A DNA stretch of 64,000 nucleotides from Octopus bimaculoides. Lineage: Eukaryota. The notes below the pieces were generated by a model, which worked only from the letters and a program-made list of their open reading frames with translations, was not told where the DNA came from and searched no databases. Both the position numbers and the translations under genes were made by a program. Numbering within the stretch: the stretch's first letter is position 1; each line of letters opens with the position of its first letter. The stretch spans positions 32,891,910 to 32,955,909 of the forward strand of contig NC_068999.1 of assembly GCF_001194135.2 (NCBI RefSeq), given 5' to 3'. Of this stretch, positions 1 to 64,000 are shown piece after piece.

Positions 1-1393
1 CTCAAGTTTGTATTGATACCATTTTTCAGTGGTTGGAAACCCATATTTCTTGTATAAAGACCAGTGGGAGTACAAACACACTATCGTGATGCCTTTTATA
101 CCCTCTCTGCGCAAGCATGTCTCAGGCACCCATGATGTGTGTTAAACTTTATACCTTCTTCCCACATAACCTACACTTATTTGTTTCATCTGAGTATGAC
201 ATATTCCTTATTGAGTTTGTGTTTGGTGCTTGATCCTAAGCAGCCACCAACAAACTTTCTGTCTCTCTCGTAAGATCATCTTTTGTCAATCAATTCCATG
301 AATATTCTCCTTTTACTTTGTTTGTCTTTAGAATTGAACATGTAATTCCATACCCTCCTTCATGTTCAGTTTCTCAGCCAACAGCCTCTGTTTGTAATTT
401 TCTTTACTTTCAATAGTTTCAGTGCATAAGCCTCTGCTTTTAGCAAAAGACTATTATTATTATTGGCAATGATATTGCATATTAACTAAGCAGTTCTGTA
501 TGTGGAAATCAGTTTATTAATTTTAACATTATTTCTGTTCTAAGAACTGATATAATCTTATAATTATTTCCATAATTGGTAGTACTCTCAATATTAATGG
601 TACTTATCAAGTATACTTGTAGTTATATCACCCCAATATTATTCTACTGCAACACTTAAATATGTTTATTTAATTAATGGTAAATTTTGTTAATGTAGAT
701 TATCAGGTATCTAGTTAGAAATATTGATGTAATTTGTTAATATTCTCTTCTTGCTATCTCATTAGTCTTTTTTAATTAAATATTATGATTGTTTACATTA
801 ACTATGTTCACTCCTTGACTGCTGATTTATGAAGCAGATGCATCTCTGAGTAGTTATTCACTCCTACACAAGTTATGATTACCTACTTGGTAATTTCCCT
901 CATAGTTTCAGTAAGAACAGTGAAACAGAGGAGGTTTAAGAAGATTGAAGCATATCTAGAGTTGTCTCCCATATTTGCTAAACAGTTAAATATTAGATAT
1001 TGAATCAAAAAATTCATTTCTTCTGTCTGTAATCAGTATTTATAATTAGAAAATTGATGCTCAGCATTAAATATGTTCACCCCCAACTTAACTCTGGATT
1101 TTCATACTGATGGCACCTCTGAGTAATTTATCTCAGTAATCCGTAATTATAATATGTTTGACATTTTCGTATTATATTACTAATAATTAACATGATAAAC
1201 TGTTTCAATTAAATTTCAATGTAACCAATCTTTTATGATGGAATCTAGTAAAATGTATTTAAAACTTTATATACTGGGGTGTATCATATAGTTTAGTGGT
1301 GGTGGTGGTGTGTGTGTGTATGTGTGCGCGCATGTGTATTGACCAACTGGTGTGTTTGTGTGTGTGTGTGTATATATATATGTATATATATAT

Positions 1394-1504
1394 AAAATAT
1401 GGAAAGCTGGTTTATGGGATTACCTTAGGTTTCCCATCCATAAAGGGTTTAGCTTTATGGATGGGAAACCTAAGGTAATCCCGTAAACTGGCCTTCCCCA
1501 TTTT
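1394..1504. repeat. Inverted repeat/hairpin with a perfect 30-bp core (1416-1445 / 1453-1482) and 7-nt loop
   Basis: Base-by-base pairing read directly; extends outward with G-T pairs. Confidence 0.9.
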
Positions 1505-1571
1505 CAATATATACTGCTCTACATCTTAGAGTGTGCTTCTTCTTTCGGATTTATGTTTTTCACAAACTATA

Positions 1572-1608
<37 letters not shown>

Positions 1609-1782
1609 GTCATCATCATCGTCTAACGTCCGTTGTCCATGCTGGCTTGGCTTGAACGGTTTGACTGCCAGTTGCATGACACTGGGATGTGTTTACGTGC
1701 CACTGGCATGGGCGCCAATTTGCGTGACACCAGTATCTAACATGACTGCAATTTTGCTCAGCTTGATAGATCATGATGTTGG

Positions 1783-2065
1783 CGTTGATTAAGTGGTGTA
1801 TATATTAGTATTGACCAAATAGTGTTTTATGCTATTGTGGACCAGCTATTGAATACATTATGTTGCTGTTGACCAGCTGGTAAATGTTATGCTGGTATTG
1901 ACCAAGCAGTATATATATATTATGTTGATGTTGACCAAGTAGTGTATATATTATATTCATATTGACTAACTAGTATATATATCTTATTTATTTTGAGCAA
2001 CAGTTGTATATACTGTCCATTCTGACTATCCAGCATATATATTATGGTGGTGCTGAACTGCTATT
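1783..2065. repeat. Degenerate ~30-bp minisatellite (TTGACCAAGTAGTGTATATATTATGTTGATG-like), about 10 units
   Basis: Recurrent TTGACC/TTGACT/TTGAGC heads at ~30-nt spacing. Confidence 0.75.
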
Positions 2066-2250
2066 ATATATATATATAATATAATATTACACATCTTCTA
2101 GTGTTGACTCTACTCTTTTCTATTAAATTCTTCCCATTATACACTTCTAAATGCATTACAGATGTATAAGAATAATTGATTTACCTCTATTTTTCTCCAA
2201 ATTCTTCATGAACATTTAAAATCTGACACTTGTATCTCTGTTCTTTTCAG

Positions 2251-2387
2251 GTTTGGGCTTTAGCATTGCTGGAGGTGTGGGCAATGAACACATTCCAAAT
2301 GACCACGGTATATTTGTAACCAAAATCATAGATGGTGGGGCTGCTGAACAAGATGGCCGTCTGCAAGTTGGTGACCGTTTGCTGTCG
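2251..2387 (+). CDS. dlg1: Discs-large (MAGUK) coding exon, most of PDZ2 (G|[45 protein letters not shown])
   Basis: Peptide matches Dlg-family PDZ2 ([16 protein letters not shown]). Acceptor ttcttttcag|2251 and donor tcg|GTTAGT at 2388. Phase 1 in, phase 0 out. Confidence 0.95.
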
Positions 2388-3367
2388 GTTAGTATTCGTT
2401 CACCTGTAATCTTTGAACCTTTCTTCTTTGGTTCCGTAGGTTGGTGATAGAATTCAGTAATGAATCCAGTATGTTTTATGCTTGTCAGTTGACACTTGTC
2501 GGTGTGTAGGACTACTGATAGTGCTCAATGTATCACATATAGCTGTTGAGTTGACAGTATTTGTCAATAACCAACAGGTTGATAGTTGTTAGTCTGAGTT
2601 AGTAAATGTTGTCACCTTCCAGCTAATAACTGACAGATGTCACTTACTGACATGTTGACAGTATATAATGACAGTCTGGTCTGGGACAGTGACAGTGACA
2701 TTGACTTGTCAGTAATTAAACCTCAATAGTAAAGTTGATAGGTGTCAGTTAATGAATGACTGGCTCGCATCTGTCAATAGCAGCTAAGTGATGTTATCTA
2801 CTGCAGTCATCAAGTTTTAATAGATCAGCACACCTTGAGGAGTGATGACATCCATATTGCTTCATGAAAGTCTTATTTTCAACTAAAAAAATAAACACTT
2901 CATCTATATGCATGCACACACACATCTTTTTTTAGTTTTTTCATTTTTGATGGTCCGTTAGAAAAAGTAGGTGTGTGTGTGTGTGGACCCTTAGTTCTCT
3001 TTAAAAAAAAATTCTCCTGTCTTCAAAATGGTTATGGATTCCACATATAGCATTATGTTGTTCATGCAAGGCAGCAGAGAAATATATTGGGTTGGTCAGA
3101 CCTGAAGCAATATCTATATCGACAAACATCTTCTAATTCTGTAGTTGTTCCATGTTTCTTTGTCTGTAAACATTTAGTTTTAATATTGTGTATTGTTCCC
3201 TACTGACTACATGCAATACATGATGTTATTAAAAGAGGTGTACAGTAGACACAGATTATATATATTTCTGCTAAGTTGCATGTTGTAATGTCAGAAATTC
3301 ACTTTTAATTAAACTCCTCGTTGACTTTTGGACTTACTTGAGGTTTTTGGTGTTTACTTTTTTAAAG

Positions 3368-3512
3368 GTGAACTATGAGGATTTGGATAATGTGACACAT
3401 GAAGAAGCAGTTGCAGCTCTCAAGGCGACATCAGATGTAGTGAAGTTAGTTGTGGCCAAATCCTCTTACATACACGATTCTGTACCTCTTGATGCTCCTT
3501 CGCCAAGCCAAA
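3368..3512 (+). CDS. dlg1: Discs-large coding exon, end of PDZ2 plus linker (VNYEDLDNVTHEEAVAALKATSDVVKLVVAKSSYIHDSVPLDAPSPSQ)
   Basis: VTHEEAVAALK..VxLxVAK is the Dlg PDZ2 C-terminal motif. Acceptor tttttaaag|3368 and donor aa|GTAAGA at 3513. Phase 0 start matches the previous exon; ends in phase 1. Confidence 0.95.
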
Positions 3513-3677
3513 GTAAGATTTGTTCGTTTCTTTAACATTTTACTTTTCTGTTGTTCAGATGGATTATGACAGTAGTGGTGGTCATAGTGATTGTATTTGT
3601 CGGTCAGTTCTTTGATCTGTGACAGTTTTTTTTATAGTCAGTTATTTGTTGTTGTTGCTGTTAATATTATTATTATT

Positions 3678-4475
3678 AAGGCAGCAAGCTGGCAGAATCA
3701 TTAGCATGTTGGGCAAAATGCTTAGCAGTATTTTGTCTTCACATTCTGAGCTCAGTATTCACTGAGGTTGACTTTGCCTTTCGTCCTTTTGGGGTTGATA
3801 AATTAAGTACCAGTTGATCAACTGTCCCCCTCCCTACAAAATTCAGGCTGTGTGCCTACAGTAGAAAGGTTTATTATTATTATCAAGGCATGAGCTGACA
3901 GAATTGTTAGCATGCTGGACCAAATGCTTAGTAGCACTTTGTACATCTTTACATTCTGAGCTCAAACTCTGCTGAGGTTGGCTTTGTTTTTCATCCTTTC
4001 AGGGTCGATGTAATCAACTTATCTCTTTCCTCCAGACTTGCTGGCTTTGTGCCAAAATTTGAAGTCATTCTCATTATTATTAAGGTGGAAAGCTGGCACA
4101 ATCATTAGCAAGTCAGACAAAATGCTTGTTAGCATTGCTTTCACTTCTGTACATTCTAAGCTCAGATTTTGTCAGGGTCAACTTTACCTTTCATCTTTTC
4201 AGGGTTGATAAAATAAGTACTAGTTAAGCTTTGGGGTTGATGTAATCACTTAGCCCACTCCCCACAAAATTGCAGGCTTTGTACCTATAGCAGAAAGGAT
4301 TATTATTAAGGTGGCAAACTAGCAGAATCATTAGCCTGTCTGACAAAATGCTTAGTGGCATTTATTCTGGCTTTTTACGTTTTAAGCTGAAATCTTGCTA
4401 AAGTAATATTTGCTTTTTGTCCTTTTGGGTCAATAAAATAAAGTACCAGTGAAGTACTGGGATTGATGTTATCGA
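3678..4475 (+). mobile_element. Head-to-tail train of about 4 tRNA-derived SINE copies (family A: ggcagcaagctggcagaatcattagca...ctgagttcaaat...gactttgcctttcatcctt...aagtaccag)
   Basis: Same ~200-bp unit repeated, joined by (ATT)n tails; many further copies in the window. Confidence 0.85.
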
Positions 4476-4759
4476 AATCACAAGAATGCTGACAGGAGTA
4501 CTGTAAACCATGAAACATTTTGCAGTTTTATAGTATCCACACTAATGTAACATAACTAGTAAATACTGTATTTGATGGCTTATGACACATACTTTTTCCA
4601 TCCAAAAATGACTTTAAAAATCACCCCAGGCCCAAAATGATAAATTGGACCACCCATAAGTTTTAATGCACTGAAAACCTTTTCCCTGAATATGCACTAC
4701 TGAAACTGGAGTGCATGAAATATGCTTGTGCATCATCCGTGCCATAAAAAAAGAAACTG

Positions 4760-5058
4760 GCACTTGATTGTGATGATGCGGTTTCCAGTTGATCCAATCA
4801 ACAGAACAGCCTGCTCATGGAATTAGTGTGCAGGTGGCTGAGCACTCTACAGACACATGTACCTTTAACATAGTTCTCAGGGAGATTCAGCATGAATGTG
4901 ATAAGGCTGGCCCTTTGAAATAGAGGTACTACTCATTATTGCTAGTTGCGTGGACTGGAGCAACATGAAGTAAAGTGACTTATTCAAGGACACAATGCAC
5001 TGCTGGTAATCAAACTCACAACCTTCCAATTATGAGCTGAATACCCTAACCACTAAAC
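4760..5058 (-). mobile_element. tRNA-derived SINE, second family
   Basis: Reverse complement begins ggtttagtggttagggtattcagc (A-box-like), the same head as the copy at 19685. Confidence 0.65.
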
Positions 5059-6437
5059 CTCCACTGCCTATACCGTACACTATGCAGCTGTGATTATATC
5101 TGGGCTATGATTGTAAGGCTTTTGATCTATAACAGTAAGGACTAAACTACAACTATACAAGTGATCTACATTACATTGTGCCACCTACTTAAGATGAGCT
5201 GGGCCTTTGAGAGATTAGTATTATGCACAGTCAGTGAGATGTCCTTCAGCAACAAACCTCCGGTCACTTATCTGGAACGCCAAATACTTATCTGCTGTAT
5301 GTAGCATTTTGTCTTATTTACTCAGCAGTTAATTGGGGAAGGTATTGGAGCGTTGGACAAAATCCCTTGCAGTAAATCCCACAAAAATCAACTTTCTTGT
5401 GTGAGTGCAGTACCAGTTAAGTACTGGGTTCATACAATCTATCGAGCTATCTCCCACCAATATTTCTTTTTTTATAATTTTTTTTTTTTTTTGCTTGTTT
5501 CAGTCATTGGACTGCAGCCATGCTGGGGTGCCACCTCAAAGGAAGGTTTAGTTGAACATATTGACCCCAGTAATTATATCATTATTTAAACCTGTTACTT
5601 ATTCTATCAGCCATTTTGATGAACCACTAAGTTACATAAACAAACCAACACTTAAGCAGTGATGGAAGAGGACAAGTACAACCTACACACTCATATTTGA
5701 GTGGACAAACAAAAGAAAAGTGCACTCAACATATTTATTAGGAATTACATGAATTACTTAAAACAGTTTGATTTGGCTCCATGAGAGTTGACGTTTCGCA
5801 GGTCTCTAACAGAAGCTCATCTCTTATAGGCTTAGATTACCAAATCAACTGTTTTAAATAACACACACACACACACACATGCAATGAGTTTCTGTTTCCA
5901 TCCACCAAATCCATTCACAATGGGTTGGCTGGCCTGGGTCTATAGCAGAAAACACTTGTCCAAGGTGGCTATGTCATGGGACTGAAGCCAAGACCACATG
6001 GTTGGAATGCAAACTTCTCAGCCACATAGCCAAGTCTTCAACTAATTATAATAATTATGTAAGGGATTAGCAGAGGGCTAGAGTGGTTGGGGTGGGGAAC
6101 TTTATGATCAACTTCATTTTGCAGACAACTTTAACTTCCATCCTTTGGACGTCACAAAAATGAGTACTAGTCAAATACTGGGGATCAGTGTCAGCGAGTA
6201 ACCCCTTCCTTTAGGGTTGCTGATCTTGTAACTAAATTAGATATAGTTATATTTGATGTCGGGAAGTAAAAGTGATTAGGAAAACCAAAAATGAAACTAC
6301 AGTTAAACTTAGAAGGAGGTAATTTGGAAGGAATTGACACTATTTGAAATCGTTACTAATGAATTATTTTTCATAGTATTTTAAGAACACAATTTACTAA
6401 GTGGAGGAAATTATGTTAGAAATGTATTTTAACAGAA

Positions 6438-6670
6438 ACTGGCCTTGTGGTCACGGTGTTCCTATCACGCTCGCGAGATCATAGGTTTGATTCCCGGGAA
6501 GGGCAATGTGTTGTGTTCATTGCACTGCGATCACATCGACATTTAACGTCCAGCACACTGCACCTGTACGGGCAATATCAGTTTGGTAGATTGAGCTAAT
6601 ATTCAGCACAAACATTCGATTGTTATAAACAAATCAGCTGTGCAGGTCGTTCAGCAAGAAAATTACATTC
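6438..6670 (+). mobile_element. tRNA-derived SINE-like element with retained CpGs
   Basis: A-box-like TGGCCTTGTGGT and B-box-like GGTTTGATTCCC. Confidence 0.55.
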
Positions 6671-7270
6671 TCGGACTTGAGAGATTATAAACGGGAAGAA
6701 AATTCAAGGGAAGTAACTCTAACATGATTTATTTCCCTTTCTTCGTTGGTGAAAGAAAAATTAACCAATTCATTTTTTTTTTTTTCTTCCGTCATTTTGG
6801 CGAAAATGAATATATATTTTCTTTATCTTAAGCTTAGGTTTCTTTTTTTTCTTTTACTATTTATGTTAACTATCCGAATTCAAGGTAAGAAATTGCGGTT
6901 TAAAATATGTATGATATCTTTCGTTTTTACTTTCAAATACTTTCAACTGTGCTTTATAAAAACATTACAAAAAAAAAAAAACAAACTAATCTTTCTTTTC
7001 TTTGGTCGCATATAATGTGTGTGTGTAACATGACACTTAGGCATACACCGTATGTAAAAACGCTATTGTGTCTTTGTGAGTATATGCATGCCCTACCACT
7101 CTGGTGGTGCATTGAACAGCACTAACCCCTCATTGTTCAATGGTGCCTCCTCAGATTTACTCCACTTTAGCATTATTACAAATAAGTGTCCTCCCAGAAT
7201 ATTCTGAAGCAAACCCCGCCCCCGGCACCAAAGTCTGACGGTGGGCCTGTGATTATTCCACCTTTTCTAG

Positions 7271-7288
7271 GTCCTTCCCAACAAACAG
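7271..7288 (+). CDS. dlg1: Candidate 18-nt in-frame microexon of dlg (adds S-P-S-Q-Q-T-V in place of M)
   Basis: Acceptor ttccaccttttctAG|, donor CAG|GTGAGC, branch-like CTGAC at 7235-7239. Phase 1/1 with no stop, between phase-1 neighbours. Confidence 0.7.
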
Positions 7289-7541
7289 GTGAGCAATTGT
7301 ACTCACTGTAAGGGTTACTGCCACTTGAAGCACTGCTTTAGTTTGGAAAAGAAATGGTCAGTATCTTAAACCATCTTAGTACAGGTTTGCTATTACATAG
7401 TTTCAGCTGGTCAAGCCTGTTTGTCCCATTTCGCCCCTATCTTCACAGAACTTTTAATGAATGTTTTCCTAGAAATACCTGTATGTACATGTTTTCACAT
7501 GCACACACACACACTCTCTCTCTCTCTCTCTCTCTCTCTCA

Positions 7542-7579
<38 letters not shown>

Positions 7580-7628
7580 TAGGCATTTTCTCTACACATG
7601 TACCAGATATGTGTATATGTGTGTATAG

Positions 7629-8012
7629 CTGCAGGTGTGGCAGTGTGGTTAGAAGCTTGCTTCCCAACCACATAGTTTGGGGTTTAGTCTGTATGGTACC
7701 TTGGGCAAGTGTCTTCTGCTAAAGCCTTGTGATTTGATAGACAGAAACTCAAAGAAGCTTGTATATATTTGTGTGTATATCATCATCATTATCGTGTGTG
7801 TGTGCATATATATATGTGTGTGTGTGTGTTTGTGTCATCACCAACCACCACTTGACAACCAGTGCCTGGTGTGTTTACATCCCTGTAACTTAGTGGTTCA
7901 GTGAAAAAGAGTGATAGAATAAGTACTGGTGTCGATGCATTCGACTAAAAATTCTTCAAGGCAGTGCTCCAGCATGGTCGCAGTCTAATAACTGAAACAA
8001 AAAATAAAAGAT
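7629..8012 (+). mobile_element. tRNA-derived SINE family B (gtgtggttagaagcttgcttcccaaccac...ccttgggcaagtgtctt...gactgaaacaa)
   Basis: Near-identical layout at 49011-49400; partial copies at 27295-27460 and 48315-48460, and minus-strand at 5505-5665, 5880-6032 and 52140-52405. Confidence 0.85.
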
Positions 8013-8239
8013 AGGTTAAAAGTAATTACTCCTGTTGTAAATATGTTAAGTGTGACCACAGCGTCTTTGTTTACATTCACTGTATCGTGTATACCCTTCT
8101 GTGTACTTCAACAAATGATTGTGTGTGAGAGAGAGAAAGATAGCTAAGAGTGATCAAACAAAAATTTCTATTTATATGCTAAGACTGTGTGTGTCTTTCT
8201 GTGTTTTTGCTAAGATTGTGTGTGTCTTTGTTGTTTCAG

Positions 8240-8366
8240 TGAGATCAGAAGATGTACAAGACACCTCAATTACTGCAGCAACCACCACCACCACGACCCT
8301 TCCCCACAATACCTCGACATTCCAACGACCAACTACTCCACGTCCACTGACAGATCCTGATTCTCC
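8240..8366 (+). CDS. dlg1: Discs-large linker exon before PDZ3 (RSEDVQDTSITAATTTTTTLPHNTSTFQRPTTPRPLTDPDSP)
   Basis: Acceptor ttgtttcag|8240 and donor cc|GTAAGT at 8367. Phase-1 start keeps the reading frame; low-complexity T/P/S linker as expected between PDZ2 and PDZ3. Ends in phase 2. Confidence 0.8.
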
Positions 8367-8419
8367 GTAAGTTCACTTTTTAACTCATTTCAATTTGTTG
8401 TTGTTGTTGTCCACTGGAC

Positions 8420-8860
8420 TGTGTAAGGGTGGAGTGGGAGGAGAGTGTGTGTGTCCTGGACACAAATGAAGGAACTGGGCCAGGTGGAATACATTGTGGA
8501 CACTGGTGAAGGAAGATGAGGAAGGAGAGTTTGTCCTGGGTTGGTGGGCAGAGGGGGATGGTTTGACCTGAACATTGGAGGAGGAGGGTGAAATGGGGGA
8601 AGTATGTCCTGGACACTGGTAGAGGAGGATGGTGAGATGAGGGAGTGTGTCCAGGATGCTGGGGAGGAGGGTGTATACTGGATATTGGTTTTTGATGGGA
8701 ATGTACTGGACAATGAGAAAGGGTGGAATGGGTACTTGGATGCACAAGGAGTTGGGGAGTTTGTTCTGGCAAAGGAAAGTGAGTGGGGTTCAACATGTGA
8801 TGGTTGTGTTGGACACTGGTTTGGTATGTTCCATAATTCCAAAGGGAGGTTTCATACTGG
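8420..8860 (+). repeat. G/purine-rich degenerate array with core TGTCCTGGACACTGG
   Basis: About 11 variant cores at 26-43 nt spacing (8452, 8495, 8532, 8564, 8605, 8648, 8674, 8702, ~8732, 8762, 8805). Confidence 0.7.
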
Positions 8861-10659
8861 GCCATTGTAGTTGATGTTGAAATGGTCACTTTGATACAGA
8901 CAATAGTGTTTTTAATATAGCAGTTTGTGTGTTGGATGTAGTCTGTGATTATGTAAAGAACTGGCATCTGAAAGATAAATTAGTTTACACAGTGTTCTCT
9001 TTCCTCTCCATGTATGATGTTCTGTGTTTATATTTAAAACTTTCCATGTAGAAGTATGACACACTGACATACACCCACATGTATTCACACACACTCATGT
9101 ATTCATATGCCTATGAATTAATGTAATCCAAATTTGTTTTTTATATAGTTTATTATTTTCTTCAACGATTTCTGTGTCCAGGACTATTTTGATGAACGAA
9201 GGGGAAAAATAGTTCTTGCCTTGCAGTAAACAACCTATGCACATGAAATTGGGGAAACTGTGATAAAAACCTATTCTCTTCCTTATGGATAATTTCTTTT
9301 CAGACTACGTTTCCCCATTTACAAAACAATCTCCTTTAAATTAATAGAATCCAAATTACCAATATTTCAAAAAAAAAAAAGAAAAAAAGATTATTTACTG
9401 TTTTCTCTCACTCTCTCCCCATCTCTCTTCACATACTTACAGACAGAGAGGTTTGCTGACACAGACAGGAAAATAGAACCCAAAAATATGTGTGTTTGTG
9501 TGTGTGTGTATCATCATCATCATCCTTTAACATTCATTTTCCATGTTGGCATGGGTTGGACAGTTTGACCAGAGCTAGCAAATTGGAGAACTGCAGCAAG
9601 TTTTAGTCTGATTTGGCCTGGTTTCTACAGCTGGATGCCCTTCCTAGCACCAACAACAGTGTGTGCTGGATGCTTTTTATGTAGCATGGACATACAGTAT
9701 CCATCCAGAAAATTTCACTCTCAGTTCAAGGTTTATAGTAGAAGAGACTTGTCCAAGGTACTATACTGTGGGATTAAGTCCAAAATATTTGGTTGCAGAG
9801 TAAGCGACCTAACTACATAACCATGACTACACATGTGACAAAGTTGGCTTCAGCATGACTTGAACTCAGAACACAGAGAGCCTGAACAAATTCTACAAGT
9901 CATTCTATCCAATAGTTTGATGACTCTGCTAATTCACTATCCAAAAATACTAAGGTCTTATTAACATTTGAACCCAAATCTCCAGATTCAAAGTTCTTAC
10001 CTTATTCTTTAGCAACAACCAGTTCTTATGATTATTTGCTTGCAATAATGTTGTTAAAACAAGGAATTCTTAGAGCTCAGCAAATCTTGCAAATTCTTTA
10101 TTTTCTCCCCATGAAAGCATAACATTTGAGGTGTTCAGGATTGTTAACAAGTGTTATTTCTCTATCCCCTCATTTCTAATCACCTCATACCTCAAGGTGT
10201 CACCTGAGCCCATCATCACTATTTATCTCTTTGGAACTCCCCTACAACAAAAACTTACTCAGCCCCATACCCTTGCTTCATACCCTAACTCTCATCTGCT
10301 AGCATAAAGCCCTTCCCCTCAGGTTTCATAAGCTGCATAGCAACCTGACTAGTGCTGGTAGCATGAGAAAAGCATCCAGAACACAGTAAATTGGTTGGCA
10401 TTACGAAGGATATTCAGCTGTAGGAACCATGCCAAAGCAAATACTGGAGCATGATGCAGTTCTTGGACACATCAGATCCTGTCAACCCATCTAATCCATG
10501 CCAGCATGAAACATGGACGTTAAATGATGATGATGACACACACACACACACACACATACATATGTGAATGTATAAGCTGTGGTATGGGGAAGAAAAGCGT
10601 AATTCACTTATCTCATGGGTCCTCTTAAATGTCAATTCTTTCCAGCTGAGATATATCCA

Positions 10660-12160
10660 TAAGAGCCATACCTGCCTAACCTCTGGTCAAAGCCTAACAG
10701 CAAATTCCCCCAAGCCATGCGGCCACTGCATCCATCCTAAACAACAGTCCCAAAGCAAAAGAGGCTCACACTAGTCTTCCTTCCACTCCTATGACTTCCC
10801 TCACTCTTCTCCTTTGGACAAGGCTCATTGACTATGCACATGGGTCACTGACCCTATACCTCTGGCCCATCTCAGTCCCACATTCTCCTCTGATCTCAAA
10901 GATCACTCCATCACCTCACTCCTTGTCAAAATCTACCATCCACGTGGGCAGAAGTCTAGCTGTTGTGACCTCTGCAGGGATGGTGCACTGCTTGAATCCT
11001 CCCCTACTTTGTCTTCTAACAAATCGACAATCCTGTGAAAATCCAAGAATTGACACGGCATTCCATCCACAGACATGTTGTGGCATTAAAGGCCACTTTT
11101 ATTCCTTTTCTTCATTGAGATATGCAATGTGCATTTGGGGCGGCTTGACCCAGACTTCATCCCCTAACTGCATGAAAATAGACTCACTCTCTTCAACAAA
11201 TCACTGTTATACTGTACATGGATGTCACTATTCTCTGTGGCACCGACTCTTCAGCCTGTCTTGACCAGAACAACATATACCAAAATACTGCCTCAGTTGG
11301 TGAGATATCTCCCCTCTCCACCATGGCCTTTGATCATGCAGTGGTCTCTCTCCGCAATTCCATTTCCACTTATTGAGCATTTCTTTCAGCACCTTCAAAT
11401 GAAATGCAGTACCATTGTCCATTAGCAATTCATCCACAGGATTCATGCAATTACATCTGCAGTCCCCGTCTTGATTTTGCTCAATTTCACCTTTCACCCT
11501 GGTCCTCAGTCAAAGATTGACAAGTATGTCCCCTGCCGTTTCCATTTGTGTTCCACTGGGATGTTTCCTGCCTCGTGCATACCCATAGCAGGGTCAATGG
11601 ATTGGTACCTGTCACAACTCTTAATGCTCTGTCTAGTAATGTTCGAGTCAACTTTCCTGACTAGGTACAATGTCCTATTCACTCCCATATGACGCATGGT
11701 ATGCAGTCTTCTTAGCTCTGAGTTGTTTTGGCATTGCCAACCAGGCTTTTCTCATCCTGGTTAGCACATCCACAATATTCCTTTCCTTGGGTACAAAGAC
11801 TGCAACCAGGAAGAAATCAAGAAGTTGTTGAAAATTGCTGAAGTTTCTGAAATGTTTCTCTAGACTCAGATCATTCAAACGAAAATAGTTTGTGGTATGA
11901 GGGGAAAAGTGTACTCCACCAACTTCACCTCTCATAACAGCAATCCTTCCTAGCCACCTAACTTCTGGCCAGGACTAAACAACAAATTTTATGGACTCAT
12001 GCGGCCACAGCGTCCATCCCAAGCAACAGCTCCAAATTGAAAGAGGCCCATACTAGACATCCTTCTGCTCACATGACCTCCCTTACTCCTTCCAGCAAGG
12101 CTCCTAAGTCATTTACATGAATTCACTGACCCTATATTTCTGGCCTATCTCAGCCCTACA
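10660..12160 (-). mobile_element. Heavily decayed retroelement-like segment bounded by ~210-bp direct repeats (10670-10880 / 11950-12160)
   Basis: The direct repeats align by eye. Minus-strand peptide AVFVPKERNIVDVLTR loosely resembles an RNase H C-terminal motif. Family uncertain. Confidence 0.4.
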
Positions 12161-14074
12161 TAAATAGTGCATTATTTAGACAATTGCTTATTCTTTGGAC
12201 CTATCTAAATATTTCTTATACATCAAGTCAGTTTATTTTAGGGCAGTGCTCTCCTTCCTTTATAACAACAGACTCTCCCTGACAATAGTAGGCTCTCCTC
12301 AATAACTTCCTGTTTTCCAGTTACCTCCCTTAGATTTAAAGGCTGTGTGTGTGTGTGGATAGATGGAGTGGGGGAGATAAACTAGTTTTTCCAGTTTAAC
12401 ATTCGCTGACTAAACGAAATTCCTCTCTAATTGTATTACTGACTTACTGACTGTGACTTCTTTTTTTTATATTTTACTGCAAATATAAATACAGTCAAAC
12501 GTTCAATGATGTTGCAGAGATTTTACCATAATTTATTAAAACATTCTATTGAACTGGTTTTTCATTGTTTATAGTTTAGTAGGAAGGGTGTTGACCACAG
12601 CTAACACTTAAAGGGAGGTGAGATTTCTTCTTGAAACAGGAAGAGCTGGTTGAAATTGCTACTTTATGAGAGAACTGTTATTATGGAATGAGTGGGAGAA
12701 ATTGGTATAAGATGTTAAGATCTTAACTTTGGAAACAAACACTTGAGTAGTAGCAGTAAAATTGTTTGTTTTGATATTAAAACTACTGAAGTAGCTGGTT
12801 AAGTCTAAATGCAAGATTATCTTAAGGTATGGGCACACTAATCAGTTGCCCAGAGGCCTCACTAGTCTAGGAGCCAAGTGCATTGATTTGCTTGGAGGTG
12901 CTTATGAAGCTGCTAAGACAGTTTTGACTAAATGACATGACAATCCATTATTGGCAGATGCCTTGACAGTCTGTTGCTGGTAGATGGCATGACAGTGAGG
13001 TTAAGTGTTTGTGAAGAATCACTATTACTAGCTCTATCTATAGCAGACTCCTGGTTAATTTTTTTGGTGATAAGGATCCAGTAATGAGAAGAAAACGTCA
13101 AACAATTGATAGAATTGGTAAAGTGGTGGATGAAATTACAGCAGGATATTTGGTTGAATCAGAAGAGTAGCACCTAAAATTCTTTGCAGTATTTGTGTTA
13201 AAATCTCATTGAGGTCATTTGTACTTTCCATCCTTTTGATTTGATAAAATAAAGTACCAGTCATTGTCCTGGGTTCAATTAATCAACTATACTCCTAAAT
13301 GAGTGATTAGATGTAACTTTTACAGTTCTTGTTATTTTGGTGGTGGTTTATCAGAATGAGTACAGGAGTGAAAAAAAGTGTCTTAGAGTATTTAGTTATG
13401 GTGCTTGACATTCTGAGTTCAAATCCTTCCAAAGTTATCTTTGACTTTCATCGTTCTGATGTTAATGAATTACTAGTTGCATAACGTTACTCAAATAAGT
13501 ACCAGTGATGTACTAAGTTCAATAAACTGGTTGAACCTTGTCTCCAAAATTTCTGTCTCACTGATTGATTAGCAGTCATTTGAGTTTAAATGTTGCTCTG
13601 GTCATCTTTGCTTTTCATCATTCTGTTCAACAAAATAAAATACCAATCAAAATACTAGGGTTGATTTAAAGGACTAACTCCTTCCAAATTTCTTTTCCTA
13701 AATTTCAGGCATTGTTCCCATGTTGGAATTATTATTAGTGTTGAGGACTGGTAGAATTATTATAAGGACAGCTGGTTAGTTAAAGTGCCTGTCAACAAAT
13801 GGGAATACTGAATGCTATCAGGTGATTAACTAGCAATGATAGTGTCTGTTAGCAGGTGGTAATAATGTTGTTTCTCTTGAGAGGTGGAGGTTATAGCAGT
13901 TGATAATAGCAAGTGGCAATAATGTTTATTAACATATGATGTTAGTGGTAGATAACAGGTAGTACTAGTAACTATTAACAAGCAATGACAATGATTTTCT
14001 CAACAAGCTGGCAATAATGTCTGTTAATAGTTGGTACTGGTGTTAGCACTTGACACCAGGCTTTTATTATTATT

Positions 14075-14269
14075 ATAAAAGTTGCAAGCTGGTAGAATGA
14101 AAATGCCTTGTGGTATTTCTTTTAGCTCTTTATATTCTAGGTTCAAATTCTGCTGAAGCTGGCTTTGCCTTTTATTCTTTCAAAGTCAATAAAATAAGTA
14201 CCAGCTGAATACTGGGGTCGATGTAAATGATATACCCCACCCTACTCCTTAAAATTACTGGCAATGAGC

Positions 14270-14314
<45 letters not shown>

Positions 14315-14660
14315 GGCAGCTAACTAGTGGAACCATTAGCATGTCAGGAAAAAATGCCTAGTGGCATTTCTTCTGTCTTTATATTCTGAGTTTAAATTCT
14401 GCCATGGTTGACTTTGCCTTTCATCTTTTTGGGGTTGATAAAATAAGTACCAGTTGATTACTGGGGTGAATGTAATCAACTCTTTCATTCCCCTTTATAA
14501 AATTTCAGGCTTTGCACCTGTAGTAGAAAAACTGATTATTATTGATTTTGCCTTTCATCCTTTTGGAGTTGATAAAATAAAGTACTAGCCAAGTACTGAG
14601 GTCAATATAATTGACTGTTCCCCTCCTTTTAACTTGCTAGCTTTGTGTCACAATTTGAAA
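14075..14660 (+). mobile_element. Train of family-A SINE copies with an (ATT)n microsatellite at 14272-14312
   Basis: Same unit as 3678-4475. Confidence 0.8.
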
Positions 14661-16489
14661 CCATTATTATTATTACTTATTGATATGCATGTCTGTTATC
14701 TTAATGTATGCTATTGTCTCAGCCTGCATGTGCACTGCTTTGTGATATATACACAATGCTTACCCCCAGAGCTGCTTATGGCTAAGAGGTTTTTTAAATT
14801 CTTTTTATCTTATACCAATTTTCAAATTAAACAATATACTTATGTTAATGATATTTTAAAGGATCAAAACTTCATTGAGCCTTGACCAAAAGGTTATTTC
14901 TCAATGTTATTAAGAATGAAAGAGCATAAGCTGTGGTAACATTTACCCAAACATACTGTGTCACATAAGATAAATGACAATGTTTACTGCTGTAGTATGT
15001 GTTTGGAGGGTACATTTAATTAATGCTCAGTTTAATGTCACCTCTTGGTTCTTGGGTACCTTTAGTGGGGGCCTGTTCTGCAGATAATGAATAACTTCCT
15101 CTCGCCAGTTATAGCAGCCCTAAATAGAAAGATAATGAACATTGTATTTCTTTGTCCAACTTAGTAATTAAAAGGTAATTATTTAGAATTAATGTCTGAA
15201 TATATTTAAAACTAGCTTGAAAGCTGCACTCCATGTGGACTTCTAAGCTAGCTTCTGCAGAGGGCTAATTGGACCTATGACTCAAAACTAAAGAGAGCAA
15301 TAAAGCATTTATTAGTGCCCTACCAATATGGTATTACTTTAAATTCAGTTTAAAGGAAAAACTTTTATAAGTTCACAAATTTTTAGAGTTCTTTTAAAAT
15401 CTGAATTTTCATCTGTTAGCATATAATAAATCCTCATCCAGACCTGATCCCAATGCTGGATGTCAAGAACCAAATGAAGAGCAGATTTTCAATCTCAAGA
15501 TCATCCTGATTCCAAAAGGTATTATATGTCTATGTAGAGTAAATGTAGACTCAGTTACAGGGGTCCTGGATGGATGGGCAGACAGAATTTTACTTTTATT
15601 ATAATAGATATAATACTATGTCTAAGATGTATTTTACATACAATGTAACAATAATATATCTACAATAAATTTAGCATAAAACAATATGTCAACAATAGGG
15701 TTAACTTGATATGTAGGTGCAACCATAGCTATGTGGATATGGAATTTATTTTGTACCAACTGGTCTTCAGTTCTATAACCTAAGACCAACCAATGTTTTG
15801 TGAGCAGAATTGGTAGACAAGTCTGTATGAAAGCCCTACGTAAGGATTTGCAATATAAGGTATCTAGTTGTAAAACAATGGCTTAATGTATTCACCCACC
15901 TCATGCTAGTATGTAAAAATAGACTTAAAGCACATAAATGGACTTATAGAGCAAATAGTAACATGTTTACAATATATTCTATGAAAAAAAATGTTATTGA
16001 AATTAAACCTCAAATATTTTTAGAAGAATTTAGGACATCAGCTCGGTGACACTGTCTTCACAAGCTTGTTGGTTCTTTCTATATGTTATGACTAGATTTC
16101 TGCTTGAAGAAGTAAGCTACAAACTCACAAAACATGTCACTAAGTTGTAACCGTTCTTGTTGAAATATGTTGTTGGTATGACACCAGTATCATCATATTT
16201 GGTTACTAGTCTTACATTTTATTTTAATTACTTTATAATTTTTATAAATCTGAAATATATTTTCATAACCTGAGAAGTTTATAAAACATGCACCAAAACA
16301 TCTGTTTAATTTTATATTATACAGTTTATTATATGTGAACTTCAGTGATTTATTTGTACTCAGTGACAAGCAGCATACAGTAAGAAGTCAGTTTAGGTAT
16401 GAGGTCTTTTGACTTACCTTTTCTCTTTCTAGGAAGTTAATAAAATAAAGTTCCAGTCATAAACTGGAGCCAATATTAACTTCATCGTT

Positions 16490-16705
16490 AAGGCAGTGAG
16501 CTGGTAGAATCATTATCATACCAGGCAAAATGCTTAGCGTTTTTTTTATCTGTCTTCACATTCTGAGTTAAAATTTCACTGATGTCAACTTTGCCTTTCA
16601 TCCTTCCGGGTTCGATTAAATAAGTACCAGTTGAACACTGGGGTTGATGTAATTGACTTACCCCCAAAAACTGCTGCCCTTGTGCCAAAATTTGAAATCA
16701 ATATT
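16490..16705 (+). mobile_element. Family-A SINE, well preserved
   Basis: ggcagtgagctggtagaatc...cttccggggttcgattaaataagtaccag. Confidence 0.85.
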
Positions 16706-17335
16706 AACTACATTGTCTTCATAATTGAAAGCCTTTTGCCTTTATCAAAAATCGATAGTAATGTAAGTTATGTATGAGAAAGTTTATATATCTACAGTGG
16801 TTTGCTATCTAGGGTCAAATGGGACCATAGGGAAAGAATCAACTAACCTCGTTTCCAAAGAAAATAATGCATCATGGAATTTTTACCAAACCAATTGACA
16901 ACCAAGGCATGATGGGATTTGCATGTATTATGAATCAAAAACTGCAATAAACTGCATGCAGCTTTGCAAACATGGACAAACTCACCTATTATTATTTAAA
17001 ATTTCAATCTAAATTTTTTTTGTATCATTTATTATGTTTCTTTCTTCTTTTACTATCATATTTTAAAAAAATTTATTTTTATTATTACTTTTTAAATTTC
17101 TTAAATTTTTTTCATACATTTTCTTTTAAATTCTTTTTGTTTCTTTTTTCATATTGGAAATTTGCTGCACATGTTTGGTTTCATGTACTAGTTCCATGAT
17201 TCACAACCGTTATTGAAACTGGATTTTAAACTCTGCATCGTGTCATCCGATAAAATTCATACCAGATTCTAAATTTACAACTTTACGTACACACACACAC
17301 ATATATATATATATATAAATGTTATNNNNNNNNNN

Positions 17336-17371
<36 letters not shown>

Positions 17372-17694
17372 ACATTTTTTAAATATATATTTTACAAAGA
17401 AAGTTGTAATAATCTTTAACCAATTATTCTTTTACTAAATTCTTCTATTTTTATCTGTTATCCAAAATATTTAATTCAAGAATGTTATGGTACACACTTT
17501 ACTTTTTCCCTTAGATTTTTTTTTTTTCCTTTCATCTTTCTGGAAAACTCGGTGCTTCTTTTGGTCTTTTCATCCTTTGCTTGCCATTTTCTCTTTAATC
17601 CCTGCTGCAAGCAGATTATTCACTATTGGTTGTATATACTACTATCAAAAATGCGTGTGCATGTATATGTATCCATGTGTGTTTGTGTGTGCGC

Positions 17695-17729
<35 letters not shown>

Positions 17730-18421
17730 CACATAAACATGACACGTACTTATGCATTATCACACTCTCTTACTATTTTGTTATTTTGGCTTTCCTTTTC
17801 TTTCCATTGTTCTTTGTAAGCCTCTCTCCTTCTCTCATACACACACTTCAACACTCTTTTTAAGGTTTATATCTTTTCCTCTCCTGTATCTTTTCTCTCT
17901 TCACCTCTCTTTCTACTTCTCATTCTTTCAGTGTCTTTCTTTCACTTTCTTCCAATGCTATACTTACCCCATCAATCTCACCCTCCCTCCCATTATTTCT
18001 CTTCCACAAAAACCCACTGCCTGTTTCTCTTCCCTTCTCTCCCCCCTCAACCTTTTGCCTCCTTTCTTCGTTCTCTCTTTCCTTCCTTCCAACAGTGCTC
18101 AATAACAATCTGCTATCCTCAAAGATTTCATTTTATATTTTGTAGAATTTCGTCCAATGAACCCTTATTGTGTGCATATAATACAATACTAATGTGTTCA
18201 CATACAGTATGTGTGTATGTGTGTGTAATGATTAAGTGAAATACACAATGATGTTATTAGTTTTCACATACAAAATATGAATTGTAGAATGATATAAAAT
18301 ATAGAAACTCAGACTTCACTAAATCAACTCAAACATTTGCCATTCACTTCATTAGGCAGTATTGCCTGATGAGCTGGAAGGGGAAACTTGGCCACACTCT
18401 TGAAGCTTCAGCTTCTATTAA

Positions 18422-18641
18422 CCCTTTAGCATTCAGATCACTCTGTCAAATGTAACGCTTATTTCTTCACATTCCTTTGAATTAATTATGCATTATCTTG
18501 TGACTTTGAGGATTTTGTGACATGATTGTTTATTTCTAGAATAATACTGTAAAGTAAGTGCGAGAGGCCAGATTTGGCCAGTTTGAACATAAAACTGAAA
18601 TAATATTTTGGCCAGATATGGCTGGTTAAAATGCTAAAGGG
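18422..18641. mobile_element. piggyBac-like MITE (TTAA TSD; TIR CCCTTTAGCATT / AATGCTAAAGGG)
   Basis: TTAA at 18418-18421 and 18642-18645; perfect 12-bp TIR; homologous copies elsewhere. Confidence 0.9.
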
Positions 18642-19280
18642 TTAAATTACTCACTCAAACACACACACACACACATAACTGGGTTTTATTTTATCAGTTT
18701 GTTTTATCTAAATAGTGATGTAGTATTTTTGAAGGGTATCTAAAAAATAATAGGAACAATACTCTGCACCTCATTACTTTGGCACACAGCAACACACCTC
18801 CCTACAATGCCACACTAAGCTGCACTACACCAACGCCTCACTGCAATGTCTCAGTACACAAACATCACACATAACACTTAACCGCACTACAACACTACAT
18901 TACCTAAAGCTGCAATGCCATAATTATGCAAGACATCTCACTAACATTATCCTATACCACGTTTACCACAGTTTTCTACTACTGCTAAGTGGGGTTTTTA
19001 ACCTCTCCCTCTCCCTCCTTATCACCAGGTCCCTTTCCATTATTGTAATATTGTTCTTTTGTAAACATCCACTAATAATGACTTCTGCAAACACCACTAC
19101 CCTTCGAAGAACTGACCACTTACACTTCTATCCAGTAAAGGAATGCTGTCTCTACTAATCCCTAGGTTGTGACCTAATTGCTGTTGAATGACCTGATGGA
19201 CTCACCTGTTCCATACCCAGCTTTTAATTGGTGTCAGATGCTTAAACAGATAACATTTTAGTATCCGTTATTGTTTAGCC

Positions 19281-19471
19281 CAGTGGTTCTCAACTGTTTT
19301 TTGCGTGTGGAGTCAGTTGATTCCTGTTTCACTCATAATCCTTCGATGTTTAGAAAATTGTTAAAATATTTTGTCTACTGTAGAATTAAAACCAATTTAT
19401 TACAGATAAGTTTCAACAACAAAATTTTATATGGACCCGCAAGGGTCACATGGAGTCATTAAGAACCACTG
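19281..19471. mobile_element. hAT (Charlie-like) MITE, 191 bp
   Basis: Ends CAGTGGTTCT...AGAACCACTG; exact 8-bp TSD GTTTAGCC at 19273-19280 and 19472-19479. Confidence 0.9.
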
Positions 19472-19684
19472 GTTTAGCCGAAAGTCAGTCTTTTCTTCTT
19501 TTTTTTTAACACACCATTTAATCAGGACAGCGCACATGACCTTTTTACAGAGAGGGAAGAAAGGAGGAAATTATCTCAAACCAGAAACCTGGCCTGTGTG
19601 TTTGTAACAGTTACTTAAGGACCATGTAGTGATGTTAAACAGGTCAATAACACCAAGCAAATATGTGCATTCCACCCTAAACAA

Positions 19685-19900
19685 TTTGGCTTAGTGGTTA
19701 GGGTGTTGGACCCATCATGATTGCAAGATTGTGGTCTCGATTCCTGGACTGGGTGATGCATTGTGTTCTTGAGCAAAACACTTCATCTCATGTTGCTTCA
19801 ATCCACTCAGCTGGTAAAAAAAAATCCTGTGACAGACCAGCATTCTGTCCAAGGAGGAATATATACACCAGAGAAACCAGAAAACCGGCCCTATGCTTCT
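19685..19900 (+). mobile_element. tRNA-derived SINE with a V-domain-like core
   Basis: ggcttagtggttagggtg head; tcgattcc B-box-like; cctgtgacagaccagcattctgtccaaggagg resembles the V-SINE central motif. Confidence 0.6.
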
Positions 19901-20519
19901 TATGGAGTCATGTAGACTAACCACCCATGACCATTCCATCTTTTTTTAATTTAGATATAGTGCCTCTACAACTACATTGCTATGATGTAGTGTGCTGTGG
20001 TCATTGTTTAGACCCAGATCAGCCGCAAAAGCTGTATGTAAGGATAAACTATCTAATATATCCTTTTTTATTTATTTTTATTTATTTTTTTATTTTTTTA
20101 TTTGCAAGATTAAAAGATGTAATTTAAGGGAAAATTTGCAGCTATTTTTATTTTAGTCATGTAGAGGATCCTTCATTGTCTATGAGCATTTCAACATCAA
20201 TAGTGTTAGAAGTTAAGGTAGCAAGGGACAGGTTTTAGCCTTATTAAACATTTTTGTTGGTAAAGGCAGTTCTCTCAAGCCTGGATTCATCAGTGATCAT
20301 AGATTTTTAAAAGTCAAAAAAAAAAAAATGTTATGAAGAATGTTGGAACTTTAAGATGTTAGTCACTCTGTTACCAAACTCTGTTACACCTGGTTGTATT
20401 TGAGAAAAAGGACATATTGGCTAATGTTTTCAGAAGCACATTATGTCTTTATAATATAAACAGGTTGGTCATAATTGGAAAACTTTTAATCATAGGTCTT
20501 TTCAGTCAGAGTCAACTTG

Positions 20520-20790
20520 TGTTTATACTACACTGCACAGAACACAATATCACAATCAGCAGCAACACTACACTGCAATACATTGCACCATAATATGCAA
20601 GACACTGCAGCATGCCATACCACACTGCACTACAAGAGACACTGCAATTTGTTACTACACCACAGTGCACTGCAATAAGACACTATACCATACCGCAAGG
20701 GACACAATATCACTTTATATCATAGTGCTACAAGTCACGATACTACCCCATACTGCAACAGATGCTATACCACACCACACAATGCATCTT
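20520..20790. repeat. Degenerate pentanucleotide array (CACTG/CACTA/CACAA)n; similar tract at 18781-18960
   Basis: Repeated acactgca/actacac at 5-nt periodicity. Confidence 0.65.
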
Positions 20791-22517
20791 TGCATGAAAC
20801 ACTACATTATGGAATTTATTTAGAATACAACTTCATAGAAACTGCTGTCTTTGATCAGTAATAATCTCCGTCCTTACATTCTAACAAGTTTGGAATCACC
20901 GTTTTTTCAATAACAACATATGTTTCTTTGAAAATCAAAAAAGTTTTAAAAATACGTTTTGATATTTCTAATTTTTCTAATGTCTTTTTCATTCCTTTAT
21001 CTTCAATTAATTATCTTTTGTTTATGATCCTTGTTAAAATTCCTCTCATTAAAACTAATATTAAAATTTACATTGTCGTCAAGGAAACATTAATTAGGGT
21101 GGGCCACTTTCCTCCATCAGGTTATTTCTCTCGCATTATGAAGCATTCTTTGTTGCCAGCTAAAATCACCTAGAAGCTTCTGAAAGTGAAAATTTCACCA
21201 GTATGCCTGAAGGTGCTTACAACAATGAGTGCATCTTGATGTGGTTTGCTGCTGCATACAATTGGTTGCCAATGGTAACCAGTTGATGACCAATACTGAC
21301 TCTGTGATTAATTATTAAAAATGTTTATTGTTTATGAGCAAATCATTGCTGATAATATTTATTTCTGCAACTTACAAGTGTTATGGCACTTTTACTCGTT
21401 ACTGATGATGTTCATATTACATAAGCAAGTAATTACCGTCATTATTTGTCTCTATAGCAGTAGGTTTTACTGTTGTGTTTATTGGATATAATATATCGCT
21501 GTAACCAACTGATTAATTAAAGCATCTGTTAACACATGGAAATAGTGAATGTTATCAGGTGAAAATGTCTGTTAAGCGGTGGTAGTAATATCTCTTTTGA
21601 GAGGTGAAGATGTTTGTGGTTGATGCCGTGTGGCAATAATGCCTGATAACATGTAGCAATAATGTCTATTAACATGTGGTGTTAGTGGTAGATAACAGAT
21701 AGTGTTAATAACTATGAACAGGTGATGACAATGATTTTCTCAACAAGATGGCAGTAATGTCTGTTAACAGTTGGTGCTGGCTTTACACTAACCTTCATTA
21801 TTATTATTATTACCTAGAGCACCCAAACCATCAATAATGACAGAGTTATTGTTGAGAAAGTTGCCTAATGAAACTTGATAATTAGAGGATGAGAAAGTAA
21901 ATAAAAATGTCAAAATAAGAGGAAAATAAAATTATATCTATCACCTGCAAAATACTATACAGGCATGATTCACTGCAGAAGTTCATGAAAAACAACAATT
22001 TTTGTATAAACATGAGGACACACTAACACTCCTTGGCTTTTTGAATTTTCAGTTTGTAATTTCCAGCAAATAAGTGGAGATCTTGTTTGAAAATTTAGAG
22101 AAGGATTTTTATTGGTCTTGGAACTATTTGGGCTATAATAATGATGAACTCTCTTATAAACGTTGCAATATACAGCAGATAATCAAAATTTAGGAATACT
22201 AAAACAATAGTCAAGTATTAAGGAAGCAGAATGAACTTTCAAATACAAAAGACAAACACAACAACTAAATAGAGATGATATTGCAGCAAAAAGTAGAAAT
22301 GCTGTTGGTTAACTGAGAAAAGTTCAAATTGTTTCATTAAGCATTATGAGACAAATACAAAAAAATAAACAAAACAACTCTGGCTTGTGTCGAATGATTT
22401 AGAAAGCGAATCTTATAAAGTGGAACAAATTCAACAGTTTCAAACACTAAAGTGTTACTCACAAAAAAAAAGAAGCATATATACAGAGATATGTAGTGTA
22501 TTAGATATTGATTATTA

Positions 22518-22945
22518 TTCAAGGTGGTAAGCTGGCAGAATTGTTAGCATGCCAGACAAAAATGCATAGTGGCATTTCATCTGTCTCTACAAATTGAGTT
22601 AAAATTCCACTGAGGTTGACTTTGCCTTTCATCCTTTCAAATTTGATGAAAAAAGTACCAGTTAAGCACTGGAGTCAATGTAATCGACTTACCCCTCCCC
22701 TCAAACTTTCAGGCCTTGTGCTTATAGTAAAGACTACTATTATTATTATCATTATTATTAAGGCATTGGACAAAACACTTAGTGGTATTTCTTACAGCTC
22801 TTTACATCCTGAGTTCAAATCCTGCCAAAGTCAACCTTACCTTTCATTCTTTTTGATTGCATGAGCACCTGTCAAGTACTGGGTGGATGTAACTGACATG
22901 CCCTCTTCCCTCAAAATTGCTGGCCTCGTGCCAAAATTAGAAAAA
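22518..22945 (+). mobile_element. Tandem family-A SINE copies
   Basis: Same unit as above. Confidence 0.8.
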
Positions 22946-24285
22946 AACACTTGTTAATGGTGGTAGATTAACAAAGTTGGTATTGTCTGGCAGTATTTAC
23001 TTATGGCACTTTATGTACCAGGTTCAGTTCTTGCCAAGGTTGTCTTTGTTCTTCATATCTTTAGGGTGACAAATACAATGTAGTATTGGAGTCAGTTTAA
23101 TTAACTACAGCCTCTTCCTCTACTTTACATTTCTTCAATGTTCCTTATGTCTAGATTAGAAATTATCACAACTGTTGTTCTTGTCTGATGTTTTGGAAAC
23201 ATCTTAAATATTATCAAAATTAATGTATTGTAAAAAAACTTCTTTCCTTATTTTTGTATCATTGAAGGAATAATAAATAATGCTAATCTAGTTGTTGTTG
23301 CATATGGATATATAAAGCTACTCTTCACTACCACCCTACTCCCATTCCCATGTCATGTGCCTCCTTTTATCTTCACATAGTAATTGTAGATCAAGGAAGG
23401 TAATTTCAAATTGTAAATGTTACAAAATAGAAACAGGTTGTGAACTCCATCACCCACTTCATAAGACAATAAAGTGTTTTGCATTGGGAGGAAATCTGAG
23501 ACAAGATTTAATTAGTTCTTTGGGGAAGAGTCAACTGTTCTGTTAAAAGATAAGCTGGTCTTGAGAATTGAATTATGACGCTATTGAAATTACTACTGAA
23601 TAAAAATTACTAATGTATAAAATAAACTAACCAAGAAAGTTTATTAAAATATCATTTATAGCTTCCATGTTCCAATTCCCTTCAACTATTTCATTTTGTC
23701 TACCTCTCTGTGCCATTGAGAGAGGCATGAATGTCACACTCTTAATTACACCTTCCCTTTATCTCTTCTGTAAAACACTTTTGTACATTATCAGAAGGCA
23801 GTGACTGTGAATTGAAACCTTTTCAAAGCCATCATGTAGTATATTTTAGTCAAGACACAATACACACATGTACCTCTATCTATAACTCACTGTCCTAGTT
23901 ACAAAATAGGTGATACTCTTTCAACTTAAGTAGTCAGGCATAAAATTGAAATATTTGTTACAATAATTCATATACAAATATATACATTTTCACACTCATT
24001 TGGCCTACAACAGCAGGAAAAATACATGTAAACTTAGGAACCTAAGAAAAGAACAAAACAGTTTTTTTTATTTTTTTATTTCTTTAATTAACAGAAAGTG
24101 ATTCCTAATTTCCAACTTCAATGTCCCTGACTGTGATATGTTTACATACCTTTCTGAGTTAGTTACAATAGAATTTATAAAATGATAGTGGAATGTTTTT
24201 ATAGAAAACTTACAAAGTTAACATTTTGAATGAACAGTCATAAAATGGCTATGGATATGTCCGTTGTGGTTGCTTTTTGATTTAA

Positions 24286-24415
24286 CCTTTAGCACACTGA
24301 GGGCAAATCACATCACCATACGAGTTTTCTCCCTTCTCAATGCGACACAATGTGTCTGCAGCTACAGGGGAGAAGACTTGTACAGTGACATGATTGACAT
24401 TTAGCATGCTAAAGG
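24286..24415. mobile_element. Second TTAA-flanked MITE (130 bp; TIR CCTTTAGCA / TGCTAAAGG) with a different interior
   Basis: TTAA at 24282-24285 and 24416-24419. Confidence 0.75.
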
Positions 24416-25514
24416 TTAATGAACAAATATAACTTTTGTAGAACATTTTGGAATATTTAAGTTTTAATATTTTAACAAAACAGCAATTATTTCAGTGTTG
24501 ATTCCTCAGTAACTTCATTTCTATGACACCTAAAACCTTCTTGTGAGCGGTAGAATTTTTTTGACTTCTAGAACTTATTAGCTTTAGTGTATAGAATTTG
24601 TGGACTCTGGGATTTTCCTTGTTCTGTGATACAGAATTCTAGATTTTAGACCTCACTAACTCACCTTAAGAATGTTACATCATATAGTAGAAGGTAAGCT
24701 CTAAATGAGCCATGCTCATGATCAAGTTTTGATTCTTTGTTGGATAGTATGAGCTACTGGTAGCATTGTGTATGAGACCATGTAGATTGTGATAAAATAT
24801 CTTTGTTGGTGTAGATTGTGACCATAGCTTTGTAGGATAACACACACTTATGTACTATTTCAACTAACCAGTTCTGTCCATCTCAGACAAGATGTGTTTC
24901 TTATCAGACAGACACTGTACACCTCTACTTGCTGGTCACTGAAAAATGAACCAAATGCCACTACATTGCGAGAAGATACATTTATCCATTCCTCGAACAA
25001 TTTGATATTTCATGGAAATGTGTAAATTTGCAATAATATCTAACATAGTAATACAGGCAATGGCAATATATGAACAAATGAGGTCAGAAATAATCCAAGA
25101 TTACATTTGACCTCTGACTGATGACTTCAGCTGATACATTTAAATGTCACACAAAACGTATAATTCTGAATCATTGACCATTCGTTGAAACATATTGGTC
25201 TCTATAAAGTGTATCTCCACCTTGTTCTCTATTCTTTCTGATTTTAAACTGTTAAAGCATTCTATAAATATTGCTGTTCACCCATCTATCATATCTGTCA
25301 ATCTACATAACAATTTCGCTATCTGTGTATTTATTTATATTTCTATCTATCTAACATTATTAGGCTATTGATCTGTTTCTTTATGGATATTTGATTTATT
25401 AGTATATTGATTTATTTGAATATATCTGTCTATTGATCAACTTATTGCTAATATTTCTATATCTTTGCCTCTAAAATCAATGGCATCAATCCCAATTCTT
25501 TGATAGATATTGAA

Positions 25515-25593
<79 letters not shown>
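25515..25593. repeat. (CT)n microsatellite, one of many: (TA)n 34552-34640, (AAT)n 27899-27940, (ATT)n 29321-29357, (GA)n 43277-43312
   Basis: Read directly. Confidence 0.95.
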
Positions 25594-25598
<5 letters not shown>

Positions 25599-26589
25599 GG
25601 CATTGGATTAACAGAAGCCAGACAGTGGATTGACAAAATTCTTAGAGCATTGGACAAAATAAATTGTAATATTTCTTCTGGCTATATAAGTTCTGAGTTC
25701 AAATCCTGTCAAGGTCAACTTTGCTTTTCATACTTTCAGGGTCAGAGCTATCAACTAACTGCCTTTCCTCAAAGCAACTGACATTAAACTTAAACTAGAA
25801 ACAATTGTTCAGTCAGCCATCTATTTAAGGCTACTACTGTTCTGACCTGACACCATACCTGCAGTTTTAACCATTCAAACTCAAACCATCTTTCTTTCAG
25901 ATCAAACTTTCCTGTTATGTTCAGTATATTCTTGGATCAAAGACCTTAATTCTTTAATTAGTAAAAATCAGTTATTTTAAGTTCTAGTGACTGGCCCTGA
26001 TCCAAATCTGAGACCTTTACTAATCAAAACTTAAACCATCAATCTACACAACTAATCTCAGCACTACTTTTCCTGTTTGTTGAAAATATTATTGGCTCAA
26101 ATGCAAAATTTTTATACACAATTTATTACCAGTTCCAATGAAAGAGAGTATTTCTTCAACTGCTAATCTCTTCTTTATTGTTATTTTATTAATATTCTTG
26201 TGGTAAAATAAGATAAACTCTAAATAGTACACAAAATCAGAACTCAATTCTCCTCCCAACTTAAAGAATCTTAATTTTATGAATATTGTTTATTATTTTC
26301 AACATTTAAATCTCTGTTCATTCTTTGTAAGGTTTTTTTCTTTCTCACTCTTGACTTATGATAGAAACAAACTAAACTATTTCAAAGATGTCTTGCAATA
26401 TTTACACACACATACTCACACACATATATATAGTTAGTGTTAATGGATCACAAATTTCTCAACATTCCTGATGTATCTTCCATTCCCCCATATCCTCCAT
26501 AGCTCTTTAATGCTCTTGGATAGTGTACCCCATGTTTTTTAGCAACTGTTTGATGTAATTTTTTGCTGGTCTTCTTTTCCATGTATGTG

Positions 26590-26627
<38 letters not shown>

Positions 26628-27493
26628 GACATCATAAGAATTTAAAAAATGGAAGAGAACATCAATTAATTATTAGTTGGATCCTAAAGCAAATAAAGCT
26701 ATAGATAATAGCTTGTAAATATTGGATTAAAACAACCTTTCGGCAGTAAAAGTCAGTTGTCCCACAGACAGCTTTTGACTTTTTCTATTCAAAAGGATTT
26801 TAATCCAATATTAATAGCTTTATTTGCTTTGAGATTCACTGTTCAAAAAAAATAAAAAATAAAAGGTGTGTGTGTGATGTTGATACCTATTTAGTGTTGA
26901 CTGTTGGAAGAAAGAGTACTCAATACCATAGTAGAGATTGATAATGTATTTTGGGTGATTCAGTCTCTTGCTGTTCTGAGTTTTCCTTGCCTGAAGACGC
27001 TGTGCATCCATAAGCAAAACTCAGAGCAGCAACAGACTGACTTAACCAAAATAAAAATGCCTATATTTGTGGAATGATATATTTAAATGTTTTCCATAAC
27101 AAAGAAACACTACACAGAATTGGCTCTAATGAAGCTGTTAGAAATTGCACTGGCACTCAAGAATGGGTGCATGATTTTTTAGCACCAAATCAGTTGTGAG
27201 CTAACAAACATGATGTTATTCTTTTGTCATTCATTATTTAATATGGATGTGTATGTCTGTGTGAATGTACACACACACACACACATATACTCATATATAT
27301 GGCTATGTGATTAACAAGTTTACTTCCCAACTCTGTGGTTTTGGGTTTAGTTGCACTACATGGTGCTTTGGGTAAATGTTGTCTACTACAGACCCAGGCC
27401 AAAGAAAGCCTTGTGACTGGATCTAGTAGGAAGAAACTGAAGGAAGCCTGTTGTGGGTATACATGCATGATCACACACACTCTCATGCCCATA

Positions 27494-27526
<33 letters not shown>

Positions 27527-27898
27527 TTATTTGATGTTAATTGTTTGAGTGCCTTCCCACCATGACAATTACTGTCAGTTTTGACTGTTGACAATTCCAC
27601 AAGTGAAGGGATGATGAATGAAAGACAATTAATATTGAAATGGAACTCTTCCTTGGTTGGATTATCAAGCTAATTAACAACTATTATAACCTGCCACATC
27701 AAACCAAATATCCATCCTTGCTCTAACTGTTATACAACATTAACTAAAAGCTTACTAAAGCATGACCCGAATAACCATTTTGTTTTTGTTTTACCTATTG
27801 CTATCATACTAATACCGAAACGTGTGTATTATTATCCTGGTCTGGTCTTAAAGTTGCTTCTTAACTGCTGCCTCTTCTTCCAATTCATAGCTGTATTG

Positions 27899-27944
<46 letters not shown>

Positions 27945-28318
27945 TGATACTTTTAATGATAATGGCATTTTCCTATTATTTTAATTAACCCTTCAAACTT
28001 TGTTTTTTCTATTTTTTTATTTTTTTTTATCACATTTGTAATAAATTTGGTTTCAATAAAATATTTTAACTTAAATGTTTTTTTTCTTTGTTTCATAATA
28101 ATAATTATTATGATTGTTACTATTATTATTATTACATTATTATTATTATTATTATTATTATTACATTATTTATTACTATTATTGTTACTATCATTATTAC
28201 ATTGTTATTATTGTTGTTTTATTGTTCCTGTTGGTGGTGTTATTTATGGCAATGGATTGGCAAAATCAATAGAAAATCAAAATGCTTGCAGTTATTTGTT
28301 CTGGCTCTTTATGTTCAG

Positions 28319-28645
28319 AGTGGTGGGAAAAAGCGGGGAAGTAGTAGGTAAAAATGGTTGAGTGGCAGATAAAGTCAGTAGAACCAGAGATAAAGACTGC
28401 AGAGTAGCGGGTAATGACAATAGAGCACTAGATAAAGATAACAGAGTACTCAATGAAGATGGTAGAGTGCTAGATAAAGACTGTAGAGTGCTAGATAAAG
28501 ACAATCGAGTGCTAGATAAAGATGGTTGAGTGCTAGATAAGGAGAGCAGAGTGCTAGATAAAGACAGTAGATTACTTGATAAAAGTGGTAGAGTGCTAGA
28601 CAGAGATGGCAGAGTGCTAGATAGAGAGTGATACTAGAGTGATAG
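28319..28645 (+). repeat. 21-bp minisatellite (AGAGTGCTAGATAAAGACNNN), about 15 units
   Basis: Read directly; the units stay in register. Confidence 0.9.
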
Positions 28646-29318
28646 ATAAAATGCACAGTGATATTCAGTTATGCCCCTTTGGGTTCTCAGTTGAACTCCT
28701 AGAGAATTTAACTCAACATTCCTCTTTAATCTTCTATGATCTGTAAAGTTCCAGTCAAGTGCTGAGATGATTTAATCAACTGTGTCCTTAATTTGAGATT
28801 ATGTGAGAAATTGTGGCGGACTATGTGACAAAACTGAAGGCCTGACTAAATGCTCGGCAGTAGTTAGTTGTAGTTTACGTTCTACCAAAGTTTATATTTC
28901 TTTCTCAGATGAGGATTGAGAAAATCCAGTCAAGAGTTGAGCGGTATAATCCACTAAACATAGCTACATTCTCTATAACTTTGCAGCAATGCTAGATATC
29001 ATCATCATCGTCATTGTTATTATTAAGGTAGTAAACTTGCGGAATTGTTGCTGCACTGAGCAAAATGCTTAGCAACATTTCTTCTAGCTTCACATTCAGA
29101 GATCAAATTCCACCGAGGTTGACTTTCTTTCATCCTTTCAGGATCAGTAAAATAAGTACCAGTTGAGTACTGTATTTGATTACTGCCCCCATCCCACAGA
29201 GAAAGTTTTGATAAGGTTGACTTTGCCTTTCATCCTTTCAGGGTACAGCACTGGGCTTGATGTAATCAGCTAATCCACTCCCAACAAAATTTAGAGCCTT
29301 GTGCTTATTGTAGAAAGG

Positions 29319-29357
<39 letters not shown>

Positions 29358-29929
29358 GCTGCTGAATGTTAGCCAACAAATTTTTAGAACTCTTTGTGTT
29401 ATACTTTGTGTCAACTTTGGCCATTGCAAATGTGTACTTTTGTTCTCCATTAATTAGCACCATCTCATAGCAGATTTGGTAAGTGATGTAGTGTGTTGAT
29501 TAGCTAATCCCCTCAGCCTTTATAGGGGTTGATCTGAAATTGAAATTTTCAGAAAATATTCTTTAAATATTATAAGAATATTTTAATATTCAAAGAAAAG
29601 GAAACATGAAATGATAAATGAACAGGAAGGTAGAAATTCTCTTTCTTTGATATCATGTGAGGCAGGGGAAGCATGTGATTTACTTTTCCTCACCATTCCA
29701 ATATTCTGTGACTGTGATGAGGACACAACCACTATTACCATCACCTTTATCATCAGCTACGCCTGTACCAGTCACATTGAACTGTGTGGTAACAACAATG
29801 TCAGTGAAGAGATGAGTAGTATAATTTTTAAATCTACTCCCAACACCCACCATCACTGCAATATCAATGTCAACAACACAATAACAAAAGCCACTAATCT
29901 TCCCTTAATTAGGGATTGTTTGCAAAAAT

Positions 29930-30420
29930 AATGTGGTTCTAGGAAGAAAACTATAGGCAAACAAAGGCTGAGAACCAGGAATATGACACAAATATCATGG
30001 GAGTGAGTTTGATTATCAATTCCCATTGTGCTACCAATAGAGGAAAGGGGGAAGACCACTTAATAAGTGCATCTCTGAAAAATTTTAACTAGTTCAAACC
30101 TCAAAACATGATTCCAGAGGTAGAAGAGCTTGGGACGCAAGAAAGAAAGGCACAGTGGAACTCCTATGTAAAACGGAAGATGATTCGGACAATGTTATGC
30201 ACTCCAAATTTATTCACCCTTTTCTTACATAGAGAAGCAAACAAACATTCAGGATCATGCTGGCAGAGGTGAACTTAGAGCAGTGTTAATAAGGGTACGT
30301 TGATGTGACCTGCATCACACCTTCAAGGTTAATTGATCTAGGATAATGCTTGAGTTAGTGCTACAAGGTCATTGTATTAATTTGCAATAGGAGTGGGATG
30401 CAGGCTTGCATTATGTTAGA
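29930..30420 (+). mobile_element. Decayed LINE apurinic-endonuclease fragment (RTE-like)
   Basis: Frame-broken peptides TNIMGVS and SRIMLELVLQGHCINL resemble APE motifs. Confidence 0.4.
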
Positions 30421-30999
30421 GAGCACTATGTTTCAACTATGGCAGCACAATTCATCTAAACATCCTTCATCCTTTGCTGAAGGAAAAGAATATACAGTCA
30501 CATACCCTGCTTCTAGCATCTGGAACACAAAACCGGCAACAGCAGTAATTCAAATAGTATGAGCAGCATCTACTGTGATCAGCAGTAATGCTATAAAGCA
30601 TACCTGTAGCATTGGGAAAGCAGCAGCTGAACACAACTATAACCACTATCAAAATATCAAATGGGGCAACAACAATACAAGCACAGCAATCTCTTTTCTT
30701 CTTCTTCTTCTTCATTGTTATAAATTACAGTGTATTGATGAAATATATAAAAAAACAACAAAAAAAAGGAGAGAAGCTCAAAAGAATAGTCATAAATGGG
30801 AAGGGATTTGAGGAGTTTACTTTAAACAATTTGCAAGTATACTCCTCAGAAAAGGTTTTCCATGTGACATGAGAATTTTCCATGATAGTGAACCAGAACC
30901 TTTTAGAGGGACCTTTCAGGGAAGGCTTCCTCGTCAAGAATACTGGATTACTCATTCTTCGAGTCAAGGTAAGTAATTTTTCTCACCTTTTCTCTGCCT

Positions 31000-31320
31000 A
31001 TCTTGGGACTATGCCAAGAGTAGGACTTTTAAATGCACATGGCTTGAGGTTATTCTGGAAGCAAGGTCAATTCCTTAATATTCTCACATGACCTAAGGTC
31101 ATGGGATTTGGATGTATTGGCCCTAAGAGGCACCAAGTTTTTCTGCATACAGCCAACCATATACCTCTTTGGTTGGCCAAGATTGAGCAACAATCTGTTA
31201 TTTCAGAATGGTCAAAATCTCATCATACAAACAATTGTCTTGGATCTGGATAATAAATTGATGATTCTGAATATGAACAGCAACAAAGACAGGTACCTCT
31301 GGGAAATTGGCTGTTTATAA
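31000..31320 (+). mobile_element. Decayed L1/Tx1-like LINE endonuclease fragment
   Basis: RVGLLNAHGLR and DLDVLALRGTK resemble APE motifs I/II (LNVRGL; DIxxLQETK). Confidence 0.5.
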
Positions 31321-31684
31321 CCCAAACTGTATCAATTGGAGAAATTCAAGTATGTAATGTATAATGTAAGAACAAAAATATCCATCTCTTTGGTCAAGTG
31401 ATCTGGTGAATGGTGTTTACATTGCTTGTTGACATTATGATTGGTTGATATGTGCCTTTGAAAACCTGTGATAATATAAATATTTTACTTGAGAAACAGG
31501 TATAGGTTGGTATTAGGAAGAATATCCAACCATATATTACCTCAACTACATTCCTCCCCAAACCCATGTGAGTATGGAAAAGCAAGCATTAAACAAATTA
31601 TAAAAGACATATCTGATATTTATAGACAGTAAAGTTAAGAGCATTCAATGTATGTATGAGTGTGTGTGTATGTATGTATGTATG

Positions 31685-31733
<49 letters not shown>

Positions 31734-32529
31734 NNNNNNNNNNNNNNNNNNNNNNNNNNNNNNNNNNNNNNNNNNNNNNNNNNNNNNNNNNNNNNNNNNN
31801 NNNNNNNNNNNNNNNNNNNNNNNNNNNNNNNNNNNNNNNNNNNNNNNNNNNNNNNNNNNNNNNNNNNNNNNNNNNNNNNNNNNNNNNNNNNNNNNNNNNN
31901 NNNNNNNNNNNNNNNNNNNNNNNNATATATCAAGTTAAACAATTATGCATACATATATATATATATATATATATAAACTAAGTTACATATATATATATAT
32001 TTAACTTGGTATATATATATATATATATATATCAAGTTAAACAATTATGCATACAGATATATATATATATATATATAAATTACATAACAGATATGTCTAT
32101 CTGTTTACTTTCATATACATTTCCCTACATACATGTGCTTATACATACACACACACACATATCTGCATAATAGCCCACTAACTATTCTACGTTTTATAAA
32201 TATAACCTGTGGGTAGGGGGGGGGGGGGTAATTATCTACTAAGTATATTTCCTGTTTAGTTCTGGGGATGTTTCATTTACGTGGACATACTCCTGTATTT
32301 GTCTGAGTGTTGGGCGCTTGGATAAAATGTGGGTGTCAAGTTGATCCAGGTTGCCTCCATGTTGGTCCTTGGCATGTTCGTAGAGTATGGACAACAACAA
32401 AAAACAGTCAGCATTTTATCCAAGCATGCAAAGGACCCAACACTATATATATATATATGTATGTATATATATACACACAAATTATATATATGTATACAAA
32501 TTTATACATATATACACACAAATTATATC

Positions 32530-32565
<36 letters not shown>

Positions 32566-32590
32566 AATTATTTATATATATATATATATA

Positions 32591-32776
32591 ATACAAATTT
32601 ATATATCGATATACAAATTTGTATATAGATATACATATACAAATTTGTATATAGATATACATATACAAATTTAATATATAGATATACATATACAAATTTG
32701 TATATAGATATACATATACCAATTTGTATATAGATATACATATACAAATTTATATATACATATTACATATACAAAC
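32591..32776. repeat. 26-bp minisatellite ATACAAATTTGTATATAGATATACAT, about 7 units
   Basis: Read directly. Confidence 0.85.
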
Positions 32777-32828
32777 TCGTGTGTGTGTGTAAATATATAT
32801 ATATATATGTATGCATGTATAGATATAC

Positions 32829-32868
<40 letters not shown>

Positions 32869-32956
32869 GAATACGTTTGTGGTTTACACACCTGTTTTCG
32901 TCCTGTTTTTTTTTTGTAAATTGTCCCTATATAAATATATATAGAGAGATATACAA

Positions 32957-32989
<33 letters not shown>

Positions 32990-33004
32990 GATATATATAT
33001 GTAT

Positions 33005-33172
33005 ATATAAAGAATAATAATAAATGGAGCAAAACGCATATAATGAATAAGTTCCTTTAATTCCTACATATGCTTCAAAAATTATGTGCACATAATTTTT
33101 GAAGCATATGTAGGAATTAAAGGAACTTATTGATTATATGCGTTTTGCTCCGTTTATTATTATTCTTTATAT
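33005..33172. repeat. Spacerless 168-bp palindrome (84-bp arms, 2 mismatches), centre GTG|CAC at 33088/33089
   Basis: Paired base by base; mismatches at 33025/33152 (T-G) and 33045/33132 (G-G). Confidence 0.95.
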
Positions 33173-33289
33173 CTACTCAAAATACATCATTTTAACATGG
33201 AATTTCTACCCATTAACCGGGTATAATATCTCAGTTTTTGTGTATACAAATTTTTATAGAGCGAGGCCATTGCCAGTACCGCGTAACTG

Positions 33290-33484
33290 GCCCTCGTGCC
33301 AGTGGCACGTAAAAGCACCCACTACACTCTTGGAGTGGTTGGCGTTAGAAAGTGCATCCAGCTGTAGAAACTCTGCCAGATCAGATTGGAGCCTGGTGCA
33401 GCCATCCGATTCAGCAGTACTCAGTCAAATCGTCCAACCCATGCTAGCATGGAAAGCGGACATTAAATGATGATGATGATGATA
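33290..33484 (+). mobile_element. RTE-type 3' tail element ending in (GAT)n
   Basis: gtaaaagcacccactacactc...catccagctgtagaaac...ccaacccatgctagcatggaaagcggacattaaatgatgatg; other copies at ~10330-10535, 38890-39040 and 60975-61240 (+), and 1610-1740 and 9510-9680 (-). Confidence 0.8.
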
Positions 33485-33569
33485 TATTTATATATGTACA
33501 AATTTATATATATATATATATACACACAAATTTATATATATATATATACACACACAAGTTTATATGTAT

Positions 33570-34522
33570 ATCATCATCATCATCGCTGTTTAACGTCTGC
33601 TTTCCATTCTGGCATGGGTTGGACAGTTTGACTGAGGACTGATGAGCCAGATGGTTGCACCAGGCTCCAATCTGATCTGGCATGATTTCTACAGCTGGAT
33701 GCCCTTCCTAATGCCGACTACTCTGAGAGTGTAGCGGGTGCTTTTTGCGTGCCACTGGCACAAGGCGCCAGAGGAGCTGGCATCGACTACGATCGGATGA
33801 TGCTTTTTATGTGCCACTGGCATGGAAGCCAGTCAAGGCGGCACTGGCATCGGCCACGCTCGGATGGTGCTTTTTACATGCAAACAGCACAGGGCTCACA
33901 CCTACAATTTTCATTTGATTTGATGTTGATGTACTTGACCCTTCATCAGCCACATTCAGATGGTGCTTTTTATGTGCTACCGGCACGGGGCTCACAAATA
34001 CAATTTCCATTTGATTTGATTTTGAAATTGCTGATGTTGATGTACTTGACTCAATAGATCTCCTCAAGCACAGCATGTTGCCCTACAATCCAAGGTACTT
34101 TTGAGTGGGCTGGTTATGCAACACTGGTGTAAGTTACAGCTACAGACTCACTTTATTTGCCGAGTCTTCTCAGTCACAGCATACCTCCAGAGGTTTCAGT
34201 CCTTTGTCATTGCCTCTGTGAGGCCCAACATTTGAAGGTCATGCTTCACCACCTCATCCCATGTCTTCCTGGGTCTCCCTCTACCCCAGATTCCTTCCAC
34301 TGTTTGGGAGTGGCACTTCTTCACACAGCTCTCCTCGTCCATCCGCAGTACATGACCATGCCAACACAAACGTCTCTCTTGCACTCCACATCCGATGTTT
34401 CTTATGTCTACCATTTCTCTCAAGGCGCTTACACTCTTTTGTGTTTGCACACTGAAATTACACATCCAGCGGATCATGCTAGCTTCATTTCTTTTGAGCC
34501 TATGCATGTCTTCAGCAGTCAC
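33570..34522 (-). mobile_element. 5'-truncated RTE-clade LINE (ORF2 C-terminus plus 3' tail)
   Basis: ORF 34196-34522 contains [14 protein letters not shown] and GRGRPRKTW, typical RTE ORF2 C-terminal motifs. Confidence 0.85.
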
Positions 34523-34550
34523 ACATATTTATATTTATATATGTATACAG

Positions 34551-34652
<102 letters not shown>

Positions 34653-34656
34653 ATAT

Positions 34657-34990
34657 GGATGAGGACAGCTGTGTGGTGAAGCATGATCTGCGAACATTGG
34701 GCCTCACTAAAGTGATGGCAACTGACCGAGACCTTTGGAGATATGCTGTGTTTGAGAAGACCCAGCAAGCCAAGTGATACCATAACCATTTTCTATGCCA
34801 GTGCAGCATTACCAGCCCAATTAAGATTACCCTTCAATCATTGAGCAATAAACTGTGCTTGTGAAGAACTTTTGAGGCAAGTGAAGTCGTTGTTGTGGCC
34901 AATGACAGTACTACTTGATTAACATGTTAGAAGCACCATTTAAACATGGCCAGCGCCAGTGCTGCTTGACTGGTCCTGTGCCGGTAACAT
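34657..34990 (+). mobile_element. Internally deleted RTE 3' fragment in the opposite orientation
   Basis: [18 protein letters not shown]...[13 protein letters not shown]. Confidence 0.8.
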
Positions 34991-35682
34991 GTAAAAAGCA
35001 TCATTCGAGCATGGTCATTGCCATTTAATAGAAGACAAATAAGTTAGAAATGAACCACAATCCTTTACTAGCTATGACTGCAGTAAGCTTCGTGCTTTTC
35101 TTGGAAATGTAGTATATTCTCAGCTACAATAGCGACAATATGGATTTCTTCCATCTTCTTGCTCTGATAAAGTATTTGACTAAAATTATATTAATGTCTC
35201 TGACCGATTAAAATTCTATTTATTTGTGCAGCTGATGATGGCCCTGCATTTAAATTGATGTAATGATTGCATTGTTCAATTGGAAGAATTTTACTTATAT
35301 TATCGTTTACAGACAATATAGGTAAAAGAATATTGTTACTTCTAATTTTGAGATTTTCCAAAAACACACATCTTATTATAATGACGCCCTGTGGGAGGCT
35401 GGATATAATAATAATATTAAGTTCTTTAATAATTCTAAATATAATTATAATATAAAAGATTATAATTTAAATGATTCCTATGTTTTTTATAATAATAAAC
35501 ATAACAAATAATTATGATAAGTTTATTTAGGTAATTATAGTATTAGTAATAGGGATTATGATAATACAAAACATAAATATTATAATAGTAGACAAATCAT
35601 AAGATTAAATTTAATTCTTTTATTGATAATAATAAATTTTATAATATGAGAAATAAATGTAATAATACAAATAATAAGAACA

Positions 35683-36528
35683 NNNNNNNNNNNNNNNNNN
35701 NNNNNNNNNNNNNNNNNNNNNNNNNNNNNNNNNNNNNNNNNNNNNNNNNNNNNNNNNNNNNNNNNNNNNNNNNNNNNNNNNNNNNNNNNNNNNNNNNNNN
35801 NNNNNNNNNNNNNNNNNNNNNNNNNNNNNNNNNNNNNNNNNNNNNNNNNNNNNNNNNNNNNNNNNNNNNNNNNNNNNNNNNNNNNNNNNNNNNNNNNNNN
35901 NNNNNNNNNNNNNNNNNNNNNNNNNNNNNNNNNNNNNNNNNNNNNNNNNNNNNNNNNNNNNNNNNNNNNNNNNNNNNNNNNNNNNNNNNNNNNNNNNNNN
36001 NNNNNNNNNNNNNNNNNNNNNNNNNNNNNNNNNNNNNNNNNNNNNNNNNNNNNNNNNNNNNNNNNNNNNNNNNNNNNNNNNNNNNNNNNNNNNNNNNNNN
36101 NNNNNNNNNNNNNNNNNNNNNNNNNNNNNNNNNNNNNNNNNNNNNNNNNNNNNNNNNNNNNNNNNNNNNNNNNNNNNNNNNNNNNNNNNNNNNNNNNNNN
36201 NNNNNNNNNNNNNNNNNNNNNNNNNNNNNNNNNNNNNNNNNNNNNNNNNNNNNNNNNNNNNNNNNNNNNNNNNNNNNNNNNNNNNNNNNNNNNNNNNNNN
36301 NNNNNNNNNNNNNNNNNNNNNNNNNNNNNNNNNNNNNNNNNNNNNNNNNNNNNNNNNNNNNNNNNNNNNNNNNNNNNNNNNNNNNNNNNNNNNNNNNNNN
36401 NNNNNNNNNNNNNNNNNNNNNNNNNNNNNNNNNNNNNNNNNNNNNNNNNNNNNNNNNNNNNNNNNNNNNNNNNNNNNNNNNNNNNNNNNNNNNNNNNNNN
36501 NNNNNNNNNNNNNNNNNNNNNNNNNNNN
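35683..36528. other. Assembly gap (846 N); other gaps at 17326-17335, 31734-31924, 49933-49942 and 50757-50856
   Basis: Runs of N. Confidence 1.
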
Positions 36529-36584
<56 letters not shown>

Positions 36585-38057
36585 GCAGTTCTTGTTGGGA
36601 TGAATGCTACTGTTGTTTAGCCCCAGGAGACCTCATCTCCAATTGGCTATCCAACGCACAATCTGTGTCCTTATATTTTCAAATATGGGAGCTTAGCACC
36701 CCCCCACCCAGCACAAATCAGTATCTGTGAACTGCACAGTTTCAGGGTTATTTCTCTTCTTTGCACAGAATAACTGTTAGAATGTTATCATTTGTCGGTT
36801 ATTACAAGTCAGCTTTGATCCTGCAGACCAACAATCAATGATTACAATTGCACCTATCTTCTCTTTTATTTCAACAGACTTAGTGTACAAAGGATTAAAT
36901 TAACTCTATCTAATGTAGCCTTCTAGTTATTTATAATTAGTCTTGATTTAAGGGTGATTTGGTTGCTATGTCTTGTATATGGAACAACCACCTAGAGATT
37001 CCATTGTTGTCTTACTTACGAGCAGTGATGGTGGGGATGGGGTTAAAATATGGCAACTTTAATTTTGGTGCAGAGAAAACATCAAAGGTTTGTGGTTTTT
37101 AATCTACATGGAATGAAGGTATATTTTATCACTGGATATCTATTAGGAATTCTTAGTAATGTACACTGCAATAATGGCTTATGACTTCAGCTAAGAATCT
37201 GCAAAATTACTAGTCTTGTTGTTGTTGTTATCATCATCATCCTTGTCTAGATTTAGAAAAGGTGAAAGAAATATATACTTGTGACTTAACATCTTGCTAA
37301 AAATAAACGACTTTGGTAATTACTTTGTGAGACTTATGGATCTGAAGAAGTAATATTTTGTGTGTGTATGCATACATCAGTTATACAGTATATGTATGGC
37401 AGACTGTACATATTTGCACATATGAGTGTATGCATGTGTGTTGCTGGATGTATGTATACATGTGTAAGTCAGTGTGTACTTGCATATACATATTTACAAA
37501 GAGCACTGGAGTATTTTTTTAAAGTTTGTCCATGTATTAATATATATGCGTATGCAGTCATAGTGTGTGTGTGTGTGTGTGTACATGTGTTTATGTTCTT
37601 CAGTGAATGTTTATTTGTGTGTGTGTGTGTTGTCAGGTTTTTTTAACAAAACCAGCAGGCAATACAGCAACAAACATCCAAAGATTTCAAGAATAAATGC
37701 CAAAAATATTGATGAATTAAACAAGTATTTATCTTAACACATTTTCCTCTTTGTTTTAATTATTTCAACAATAGTTTGCTTTCAATTTTCTTGCAGTTTC
37801 TCCTCATATTTATTATGAATATTATTACTGTTGCTGTTGTCTGTCATCATCATTGTTATTATTATTATTACTATTATTATTATTCCACAACAAATAATTT
37901 TGCATTTCATGTCTGTCAGTTACATTTCTAACTAAATCTTCCATTATTTAATTTAGGACTTAAGGCACCCTCCCTTCCTTTTGTCTGCCTGTCTGCTTTC
38001 TTCATCAGTGTGTGTATGTTTGTGCATGTATGTATATATATTTATGTTTGTGTATGT

Positions 38058-38800
38058 ATGAGGCCATGCGTAGGCTTGAAAGAAATGAAGCTAGTATGCT
38101 TCGTTGGATGTGCAATATCAATGTGCATGCATGACAGAGTGTAAGCGTCTTGAGAGAAAAGTTAAGCATAAGAGACATAAGATGTAGTGTGCAAGAGAGA
38201 CAACTGCATTAGTATGGTCATGTGATGCATATAGATGTGGACATCTGTGTGAATAAGTGGAAGGAATCTGTGGAATAGGGTGACCCAGGAAGGTATGGGA
38301 TGAAGTGGTGAAGCATGATCTTCAAACACTGGGTCTCATGGAGGCAATGACTAGCAATATGCTGTGCTTGCGAAGACCTGTCAAGTGAGATCATAGTTGT
38401 GGCTGTTGTTGGTGTCACATAATAGGCACCCATGCCAGTGGCATGTAAAAAGCACCTTTCAAGTGTTGGGCCTCATAGAGGCAATGTAGCCAATGCTGGT
38501 ATTGCGGCACTAGGGCCTCTCAGAGATAATAACAAGTGACCAAGACCTTTGGCAATATGCTGTGCTTGAGAAGGAAGATCCATCGTAGTCGTGGCAAATA
38601 CCAGTGTCACGCAACTGGCACCCATGCTAATGGCAGATAAAAGCACCCATCTCGGAGTGGTTGGCATTAGAAAAGGCATCCAGCCATAGAGACCATGTCA
38701 AATACGACTGGAATCTGGTGCAGCCCCTCAGTTTACCAGCCCTGGTCAAACCATCCAACACATGCCAGCATGGATAACAGGCAGTAAATGATGATGATGT
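38058..38800 (+). mobile_element. Decayed RTE LINE 3' end with duplicated tail
   Basis: aggcttgaaagaaatgaagctagtatgcttcgttggatgtgc is homologous to the 34196-34522 ORF. Confidence 0.8.
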
Positions 38801-39519
38801 ATATATGTGTGCATGCATCTAGATGTATGTTTGTATATGTATGTATATATGTGTATTTGTTGATATATTTTACAGCCAGATGATAATAAGGTAGCACAAG
38901 AAGGCATTAGGCAGAGCATCCAGCTGTAAAAATTGTGCTAAACCAGACAATTCAGCCTGGTGCAGCTCTCTGGTTTGCCAGTTCCTGTCAAACCATCCAA
39001 CCCATACCAGCTTGGAAAACACATTAAATGTCAATGATGAGAAACATTTTGATGAATGAGAAGCTATGGTTGGTAATAGTTGACTCCAGAATATGACAGG
39101 TACTCAGGTTATCAACTCTTAAAGAATAAAAAACAAAGTCAACCCTGGCAAGATTTGAACTCGTAACGAGTCATAGCTGACTACTGCAAAGTGCTGATTC
39201 TGCCTAATATCAGTGGCAGGATACCATACTAAAATGTTTTGTAGAGTTACAAAATTATGTGTGTTCCAATCAAATCTTGTTAGGGCTGACTCCTCCTCCT
39301 ATCCCACCAGAGTCTGATAAATAACTGTTTGCTCTCTCCTCTTCCATAACTCTGTACCTTCTGCTAATGTGGGAAGTAATTATCTAAAGTGTTGTTCAAC
39401 GTCTTGTCAACCATTTGAGGAGAACTAGGATTAAGCATGTCCAAGCCATTTGTCTGTTATTTAGCCACCATCTATCTAATGTAATCTTGTACATTTTAAG
39501 ATGGTAGAGTGTAATTTAA

Positions 39520-39714
39520 CCTTTTAGCATTTAAACCGACCATATCCAGCCCAAATGTTCTATTTGTTTTATGTTCAAGTCAGCCAAATCACACCAACCC
39601 TGCAATGTCATTCTAAAAATAAACAATTACATCATCAAAATTTCAAAGTTCATACCTGATTAATTCAATGTGAATAAATACTACATTTGACAGAATAATC
39701 AGAAAGCTAAAGGG
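39520..39714. mobile_element. piggyBac-like TTAA MITE copy, opposite orientation to 18422
   Basis: TTAA at 39516-39519; ends gctaaaggg. Confidence 0.8.
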
Positions 39715-40879
39715 TTACTGCAGAAAGCAGATATATCCACTCAAAATTTCATTAGTCTTAACTGCTGAAAGTAGTTCTACGTAGTAACCTCTCTTTCAAT
39801 GTGGAATGTCATCTTTGAAACTATTTTCTATTGAGATATGTCAAGTTTATTAGGCAACATGACTTGCAGAAAATACCAATATTTTTTGTAGATACTAGAA
39901 TAGGCATGACATTTAATTTTGCAGTTAAAGGATTAAAGAGAATATAGCTGCTATTTCTGGCAAACCAAAAGGCTTCATTCTCCGTGGTGGAGAGGTTGCA
40001 ATAAGGGAGAGAACCAGCATGTATGTTTCTATTGTAACTGAAGTTTAATATCTCCCATGTTCTGCATTCCAGAGTTCAAATTATGTGAAGGTTTACTGTC
40101 ACCCCTTGTGGTTCAATAAAAATAAAATGTTTGAAAAAAAGACTAAAAATAGTAAGATGGATTTGAACTGAAATTGTAGATTTTTACCAAGAGCTTTACT
40201 CCCTGTTGTAAAACTTTGTTATTTCTAAATCTACATCAATAATTCTGCCTTTCCCCACCCCCATGTACACCCACTTCAGATGGTTTTTGAAATTCTATTC
40301 CAGTTTCTTCATTTCCTATATTCTTCTCATTGATTTATTGAGTTAACTTAATGTCATCATCTTTGCACACATACACACAATGCGCATTTATGAATAGAAT
40401 AATACTTGCACATACATATACACACACCTATATATACACTTAGGGACACGGACACACATAACATTTAGTTGTTTATGAAAGAGGATCATCAAAAATCATT
40501 TGTTATTTCTAAGTTGAAGCTATAAAGTCACCAAGTCTTATAAATTTCTCATCAAGCTGAAGGTCAGCTATGCTTGACAATAAACAATAAAGAGATTTTT
40601 ACTTCACTCCGTTTTTCTTTGTATCCAATATAATATTTTAAGTAAAAATTGTAGAAATTAGTGTCTTGAGAGGAAATATATTGTTTATATTTCAAAACGA
40701 GCAAGGGAAATATCACATTTGGTATTATTTAATGTGTGTATGTGTGTTCTTCTTCTTCAAGCAACCACAATAGAGATGCATTTCACCATACTGTGCCTGG
40801 AATTTCAGTCTCCCATTAATTTTGATGGTTCCTCAGTTTCATCTTGTATCTCTGCTACTAAATCTTCCTCCTCTATTAA

Positions 40880-41045
40880 CCCCTTCAGCATTTAATCTGA
40901 TCATATCCAACCCAAATACTCTACCTATTTTATGTTCAAACTAGCCAGATCTGGTTTCTCAGAGCCATGAGATAGGCATGATTAATTAAAAACAGTGTGA
41001 ATAAATAAGCATCACATTTGACATAGTAATCTGAATGCTAAAGGG
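40880..41045. mobile_element. piggyBac-like TTAA MITE copy
   Basis: ttaa|ccccttcagcatt ... gaatgctaaaggg. Confidence 0.75.
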
Positions 41046-41074
41046 TAAGGGTGCAAAATTCTCCAGATTATAAC

Positions 41075-41420
41075 ATCTGATATGTTTGGTGTTCAGCATG
41101 ATAGCAGTGACCACAAAGTCTACCCTGTGAGGAGCAACAATAGTGTAGATGAGTGGAATGTGGCCATAAATCTCATCTTTAATCTTCTGCTCACATGTAG
41201 ACCTGTTTTGCGCTTTCGTGAAAAAGTTGTTTGTGCTATCAAAACTATTCTGAAGCCCCTCTTCATTGTCCAGCTTTGAACTCCATAGAGAAGAATGCCT
41301 TCTACTCTTGCTCTAAAGAAGGCTCACTTTGTTGACTTGGTTGTACTCGATTGCCAGATGTGTTCAAGCCTGTTACAGTGTATTCCAGTGTTTAGCATAG
41401 GTACATTATGTACTTCTATG
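41075..41420 (-). mobile_element. Decayed RTE-clade reverse transcriptase C-terminal fragment
   Basis: Minus-strand translation: CNRLEHIWQS, FFRARVEGILLYGVQSWTM, EIYGHIPLI..HRVDF/GHCYHAE. Confidence 0.8.
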
Positions 41421-43264
41421 TCATAAGAGAAGGCAACAACAAAAAAATCGGCTACAAAAAGGGCAACCAGTCATAAAAACACTGCCCAGAATCTCCTGAC
41501 CAACCTATAACCAGCATGGAAAAGCAAACATAAGATCAATGAAACTAATGATGATATATGGAAAATTCCAATCTGCTAATTGTACTAGTCCAGAATAATG
41601 AAAACAGACTCTGAATGCAGTATTTGATGTGTGTGTGTGTTACTGTTCAAATATTCTTCAGCATAAGTAGGAAGACAGTGACTCTTACTAGGGACCAATT
41701 TGGACCATGACAACCCATTCAACTGATGCTAGCATGAAAATCAAATGTATACATATGCACACACACATACACACACACACACACACACATATATACACAC
41801 ATACATACACACACACATACATACATACATACATACATACATACATGTGTGTGTGTGTGTATACACACAGACATGCTTGCACTTACCTTTAAAGACTTAG
41901 TGGTGTTCAATATTCACCATTGAAGATGAGGGAAGCATCCTTTAATTGTGTCAGGGATAATAAACTGTAGGGTGGTAAATATAGCATTGTGTTTATGTAC
42001 ACACACACACACACATGCAAACATAGACACATACACACAAACACAGAGGTGTATATGTATAAACAAGGCTTTAGACATAATGACTAAAAGAAACTAAAAA
42101 AAAACGGTCACAAATGTCCAAATATAAGACATTTTTACATACATCTGACATTTTGTGCATCACCAGCACCACTACTGCTTTACTCGCATTGCATCAGCAG
42201 CAGCAGCACCATCAACGTATAGTAACTTCCACTTCTCCAAGACCTAGTTGTTTCTATGGCTTTAGGCTAGTCTTCACACGAGTCTTTGTTCTTTGCTTCC
42301 AGTTGTCACGGTTCATGGTTCATTTAGCAATTTAAGGATTAGCATTAAGTTGTAAAACATCTTTTATAAGATGCTTACTCATGCTACTGGTACTGATGGG
42401 TGTGGCGATAGGGTTTGTTAGTTGTTGTAGTTGTGGCTGTAGTATATAGTATTGATGGTTGCAGTGTCAGGCTTTGTTTATGGTGGTGGTCTTGGTAGGA
42501 TGTGGCAGAGGCAGTGTGGTAGTGGTTGGGTGTGGTAAGGGTAGTAGTGGCGGCAGCGTTGATAGTTGAAGTGTGAGGATATGTTGCAGTGGTGGTAATA
42601 ATAGTGTATAGTAGTTGTAGATCATAGTTCTGTTGTTTAACCATCCCAAGTTTGCCCTGGGTGAGCTGACCTTTGATCAAAAACATTCCAGTGCTCCATC
42701 ATTCAATCTTTTCAGAACTGCATTATCTGATGCATTTTTCCTTTTGTTTTTTTTTTGTTTTTGTTTTTTTCAAGTTGGTATGGTTGGATATGGAGAAAGA
42801 TTTGGTTGCTATTTCTAGCAACCTTCCTTCTTAGTGGAGTGGATAGGTGAACAGACAGACAGATATACATATTTTTACTCTCACACATGATTACACGATA
42901 TGTATTTGTGTACACAGGGACATACACATACAGATATTTATGCATAGGCTCTCTTAACACATGCATACAGACATACACACTTTCAGACCTTTACTCCAAT
43001 TTCCTCATGCACACATTCGTGTGCATGTGTCTGTGTATATGTGTATACATGGCCGCTTGCACAAAGATTTGTATCTCTGCTTTTACATTTGTAGGTTTCT
43101 TCTTAATGAAATAATAATAATAACAGCTATAATTATGATAATGCTAATTTCTCAGATTCTAGGCCAATTTCTCAGCATGCGAAGGGAGCCAGGAGTAGAG
43201 ATAATATAGATTATTAAATCAATCACAGTTCACAACCATTGGAAGGAGTGTGGGAGAAGAGACT

Positions 43265-43316
<52 letters not shown>

Positions 43317-43782
43317 TGGCTGGCTGGCTGAACCAATCTCGATTCACAAGTGATTTGTGATTTTATTGGCCTTCAATGAATAAGGATAAACCAGTGGTTG
43401 ACTTTGGTAGGATTTAAAGTGAGAAATATGAAATATCAAATTTGATACTGGAAGATATAAACTTATATCAACTTACCCTTTGTTGATGTTGCTGTTCCTT
43501 TAATGTGTATAAATTTGTAGTGAACTTAATCCAGTCTTAGGTATTTATATCATGTGTGTGTTTACAAATTCTTCTAGGTGAATAAAAGTAATGGTAGAGT
43601 AAGGTAGGCATGTGCTAGCTGAAAAATAGATAGATCAGGTGTTTGAGGTAATCAGGTTGTGTAATGGGATAATTAAGCTGGATCTAGTTATAGGCGCCTC
43701 AGCAGCTACATTTTTGTCTGCATACATGCCACAATCTAGAATTACAGTTGAACAGAAGTGACCTTTCTGCAAACTCCCTTAG

Positions 43783-44000
43783 CCCTTTGGCATTTAAACT
43801 GGCCCTATCAGGCCCAAAAATTCTCCATGTTTTATGTTCAGACAAGGTAGATCTGGTCTCTCACACCTATCCTATAATGTCATTCTAAAATCAAACAATC
43901 ACATCATCAAAATCTGAAAGCTACAAAATAATACATAATTAATTTAGAATAATGTAAATAAATAAGCTTAACATTTGATTATGATTTGAATACTAAAGAG
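43783..44000. mobile_element. piggyBac-like TTAA MITE copy
   Basis: ccctttggcattt ... aatactaaagag|ttaa. Confidence 0.75.
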
Positions 44001-44039
44001 TTAATGATGATGGACAGCCTCTTCATTATTGTATCTGAT

Positions 44040-44330
44040 GAAATGAATGGATGTGTGATAGCTATGGAGCCTATGACTATTTTGCAAGAAAGGAGGGTGT
44101 AAGGCTCCTTGAGTCCTGTGATTCAACTAATCCTAACAATTTGCAACACACATAAAGAAACCAGCCAACCATCTCATCACCTACAAATCTGGCTACTCAC
44201 ATGTCAAATAGATTTCATTCACACCAGAAAACAGAATAGACAGGCCATTGTAAATACCAAAACATTTCCTAGTGAAAAAATGCAATACCATCATAGATTT
44301 ATGGCTAGACAGACTCAGAACTAGATGATA
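44040..44330 (+). mobile_element. RTE endonuclease C-terminal fragment
   Basis: QIDFIHTRKQNR..VNTKTFPSE...HHRF matches the RTE APE motif SQIDYIL.RK...PGE...QHRL. Confidence 0.75.
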
Positions 44331-44770
44331 TGTTGATGGCCAAAATCAAATACAATAAAAGTAGATAAATCTATCAAATTGTGGAGTCCAGATTTTGGTC
44401 CATGATGGAAATATGCATTACAATTCTTCTCTTTTCCAATACAGTATTTCAGGATTGAACCTCTTGCGAAGTATCATATGTCTAGCAGTGTTTATTGATA
44501 TCACAAACAATCTTTTCTGTGTTGATTTTCCATTTTAGGTTTATATTTGTTTTGCATTTATATGTGTGATTCATTTATAAGATTAGGTATATCCTATTCA
44601 TCTTACACTCAGCACAATGCTTTAGTATTAATTTGTCTTTATTTTATCAGAGTTCAGTAATTAAGCATTATATTATATTGCAACTGCTTGGTATTCATGG
44701 CTTTTATATAAATTAAGATAAACCACAGAAGGCCACAGTTGATGACCATAAAGGCTGCATGAAACCTTAA

Positions 44771-44985
44771 CCCTTGGGCATTCAGATTATTGTCAGATGT
44801 AATACTTATTTATTCACATTCTTTTGTATTAATCATGCATTATTTCATACCTTTGAGATTTCAAAATGATTGCTTGTTTTTAGAATGACATTGTAGGGTA
44901 GGTGTGAGAAGCCTGGCCTGTCCAGTTTAAACATGAAATAGGTAGAACATTTTGGCCAGATATGGCTGATTTAAAGGTTAATGGG
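44771..44985. mobile_element. piggyBac-like TTAA MITE copy
   Basis: TTAA at 44767-44770 and 44986-44989. Confidence 0.8.
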
Positions 44986-47900
44986 TTAAGGTCACATGTT
45001 CCCCAATATATTTTTGGAAATGAAAGTTTCATCCTTGAAATTCCTTTTGTCTGATATTTGATTGGTAAAACCAAACACAAAATCAACTATAATCAGCCTA
45101 CAAGTTAAAGCAATGACACTTTACATATGAAGGCAATTTATAGATATCTTGTAGCCAACAAATTGACTTGTGCTGTCTGTTGTAGCACTTTACACTCCCC
45201 AGTTCAAATCCCACCAAGGTCTGTTTTACCTTTTATCTTTTTAGAGTTGATAAAATACCAGCCTAGAGTGGTAGGTAGGCATTGGACAAGATGCCTGAAA
45301 TGTTGGGCACTTAAATTCTTATTAGGAGTTCATGTTCCAGTAACATTGACAGTCTATGAAAAAGCATTTTCTGAAATACCTACTTCTAACAATAAACTTT
45401 AAAATATATTTTCCCGAGGATTTTCTTATCTGCAAATCTCTGAAGAAATTGTTCAAAAATCAAAGATTCAATTTAAAAACTGAATTAGTCTAAATTAACA
45501 AAAATATAAAAAAGCTTATAATTTTCAGAGTACAATCCTTACAATTTGTTATCATTTAGAAAAAGTACAGCTTGAAAGAATTCTGATAAAAATATCCAAA
45601 CAAATTTTAATATGTTATGTTTTGTTGTATCAATTGAAATAGTTGACATCAAATACAGTAGGAACTGGAGTTTTTTGTTGATCTAGCACATGGTCTTCTT
45701 TTGAATATTGTTTAGGATATTGCAGATTGAATTTCCGAATTATGTACCCTTTTGTTTTTTCTTAACAGTTCCTGGTTTACTCAGCTTTTAAAATCTCTGT
45801 TTTATAAAGGCATAAAAGCAAAGATATATGATATATAGAAAAAGGAAATGTAGTTAGGTTACAGCATTTCCTTTCTCAAGTTAAAGTCAATTAACTTCAG
45901 TTGAGAATTGAAACCAGCTTGCATATCTTGATTTACTAGCAGCTTAGCTCTGGCTCAACAGTATTCCTCATTCTTTTTCTGTAATATTATCTCAGAAAAT
46001 TATTTTTCAAAATTCATCTGTTCATATTCCATCATCTTATTAATGGCAACACTCATCCATAACTTGCATTATTTCCATGTTATAAAAAACATTGTTTTTC
46101 AATTTTAATAGTATAGAAAGGTCTTCCTGTATAGTAGTAACTTAATAAAAGACAATTTCTTCTCAGAAGATTTTTGCAAAATACATAATATACATTGAAA
46201 TGGATTTATAAATGTTAAGATTAAGAAGTCTGTCTGTGTAAAACTCTTTATGAAGCATATGTCAAGTGGATAGCATCAATAAATCAGACCGTACTCAACC
46301 TGAAGTATAAGTATCCTTCTGTGTTCAAAGCGAGAAGGTTGGCATTGTAAAGAGCATCCAACTGGAAAGATTGTTTCATGCAAAAGTTTCTACAGCAGTC
46401 AATACCAGAAGACAAATTCCAGTGATAAAAACACAGTGCTATATGGTTAGAGCAATAAGATAAAACCTGGTCTGCCTTAACATGTTAATCCGGTTTTTGT
46501 GAATGGTCTAATATTATATTGCAAAAAATTTTAAACAATCTCTTAATATAATTTCTTTCTTTCAGTGGAAAGAATTTCCATATAATTATATGTCTCCATG
46601 TACAAGAAATCCCTGATTCTTCTTCGGTCTTCTTTTCCTGATATGTTCCTCTTTCTCTCAATAATTTGCCTGCGTATGAGAATTAGTTTGATGGATGGGG
46701 ACAGGTTTGTGTGTGTGTGTGTTTGTGTCCAACATCATTGCAGAACTAGCTTCCAGAATCTTAATTTGTATATATTTGTGTGTGTAATTCTATTTATATG
46801 TATGCACAGGTATGTATTTATGCAAGCATCTCTCTATTCATCTGTCTATCTATTTATTTATCTACACACATACACATGTATGTATATCTAAGAGAGAGTT
46901 AACCAACAAGTGAGACGTGGTCCTCTTACCCATCTAGCAGGGTATTAACTCACCAAAGAAGTGACTCAGATCATGACAACCTGTTCCATCTAAGCTAGCA
47001 TGAAGTGCAGATGTAAAATGGTGTTGGTAGTGGTGATGGTGATGATGAGAAATTGGTAAATTCAAGATTAGTGGCGGGGAAGAGAATAAATTCACTACGA
47101 AAGAGTGGTGGCAGCAGCAGGGGCAGTGGTGTGTTAAACCTGTAGATGTAATGTGTTTTCTGCCTTCACTGACTATTGTTATCCCAAAGCTTGTGAATGT
47201 ATGTATTAATATTTTGGTACATGTGTAGATAGAACACAAAAACACAGATACACACACACTACATTCATACATACATACATACATACATACACACAGACAC
47301 ACATGCACATGCATACACACACATACACAGACACACATGTATTGTGTATGCGTAGTTTATTCACAGATGTAACAATTCATACACATAGGGAACTTTGGCA
47401 ACAATTTATGTAGGTTGGAAATTTTTTTTAAAAAGCTGTGTGACAGGCAATTAATAGGAAAATGAAAGGAAAAGTAGAAGGTCTGATATGGAAGAGAATG
47501 GTGTTTACTACATGCAAGTTACACAGGCAAAAGTTTGTATTTTTGGACAGTTGCCATCTTTTCCAATGTTTTCATTACATTCTGGCAATACAAATGCAAA
47601 TTTACCATCTTTATGCCACAAATTCTCTAACTCCACTTAAAGGAAGTTCCTGGTGAGGAATTAACAGACATGGCAGGAGTGAATTAAAAGATTCAGTCCC
47701 TTGTGATACAATAATGATTTCTAACATAAAATCAATTCCATAAACATTGCTGGAGGAACAGAATTTATCAACCAAACACCAGTGTTTCACTGGTACTTAT
47801 TTTATTTATAGCCTGGAATGATAACAGGCAAAGTCAAACATGGCAGTAGTTGAATTCTGGATATTGAGGGGAAATAACTAAATAGTGATTTCCAACTTTA

Positions 47901-48459
47901 ACACTAGGCTAGCAATTTCAGGGGAGGGGGCAGGTAAGTTGATTAAATTGACTCCAGTACTCAACTGGTATTTATTTTATTGACCCCAAAAGCAATTTGA
48001 ACTCAAAGCCTAGAGATGGACAAAATTCCATTAAGCAAATTTGTCCAACCCATGCAAGCATGGAAAAGCAGATGTTAAATGATGATTATGATAGTATATC
48101 TCAATACTCATGTAATTATTCTCCATCAGCCTGGCATGCTAATGATTCTGCCAGTTTGCAGCTTTCTGAATCTCATGCACTGCAAAATAATTACCTTGAA
48201 ATTTTTTATCATTGTGGCCCACCTAATGATGAACCATGTCTCATGTAGCCCACTCTTCCAAGAAGATTGCCTATGCCTGATCTAGTGCTTTACCAATTCT
48301 GACACATATATTGGTGCAGGCTGGTTGTGTGGTTGACAAAATGGCTTCCCAACCACATAGTTCTAGGTTATCGGTTCGGTTCCACTCCATGGCACCCTTG
48401 GGCATGTGTCCTCCGTCATGGCCCTAGGCCGACCAAAGCCTTATGAGTTGAAAGAAGCT

Positions 48460-48493
<34 letters not shown>

Positions 48494-49010
48494 TATATAT
48501 ATATTTTTTCCTTTAGGGGAATTGTATATCCACCAATGCAGTGTGGAGCACTCATTTCATCGTTTGACATTTACAAACACACACACACACAACGTTTGTG
48601 TATGTCTGTGTGACTTAGTGTCACCCTCATACAAGTGATGTCTTTTGTTTCTTGTATTCCATGAAAAAATGTCCAGCCATAGAGGAATGTTACTTTACTT
48701 AGTAAGGGAATATTACTTTACTTAGTAACAACTGAGAGTTGATGACAAGAAGGATATTAGACTATAGAAAAATTTGCTTTAACAAATCCCATCCAACCCA
48801 TGCAAGCATGGAAAAACGGATTATGTTAAATAATGATTGTGATGGTGTATGTCAGTATTCATGTAATTATTGTCCATCAGTCAACAACATAGTGTTATGG
48901 AAATGAGTGTGTGCCTAGAGAAAATATACTTGTTTAAATATTAATAAATAACCTTCAGCTACTATCATCAATGGATTAAGAAGGATAGATGAAAGAATTT
49001 TGAGTAATTG

Positions 49011-49400
49011 CAAGTGTGGCTGTGTGGTAAGAAGCTTCCTTGCCAACCACATGGTTTTAGGTTCAGTCCCACTGTGTAGCACTGTGGGCAAGTGTCTTTT
49101 ACTATAACCTCAGGCCAACCAAAGCCTTGTGGATGGATTTGGTAGACATAAACTGAAAGAAGTCCATCATGTTTGTGTGTATGTGTTTTCCCCCTACACC
49201 ACCACCACCACCAATTGATAACCAGTGTTGGTGTGTTTATGTCCTTGTAACTTAGTGGTTTGGCAAAAGAAACTGATGGTATAAGTACTAGGCTTAAAAA
49301 CCTAAAATAAGTACTGGAGCCAATTCATTTGACTAACGAATCTTCAAGGCAGTGCCCCAGCATGGCTGCAGTCTCATGACTGAAACAAGTAAAACATAAA
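49011..49400 (+). mobile_element. Family-B SINE, near full length
   Basis: Homologous to 7629-8012. Confidence 0.85.
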
Positions 49401-50071
49401 AATAATTGGTAAATATCAATGCAGCTAATTGGTTAAATTCACCTTTCAAGGTGTTGAAAGGCTGTCAGTTACAAACAGGGAGTTTGCGTGTTTGTTTATT
49501 CATAAGCTACACTGTACATAATAAATTTTCAGTTTTCTTAAAATTTTTGCAAGTTCTCTACACACTTGTCTTTAGTATAAAATTTATGCTAGTTTTTGAT
49601 CGTACGGATATATTGAATCAACTTGGACATAATTTAATCTTATACCATCAACGAATGGTCAAAATTTGCCTGGTAGAAGTAAACTGTGTATGAAACACTA
49701 ATCATAATTTAATCTTATATATATATTGTTGTATTTCAGGATGGTAATTTTTTTTTTTTTTTTTTTTTTTTGCCAAATAAACACATGCACTATATATATC
49801 TTTCTTCACTTATTTATTACTGTTCTTATTTTATATAAGAACAGTACAAGAAGGTTTGGAGGTAATGTACAGATATTATATATATACTGTTGTGTCTGGG
49901 GAGAGTCATTCTCTTTTGGTGCCTTATAATTTNNNNNNNNNNTTTAATACACTCACCAGAAAAATTTCCACTTATAAGGCACCAAAAGAGAATGACTCTC
50001 CCCAGATACAACAGAATATGCTTCAACACATGAAATCACATAAAGAATCTTTCAAGCCAAATCCAAAAATG

Positions 50072-50126
<55 letters not shown>

Positions 50127-50609
50127 ATCACTAATACATTCAAACACAAAACCATTTACACATGCACACTTTTCTCCTCGGAAAATTACTTTAATCTCAA
50201 CCAAAGCAAAGAGATTCCATGGCTGATGCTCTCAGTGTTATTTATATTCAAACCAAATCCTTAAATAATAGTGGAGCTAATTATAACAATAACTGTAATG
50301 ATGAAAATAATTGTCATAATTAGTAACGATTGGATTATTGTTGTTCTGTCATTTCCTATGTTTTTGAAAATTCTTTTCGAACTCCAGTAATCCCTGTATT
50401 CATTGGATTTGTGGGTTCCCATAGTGATATTCTTCCTCAGCATTATACTGTTCGAAGAAATGTTACTGTTCCACAATGATTCTTGTACTTGTTGTCTCCA
50501 ACAGAGTTTTAAGAGCCTACATGACACTGTGTGTCTCTTTACTTGCATTGCTCATTCTCTTTCTTCTTCTCCCTCCTTCTCTCTCTCATTTCCCCTCTCT
50601 CCCTCCCCA

Positions 50610-50646
<37 letters not shown>

Positions 50647-50856
50647 AAGAAATATTGATTATTTGGTTTTGTAGCCATGCAGGCATACATACTCATGAAT
50701 ACATACTATGTGTGTGTGTGTGTGTGTGTATATATGTGTGTGTGTGTGTATATATGNNNNNNNNNNNNNNNNNNNNNNNNNNNNNNNNNNNNNNNNNNNN
50801 NNNNNNNNNNNNNNNNNNNNNNNNNNNNNNNNNNNNNNNNNNNNNNNNNNNNNNNN

Positions 50857-50887
<31 letters not shown>

Positions 50888-53727
50888 TATATATATATAC
50901 ATGTATTTATGAATGGTTATATAAACCAATTAATACAAGCATGTATGTTGGGCTGAGGCATTTAGCTATTTTGACAATCTCATGTAAAAATTATTTTATG
51001 CCCTAGGCATGTGTTAACAGGAAAATTTAAGTAGCAACATTATGATAGACGTGTTATAGTTAAATAAATAATGAGACACAATTCTGCTGTTGCTGCTTCT
51101 AATGGTGATTGTGACTGTGGTTGAGCAGTTGGTATTTATTGTGGTGGTAATTGTGAGGGTTATAGTGCTGCTACTAGTGAAGTGATGATATCGCTGACGA
51201 TGTTGATTGATACATTTATAGTGTTTCATCTACTGCACTAACTATAAAAGCTATTTCACATTCTATTTTGTTGGTTTTTCTCTATTTTATTTCCATCGCA
51301 CATTTATATTACTGGGAAAAGCAGCAGCATGTTCAGGGAGGGTTAACATAGCAGTTATTATTTCTGTTGTCTGTTCAGGGACTTTAACAGTTCTAACCAG
51401 GAAAATGTGTTGAAATTTCAAAATATAATCAAAGCCTATATCAGAACAGCTTTCATACATAAAAGCTGAGTTGCTGAAAAATAAATGTTTTATGCCATTA
51501 TTTCCATAGAATTATTTTTGTTGCATGCTGTCATTGTGTGGCTGAGCACTGCTTTAGGTGGGTCTTGGTTTCTTGCAGTGTTTGTTTTCTTTCTTTGTGT
51601 TTTTAATTTTTTATTATATTGACAGCACTCTAAATAATACATGTATAGTAGCTAATAGTACATTGTGTGCATTTAAGTCCAGCAGTTTTTGTTATGCATT
51701 TGTTTGCTGGTTTTTAATCAGTCTCACGGTAACTATTTGTGTGACGATTGCTTTTGTTTTCAACCCTCATGTTCTGATTATCTCTATTCCCATATCTTTA
51801 TATTCGGATAGATGGGTATTTTTCTTCATGTAATTCATTATCATATGTTGGGATTGATACATCAAACGGTAGGCATTTCCCTTTTTTTTTTTTGGTATCT
51901 TGGTTGTCCTTGACAGCAACATCTGGTTAATTAGCTATCATCTCTCTAACTACAGTATTGCATGTCCTAAATTATGGTCAGTTTGTACTTCAAGACCTTT
52001 TCTAGCATATCTACTATGTTTTTTCTGTTGGTATTTTACAATACTGACATAATTTCCAGAGTATGAAAGTTCCAGCTCTGTCGTTCTTGTGTGTGTGTGT
52101 GCATATGTGTGCATACATGTACATATATATTCTTTGTAAGCCTAGTACTTTTTTTATCAGTTTCTTTTGCTGAACCACTAAGTTACAGGGCCGTAGGCAG
52201 GGAGATAAACATAGACACAAAGACACACATGCATAAATACATATATATATATATATATATATATACATACATACATACGTACAACAGGCTTCTTTCAGTT
52301 TCCATCTACCAAATTCACTCACAAGCCTGAGGCTATAGTAGAAGACACTTGCCCAAGGTACCATGTGGTTGGGAAGCAAGCTTCTTACCACACAGCCATG
52401 CCTGCACCTATAACATATTTATGTATATAACTATCATCATTGTTTAAATATCCACTTTTCCATTCTTGCATGGTTTGGGCAGAATTTATTGAAATAGCTT
52501 TTCTATGGTTATCACCTGTCAACAGCATCTACTCCATTAGTCCATCTTGTGACCAACAGCACTACTCTGTCCACCTTCAAATAACTTTTGACTACCACTG
52601 TTCAGTCCATTTTATGTTTGGATATCTACCAGCCACAACTCAGTTTTATGCTCAGATAACTACTAAACATCATTTGTTCAAATACCTACTGATTGTTTCT
52701 ATTGCTCTGTCCATTTTGTGCCCAAATAACTTGGGTATGAGATGTTTTGGCACAGTAGTTGTGGATTTGGTTATTTGGTGTTTCTAATTCAATACTGACT
52801 TGAAGTTTTAATATCTCTCTTGTTCTCTCTTTCTGTTTATGTGTATGAACCTTATTATTTTTAAATGTATGAGGAGAGGGGGAAAAATCATGTTCAATTA
52901 ATAAATTGAAATCTCTCTCTCTCTCTCCTTCCTATCTGTATGTGTATATTTCTGTGTGCTTGTGTGTGTATTTGCATCCAGTGCCAAAAAGTACTATCCC
53001 CAAAAGACATTCAGTCCTGTCAGCCATGCCCAATAGTCTCATTCTGAAATAACTAATGACCATCTAGTTTCAAATAACTACTGGCCACTTCTGCTCTGAC
53101 ACTCTTAATGTTTGATGTAATCCAACTGAATGTGATTGGTGATTCTAGTATCTGCATGTGAGAGAGAGAGGTATGTGGGAAGAGTTTGTGTGTGTTTGCT
53201 TGGGAGAGGTGGAAAGTATGTTTGTATGAGCAAGTGTATATGAGAGATGTATTTGCATAAACCAATAGAGAAGCTGGAAGAGTTTCTGTTTTCTTCCAGG
53301 ACTATTTTCCAAATTTCTCACCAGTGGCCAAAGAACCAAATTTTAACCCTAAACAAAAGCTCTTTTATTGAATTTTAGTCAACATAGATATGATGTTTGT
53401 ATGTGTGAATGTCTACATATATATCTACGGATTTGTTTCTTCCTTTTCTTTTCTTTTGTTCACTTTCCTTTATTTTCCCTTTCTTTTTTCATTTTACCCT
53501 TTTATCATATTTAGTTTCTGCCATCTCAGCCTATGACAGGAAATCTGTATATCTATATAAATGTACAAATTCCATCAATTTTTCAGTTATAACTTGCCTG
53601 AAGACCCTGTGCACTGCACCTATAGACGAAACTCAGAGTACCATGAGACTAACTCAATCAAAATAAAATATGTTATTAATCTCTAATATGGTATTGACCA
53701 GTCTTTTTTCCTATAGTCCACATTTAT

Positions 53728-53783
<56 letters not shown>

Positions 53784-53799
53784 GTGTATATGTATGAAG

Positions 53800-54238
53800 G
53801 CATATTTTGTATTGATGTGTAGTGCGCGCGCGCGCACCACAGAAAGCGGTGAGAAGTGTTTCTCGGAGTGTGTAAACGATCAATGGGAAGCGTTAGTGTG
53901 TGCATATGTACACCCCTCCAAAAAAAAAAAAAACAAACAACATTCTTTTGCTTCCCATTTCAGTCTTGATATCTAACTATAACGATTATTTTTGCCTTAG
54001 CAACGGTAAATCCCACCGTAAACATGTTACTTAGTTACTGACAGATGTGCTTTGCTAGCAACAATAGCAGCTACAACAACCGGCGTGTTTCATAAGCATC
54101 AGCTTCATCACCAGACTGTTACTACTACAGCTACAATTATGTACTTCAATCAGGGAATGGCACTGTTCACCTATTGTATGTGTGTGTAGAAACTAACAAC
54201 GTATAATTTCACTATTCCTTAAGACGCATTCTTTCTCT

Positions 54239-54283
<45 letters not shown>

Positions 54284-55699
54284 GTTGAATATAAATGATG
54301 GTATTTAATAACTATTCCATCATGTCAATATTGCCTGAACAATAGAGAATTTGTGTCTGCCAGCCTATATTATCTCTTCGATTTACCGAGCAAATTTGCT
54401 ATATTATCCTGAAATTGGCCCCGCCGTGGTTTTCCTCTCCTATATTAACACACACACACTTAAATCTTTAGCTACACATAGGTACACGTACACACATTGG
54501 GTGCGTGGGGGAAATGAACTCGATATTTTCGAAATTGAAGTAATTAGGGAAACTGTTTGATGTTATAAATATAGTGATTGAATAATAGAAAGGGGGATGA
54601 GGAGGAGACAGTACATGGTAACTATTAAAGCTAACTGATGGTGATGATAGTGATAAGATCTGAGAGAATTTTATACTTATATATTTACTACTACAGTTTA
54701 GATTATTCCTATCTCTGCCATCTGAAATCTTGTACTCGCCAAATTTTCACGTCTTGTTTTTAAAAAAGTGCATATATGTACACATGCGTACATATATCCA
54801 TATTAGCACTAAAAACACCAATCACGCACCAGATGTAAATCTTTAGATGTTATACAACGGAATCTAGAATATCTTGATGGTGGAGAATTATGTTAAATTG
54901 ATTTTTCTTTCATCGATATCTCTGTCATTTGTCTATCTATTTCTCCATATATCGATAACTATACCAAGAACCGAAGATTTTTTTTCCTTCGCTCGCACGT
55001 CACGGTAACCATGTATTTCTATGTATGTGGTCGCTCGAACTGCTAGAAATTGTAGTCAAATGTATAATCACACTTCACCATCGCAATCTTACATTCTCAT
55101 TAAGATTGAACGATCAAGGTTTAAATGCTTTGCGTCATAGATCTGCTCAATCGGATTTCACCTGGGGTTGAACCTACAATTACAACTATATGTCTGTTTT
55201 TGTATCTGTATTTCTCCATTATTATGCCTACACTATGTAATTATACGAATACGTCTGCGTATATGTGTAGGTAGAGATATATTGTTTTCGTAACAGTCTT
55301 TTATAATTTCAGATTATTAATAAAATGAAAGTAAAGGTTCGATCTTTAATTGATCGCTAAGTTTTGATTGTGTTTTCCTTAGAGGTGGGGGAGTAGACTA
55401 TAGTTATGGGTGTTTGGTGAAGGAATTGGAAGATGAAAAGCTGACCTAAATGACAACTGACCCTTAGTCTTTGTCTCCTCGTAGCTACACACAAACAAGT
55501 TTACATCAACACCAACGAAGAAACCTCTATATGGTCAGCCGACTTGCTAGAGAAAGCAACTAAATTACTCTCAAATCATACCCCACTGCCTAAAATAAAC
55601 GGAAGACACATTCGATAATGCTGTCCTGCAAACCCCTATTAGGTTTGTTCAATCAGGATTGGCCTGGGTTTAAACAATTTACATTACCATCCACACCAG

Positions 55700-55733
<34 letters not shown>

Positions 55734-55896
55734 CATACACTACATCCGACCCCATAGAAACTGTAAACGATCTCCACCATTTCAATAAATAGAGGAAGTG
55801 ATATTTCTACCTCTATTTTGTAGAGAGTGCATCTAGCGACCAACACGACTCTTTTTTTTTTTACCGTTCACCACCCCCCATTCTCCCTCCTTGACT

Positions 55897-55951
<55 letters not shown>

Positions 55952-56155
55952 CGTTCATGCTTCCCCTTCATTATGTTTCTCGGATTAACTATTTGGAGTG
56001 CAGAGTTCTCTTTCATCTGAGACCAAACACTTAGATACAATACCAACAACTCAAATCCTGCTACACACTCGCACTGCTCTGTTAACTGTAAACCGGCATC
56101 ATGATTGGTATCGATTGAATTCACATTTCATTTCCTACAGCCGCTCCCTCTCTGC

Positions 56156-56200
<45 letters not shown>

Positions 56201-59200
56201 TCCCTTTGACTCTTACTAAGAAGTTGTCACACCCTCTGTCACCAACAAACCTTTCTGACACCAGGCGCGACAAATAAGTGGGGGTGTTTTCGCCTCCGTC
56301 AATGCCCCCAGAGGATCTAATAATAAATCTACCGTGGAGGTTTATCAACTTGTATCTACTATTTTCCATGTTTTATTATTCTAACTATGTATAAGTCAGT
56401 TAGAAACACTAAAAAAAAGGAACCTTACTATTATGATTCCCGAATTCCTAGGTAAGACCTACTGTCTCATAACTTTTTGCATCATGATGTTTTGATATTA
56501 AGTAATGTGTATATTATGTATTGTGGTTTCGTAGACTGATAGTGTTGTCCAGCTTGATCTTGGGTGTGATAATTGAAACAAATTAAAGACCGGTACTACT
56601 AAAGCAGCGCGGACCCGATCCTAACCCTAACCCTAAACACGTATTCATTTGCACACGCGGGTTAGGGATAGGGTTAGGGACAGGGTTAGGGTTAGGATCG
56701 ACCACTCAAGACTAGCTAGCGCGGACGCGCGATTGCGCGTTTGAGTCCGCGCTGCTTTAGTAGTACCTTAAAGACCTTAGTCTTACATGTGTATATTTCG
56801 CTATCTCCCATCTGTTTGTCTGTTTCCCTCTGTTCAGTACAAACACACACACTTTATCAATGTATTGATAAAACTAGACACACGTCTGTCCCCTCTCTTT
56901 TACGAAACTCCAGGTCTCTGAGTCACTGTAGTTCTCGTTTATAGAAATATGAATATTTCACTTTATGTGTTGAGTTCTGTTTCTTTCGTTGTGTGTGTGT
57001 GTGTGTGTGTATAAATTCACACGTGTTATTTAGTTATCTATTGCCACGATCCAATTTTGAATCTCGGCTGGACTCCGCTTCATTTCATTCAAATATGCCC
57101 TTGGCAATAAAAGGGGTGTAAGGGACTTGTAATCTCTCTCCCTGTTATGTGTAAGTATGTGTGATTTCTCTTCGGTTGCATTTCGCTGGAAGTACCCGCC
57201 TTCAGTGTGTATGTGAGAGACAGAGACAGACAGACAAGCAGTCAAGCAGAGGGGATATCAGGTGTAGTAACATTTTTGTCAGTGTCAAGTTCAGGCTCGG
57301 AGAATGAATGCATATTAAAACTAGTTTGTTTAGTGAGTAGTTAAAGTGATTTTCTCCACTTGATTGGGCCACATACCTACCTATCTACGTACAAAACTTA
57401 CCTACCGACTTTAACCTAGATATTACATGTTTATACAGATATTTATGTGTGTGGACGCACATATACTTAATACGCACCTAGCAACATAATTGTCGACTTA
57501 AATCGCCAACTTTATATGTAACATAACTAATACATCTTACTCTCTACTTTAATATCCAGTTATACCTACTTTTTTCCTTTGATCTGTCTGTCTTTCAGTT
57601 AATATATCTGCCTATTTACCTCTCTCGCGCTCATTATCTAGGGTGTGGGGCAAAGTTAGTAATTTATGATTTCTTATTCTTTTCTCCTTACCCGTTTTAA
57701 ACCATTACATTGCAAGTATTGTATCATCATTTTGAACTGTTACATCGTCTCTGGGAGTAAAAATTGGTCAACATAGTTGTTGAAGTTGAGAGTTTGAAAC
57801 TGTCAGGTATCATGGTACTTTTTTTTTCAAGAAATTTTTCCTCAACTTAGACCCGATTGTAATTAAGGTTGCGAAAAAATATCTGGATAATTTTTGGTGT
57901 TTAACAATCAATATTCTTTTCTGTGTTGGATTCGAAGTCATACGCATGTCTAGTTTGATCATTTTGGGGCAGAATGAGTAATAACTAATTTCAATAATTT
58001 CTTCACTTTAACTACTTGGTGTGTAAATATATCATGAAGAGAGCTACTTCAGCAGATTGTGAAGAAGCTGTAGAGAATATTTTATGTTGAGTTTTTACAT
58101 GTTATCGTGTTTCATTAATTTCATATCATGTACCATTTTTCCCTGAACCTCTTTCATTTGACCTAGATATTTTTAATTTCTGTTGAATCTCTGATCTTTT
58201 TGATGTCTAAGAATGGATATTAATGTTGGCATTCTTTCGATAAAGGTAATAGTCATTTAGTACATTTAGAGAATGTCATTCGCTTAGTTGATATAGTTTT
58301 TGTAAAGTAGTGAATATTTGTAAAAGATATATTTTCTCAAAGTTAAAAATACAGTAAATATTACTCATTGTACCCCACCCCTTATCCATCCGTCTGCGTT
58401 GTTTAATAAGATATCTATGGGTAGGTCTATCTCTACTCACTAATTTAATACTGTAGCCATAAAAAAATACTTTTATCTTTCTGGTAAAGTTCTGTGTGAG
58501 GTATATCGTATTGCATCCGTGTAGTATGTGATATGTCTACTGTATGGTGTGTTATGTATATTTGGTGTTTGTATGTGTATTATACTGTGAGGATCTATTG
58601 CAGTTCTTATGATCACTTTTTAATGTGTACCAATATAGGGTAGAGCATTAGTGTGTCTGCGCTTCTAAGTGTATCTATTTGTATGTGTTTTATATTGTGA
58701 CACTCTAACTCTCTCTCTCTCTCATATATATATATTTATGTGTGTGTCTATATTGTGACATATATGTATTCATATAAATGAGGATATAGGTATAGCCTTG
58801 TGCATATTGAGATTTGGAAGCATTCTTCCTAACTGAAGACTCTCTAGATACAAATATTTTCGACCTCTGCGTGGTTGCTCTAGAAATATTTCACTCAAAT
58901 CACAACATGCCGAAAAGCATTAGATAATGTAGTCCTACATATCGCTATATATATATAAAAAAAAACGGCAGCTTATGACTAGATTGCCTTTAATCATAAG
59001 GCTGACCTGGAGCTAAACAAAAACAAAAAATCCACTCGACGATCACCATTACCACCAATGTTTTGTTTTTGTTGATGCTTCTGTAGACTGTATATTGAAA
59101 TAATACACCACATGATGTTTTCACGGTCATCGATAGTAAATCATTCACATGTTCTCATACATTCTCTGCGCTGATTAGATCGATGCAGGCTTCCGTTGGT

Positions 59201-59750
59201 GTCTCTAGCAACCACGTGTTTACACATACTGAATTTCCATGTTGAAATTTTGGCAGATACGTTTTTCATCCGTGCCGCAAAGGAGGCCTCTACATAGTTC
59301 CGTAGTGCCCTTTTCTTATAACCCCTTTTATTACACTTCTAACAGGGATTTCACGAAGACATGTGAGTTTCCGCATAGTCGTTTGACTTGTTCGAAGTAT
59401 CATTCTGTTGATTCCTGATTAGTTTCTATGTATAAAGTAGAGATCACACTATGTTGACAGCCTTCAATAGTGGGGCCAGCATTGTTTCTCCTCTCTCTCA
59501 CTCATTCACTCAAAGACACGATGACCTCGGCCAATTTATAATAGATCGAACAGTTTTTTCAATCGGTTTTTACCAGCTATAAAGTGAACTCTTTCACAGC
59601 TGACTCAACACGCGCGCGTATTACAAACTATGTGTGTGTTCAATATCCTTTTGAAAATATCTTATGATGAATCACTACCGTGTCTATTACTAGATCAATA
59701 TATTCTCACCTGTTAATGAACTGGACGAATGAATTGTCCTTATTAACTCC
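53800..59750. promoter_or_regulatory. CpG-retaining, SINE-poor interval; possible internal promoter or enhancer
   Basis: CG dinucleotides are visibly frequent here and scarce in the flanking intron. Not computed; function inferred. Confidence 0.35.
56592..56767. mobile_element. 176-bp non-autonomous DNA transposon (MITE) with 23-bp perfect TIRs, 9-bp TSD and internal telomeric repeats
   Basis: TIR GGTACTACTAAAGCAGCGCGGAC at 56592-56614 and 56745-56767; TSD TTAAAGACC at 56583-56591 and 56768-56776. Confidence 0.92.
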
Positions 59751-62700
59751 TCTCTCTCTCTTTCTCCCTCTCTGCTCGTAATACTCTAAGACAATTTAGT
59801 CAACAATATACTTCTCCTTTGACTATATTTTTGGGCGGGATTGTTAGAACATTGGATAAAACGTATCTTGTTACAACTCTTTGTCATTATTGAAATCCCA
59901 CTGAGATCAACTTTGCCTTTTTATTCTTTCAGGGTCAATAAAATAAAATACTAGTCAAGTACTGAAATTAGTTATTTGACTCACTCCTTTCATTGAATTT
60001 TAGGTTTTCTACCTGTTAGAAATGCATTGGTCAAAATGCATTGCAGTAATTATTTCAGCTCCATATGTTTTAAATTGTATTAGTAATACAGCCCACCTAA
60101 TGATGATCCATGGCTCATACAGATTACTTCTTGGAAAAGGTTGCCCCTACCTGTTCTAAATTTAAATCCTGCTGAGATAATTTTGCCTTTAATCTTTTTA
60201 GGGTATATAAAATAAAAGTATTTGTCAAATATTGCCTTAAAATTGAAGCCTTGTGGTGATGTCAGAAATTACGATTACCCTGAGAGGCAATGGACCGAGG
60301 ATGAAGTTAACTTCAGGTGAAAAATTGGGAAGAGGTCATGAACAGAGTCACTAGTTTCAATCAAAAATGGTTTGAGAGGAAGTAAAAGTCAGGTTGAAGT
60401 GGATAATATCTACACTATATTGATGATGTACTACATGACTCTTGTGTCTTGTCTCAGAAAACATCTGACCCGAAGTTGTGCTGTTTTGTTTCTTATGTGA
60501 TAGTGACAGGTCTCACTGGCCAGGAGGACCATTTCTCATTTCAGAATAGTTTGTTTCTTTGTACTTAATTTTTTCTGTGTGTGTAAAGAAAAGTGCTTTT
60601 GACACCCCCCTCCCCAGCTGACCAAAGCCTTTGAGAGGACTTGGTAGATGGACAAAAACTGAAAAGAAGCCCATTGTATGTGTATGTTTGTGTCCTCTTG
60701 TCTTGATAACATGTGATGGTTGTAAATGAGTGTCACGGTCATTCATACAAGAAATGTCATTCATTCTGCAAAAATATTTCAGGCCATGGGGAAATAACGC
60801 CTTACTTAGTTGTAAAGGTTGATGACAGGAAGGGCATCCAGTCATAGAAAATCTACCTCGATAGACTTTGTCTGACCCATGCAGGCATGGAAAAGTGATC
60901 ATTAACTAAATAATGATGATGATTTCCTTATTACATTTATCAAGTCCAAGTGTTGTTATTTTATAGTAGTTTTCTATTTGCGTATTGTGCCTGTGGCATG
61001 TAAAAAGCACCAACCGATCGTGACCGTTGCCAGCCTCCTCTGGCCCCTGTGCCGGTGGCACATAAAAAGCACCCACTACACTCATGGAGTGGTTAGCATT
61101 AGGAAAGGCATCCAGCTGTAGAAACACTGCCAGATCATACTGGAGCCTGGTGCAGCCTCCTGGCTTCCCAGATCCCGGTCAAACTATCCAACCCATGCTA
61201 GCATGGAAAATGGACGTTAAACAATGATAATGATGAAGATGTAGGTATATTTTGTTTGCTGGTGTTGCAACTGTTGTGGCTGTTAAATGGAAAGTTAGAT
61301 TTTATGGGCTAAATATGCAATATACTTTTGATTCTTGATCAATACTGTTTTACTTAATCATGTTATTGTTAGAGTGAGGAAGTGGGAAATCCCCAAACAA
61401 GGGTATTGAAATATATCTGTCACATCTATGTCTGCCATCTCTGCTAAAGGTGAGTGGGGAGAAACTATTAGTATGTGATGGCATTACTCTCTAGGCCATG
61501 ACTCACCATTGGTTTCCACTAAATGTAGGAATTAAAGGAAACAGTAAACAGTTGTTTCTTATTGCCTTCTTTGAAGTTTGAAGATCAGTGCAGTAATCTA
61601 TGAAAGCAGTTATTCTCTCAATGCCTATGCAATGAACTATATCTATTTTCATTTAGGTGCATTTGAGAGTTAAAAGTGTTTTAGTAGGCACACAATAAGG
61701 ACCAGTGCTCACCCCTTATGAACTTGGTGTAATTGTGACTCCAGTATAAGACAATGGTTTCTGGTACTGACTTGATTTTTAAATTTGGTGAAAAAATTCT
61801 TTAAAGTTCTTGTTCTATAGAAAATTGATGATGGAATTTCTATGATATTCATGCCTTTACCAAGCTAATACCTGGTTATGAATTCTTTGTATTCTTCCCT
61901 TGCATTAAACTTAATGCAATTATTGTTCTTTTGTCTTAGTTTAACATTGATAGATCAATGATATTCCAGCCATGACCATCTGGTTAATGTGATCACTGAC
62001 AAATTGAAGTTCACAGGGCTTTCTGAATGACATACCTAAATATAAAAGTACCTTGATTTTTTTTCAGTTGTGTGGCTCACCTGATGATGTACCATATCTC
62101 ATGAAACCTGCTTCTTGGGAAAATGTTGACCATGCCTGGTCTAATGTGTTCATGTGTCCATCCTTCTTTAAAACAGTAGGAGTGTAATTTATTCACATTT
62201 TGCTGCTATTTATAGTGAAATGGCTGATATCCAGATTATTTTATGTGGAAGCAAGAAAAGTACTGTATGTCTTTGTAAAGAAACTTAGCCATTTTTCTCT
62301 CACTTCCTTAACTCTTTCATTTTCCTTCCTTTCTGTAATCACTCAATCCACATCTCTTCTTCCTCTTTCGCCCCCTTCTCTTTCTCTCTCTCTCTCTCTC
62401 TCTCCCATGCTGATTTCCACAGAAACCATTAGTAGCAAACATATGACATTGCCAATGTTGCTCTGTGTTGCCATGACAACCAAATTCCTCATCACCCTAT
62501 CCATTCTGTGGCCAGCTACAGTGGCACACTGGGGGACTGACTGTTATTCAGGTTTACACCAATTATCAGTTTATTGTAAAATAACTCCTCCCTTTTTACT
62601 GGATTTTCTTCATTATTCTTTTTTCTTATTTTCGCAAATAATTCTTTCATTATCAGTCAAATCAATCATTAACCTATTCTTTCTATGATCTTAAGAAAAG

Positions 62701-63239
62701 CATGACCATCACAGCCTCCCATTTGTATTATCTAAGGTCTTTTATTAATTTATAATAAAAAAGATTTTTGGGGGGGGTTTTTTTCCCTGTTTTAGTATTA
62801 CTTCTCATGCTGTAACTACACTTTGGAAAGCATTAATGTTACCACACAGAAAAGATTCCCTTCCTCTCTGCTTATGTAAAGAAATATGAGATCTAATGTC
62901 TAAGAAAAAAAATATCAATTTTTATCACTTTTCTATTGCCACCTCCCTCATGTCTCCCTTCATATCTATCTTTCCCTGCCTCCATTTAATCCCTCTCACC
63001 CTGCTCTCACTATGTTATTGGAAGAGGAATCAGTGCCACATTCTGGTTGAAGAAGTTGACACCTCTCATTCAATGTTTTTCCTGTTCTTTGAGAAGACCT
63101 AGCTTTTACTCTGCATTTATGGAGATCACGTAACTGTGTGTTGGTAGGGATGATTAACAGGATTGATTTAATTGATTTATTAGAAATGTTATGCAGAAGA
63201 ATCCCAAGAACTGGTCTTCAGTGACAGAACAGTGCTAAT

Positions 63240-63790
63240 ATTAATAACAATGGTTTTAAATGTTGGCACATGGCTGGCAATTTTAGGAGGAGGGTATCAG
63301 TCGATCACATTGACCTCACTGCTCAACTGGTACTTATTTTGAGAATTCCAAGGCAAATTTGATCTTGGCAGAATTGAAATGTCACTAAGCATTTTGTTTG
63401 ACATGCTAATGTTTCTGCCAACTTGCCACCTTAATAATGCTTTCAAATTTTGGCACAGGGCTAGCAGTTTGTGAAGGGAGGGAGAAGTTGATTACATCAA
63501 CTCCAGTATTTGGCTGGTACTTATTTTATGGACCCTGAAAGGATGAAAGCAGAGCCAACCTCAGCAGAATTTGAATTCAGTGTATGAAGACAGAGAAAAT
63601 GCTGCGAAGCAGTTTACCTGGCCTGTTAATGATTCTGCCAGCTCACTGCCTTAATAATTTCAAAAACACACAAAAGGAATGTGTAGTTCAGTCAATCAAT
63701 CCCAGTGCCTAACTGGTACTTTATTTTATCAACCCCAATATTTGACTGCTTCTTTATTTTATTGACCCCTGAGTAGTGAAAGGTAATGTC
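63240..63790 (-). mobile_element. Cluster of minus-strand family-A SINE copies
   Basis: ctggtacttatttt...aaaggatgaaag...agaatttgaa...gattctgccagctcactgcctt is the reverse complement of family A. Confidence 0.8.
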
Positions 63791-64000
63791 TGCTCTGTGG
63801 AATTTAATTCAGGATGCTCAGTCCTAATCAGGTGATATCACTCTTCATTCCTCCTACATTTTCACACTCAGGTGTCTTCCATATGCAGCTTAGACCCCTC
63901 ACACCAAATTTGTGCTGACCCTTGCACTGAAAACTCAAAACATCTTCCAAAGTTATCATGATAATCTTGTGTCCATAACAGCACAAGCACATGATCACTT

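What the first reader, a model, noticed from the sequence alone, without database searches (positions are those of the whole stretch)
7271..7288. Candidate 18-nt microexon in the dlg PDZ2-PDZ3 linker, invisible to the ORF track
Seen: GTCCTTCCCAACAAACAG has a pyrimidine-rich acceptor, a CAG|GTGAGC donor and a CTGAC ~31 nt upstream. It is frame-preserving in exactly the needed phase (1/1) and changes ..SPSQ-M-RSED.. to ..SPSQ-SPSQQTV-RSED.., adding an extra SP site. Nearby DNA keeps CpGs (CCCCGCCCCCGG). Known: neural microexon programmes (SRRM3/4 eMIC) are bilaterian-ancient and enriched in synaptic scaffolds. I see no UGC right before the AG, so eMIC dependence is unsupported.
Basis: partly seen in the sequence, partly recalled or inferred. 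Interest (0 to 1): 0.7.

Follow-up and report, generated by a model that had tools for sequence, protein, structure and literature searches.

The report
Likely 18-nt dlg linker microexon
An 18-base stretch inside an intron of a discs-large (dlg) synaptic scaffold gene has all the sequence marks of a tiny in-frame exon and stands out clearly from chance, but no transcript or close-relative data could be reached to show that it is used.

Summary
7271-7288 (GTCCTTCCCAACAAACAG) is flanked by ttttctAG| and |GTGAGC. A CTGAC branch-point motif lies 31 nt upstream, with no AG in between. The exon fits the phase-1 intron between the PDZ2 exon 3368-3512 and the linker exon 8240-8366, and turns ..SPSQ-M-RSED.. 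into ..SPSQ-SPSQQTV-RSED...

It is more than chance. It is the only one of 177 in-frame, stop-free AG..GT pairs in the intron with two positive splice-site scores. It is the top intronic candidate in 175 kb of strand sequence. Shuffles of the intron match it in 0.5% of cases; a consensus count on real sequence gives about 4%. Separately, its peptide is the most linker-like of 196 peptides that follow good acceptors, and only 0.6-1.8% of background hexapeptides match it.

Against it, the only orthologous locus I could retrieve (L001, a deeply diverged relative) has no counterpart. No transcript data were reachable. There is no UGC motif upstream, so SRRM3/4 (eMIC) dependence is not supported.

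Verdict: probably a real, lineage-restricted cassette microexon (about 0.6), otherwise a well-formed pseudoexon. It would be a new member of a known kind, of modest interest.

The parts
2251..2387 (+). dlg exon encoding the first half of PDZ2 (..[46 protein letters not shown]). Acceptor ttttcAG|GT, donor TCG|GTTAGT.
   Evidence: tblastn with PSD-95; sequence; the spliced PDZ2 peptide matches PSD-95 PDZ2 best, 105 bits against 75 for PDZ1 and 41 for PDZ3; Pfam PDZ E=1e-21; orthologous exon in L001 8593-8739.
3368..3512 (+). dlg exon encoding the end of PDZ2 and the start of the linker (VNYEDLDNVTHEEAVAALKATSDVVKLVVAKSSYIHDSVPLDAPSPSQ plus A). It ends in phase 1; donor AAA|GTAAGA.
   Evidence: Orthologous exon in L001 10041-10184 has the same phase.
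7236..7240 (+). Candidate branch point CTGAC (yUnAy). Its A at 7239 is 31 nt upstream of the acceptor G, and no AG lies between 7234 and 7268.
   Evidence: Sequence; branch-point and AG-exclusion test passed.
7251..7270 (+). Polypyrimidine tract plus acceptor: gattattccaccttttctAG.
   Evidence: acceptor score 3.6 bits against 1.4 and 2.3 for the neighbouring real exons; 13 of 16 pyrimidines.
7271..7288 (+). Candidate 18-nt cassette microexon, phase 1/1. With the flanking split codons it encodes S-P-S-Q-Q-T-V in place of M, a net gain of 6 residues.
7289..7294 (+). Donor GTGAGC (CAG|GTGAGC). It is the only GT on the + strand of the window with a donor score >=8.95 bits.
8240..8366 (+). dlg linker exon ((A)TG AGA.. 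= M/V-RSEDVQDTSITAATTTTTTLPHNTSTFQRPTTPRPLTDPDS). Acceptor gtttcAG|TG, donor TCC|GTAAGT.
   Evidence: Orthologous exon in L001 13020-13151; 22 of the 24 residues in the tblastx match are identical (HNTSTFQRPTTPR.LTDPDSP).

Best explanation
7271-7288 is a real 18-nt cassette exon of the dlg gene, included in at least some mRNAs.

Inferred mechanism: U2 snRNP/U2AF recognise the CUGAC branch point, the 13/16 pyrimidine tract and UAG|G. U1 binds the near-consensus CAG|GUGAGC only 18 nt downstream. The unusually strong sites, stronger than those of the neighbouring constitutive exons, make up for the lack of room for exonic enhancers. Because there is no UGC motif next to the 3' splice site, recognition does not follow the SRRM3/4 (eMIC) code.

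Inclusion keeps the frame. It replaces the junction codon Met with Ser..Val and inserts Pro-Ser-Gln-Gln-Thr. The flexible linker after PDZ2 becomes six residues longer, and the Ser-Pro-Ser-Gln motif is duplicated, giving a second possible proline-directed phosphorylation site. The expected effect is a change in spacing or regulation between the PDZ1-2 tandem and the PDZ3-SH3-GUK module.

Shown: the sequence anatomy, the reading frame, the statistical outlier status and the linker-like composition. Inferred: actual splicing, alternative versus constitutive use, tissue pattern and functional effect.
For: 1. All the required signals are present and correctly spaced.
2. It is the only frame-preserving open AG..GT pair in the 4.7-kb intron with both splice scores positive, out of 177. 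Its summed score is 12.6 bits. The next intronic candidate with two positive site scores reaches 9.7 bits, across 175 kb of strand sequence and 3 phases.
3. Chance reproduces it in 0.5% of intron shuffles and about 4% by a matrix-free count on real sequence.
4. Independent coding evidence: SPSQQT is the most linker-like of 196 peptides that follow good acceptors. With a composition taken only from the L001 orthologue, 29 of 53 real linker hexapeptides reach its score, against 1.8% of background hexapeptides.
5. No other acceptor or donor nearby gives an in-frame alternative.
6. The region is not a repeat copy within the window, not an Rfam RNA and not a stable RNA structure (z = 0.2).
7. The flanking exon boundaries and phases are confirmed by an orthologous locus.
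8. Context from the literature: neural alternative exons turn over fast. About 51% of neural exon orthogroups are restricted to one species, and such exons arise recurrently in the same genes (bioRxiv 10.64898/2026.09.05.749416). Absence in a distant relative is therefore not disqualifying.
Against: There is no transcript evidence of any kind. The protein collection contains only unspliced ORF calls for this gene family and nothing from close relatives.

The only orthologous intron available (L001 10185-13019) has no similarity to the candidate. Its best possible microexon scores -3.4 bits.

Intronic pseudoexons with good splice sites are common in animal genomes, and very short exons are intrinsically hard to define (established knowledge).

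The splice matrices are generic metazoan values from my own knowledge, not trained on this species. The real donors in this gene are GTAAGT-like rather than GTGAGC. The composition test was designed after the peptide had been seen.
Confidence: 0.6

Rival explanations
1. It is a chance pseudoexon: an intronic sequence that happens to carry a good acceptor, a good donor and an open frame, but that the spliceosome never or hardly ever uses.
For: One equally good chance configuration exists on the minus strand of the same window (rc coordinates 2483-2494), a rate of about 0.04 per intron. The L001 orthologue has no counterpart and no sequence similarity. There is no UGC, Rbfox (UGCAUG) or CU-repeat motif nearby that would mark a regulated microexon. 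The S/P-rich peptide partly follows from the pyrimidine-rich start of the exon. Similarity to the end of the upstream exon is not significant (p = 0.05).
Against: Joint chance of the splice configuration (0.5-4%) and the linker-like peptide (0.6-1.8%) is of the order of 1e-4 to 1e-3 per intron. That is below any reasonable prior for a small alternative exon in an interdomain linker of a heavily spliced scaffold gene.
Confidence: 0.33
2. The acceptor at 7271 starts an alternative terminal or premature-stop exon. Read-through of the donor gives SPSQQTGEQLYSL-stop, which would produce a truncated PDZ1-2-only Dlg or an unstable transcript.
For: Reading through the donor hits a stop after 13 codons. 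One AATAAA lies at 8003.
Against: The donor directly after the 18 nt is the strongest on this strand of the window, so read-through is unlikely. The single polyadenylation hexamer is 715 nt away and is expected by chance in AT-rich DNA.
Confidence: 0.03
3. It is a recursive-splicing intermediate (RS exon) that helps stepwise intron removal and is itself removed from the mature mRNA.
For: It is a good 3' splice site followed closely by a good 5' splice site, as in vertebrate RS exons (established knowledge).
Against: The intron is only 4.7 kb, while recursive splicing is a feature of introns of tens to hundreds of kb. After the first step, the reconstituted 5' splice site would be AAA|GTCCTT, which is very poor (sequence).
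Confidence: 0.02

Closest known systems
Neural microexons controlled by the eMIC domain of SRRM3/SRRM4 (Srrm234 in invertebrates)
   Same: Size (3-51 nt), frame preservation, location in a disordered interdomain region of a synaptic scaffold, a consensus branch point and an AG-free zone upstream.
   Different: The defining UGC motif close to the 3' splice site is absent, with none within 100 nt. The 3' splice site is good rather than extremely weak, and the 5' splice site is very strong; fly eMIC exons have weak 3' and 5' sites (PMC8797185). Neural specificity is unknown.
Alternative insertions of vertebrate DLG1/SAP97 (I1A/I1B, I2-I5) and isoform exons of Drosophila dlg1 (own knowledge)
   Same: Small in-frame cassette exons in interdomain linkers of a Dlg-family MAGUK, which tune partner binding or localisation without touching the folded domains.
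   Different: Those lie N-terminal to PDZ1 or in the SH3-GUK HOOK region, not after PDZ2, and most are longer than 18 nt. No homology to them was tested or is expected.
Proline-directed phosphosite Ser295 in the PDZ2-PDZ3 linker of PSD-95 (own knowledge: Kim et al. 2007, Neuron)
   Same: A Ser-Pro motif in the same linker of a Dlg-family protein, shown there to regulate synaptic accumulation.
   Different: That site is constitutive sequence, not supplied by an alternative exon. Whether the SP motifs here are phosphorylated is unknown.
Intronic pseudoexons (own knowledge: Sun and Chasin 2000)
   Same: An intronic AG..GT pair with good splice-site scores and no evidence of use.
   Different: Typical pseudoexons are 50-200 nt and are not selected for frame or composition. 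This one is in frame, open and compositionally like the neighbouring coding sequence.

Membership tests
Cassette microexon (3-51 nt) | Length 3-51 nt with canonical AG and GT borders | tested here: met
   18 nt, AG at 7269-7270, GT at 7289-7290.
Cassette microexon (3-51 nt) | Keeps the reading frame of the flanking exons, with no stop codon | tested here: met
   Phase 1/1; the junction peptide changes from SPSQ-M-RSED to SPSQ-SPSQQTV-RSED. It is the only in-frame combination of nearby splice sites.
Cassette microexon (3-51 nt) | Found spliced into mature mRNA | not testable with these tools
   No RNA-seq is available. The protein collection holds only unspliced ORF calls.
Cassette microexon (3-51 nt) | Exon and flanking intron conserved in related species | tested here: inconclusive
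   The counterpart is absent from the only orthologous locus (L001). That species is so diverged that no intron aligns at all. No closer relative could be reached.
eMIC (SRRM3/4)-dependent neural microexon | UGC motif close upstream of the 3' splice site | tested here: not met
   No TGC in 7171-7270; the nearest are downstream at 7319, 7334 and 7388.
eMIC (SRRM3/4)-dependent neural microexon | Weak 3' splice site region with a long AG exclusion zone (PMC8797185) | tested here: not met
   The acceptor scores above the neighbouring constitutive exons. The AG-free zone is only about 35 nt (7234-7268).
eMIC (SRRM3/4)-dependent neural microexon | Neuron-specific inclusion that depends on Srrm234 | not testable with these tools
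   Needs tissue RNA-seq or knock-down.
Dlg-subfamily MAGUK gene (host gene) | PDZ domain most similar to PDZ2 of DLG1-4, followed by a linker | tested here: met
   PSD-95 domain 2 scores 105 bits against 75 (PDZ1) and 41 (PDZ3); the top PDB hits are all DLG1-4; Pfam PDZ E=1e-21.
Dlg-subfamily MAGUK gene (host gene) | PDZ3-SH3-GUK module downstream | tested here: inconclusive
   Not found in 8367-64000. It presumably lies beyond a >55 kb intron, outside the window.
Recursive splice site / RS exon | Very long host intron, and a strong 5' splice site reconstituted at the junction | tested here: not met
   The intron is 4.7 kb. The reconstituted site would be AAA|GTCCTT.

The most novel reading that the evidence does not exclude
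A lineage-restricted, eMIC-independent microexon arose recently in this animal's dlg gene. It duplicates the Ser-Pro-Ser-Gln motif of the PDZ2-PDZ3 linker and so acts as a splice-controlled phospho-switch or spacer, tuning how the PDZ1-2 tandem couples to the PDZ3-SH3-GUK module at synapses. That would be an independent, convergent route to the scaffold isoform diversity that vertebrates obtained through DLG gene duplication.
Probability: 0.12. Interest if true: 0.55.

Novelty: new member of a known kind. Interest (0 to 1): 0.35.

Why it matters
Dlg/PSD-95 scaffolds organise synapses. Molluscs have few Dlg genes, so isoform diversity has to come from splicing (the argument of PMC9282427). If the exon is real, it would be a concrete, easily tested example of splice-level diversification of a core synaptic scaffold in a large-brained invertebrate lineage, sitting in the same linker that carries a regulatory Ser-Pro phosphosite in PSD-95. 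It would also show that ORF-blind scanning can recover exons that annotation tends to miss. If it is a pseudoexon, it serves as a calibration point: even a 'perfect' 18-nt exon signature is not sufficient.

Tried and rejected
1. Spliced protein evidence. A search with the inclusion isoform found only four unspliced ORF calls from other animals.

2. Closer relatives, all negative:
- The PDZ2a exon search gave 201 hits, but only L001 and L002 belong to the same clade, and L002 (3.3 kb) does not reach the intron.
- Intronic ORFs next to the candidate, used as handles for orthologous DNA, were not on record and had no homologue.
- Two JGI metagenome scans, one with protein patterns and one with the exact 23-mer, found nothing.

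3. Literature. No paper links dlg, this linker and microexons in cephalopods. No supplementary tables are held as text. The accession of L001's assembly appears in no paper.

4. Exon-end duplication. The idea was that SPSQ|SPSQQT is a copy of the end of the upstream exon. DNA similarity is not significant (16 against a background mean of 11.4; 5% of random segments do as well). Rejected as unsupported.

5. Transposon-derived exon. There is no second copy of 7100-7460 in the window and no tRNA-like element. This is not excluded for a low-copy element.

6. Intronic small RNA. Rfam gives only sub-threshold hits on a microsatellite 260 nt away, and the region has no stable fold. Rejected.

7. The 8-mer GTCCTTCC also occurs in L001's linker exon (13034-13041). 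It is in a different frame and at a position that aligns to the window's own linker exon, so it is a coincidence.

8. CpG retention as a sign of constraint. It is significant only in a hand-picked 30-nt window. Not used.

Full report
**What is there.** The window carries part of a discs-large (dlg) family gene on the + strand.
- Exon 2251-2387 and exon 3368-3512 together encode a PDZ domain. It matches PDZ2 of PSD-95/DLG4 best: 105 bits, against 75 for PDZ1 and 41 for PDZ3. All the top solved structures are DLG1-4, and Pfam PDZ gives E = 1e-21.
- Exon 3368-3512 ends ..DAPSPSQ plus one base (A), so it ends in phase 1, with donor AAA|GTAAGA.
- The next recognisable exon is 8240-8366: (A)TG AGA TCA.. 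= M-RSEDVQDTSITAATTTTTTLPHNTSTFQRPTTPRPLTDPDS.
- PDZ3, SH3 and GUK are not found in the remaining 55 kb. 'PDZ2-PDZ3 linker' is therefore an inference from family architecture.
- The window has 34.7% G+C, CpG o/e of 0.27 and several N gaps. I could not verify the taxon.

**The observation.**
- The exon is 7271-7288, GTCCTTCCCAACAAACAG.
- The acceptor is ccaccttttctAG|, with 13 of 16 pyrimidines and T at -3.
- The donor is CAG|GTGAGC, matching 8 of 9 positions of MAG|GTRAGT.
- CTGAC lies at 7236-7240, with its A 31 nt from the acceptor and no AG in between.
- Inclusion keeps phase 1/1 and changes SPSQ-M-RSED to SPSQ-SPSQQTV-RSED.
- There is no TGC in the 100 nt upstream.
- The three CpGs (7217, 7223, 7239) are unusual only in a 30-nt window (0.7% of windows). 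Over 100-200 nt they are not (about 20% of windows).

**Is it more than chance?** I scored every AG..GT pair of 3-51 nt with generic metazoan splice-site matrices. The values come from my own knowledge and are not trained on this species.
- The candidate scores 3.6 bits (acceptor) and 9.0 bits (donor). The real neighbouring exons score 1.4/2.3 and 2.3/0.5.
- Of 177 frame-preserving, stop-free pairs in the intron 3513-8239, it is the only one with both scores >=0.
- Its donor is the only one on the + strand of the whole window at >=8.95 bits.
- Across 175 kb of strand sequence (window, L001 and L002, both strands, all three phases) it is the best intronic candidate, at 12.6 bits. The runner-up (11.8) has a negative donor score. 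The next candidate with two positive sites has 9.7.
- Dinucleotide-preserving shuffles of the intron reach its summed score in 10 of 2000 cases.
- A matrix-free criterion asks for a donor >=8/9, a pyrimidine at -3, >=12/16 pyrimidines, and an open in-frame length of 3-51 nt. It finds the candidate plus one chance case on the minus strand, which is about 0.04 per intron of this size.
- I therefore put the chance of such a configuration in this intron at 0.5-4%.

**A second, roughly independent line.** I scored the encoded peptide against the amino-acid composition of the real linker.
- SPSQQT ranks first of 196 peptides that follow good acceptors in the window.
- It lies in the top 0.6% of all stop-free hexapeptides of the window.
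- When the composition is taken only from the orthologue L001, 29 of 53 true linker hexapeptides of the window reach the candidate's score, against 1.8% of background hexapeptides. That is a likelihood ratio of about 30.
- Two discounts apply. The test was designed after the peptide had been seen. The pyrimidine-rich exon start also favours Ser and Pro codons.

**Other readings of the DNA.**
- No alternative acceptor or donor within 400 nt gives another in-frame exon. Reading through the donor stops after 13 codons.
- The 7100-7460 region has no other copy in the window and no tRNA-like element.
- It gives no Rfam match and no stable RNA fold (z = 0.2).
- The resemblance of the candidate to the end of the upstream exon (TCCTTC-CCAA-CAAA) is not significant (p = 0.05).

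**Comparative evidence.** The protein collection holds almost only prokaryote-style ORF calls on stray eukaryotic contigs.
- One of these (P0001) led to L001, a 20-kb piece of a 264-kb ENA contig with the same gene.
- In L001 the PDZ2a, PDZ2b and linker exons sit in the same order, and the intron that would hold the microexon has the same boundaries and phase 1. Amino-acid identity in the tblastx matches is 87%, 77% and 92%.
- L001 and L002 are the only ones of 201 hits that share the PDZ2 signature GNEHIP(N/S)DHG with the window. They are therefore the closest relatives available, but their introns do not align at all.
- In L001's orthologous intron (10185-13019) nothing resembles the candidate. 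The best possible in-frame microexon scores -3.4 bits.
- The exon is therefore not deeply conserved. This weighs against an ancient microexon, but only mildly against a lineage-restricted one. A recent bilaterian survey that includes an octopus reports that about half of neural exon orthogroups are confined to a single species, and that neural exons arise recurrently in the same genes (bioRxiv 10.64898/2026.09.05.749416).
- Every attempt to reach closer relatives or transcripts failed.

**Mechanism proposed.** The most likely reading is a genuine cassette microexon.
- It would be defined by an unusually strong U1 site 18 nt from a good branch point, pyrimidine tract and AG.
- It lacks the UGC motif and the weak 3' splice site that characterise SRRM3/4 (eMIC)-dependent exons (PMC8797185). 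If it is regulated at all, some other factor does so, and it may even be constitutive.
- At the protein level it lengthens the flexible linker after PDZ2 by six residues and duplicates the Ser-Pro-Ser-Gln motif.
- In PSD-95 the same linker carries the regulatory proline-directed site Ser295 (own knowledge), so a splice-supplied extra SP site is a plausible regulatory handle.
- Only the anatomy, the frame and the statistics are shown. Splicing, tissue pattern and function are inferred.

**Weighing.**
- Take a prior of 1-5% for an extra small exon in such an intron.
- Take a likelihood ratio of 10-100 from the splice signals.
- Take a ratio of 5-30 from the composition.
- Take a penalty of about 0.3-0.5 for absence in L001.
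- The posterior then spans roughly 0.15-0.95. I settle on 0.6 for 'real exon', 0.33 for 'pseudoexon', and a few percent for an alternative terminal exon or a recursive-splicing intermediate.

**Novelty and interest.** Microexons in synaptic scaffolds are a known kind. At best this is a new, probably lineage-specific member, and it may already be present in isoform models that I cannot see. Interest is modest (0.35). The claim is cheap to settle with junction reads or one RT-PCR.

Noticed in passing
window 8420-8830 (+): A G-rich stretch (42% G, 9% C, 16 GGG runs) forms a degenerate ~44-nt tandem repeat (GTCCTGGACACTGG..GGAGGAGGG..). It starts about 55 nt after the weak donor TCC|GTAAGT of the linker exon and leaves all three minus-strand frames open for 360-590 nt. 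It could be a G-run intronic splicing enhancer or simply a minisatellite.
   Followed up: partly
window 8367-64000: No PDZ3, SH3 or GUK exon is detectable in the 55 kb after the linker exon. Either the intron is >55 kb or exons are hidden in gaps (N runs at 17326-17335, 31734-31924, 35683-36528, 49933-49942, 50757-50856).
   Followed up: partly
window 7615-7780; 52261-52418 (-); 49009-49182 (+): Three copies of a dispersed repeat at about 70% identity lie 330 nt downstream of the candidate. Spurious ORFs across two of them share the peptide ..VRSLLPNH..VPWASVF...
   Followed up: no
window 7547-7638: Sub-threshold Rfam hits to mir-3149, mir-5583 and mir-1277 on both strands (best 38 bits against a gathering score of 100). 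They fall on a palindromic CA/TA microsatellite and are most likely an artefact.
   Followed up: partly
L001 8593-13151; L002 2283-2603: An unnamed ENA contig (ERZ21867824 ctg120709l, 28% G+C) and a Logan contig (SRR9969974) carry the closest dlg orthologues. PDZ2 in the window, L001 and L002 shares the signature GNEHIP(N/S)DHG, which none of the other 201 hits has. In L001 the exon order, and the boundaries and phase of the intron in question, are conserved, but the introns do not align. L001 also has a candidate upstream exon at 5165-5242 (VKRPKSPAEHLLEIELVKGNKG).
   Followed up: partly
window 2251-2274: Inside the real PDZ2a exon, an internal GT (GGAG|GTGTGG) pairs with the true acceptor to give the highest-scoring 'microexon' in the scan (13.0 bits). 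This shows that the scan also picks up real acceptors, and that such internal donors exist in constitutive exons.
   Followed up: no
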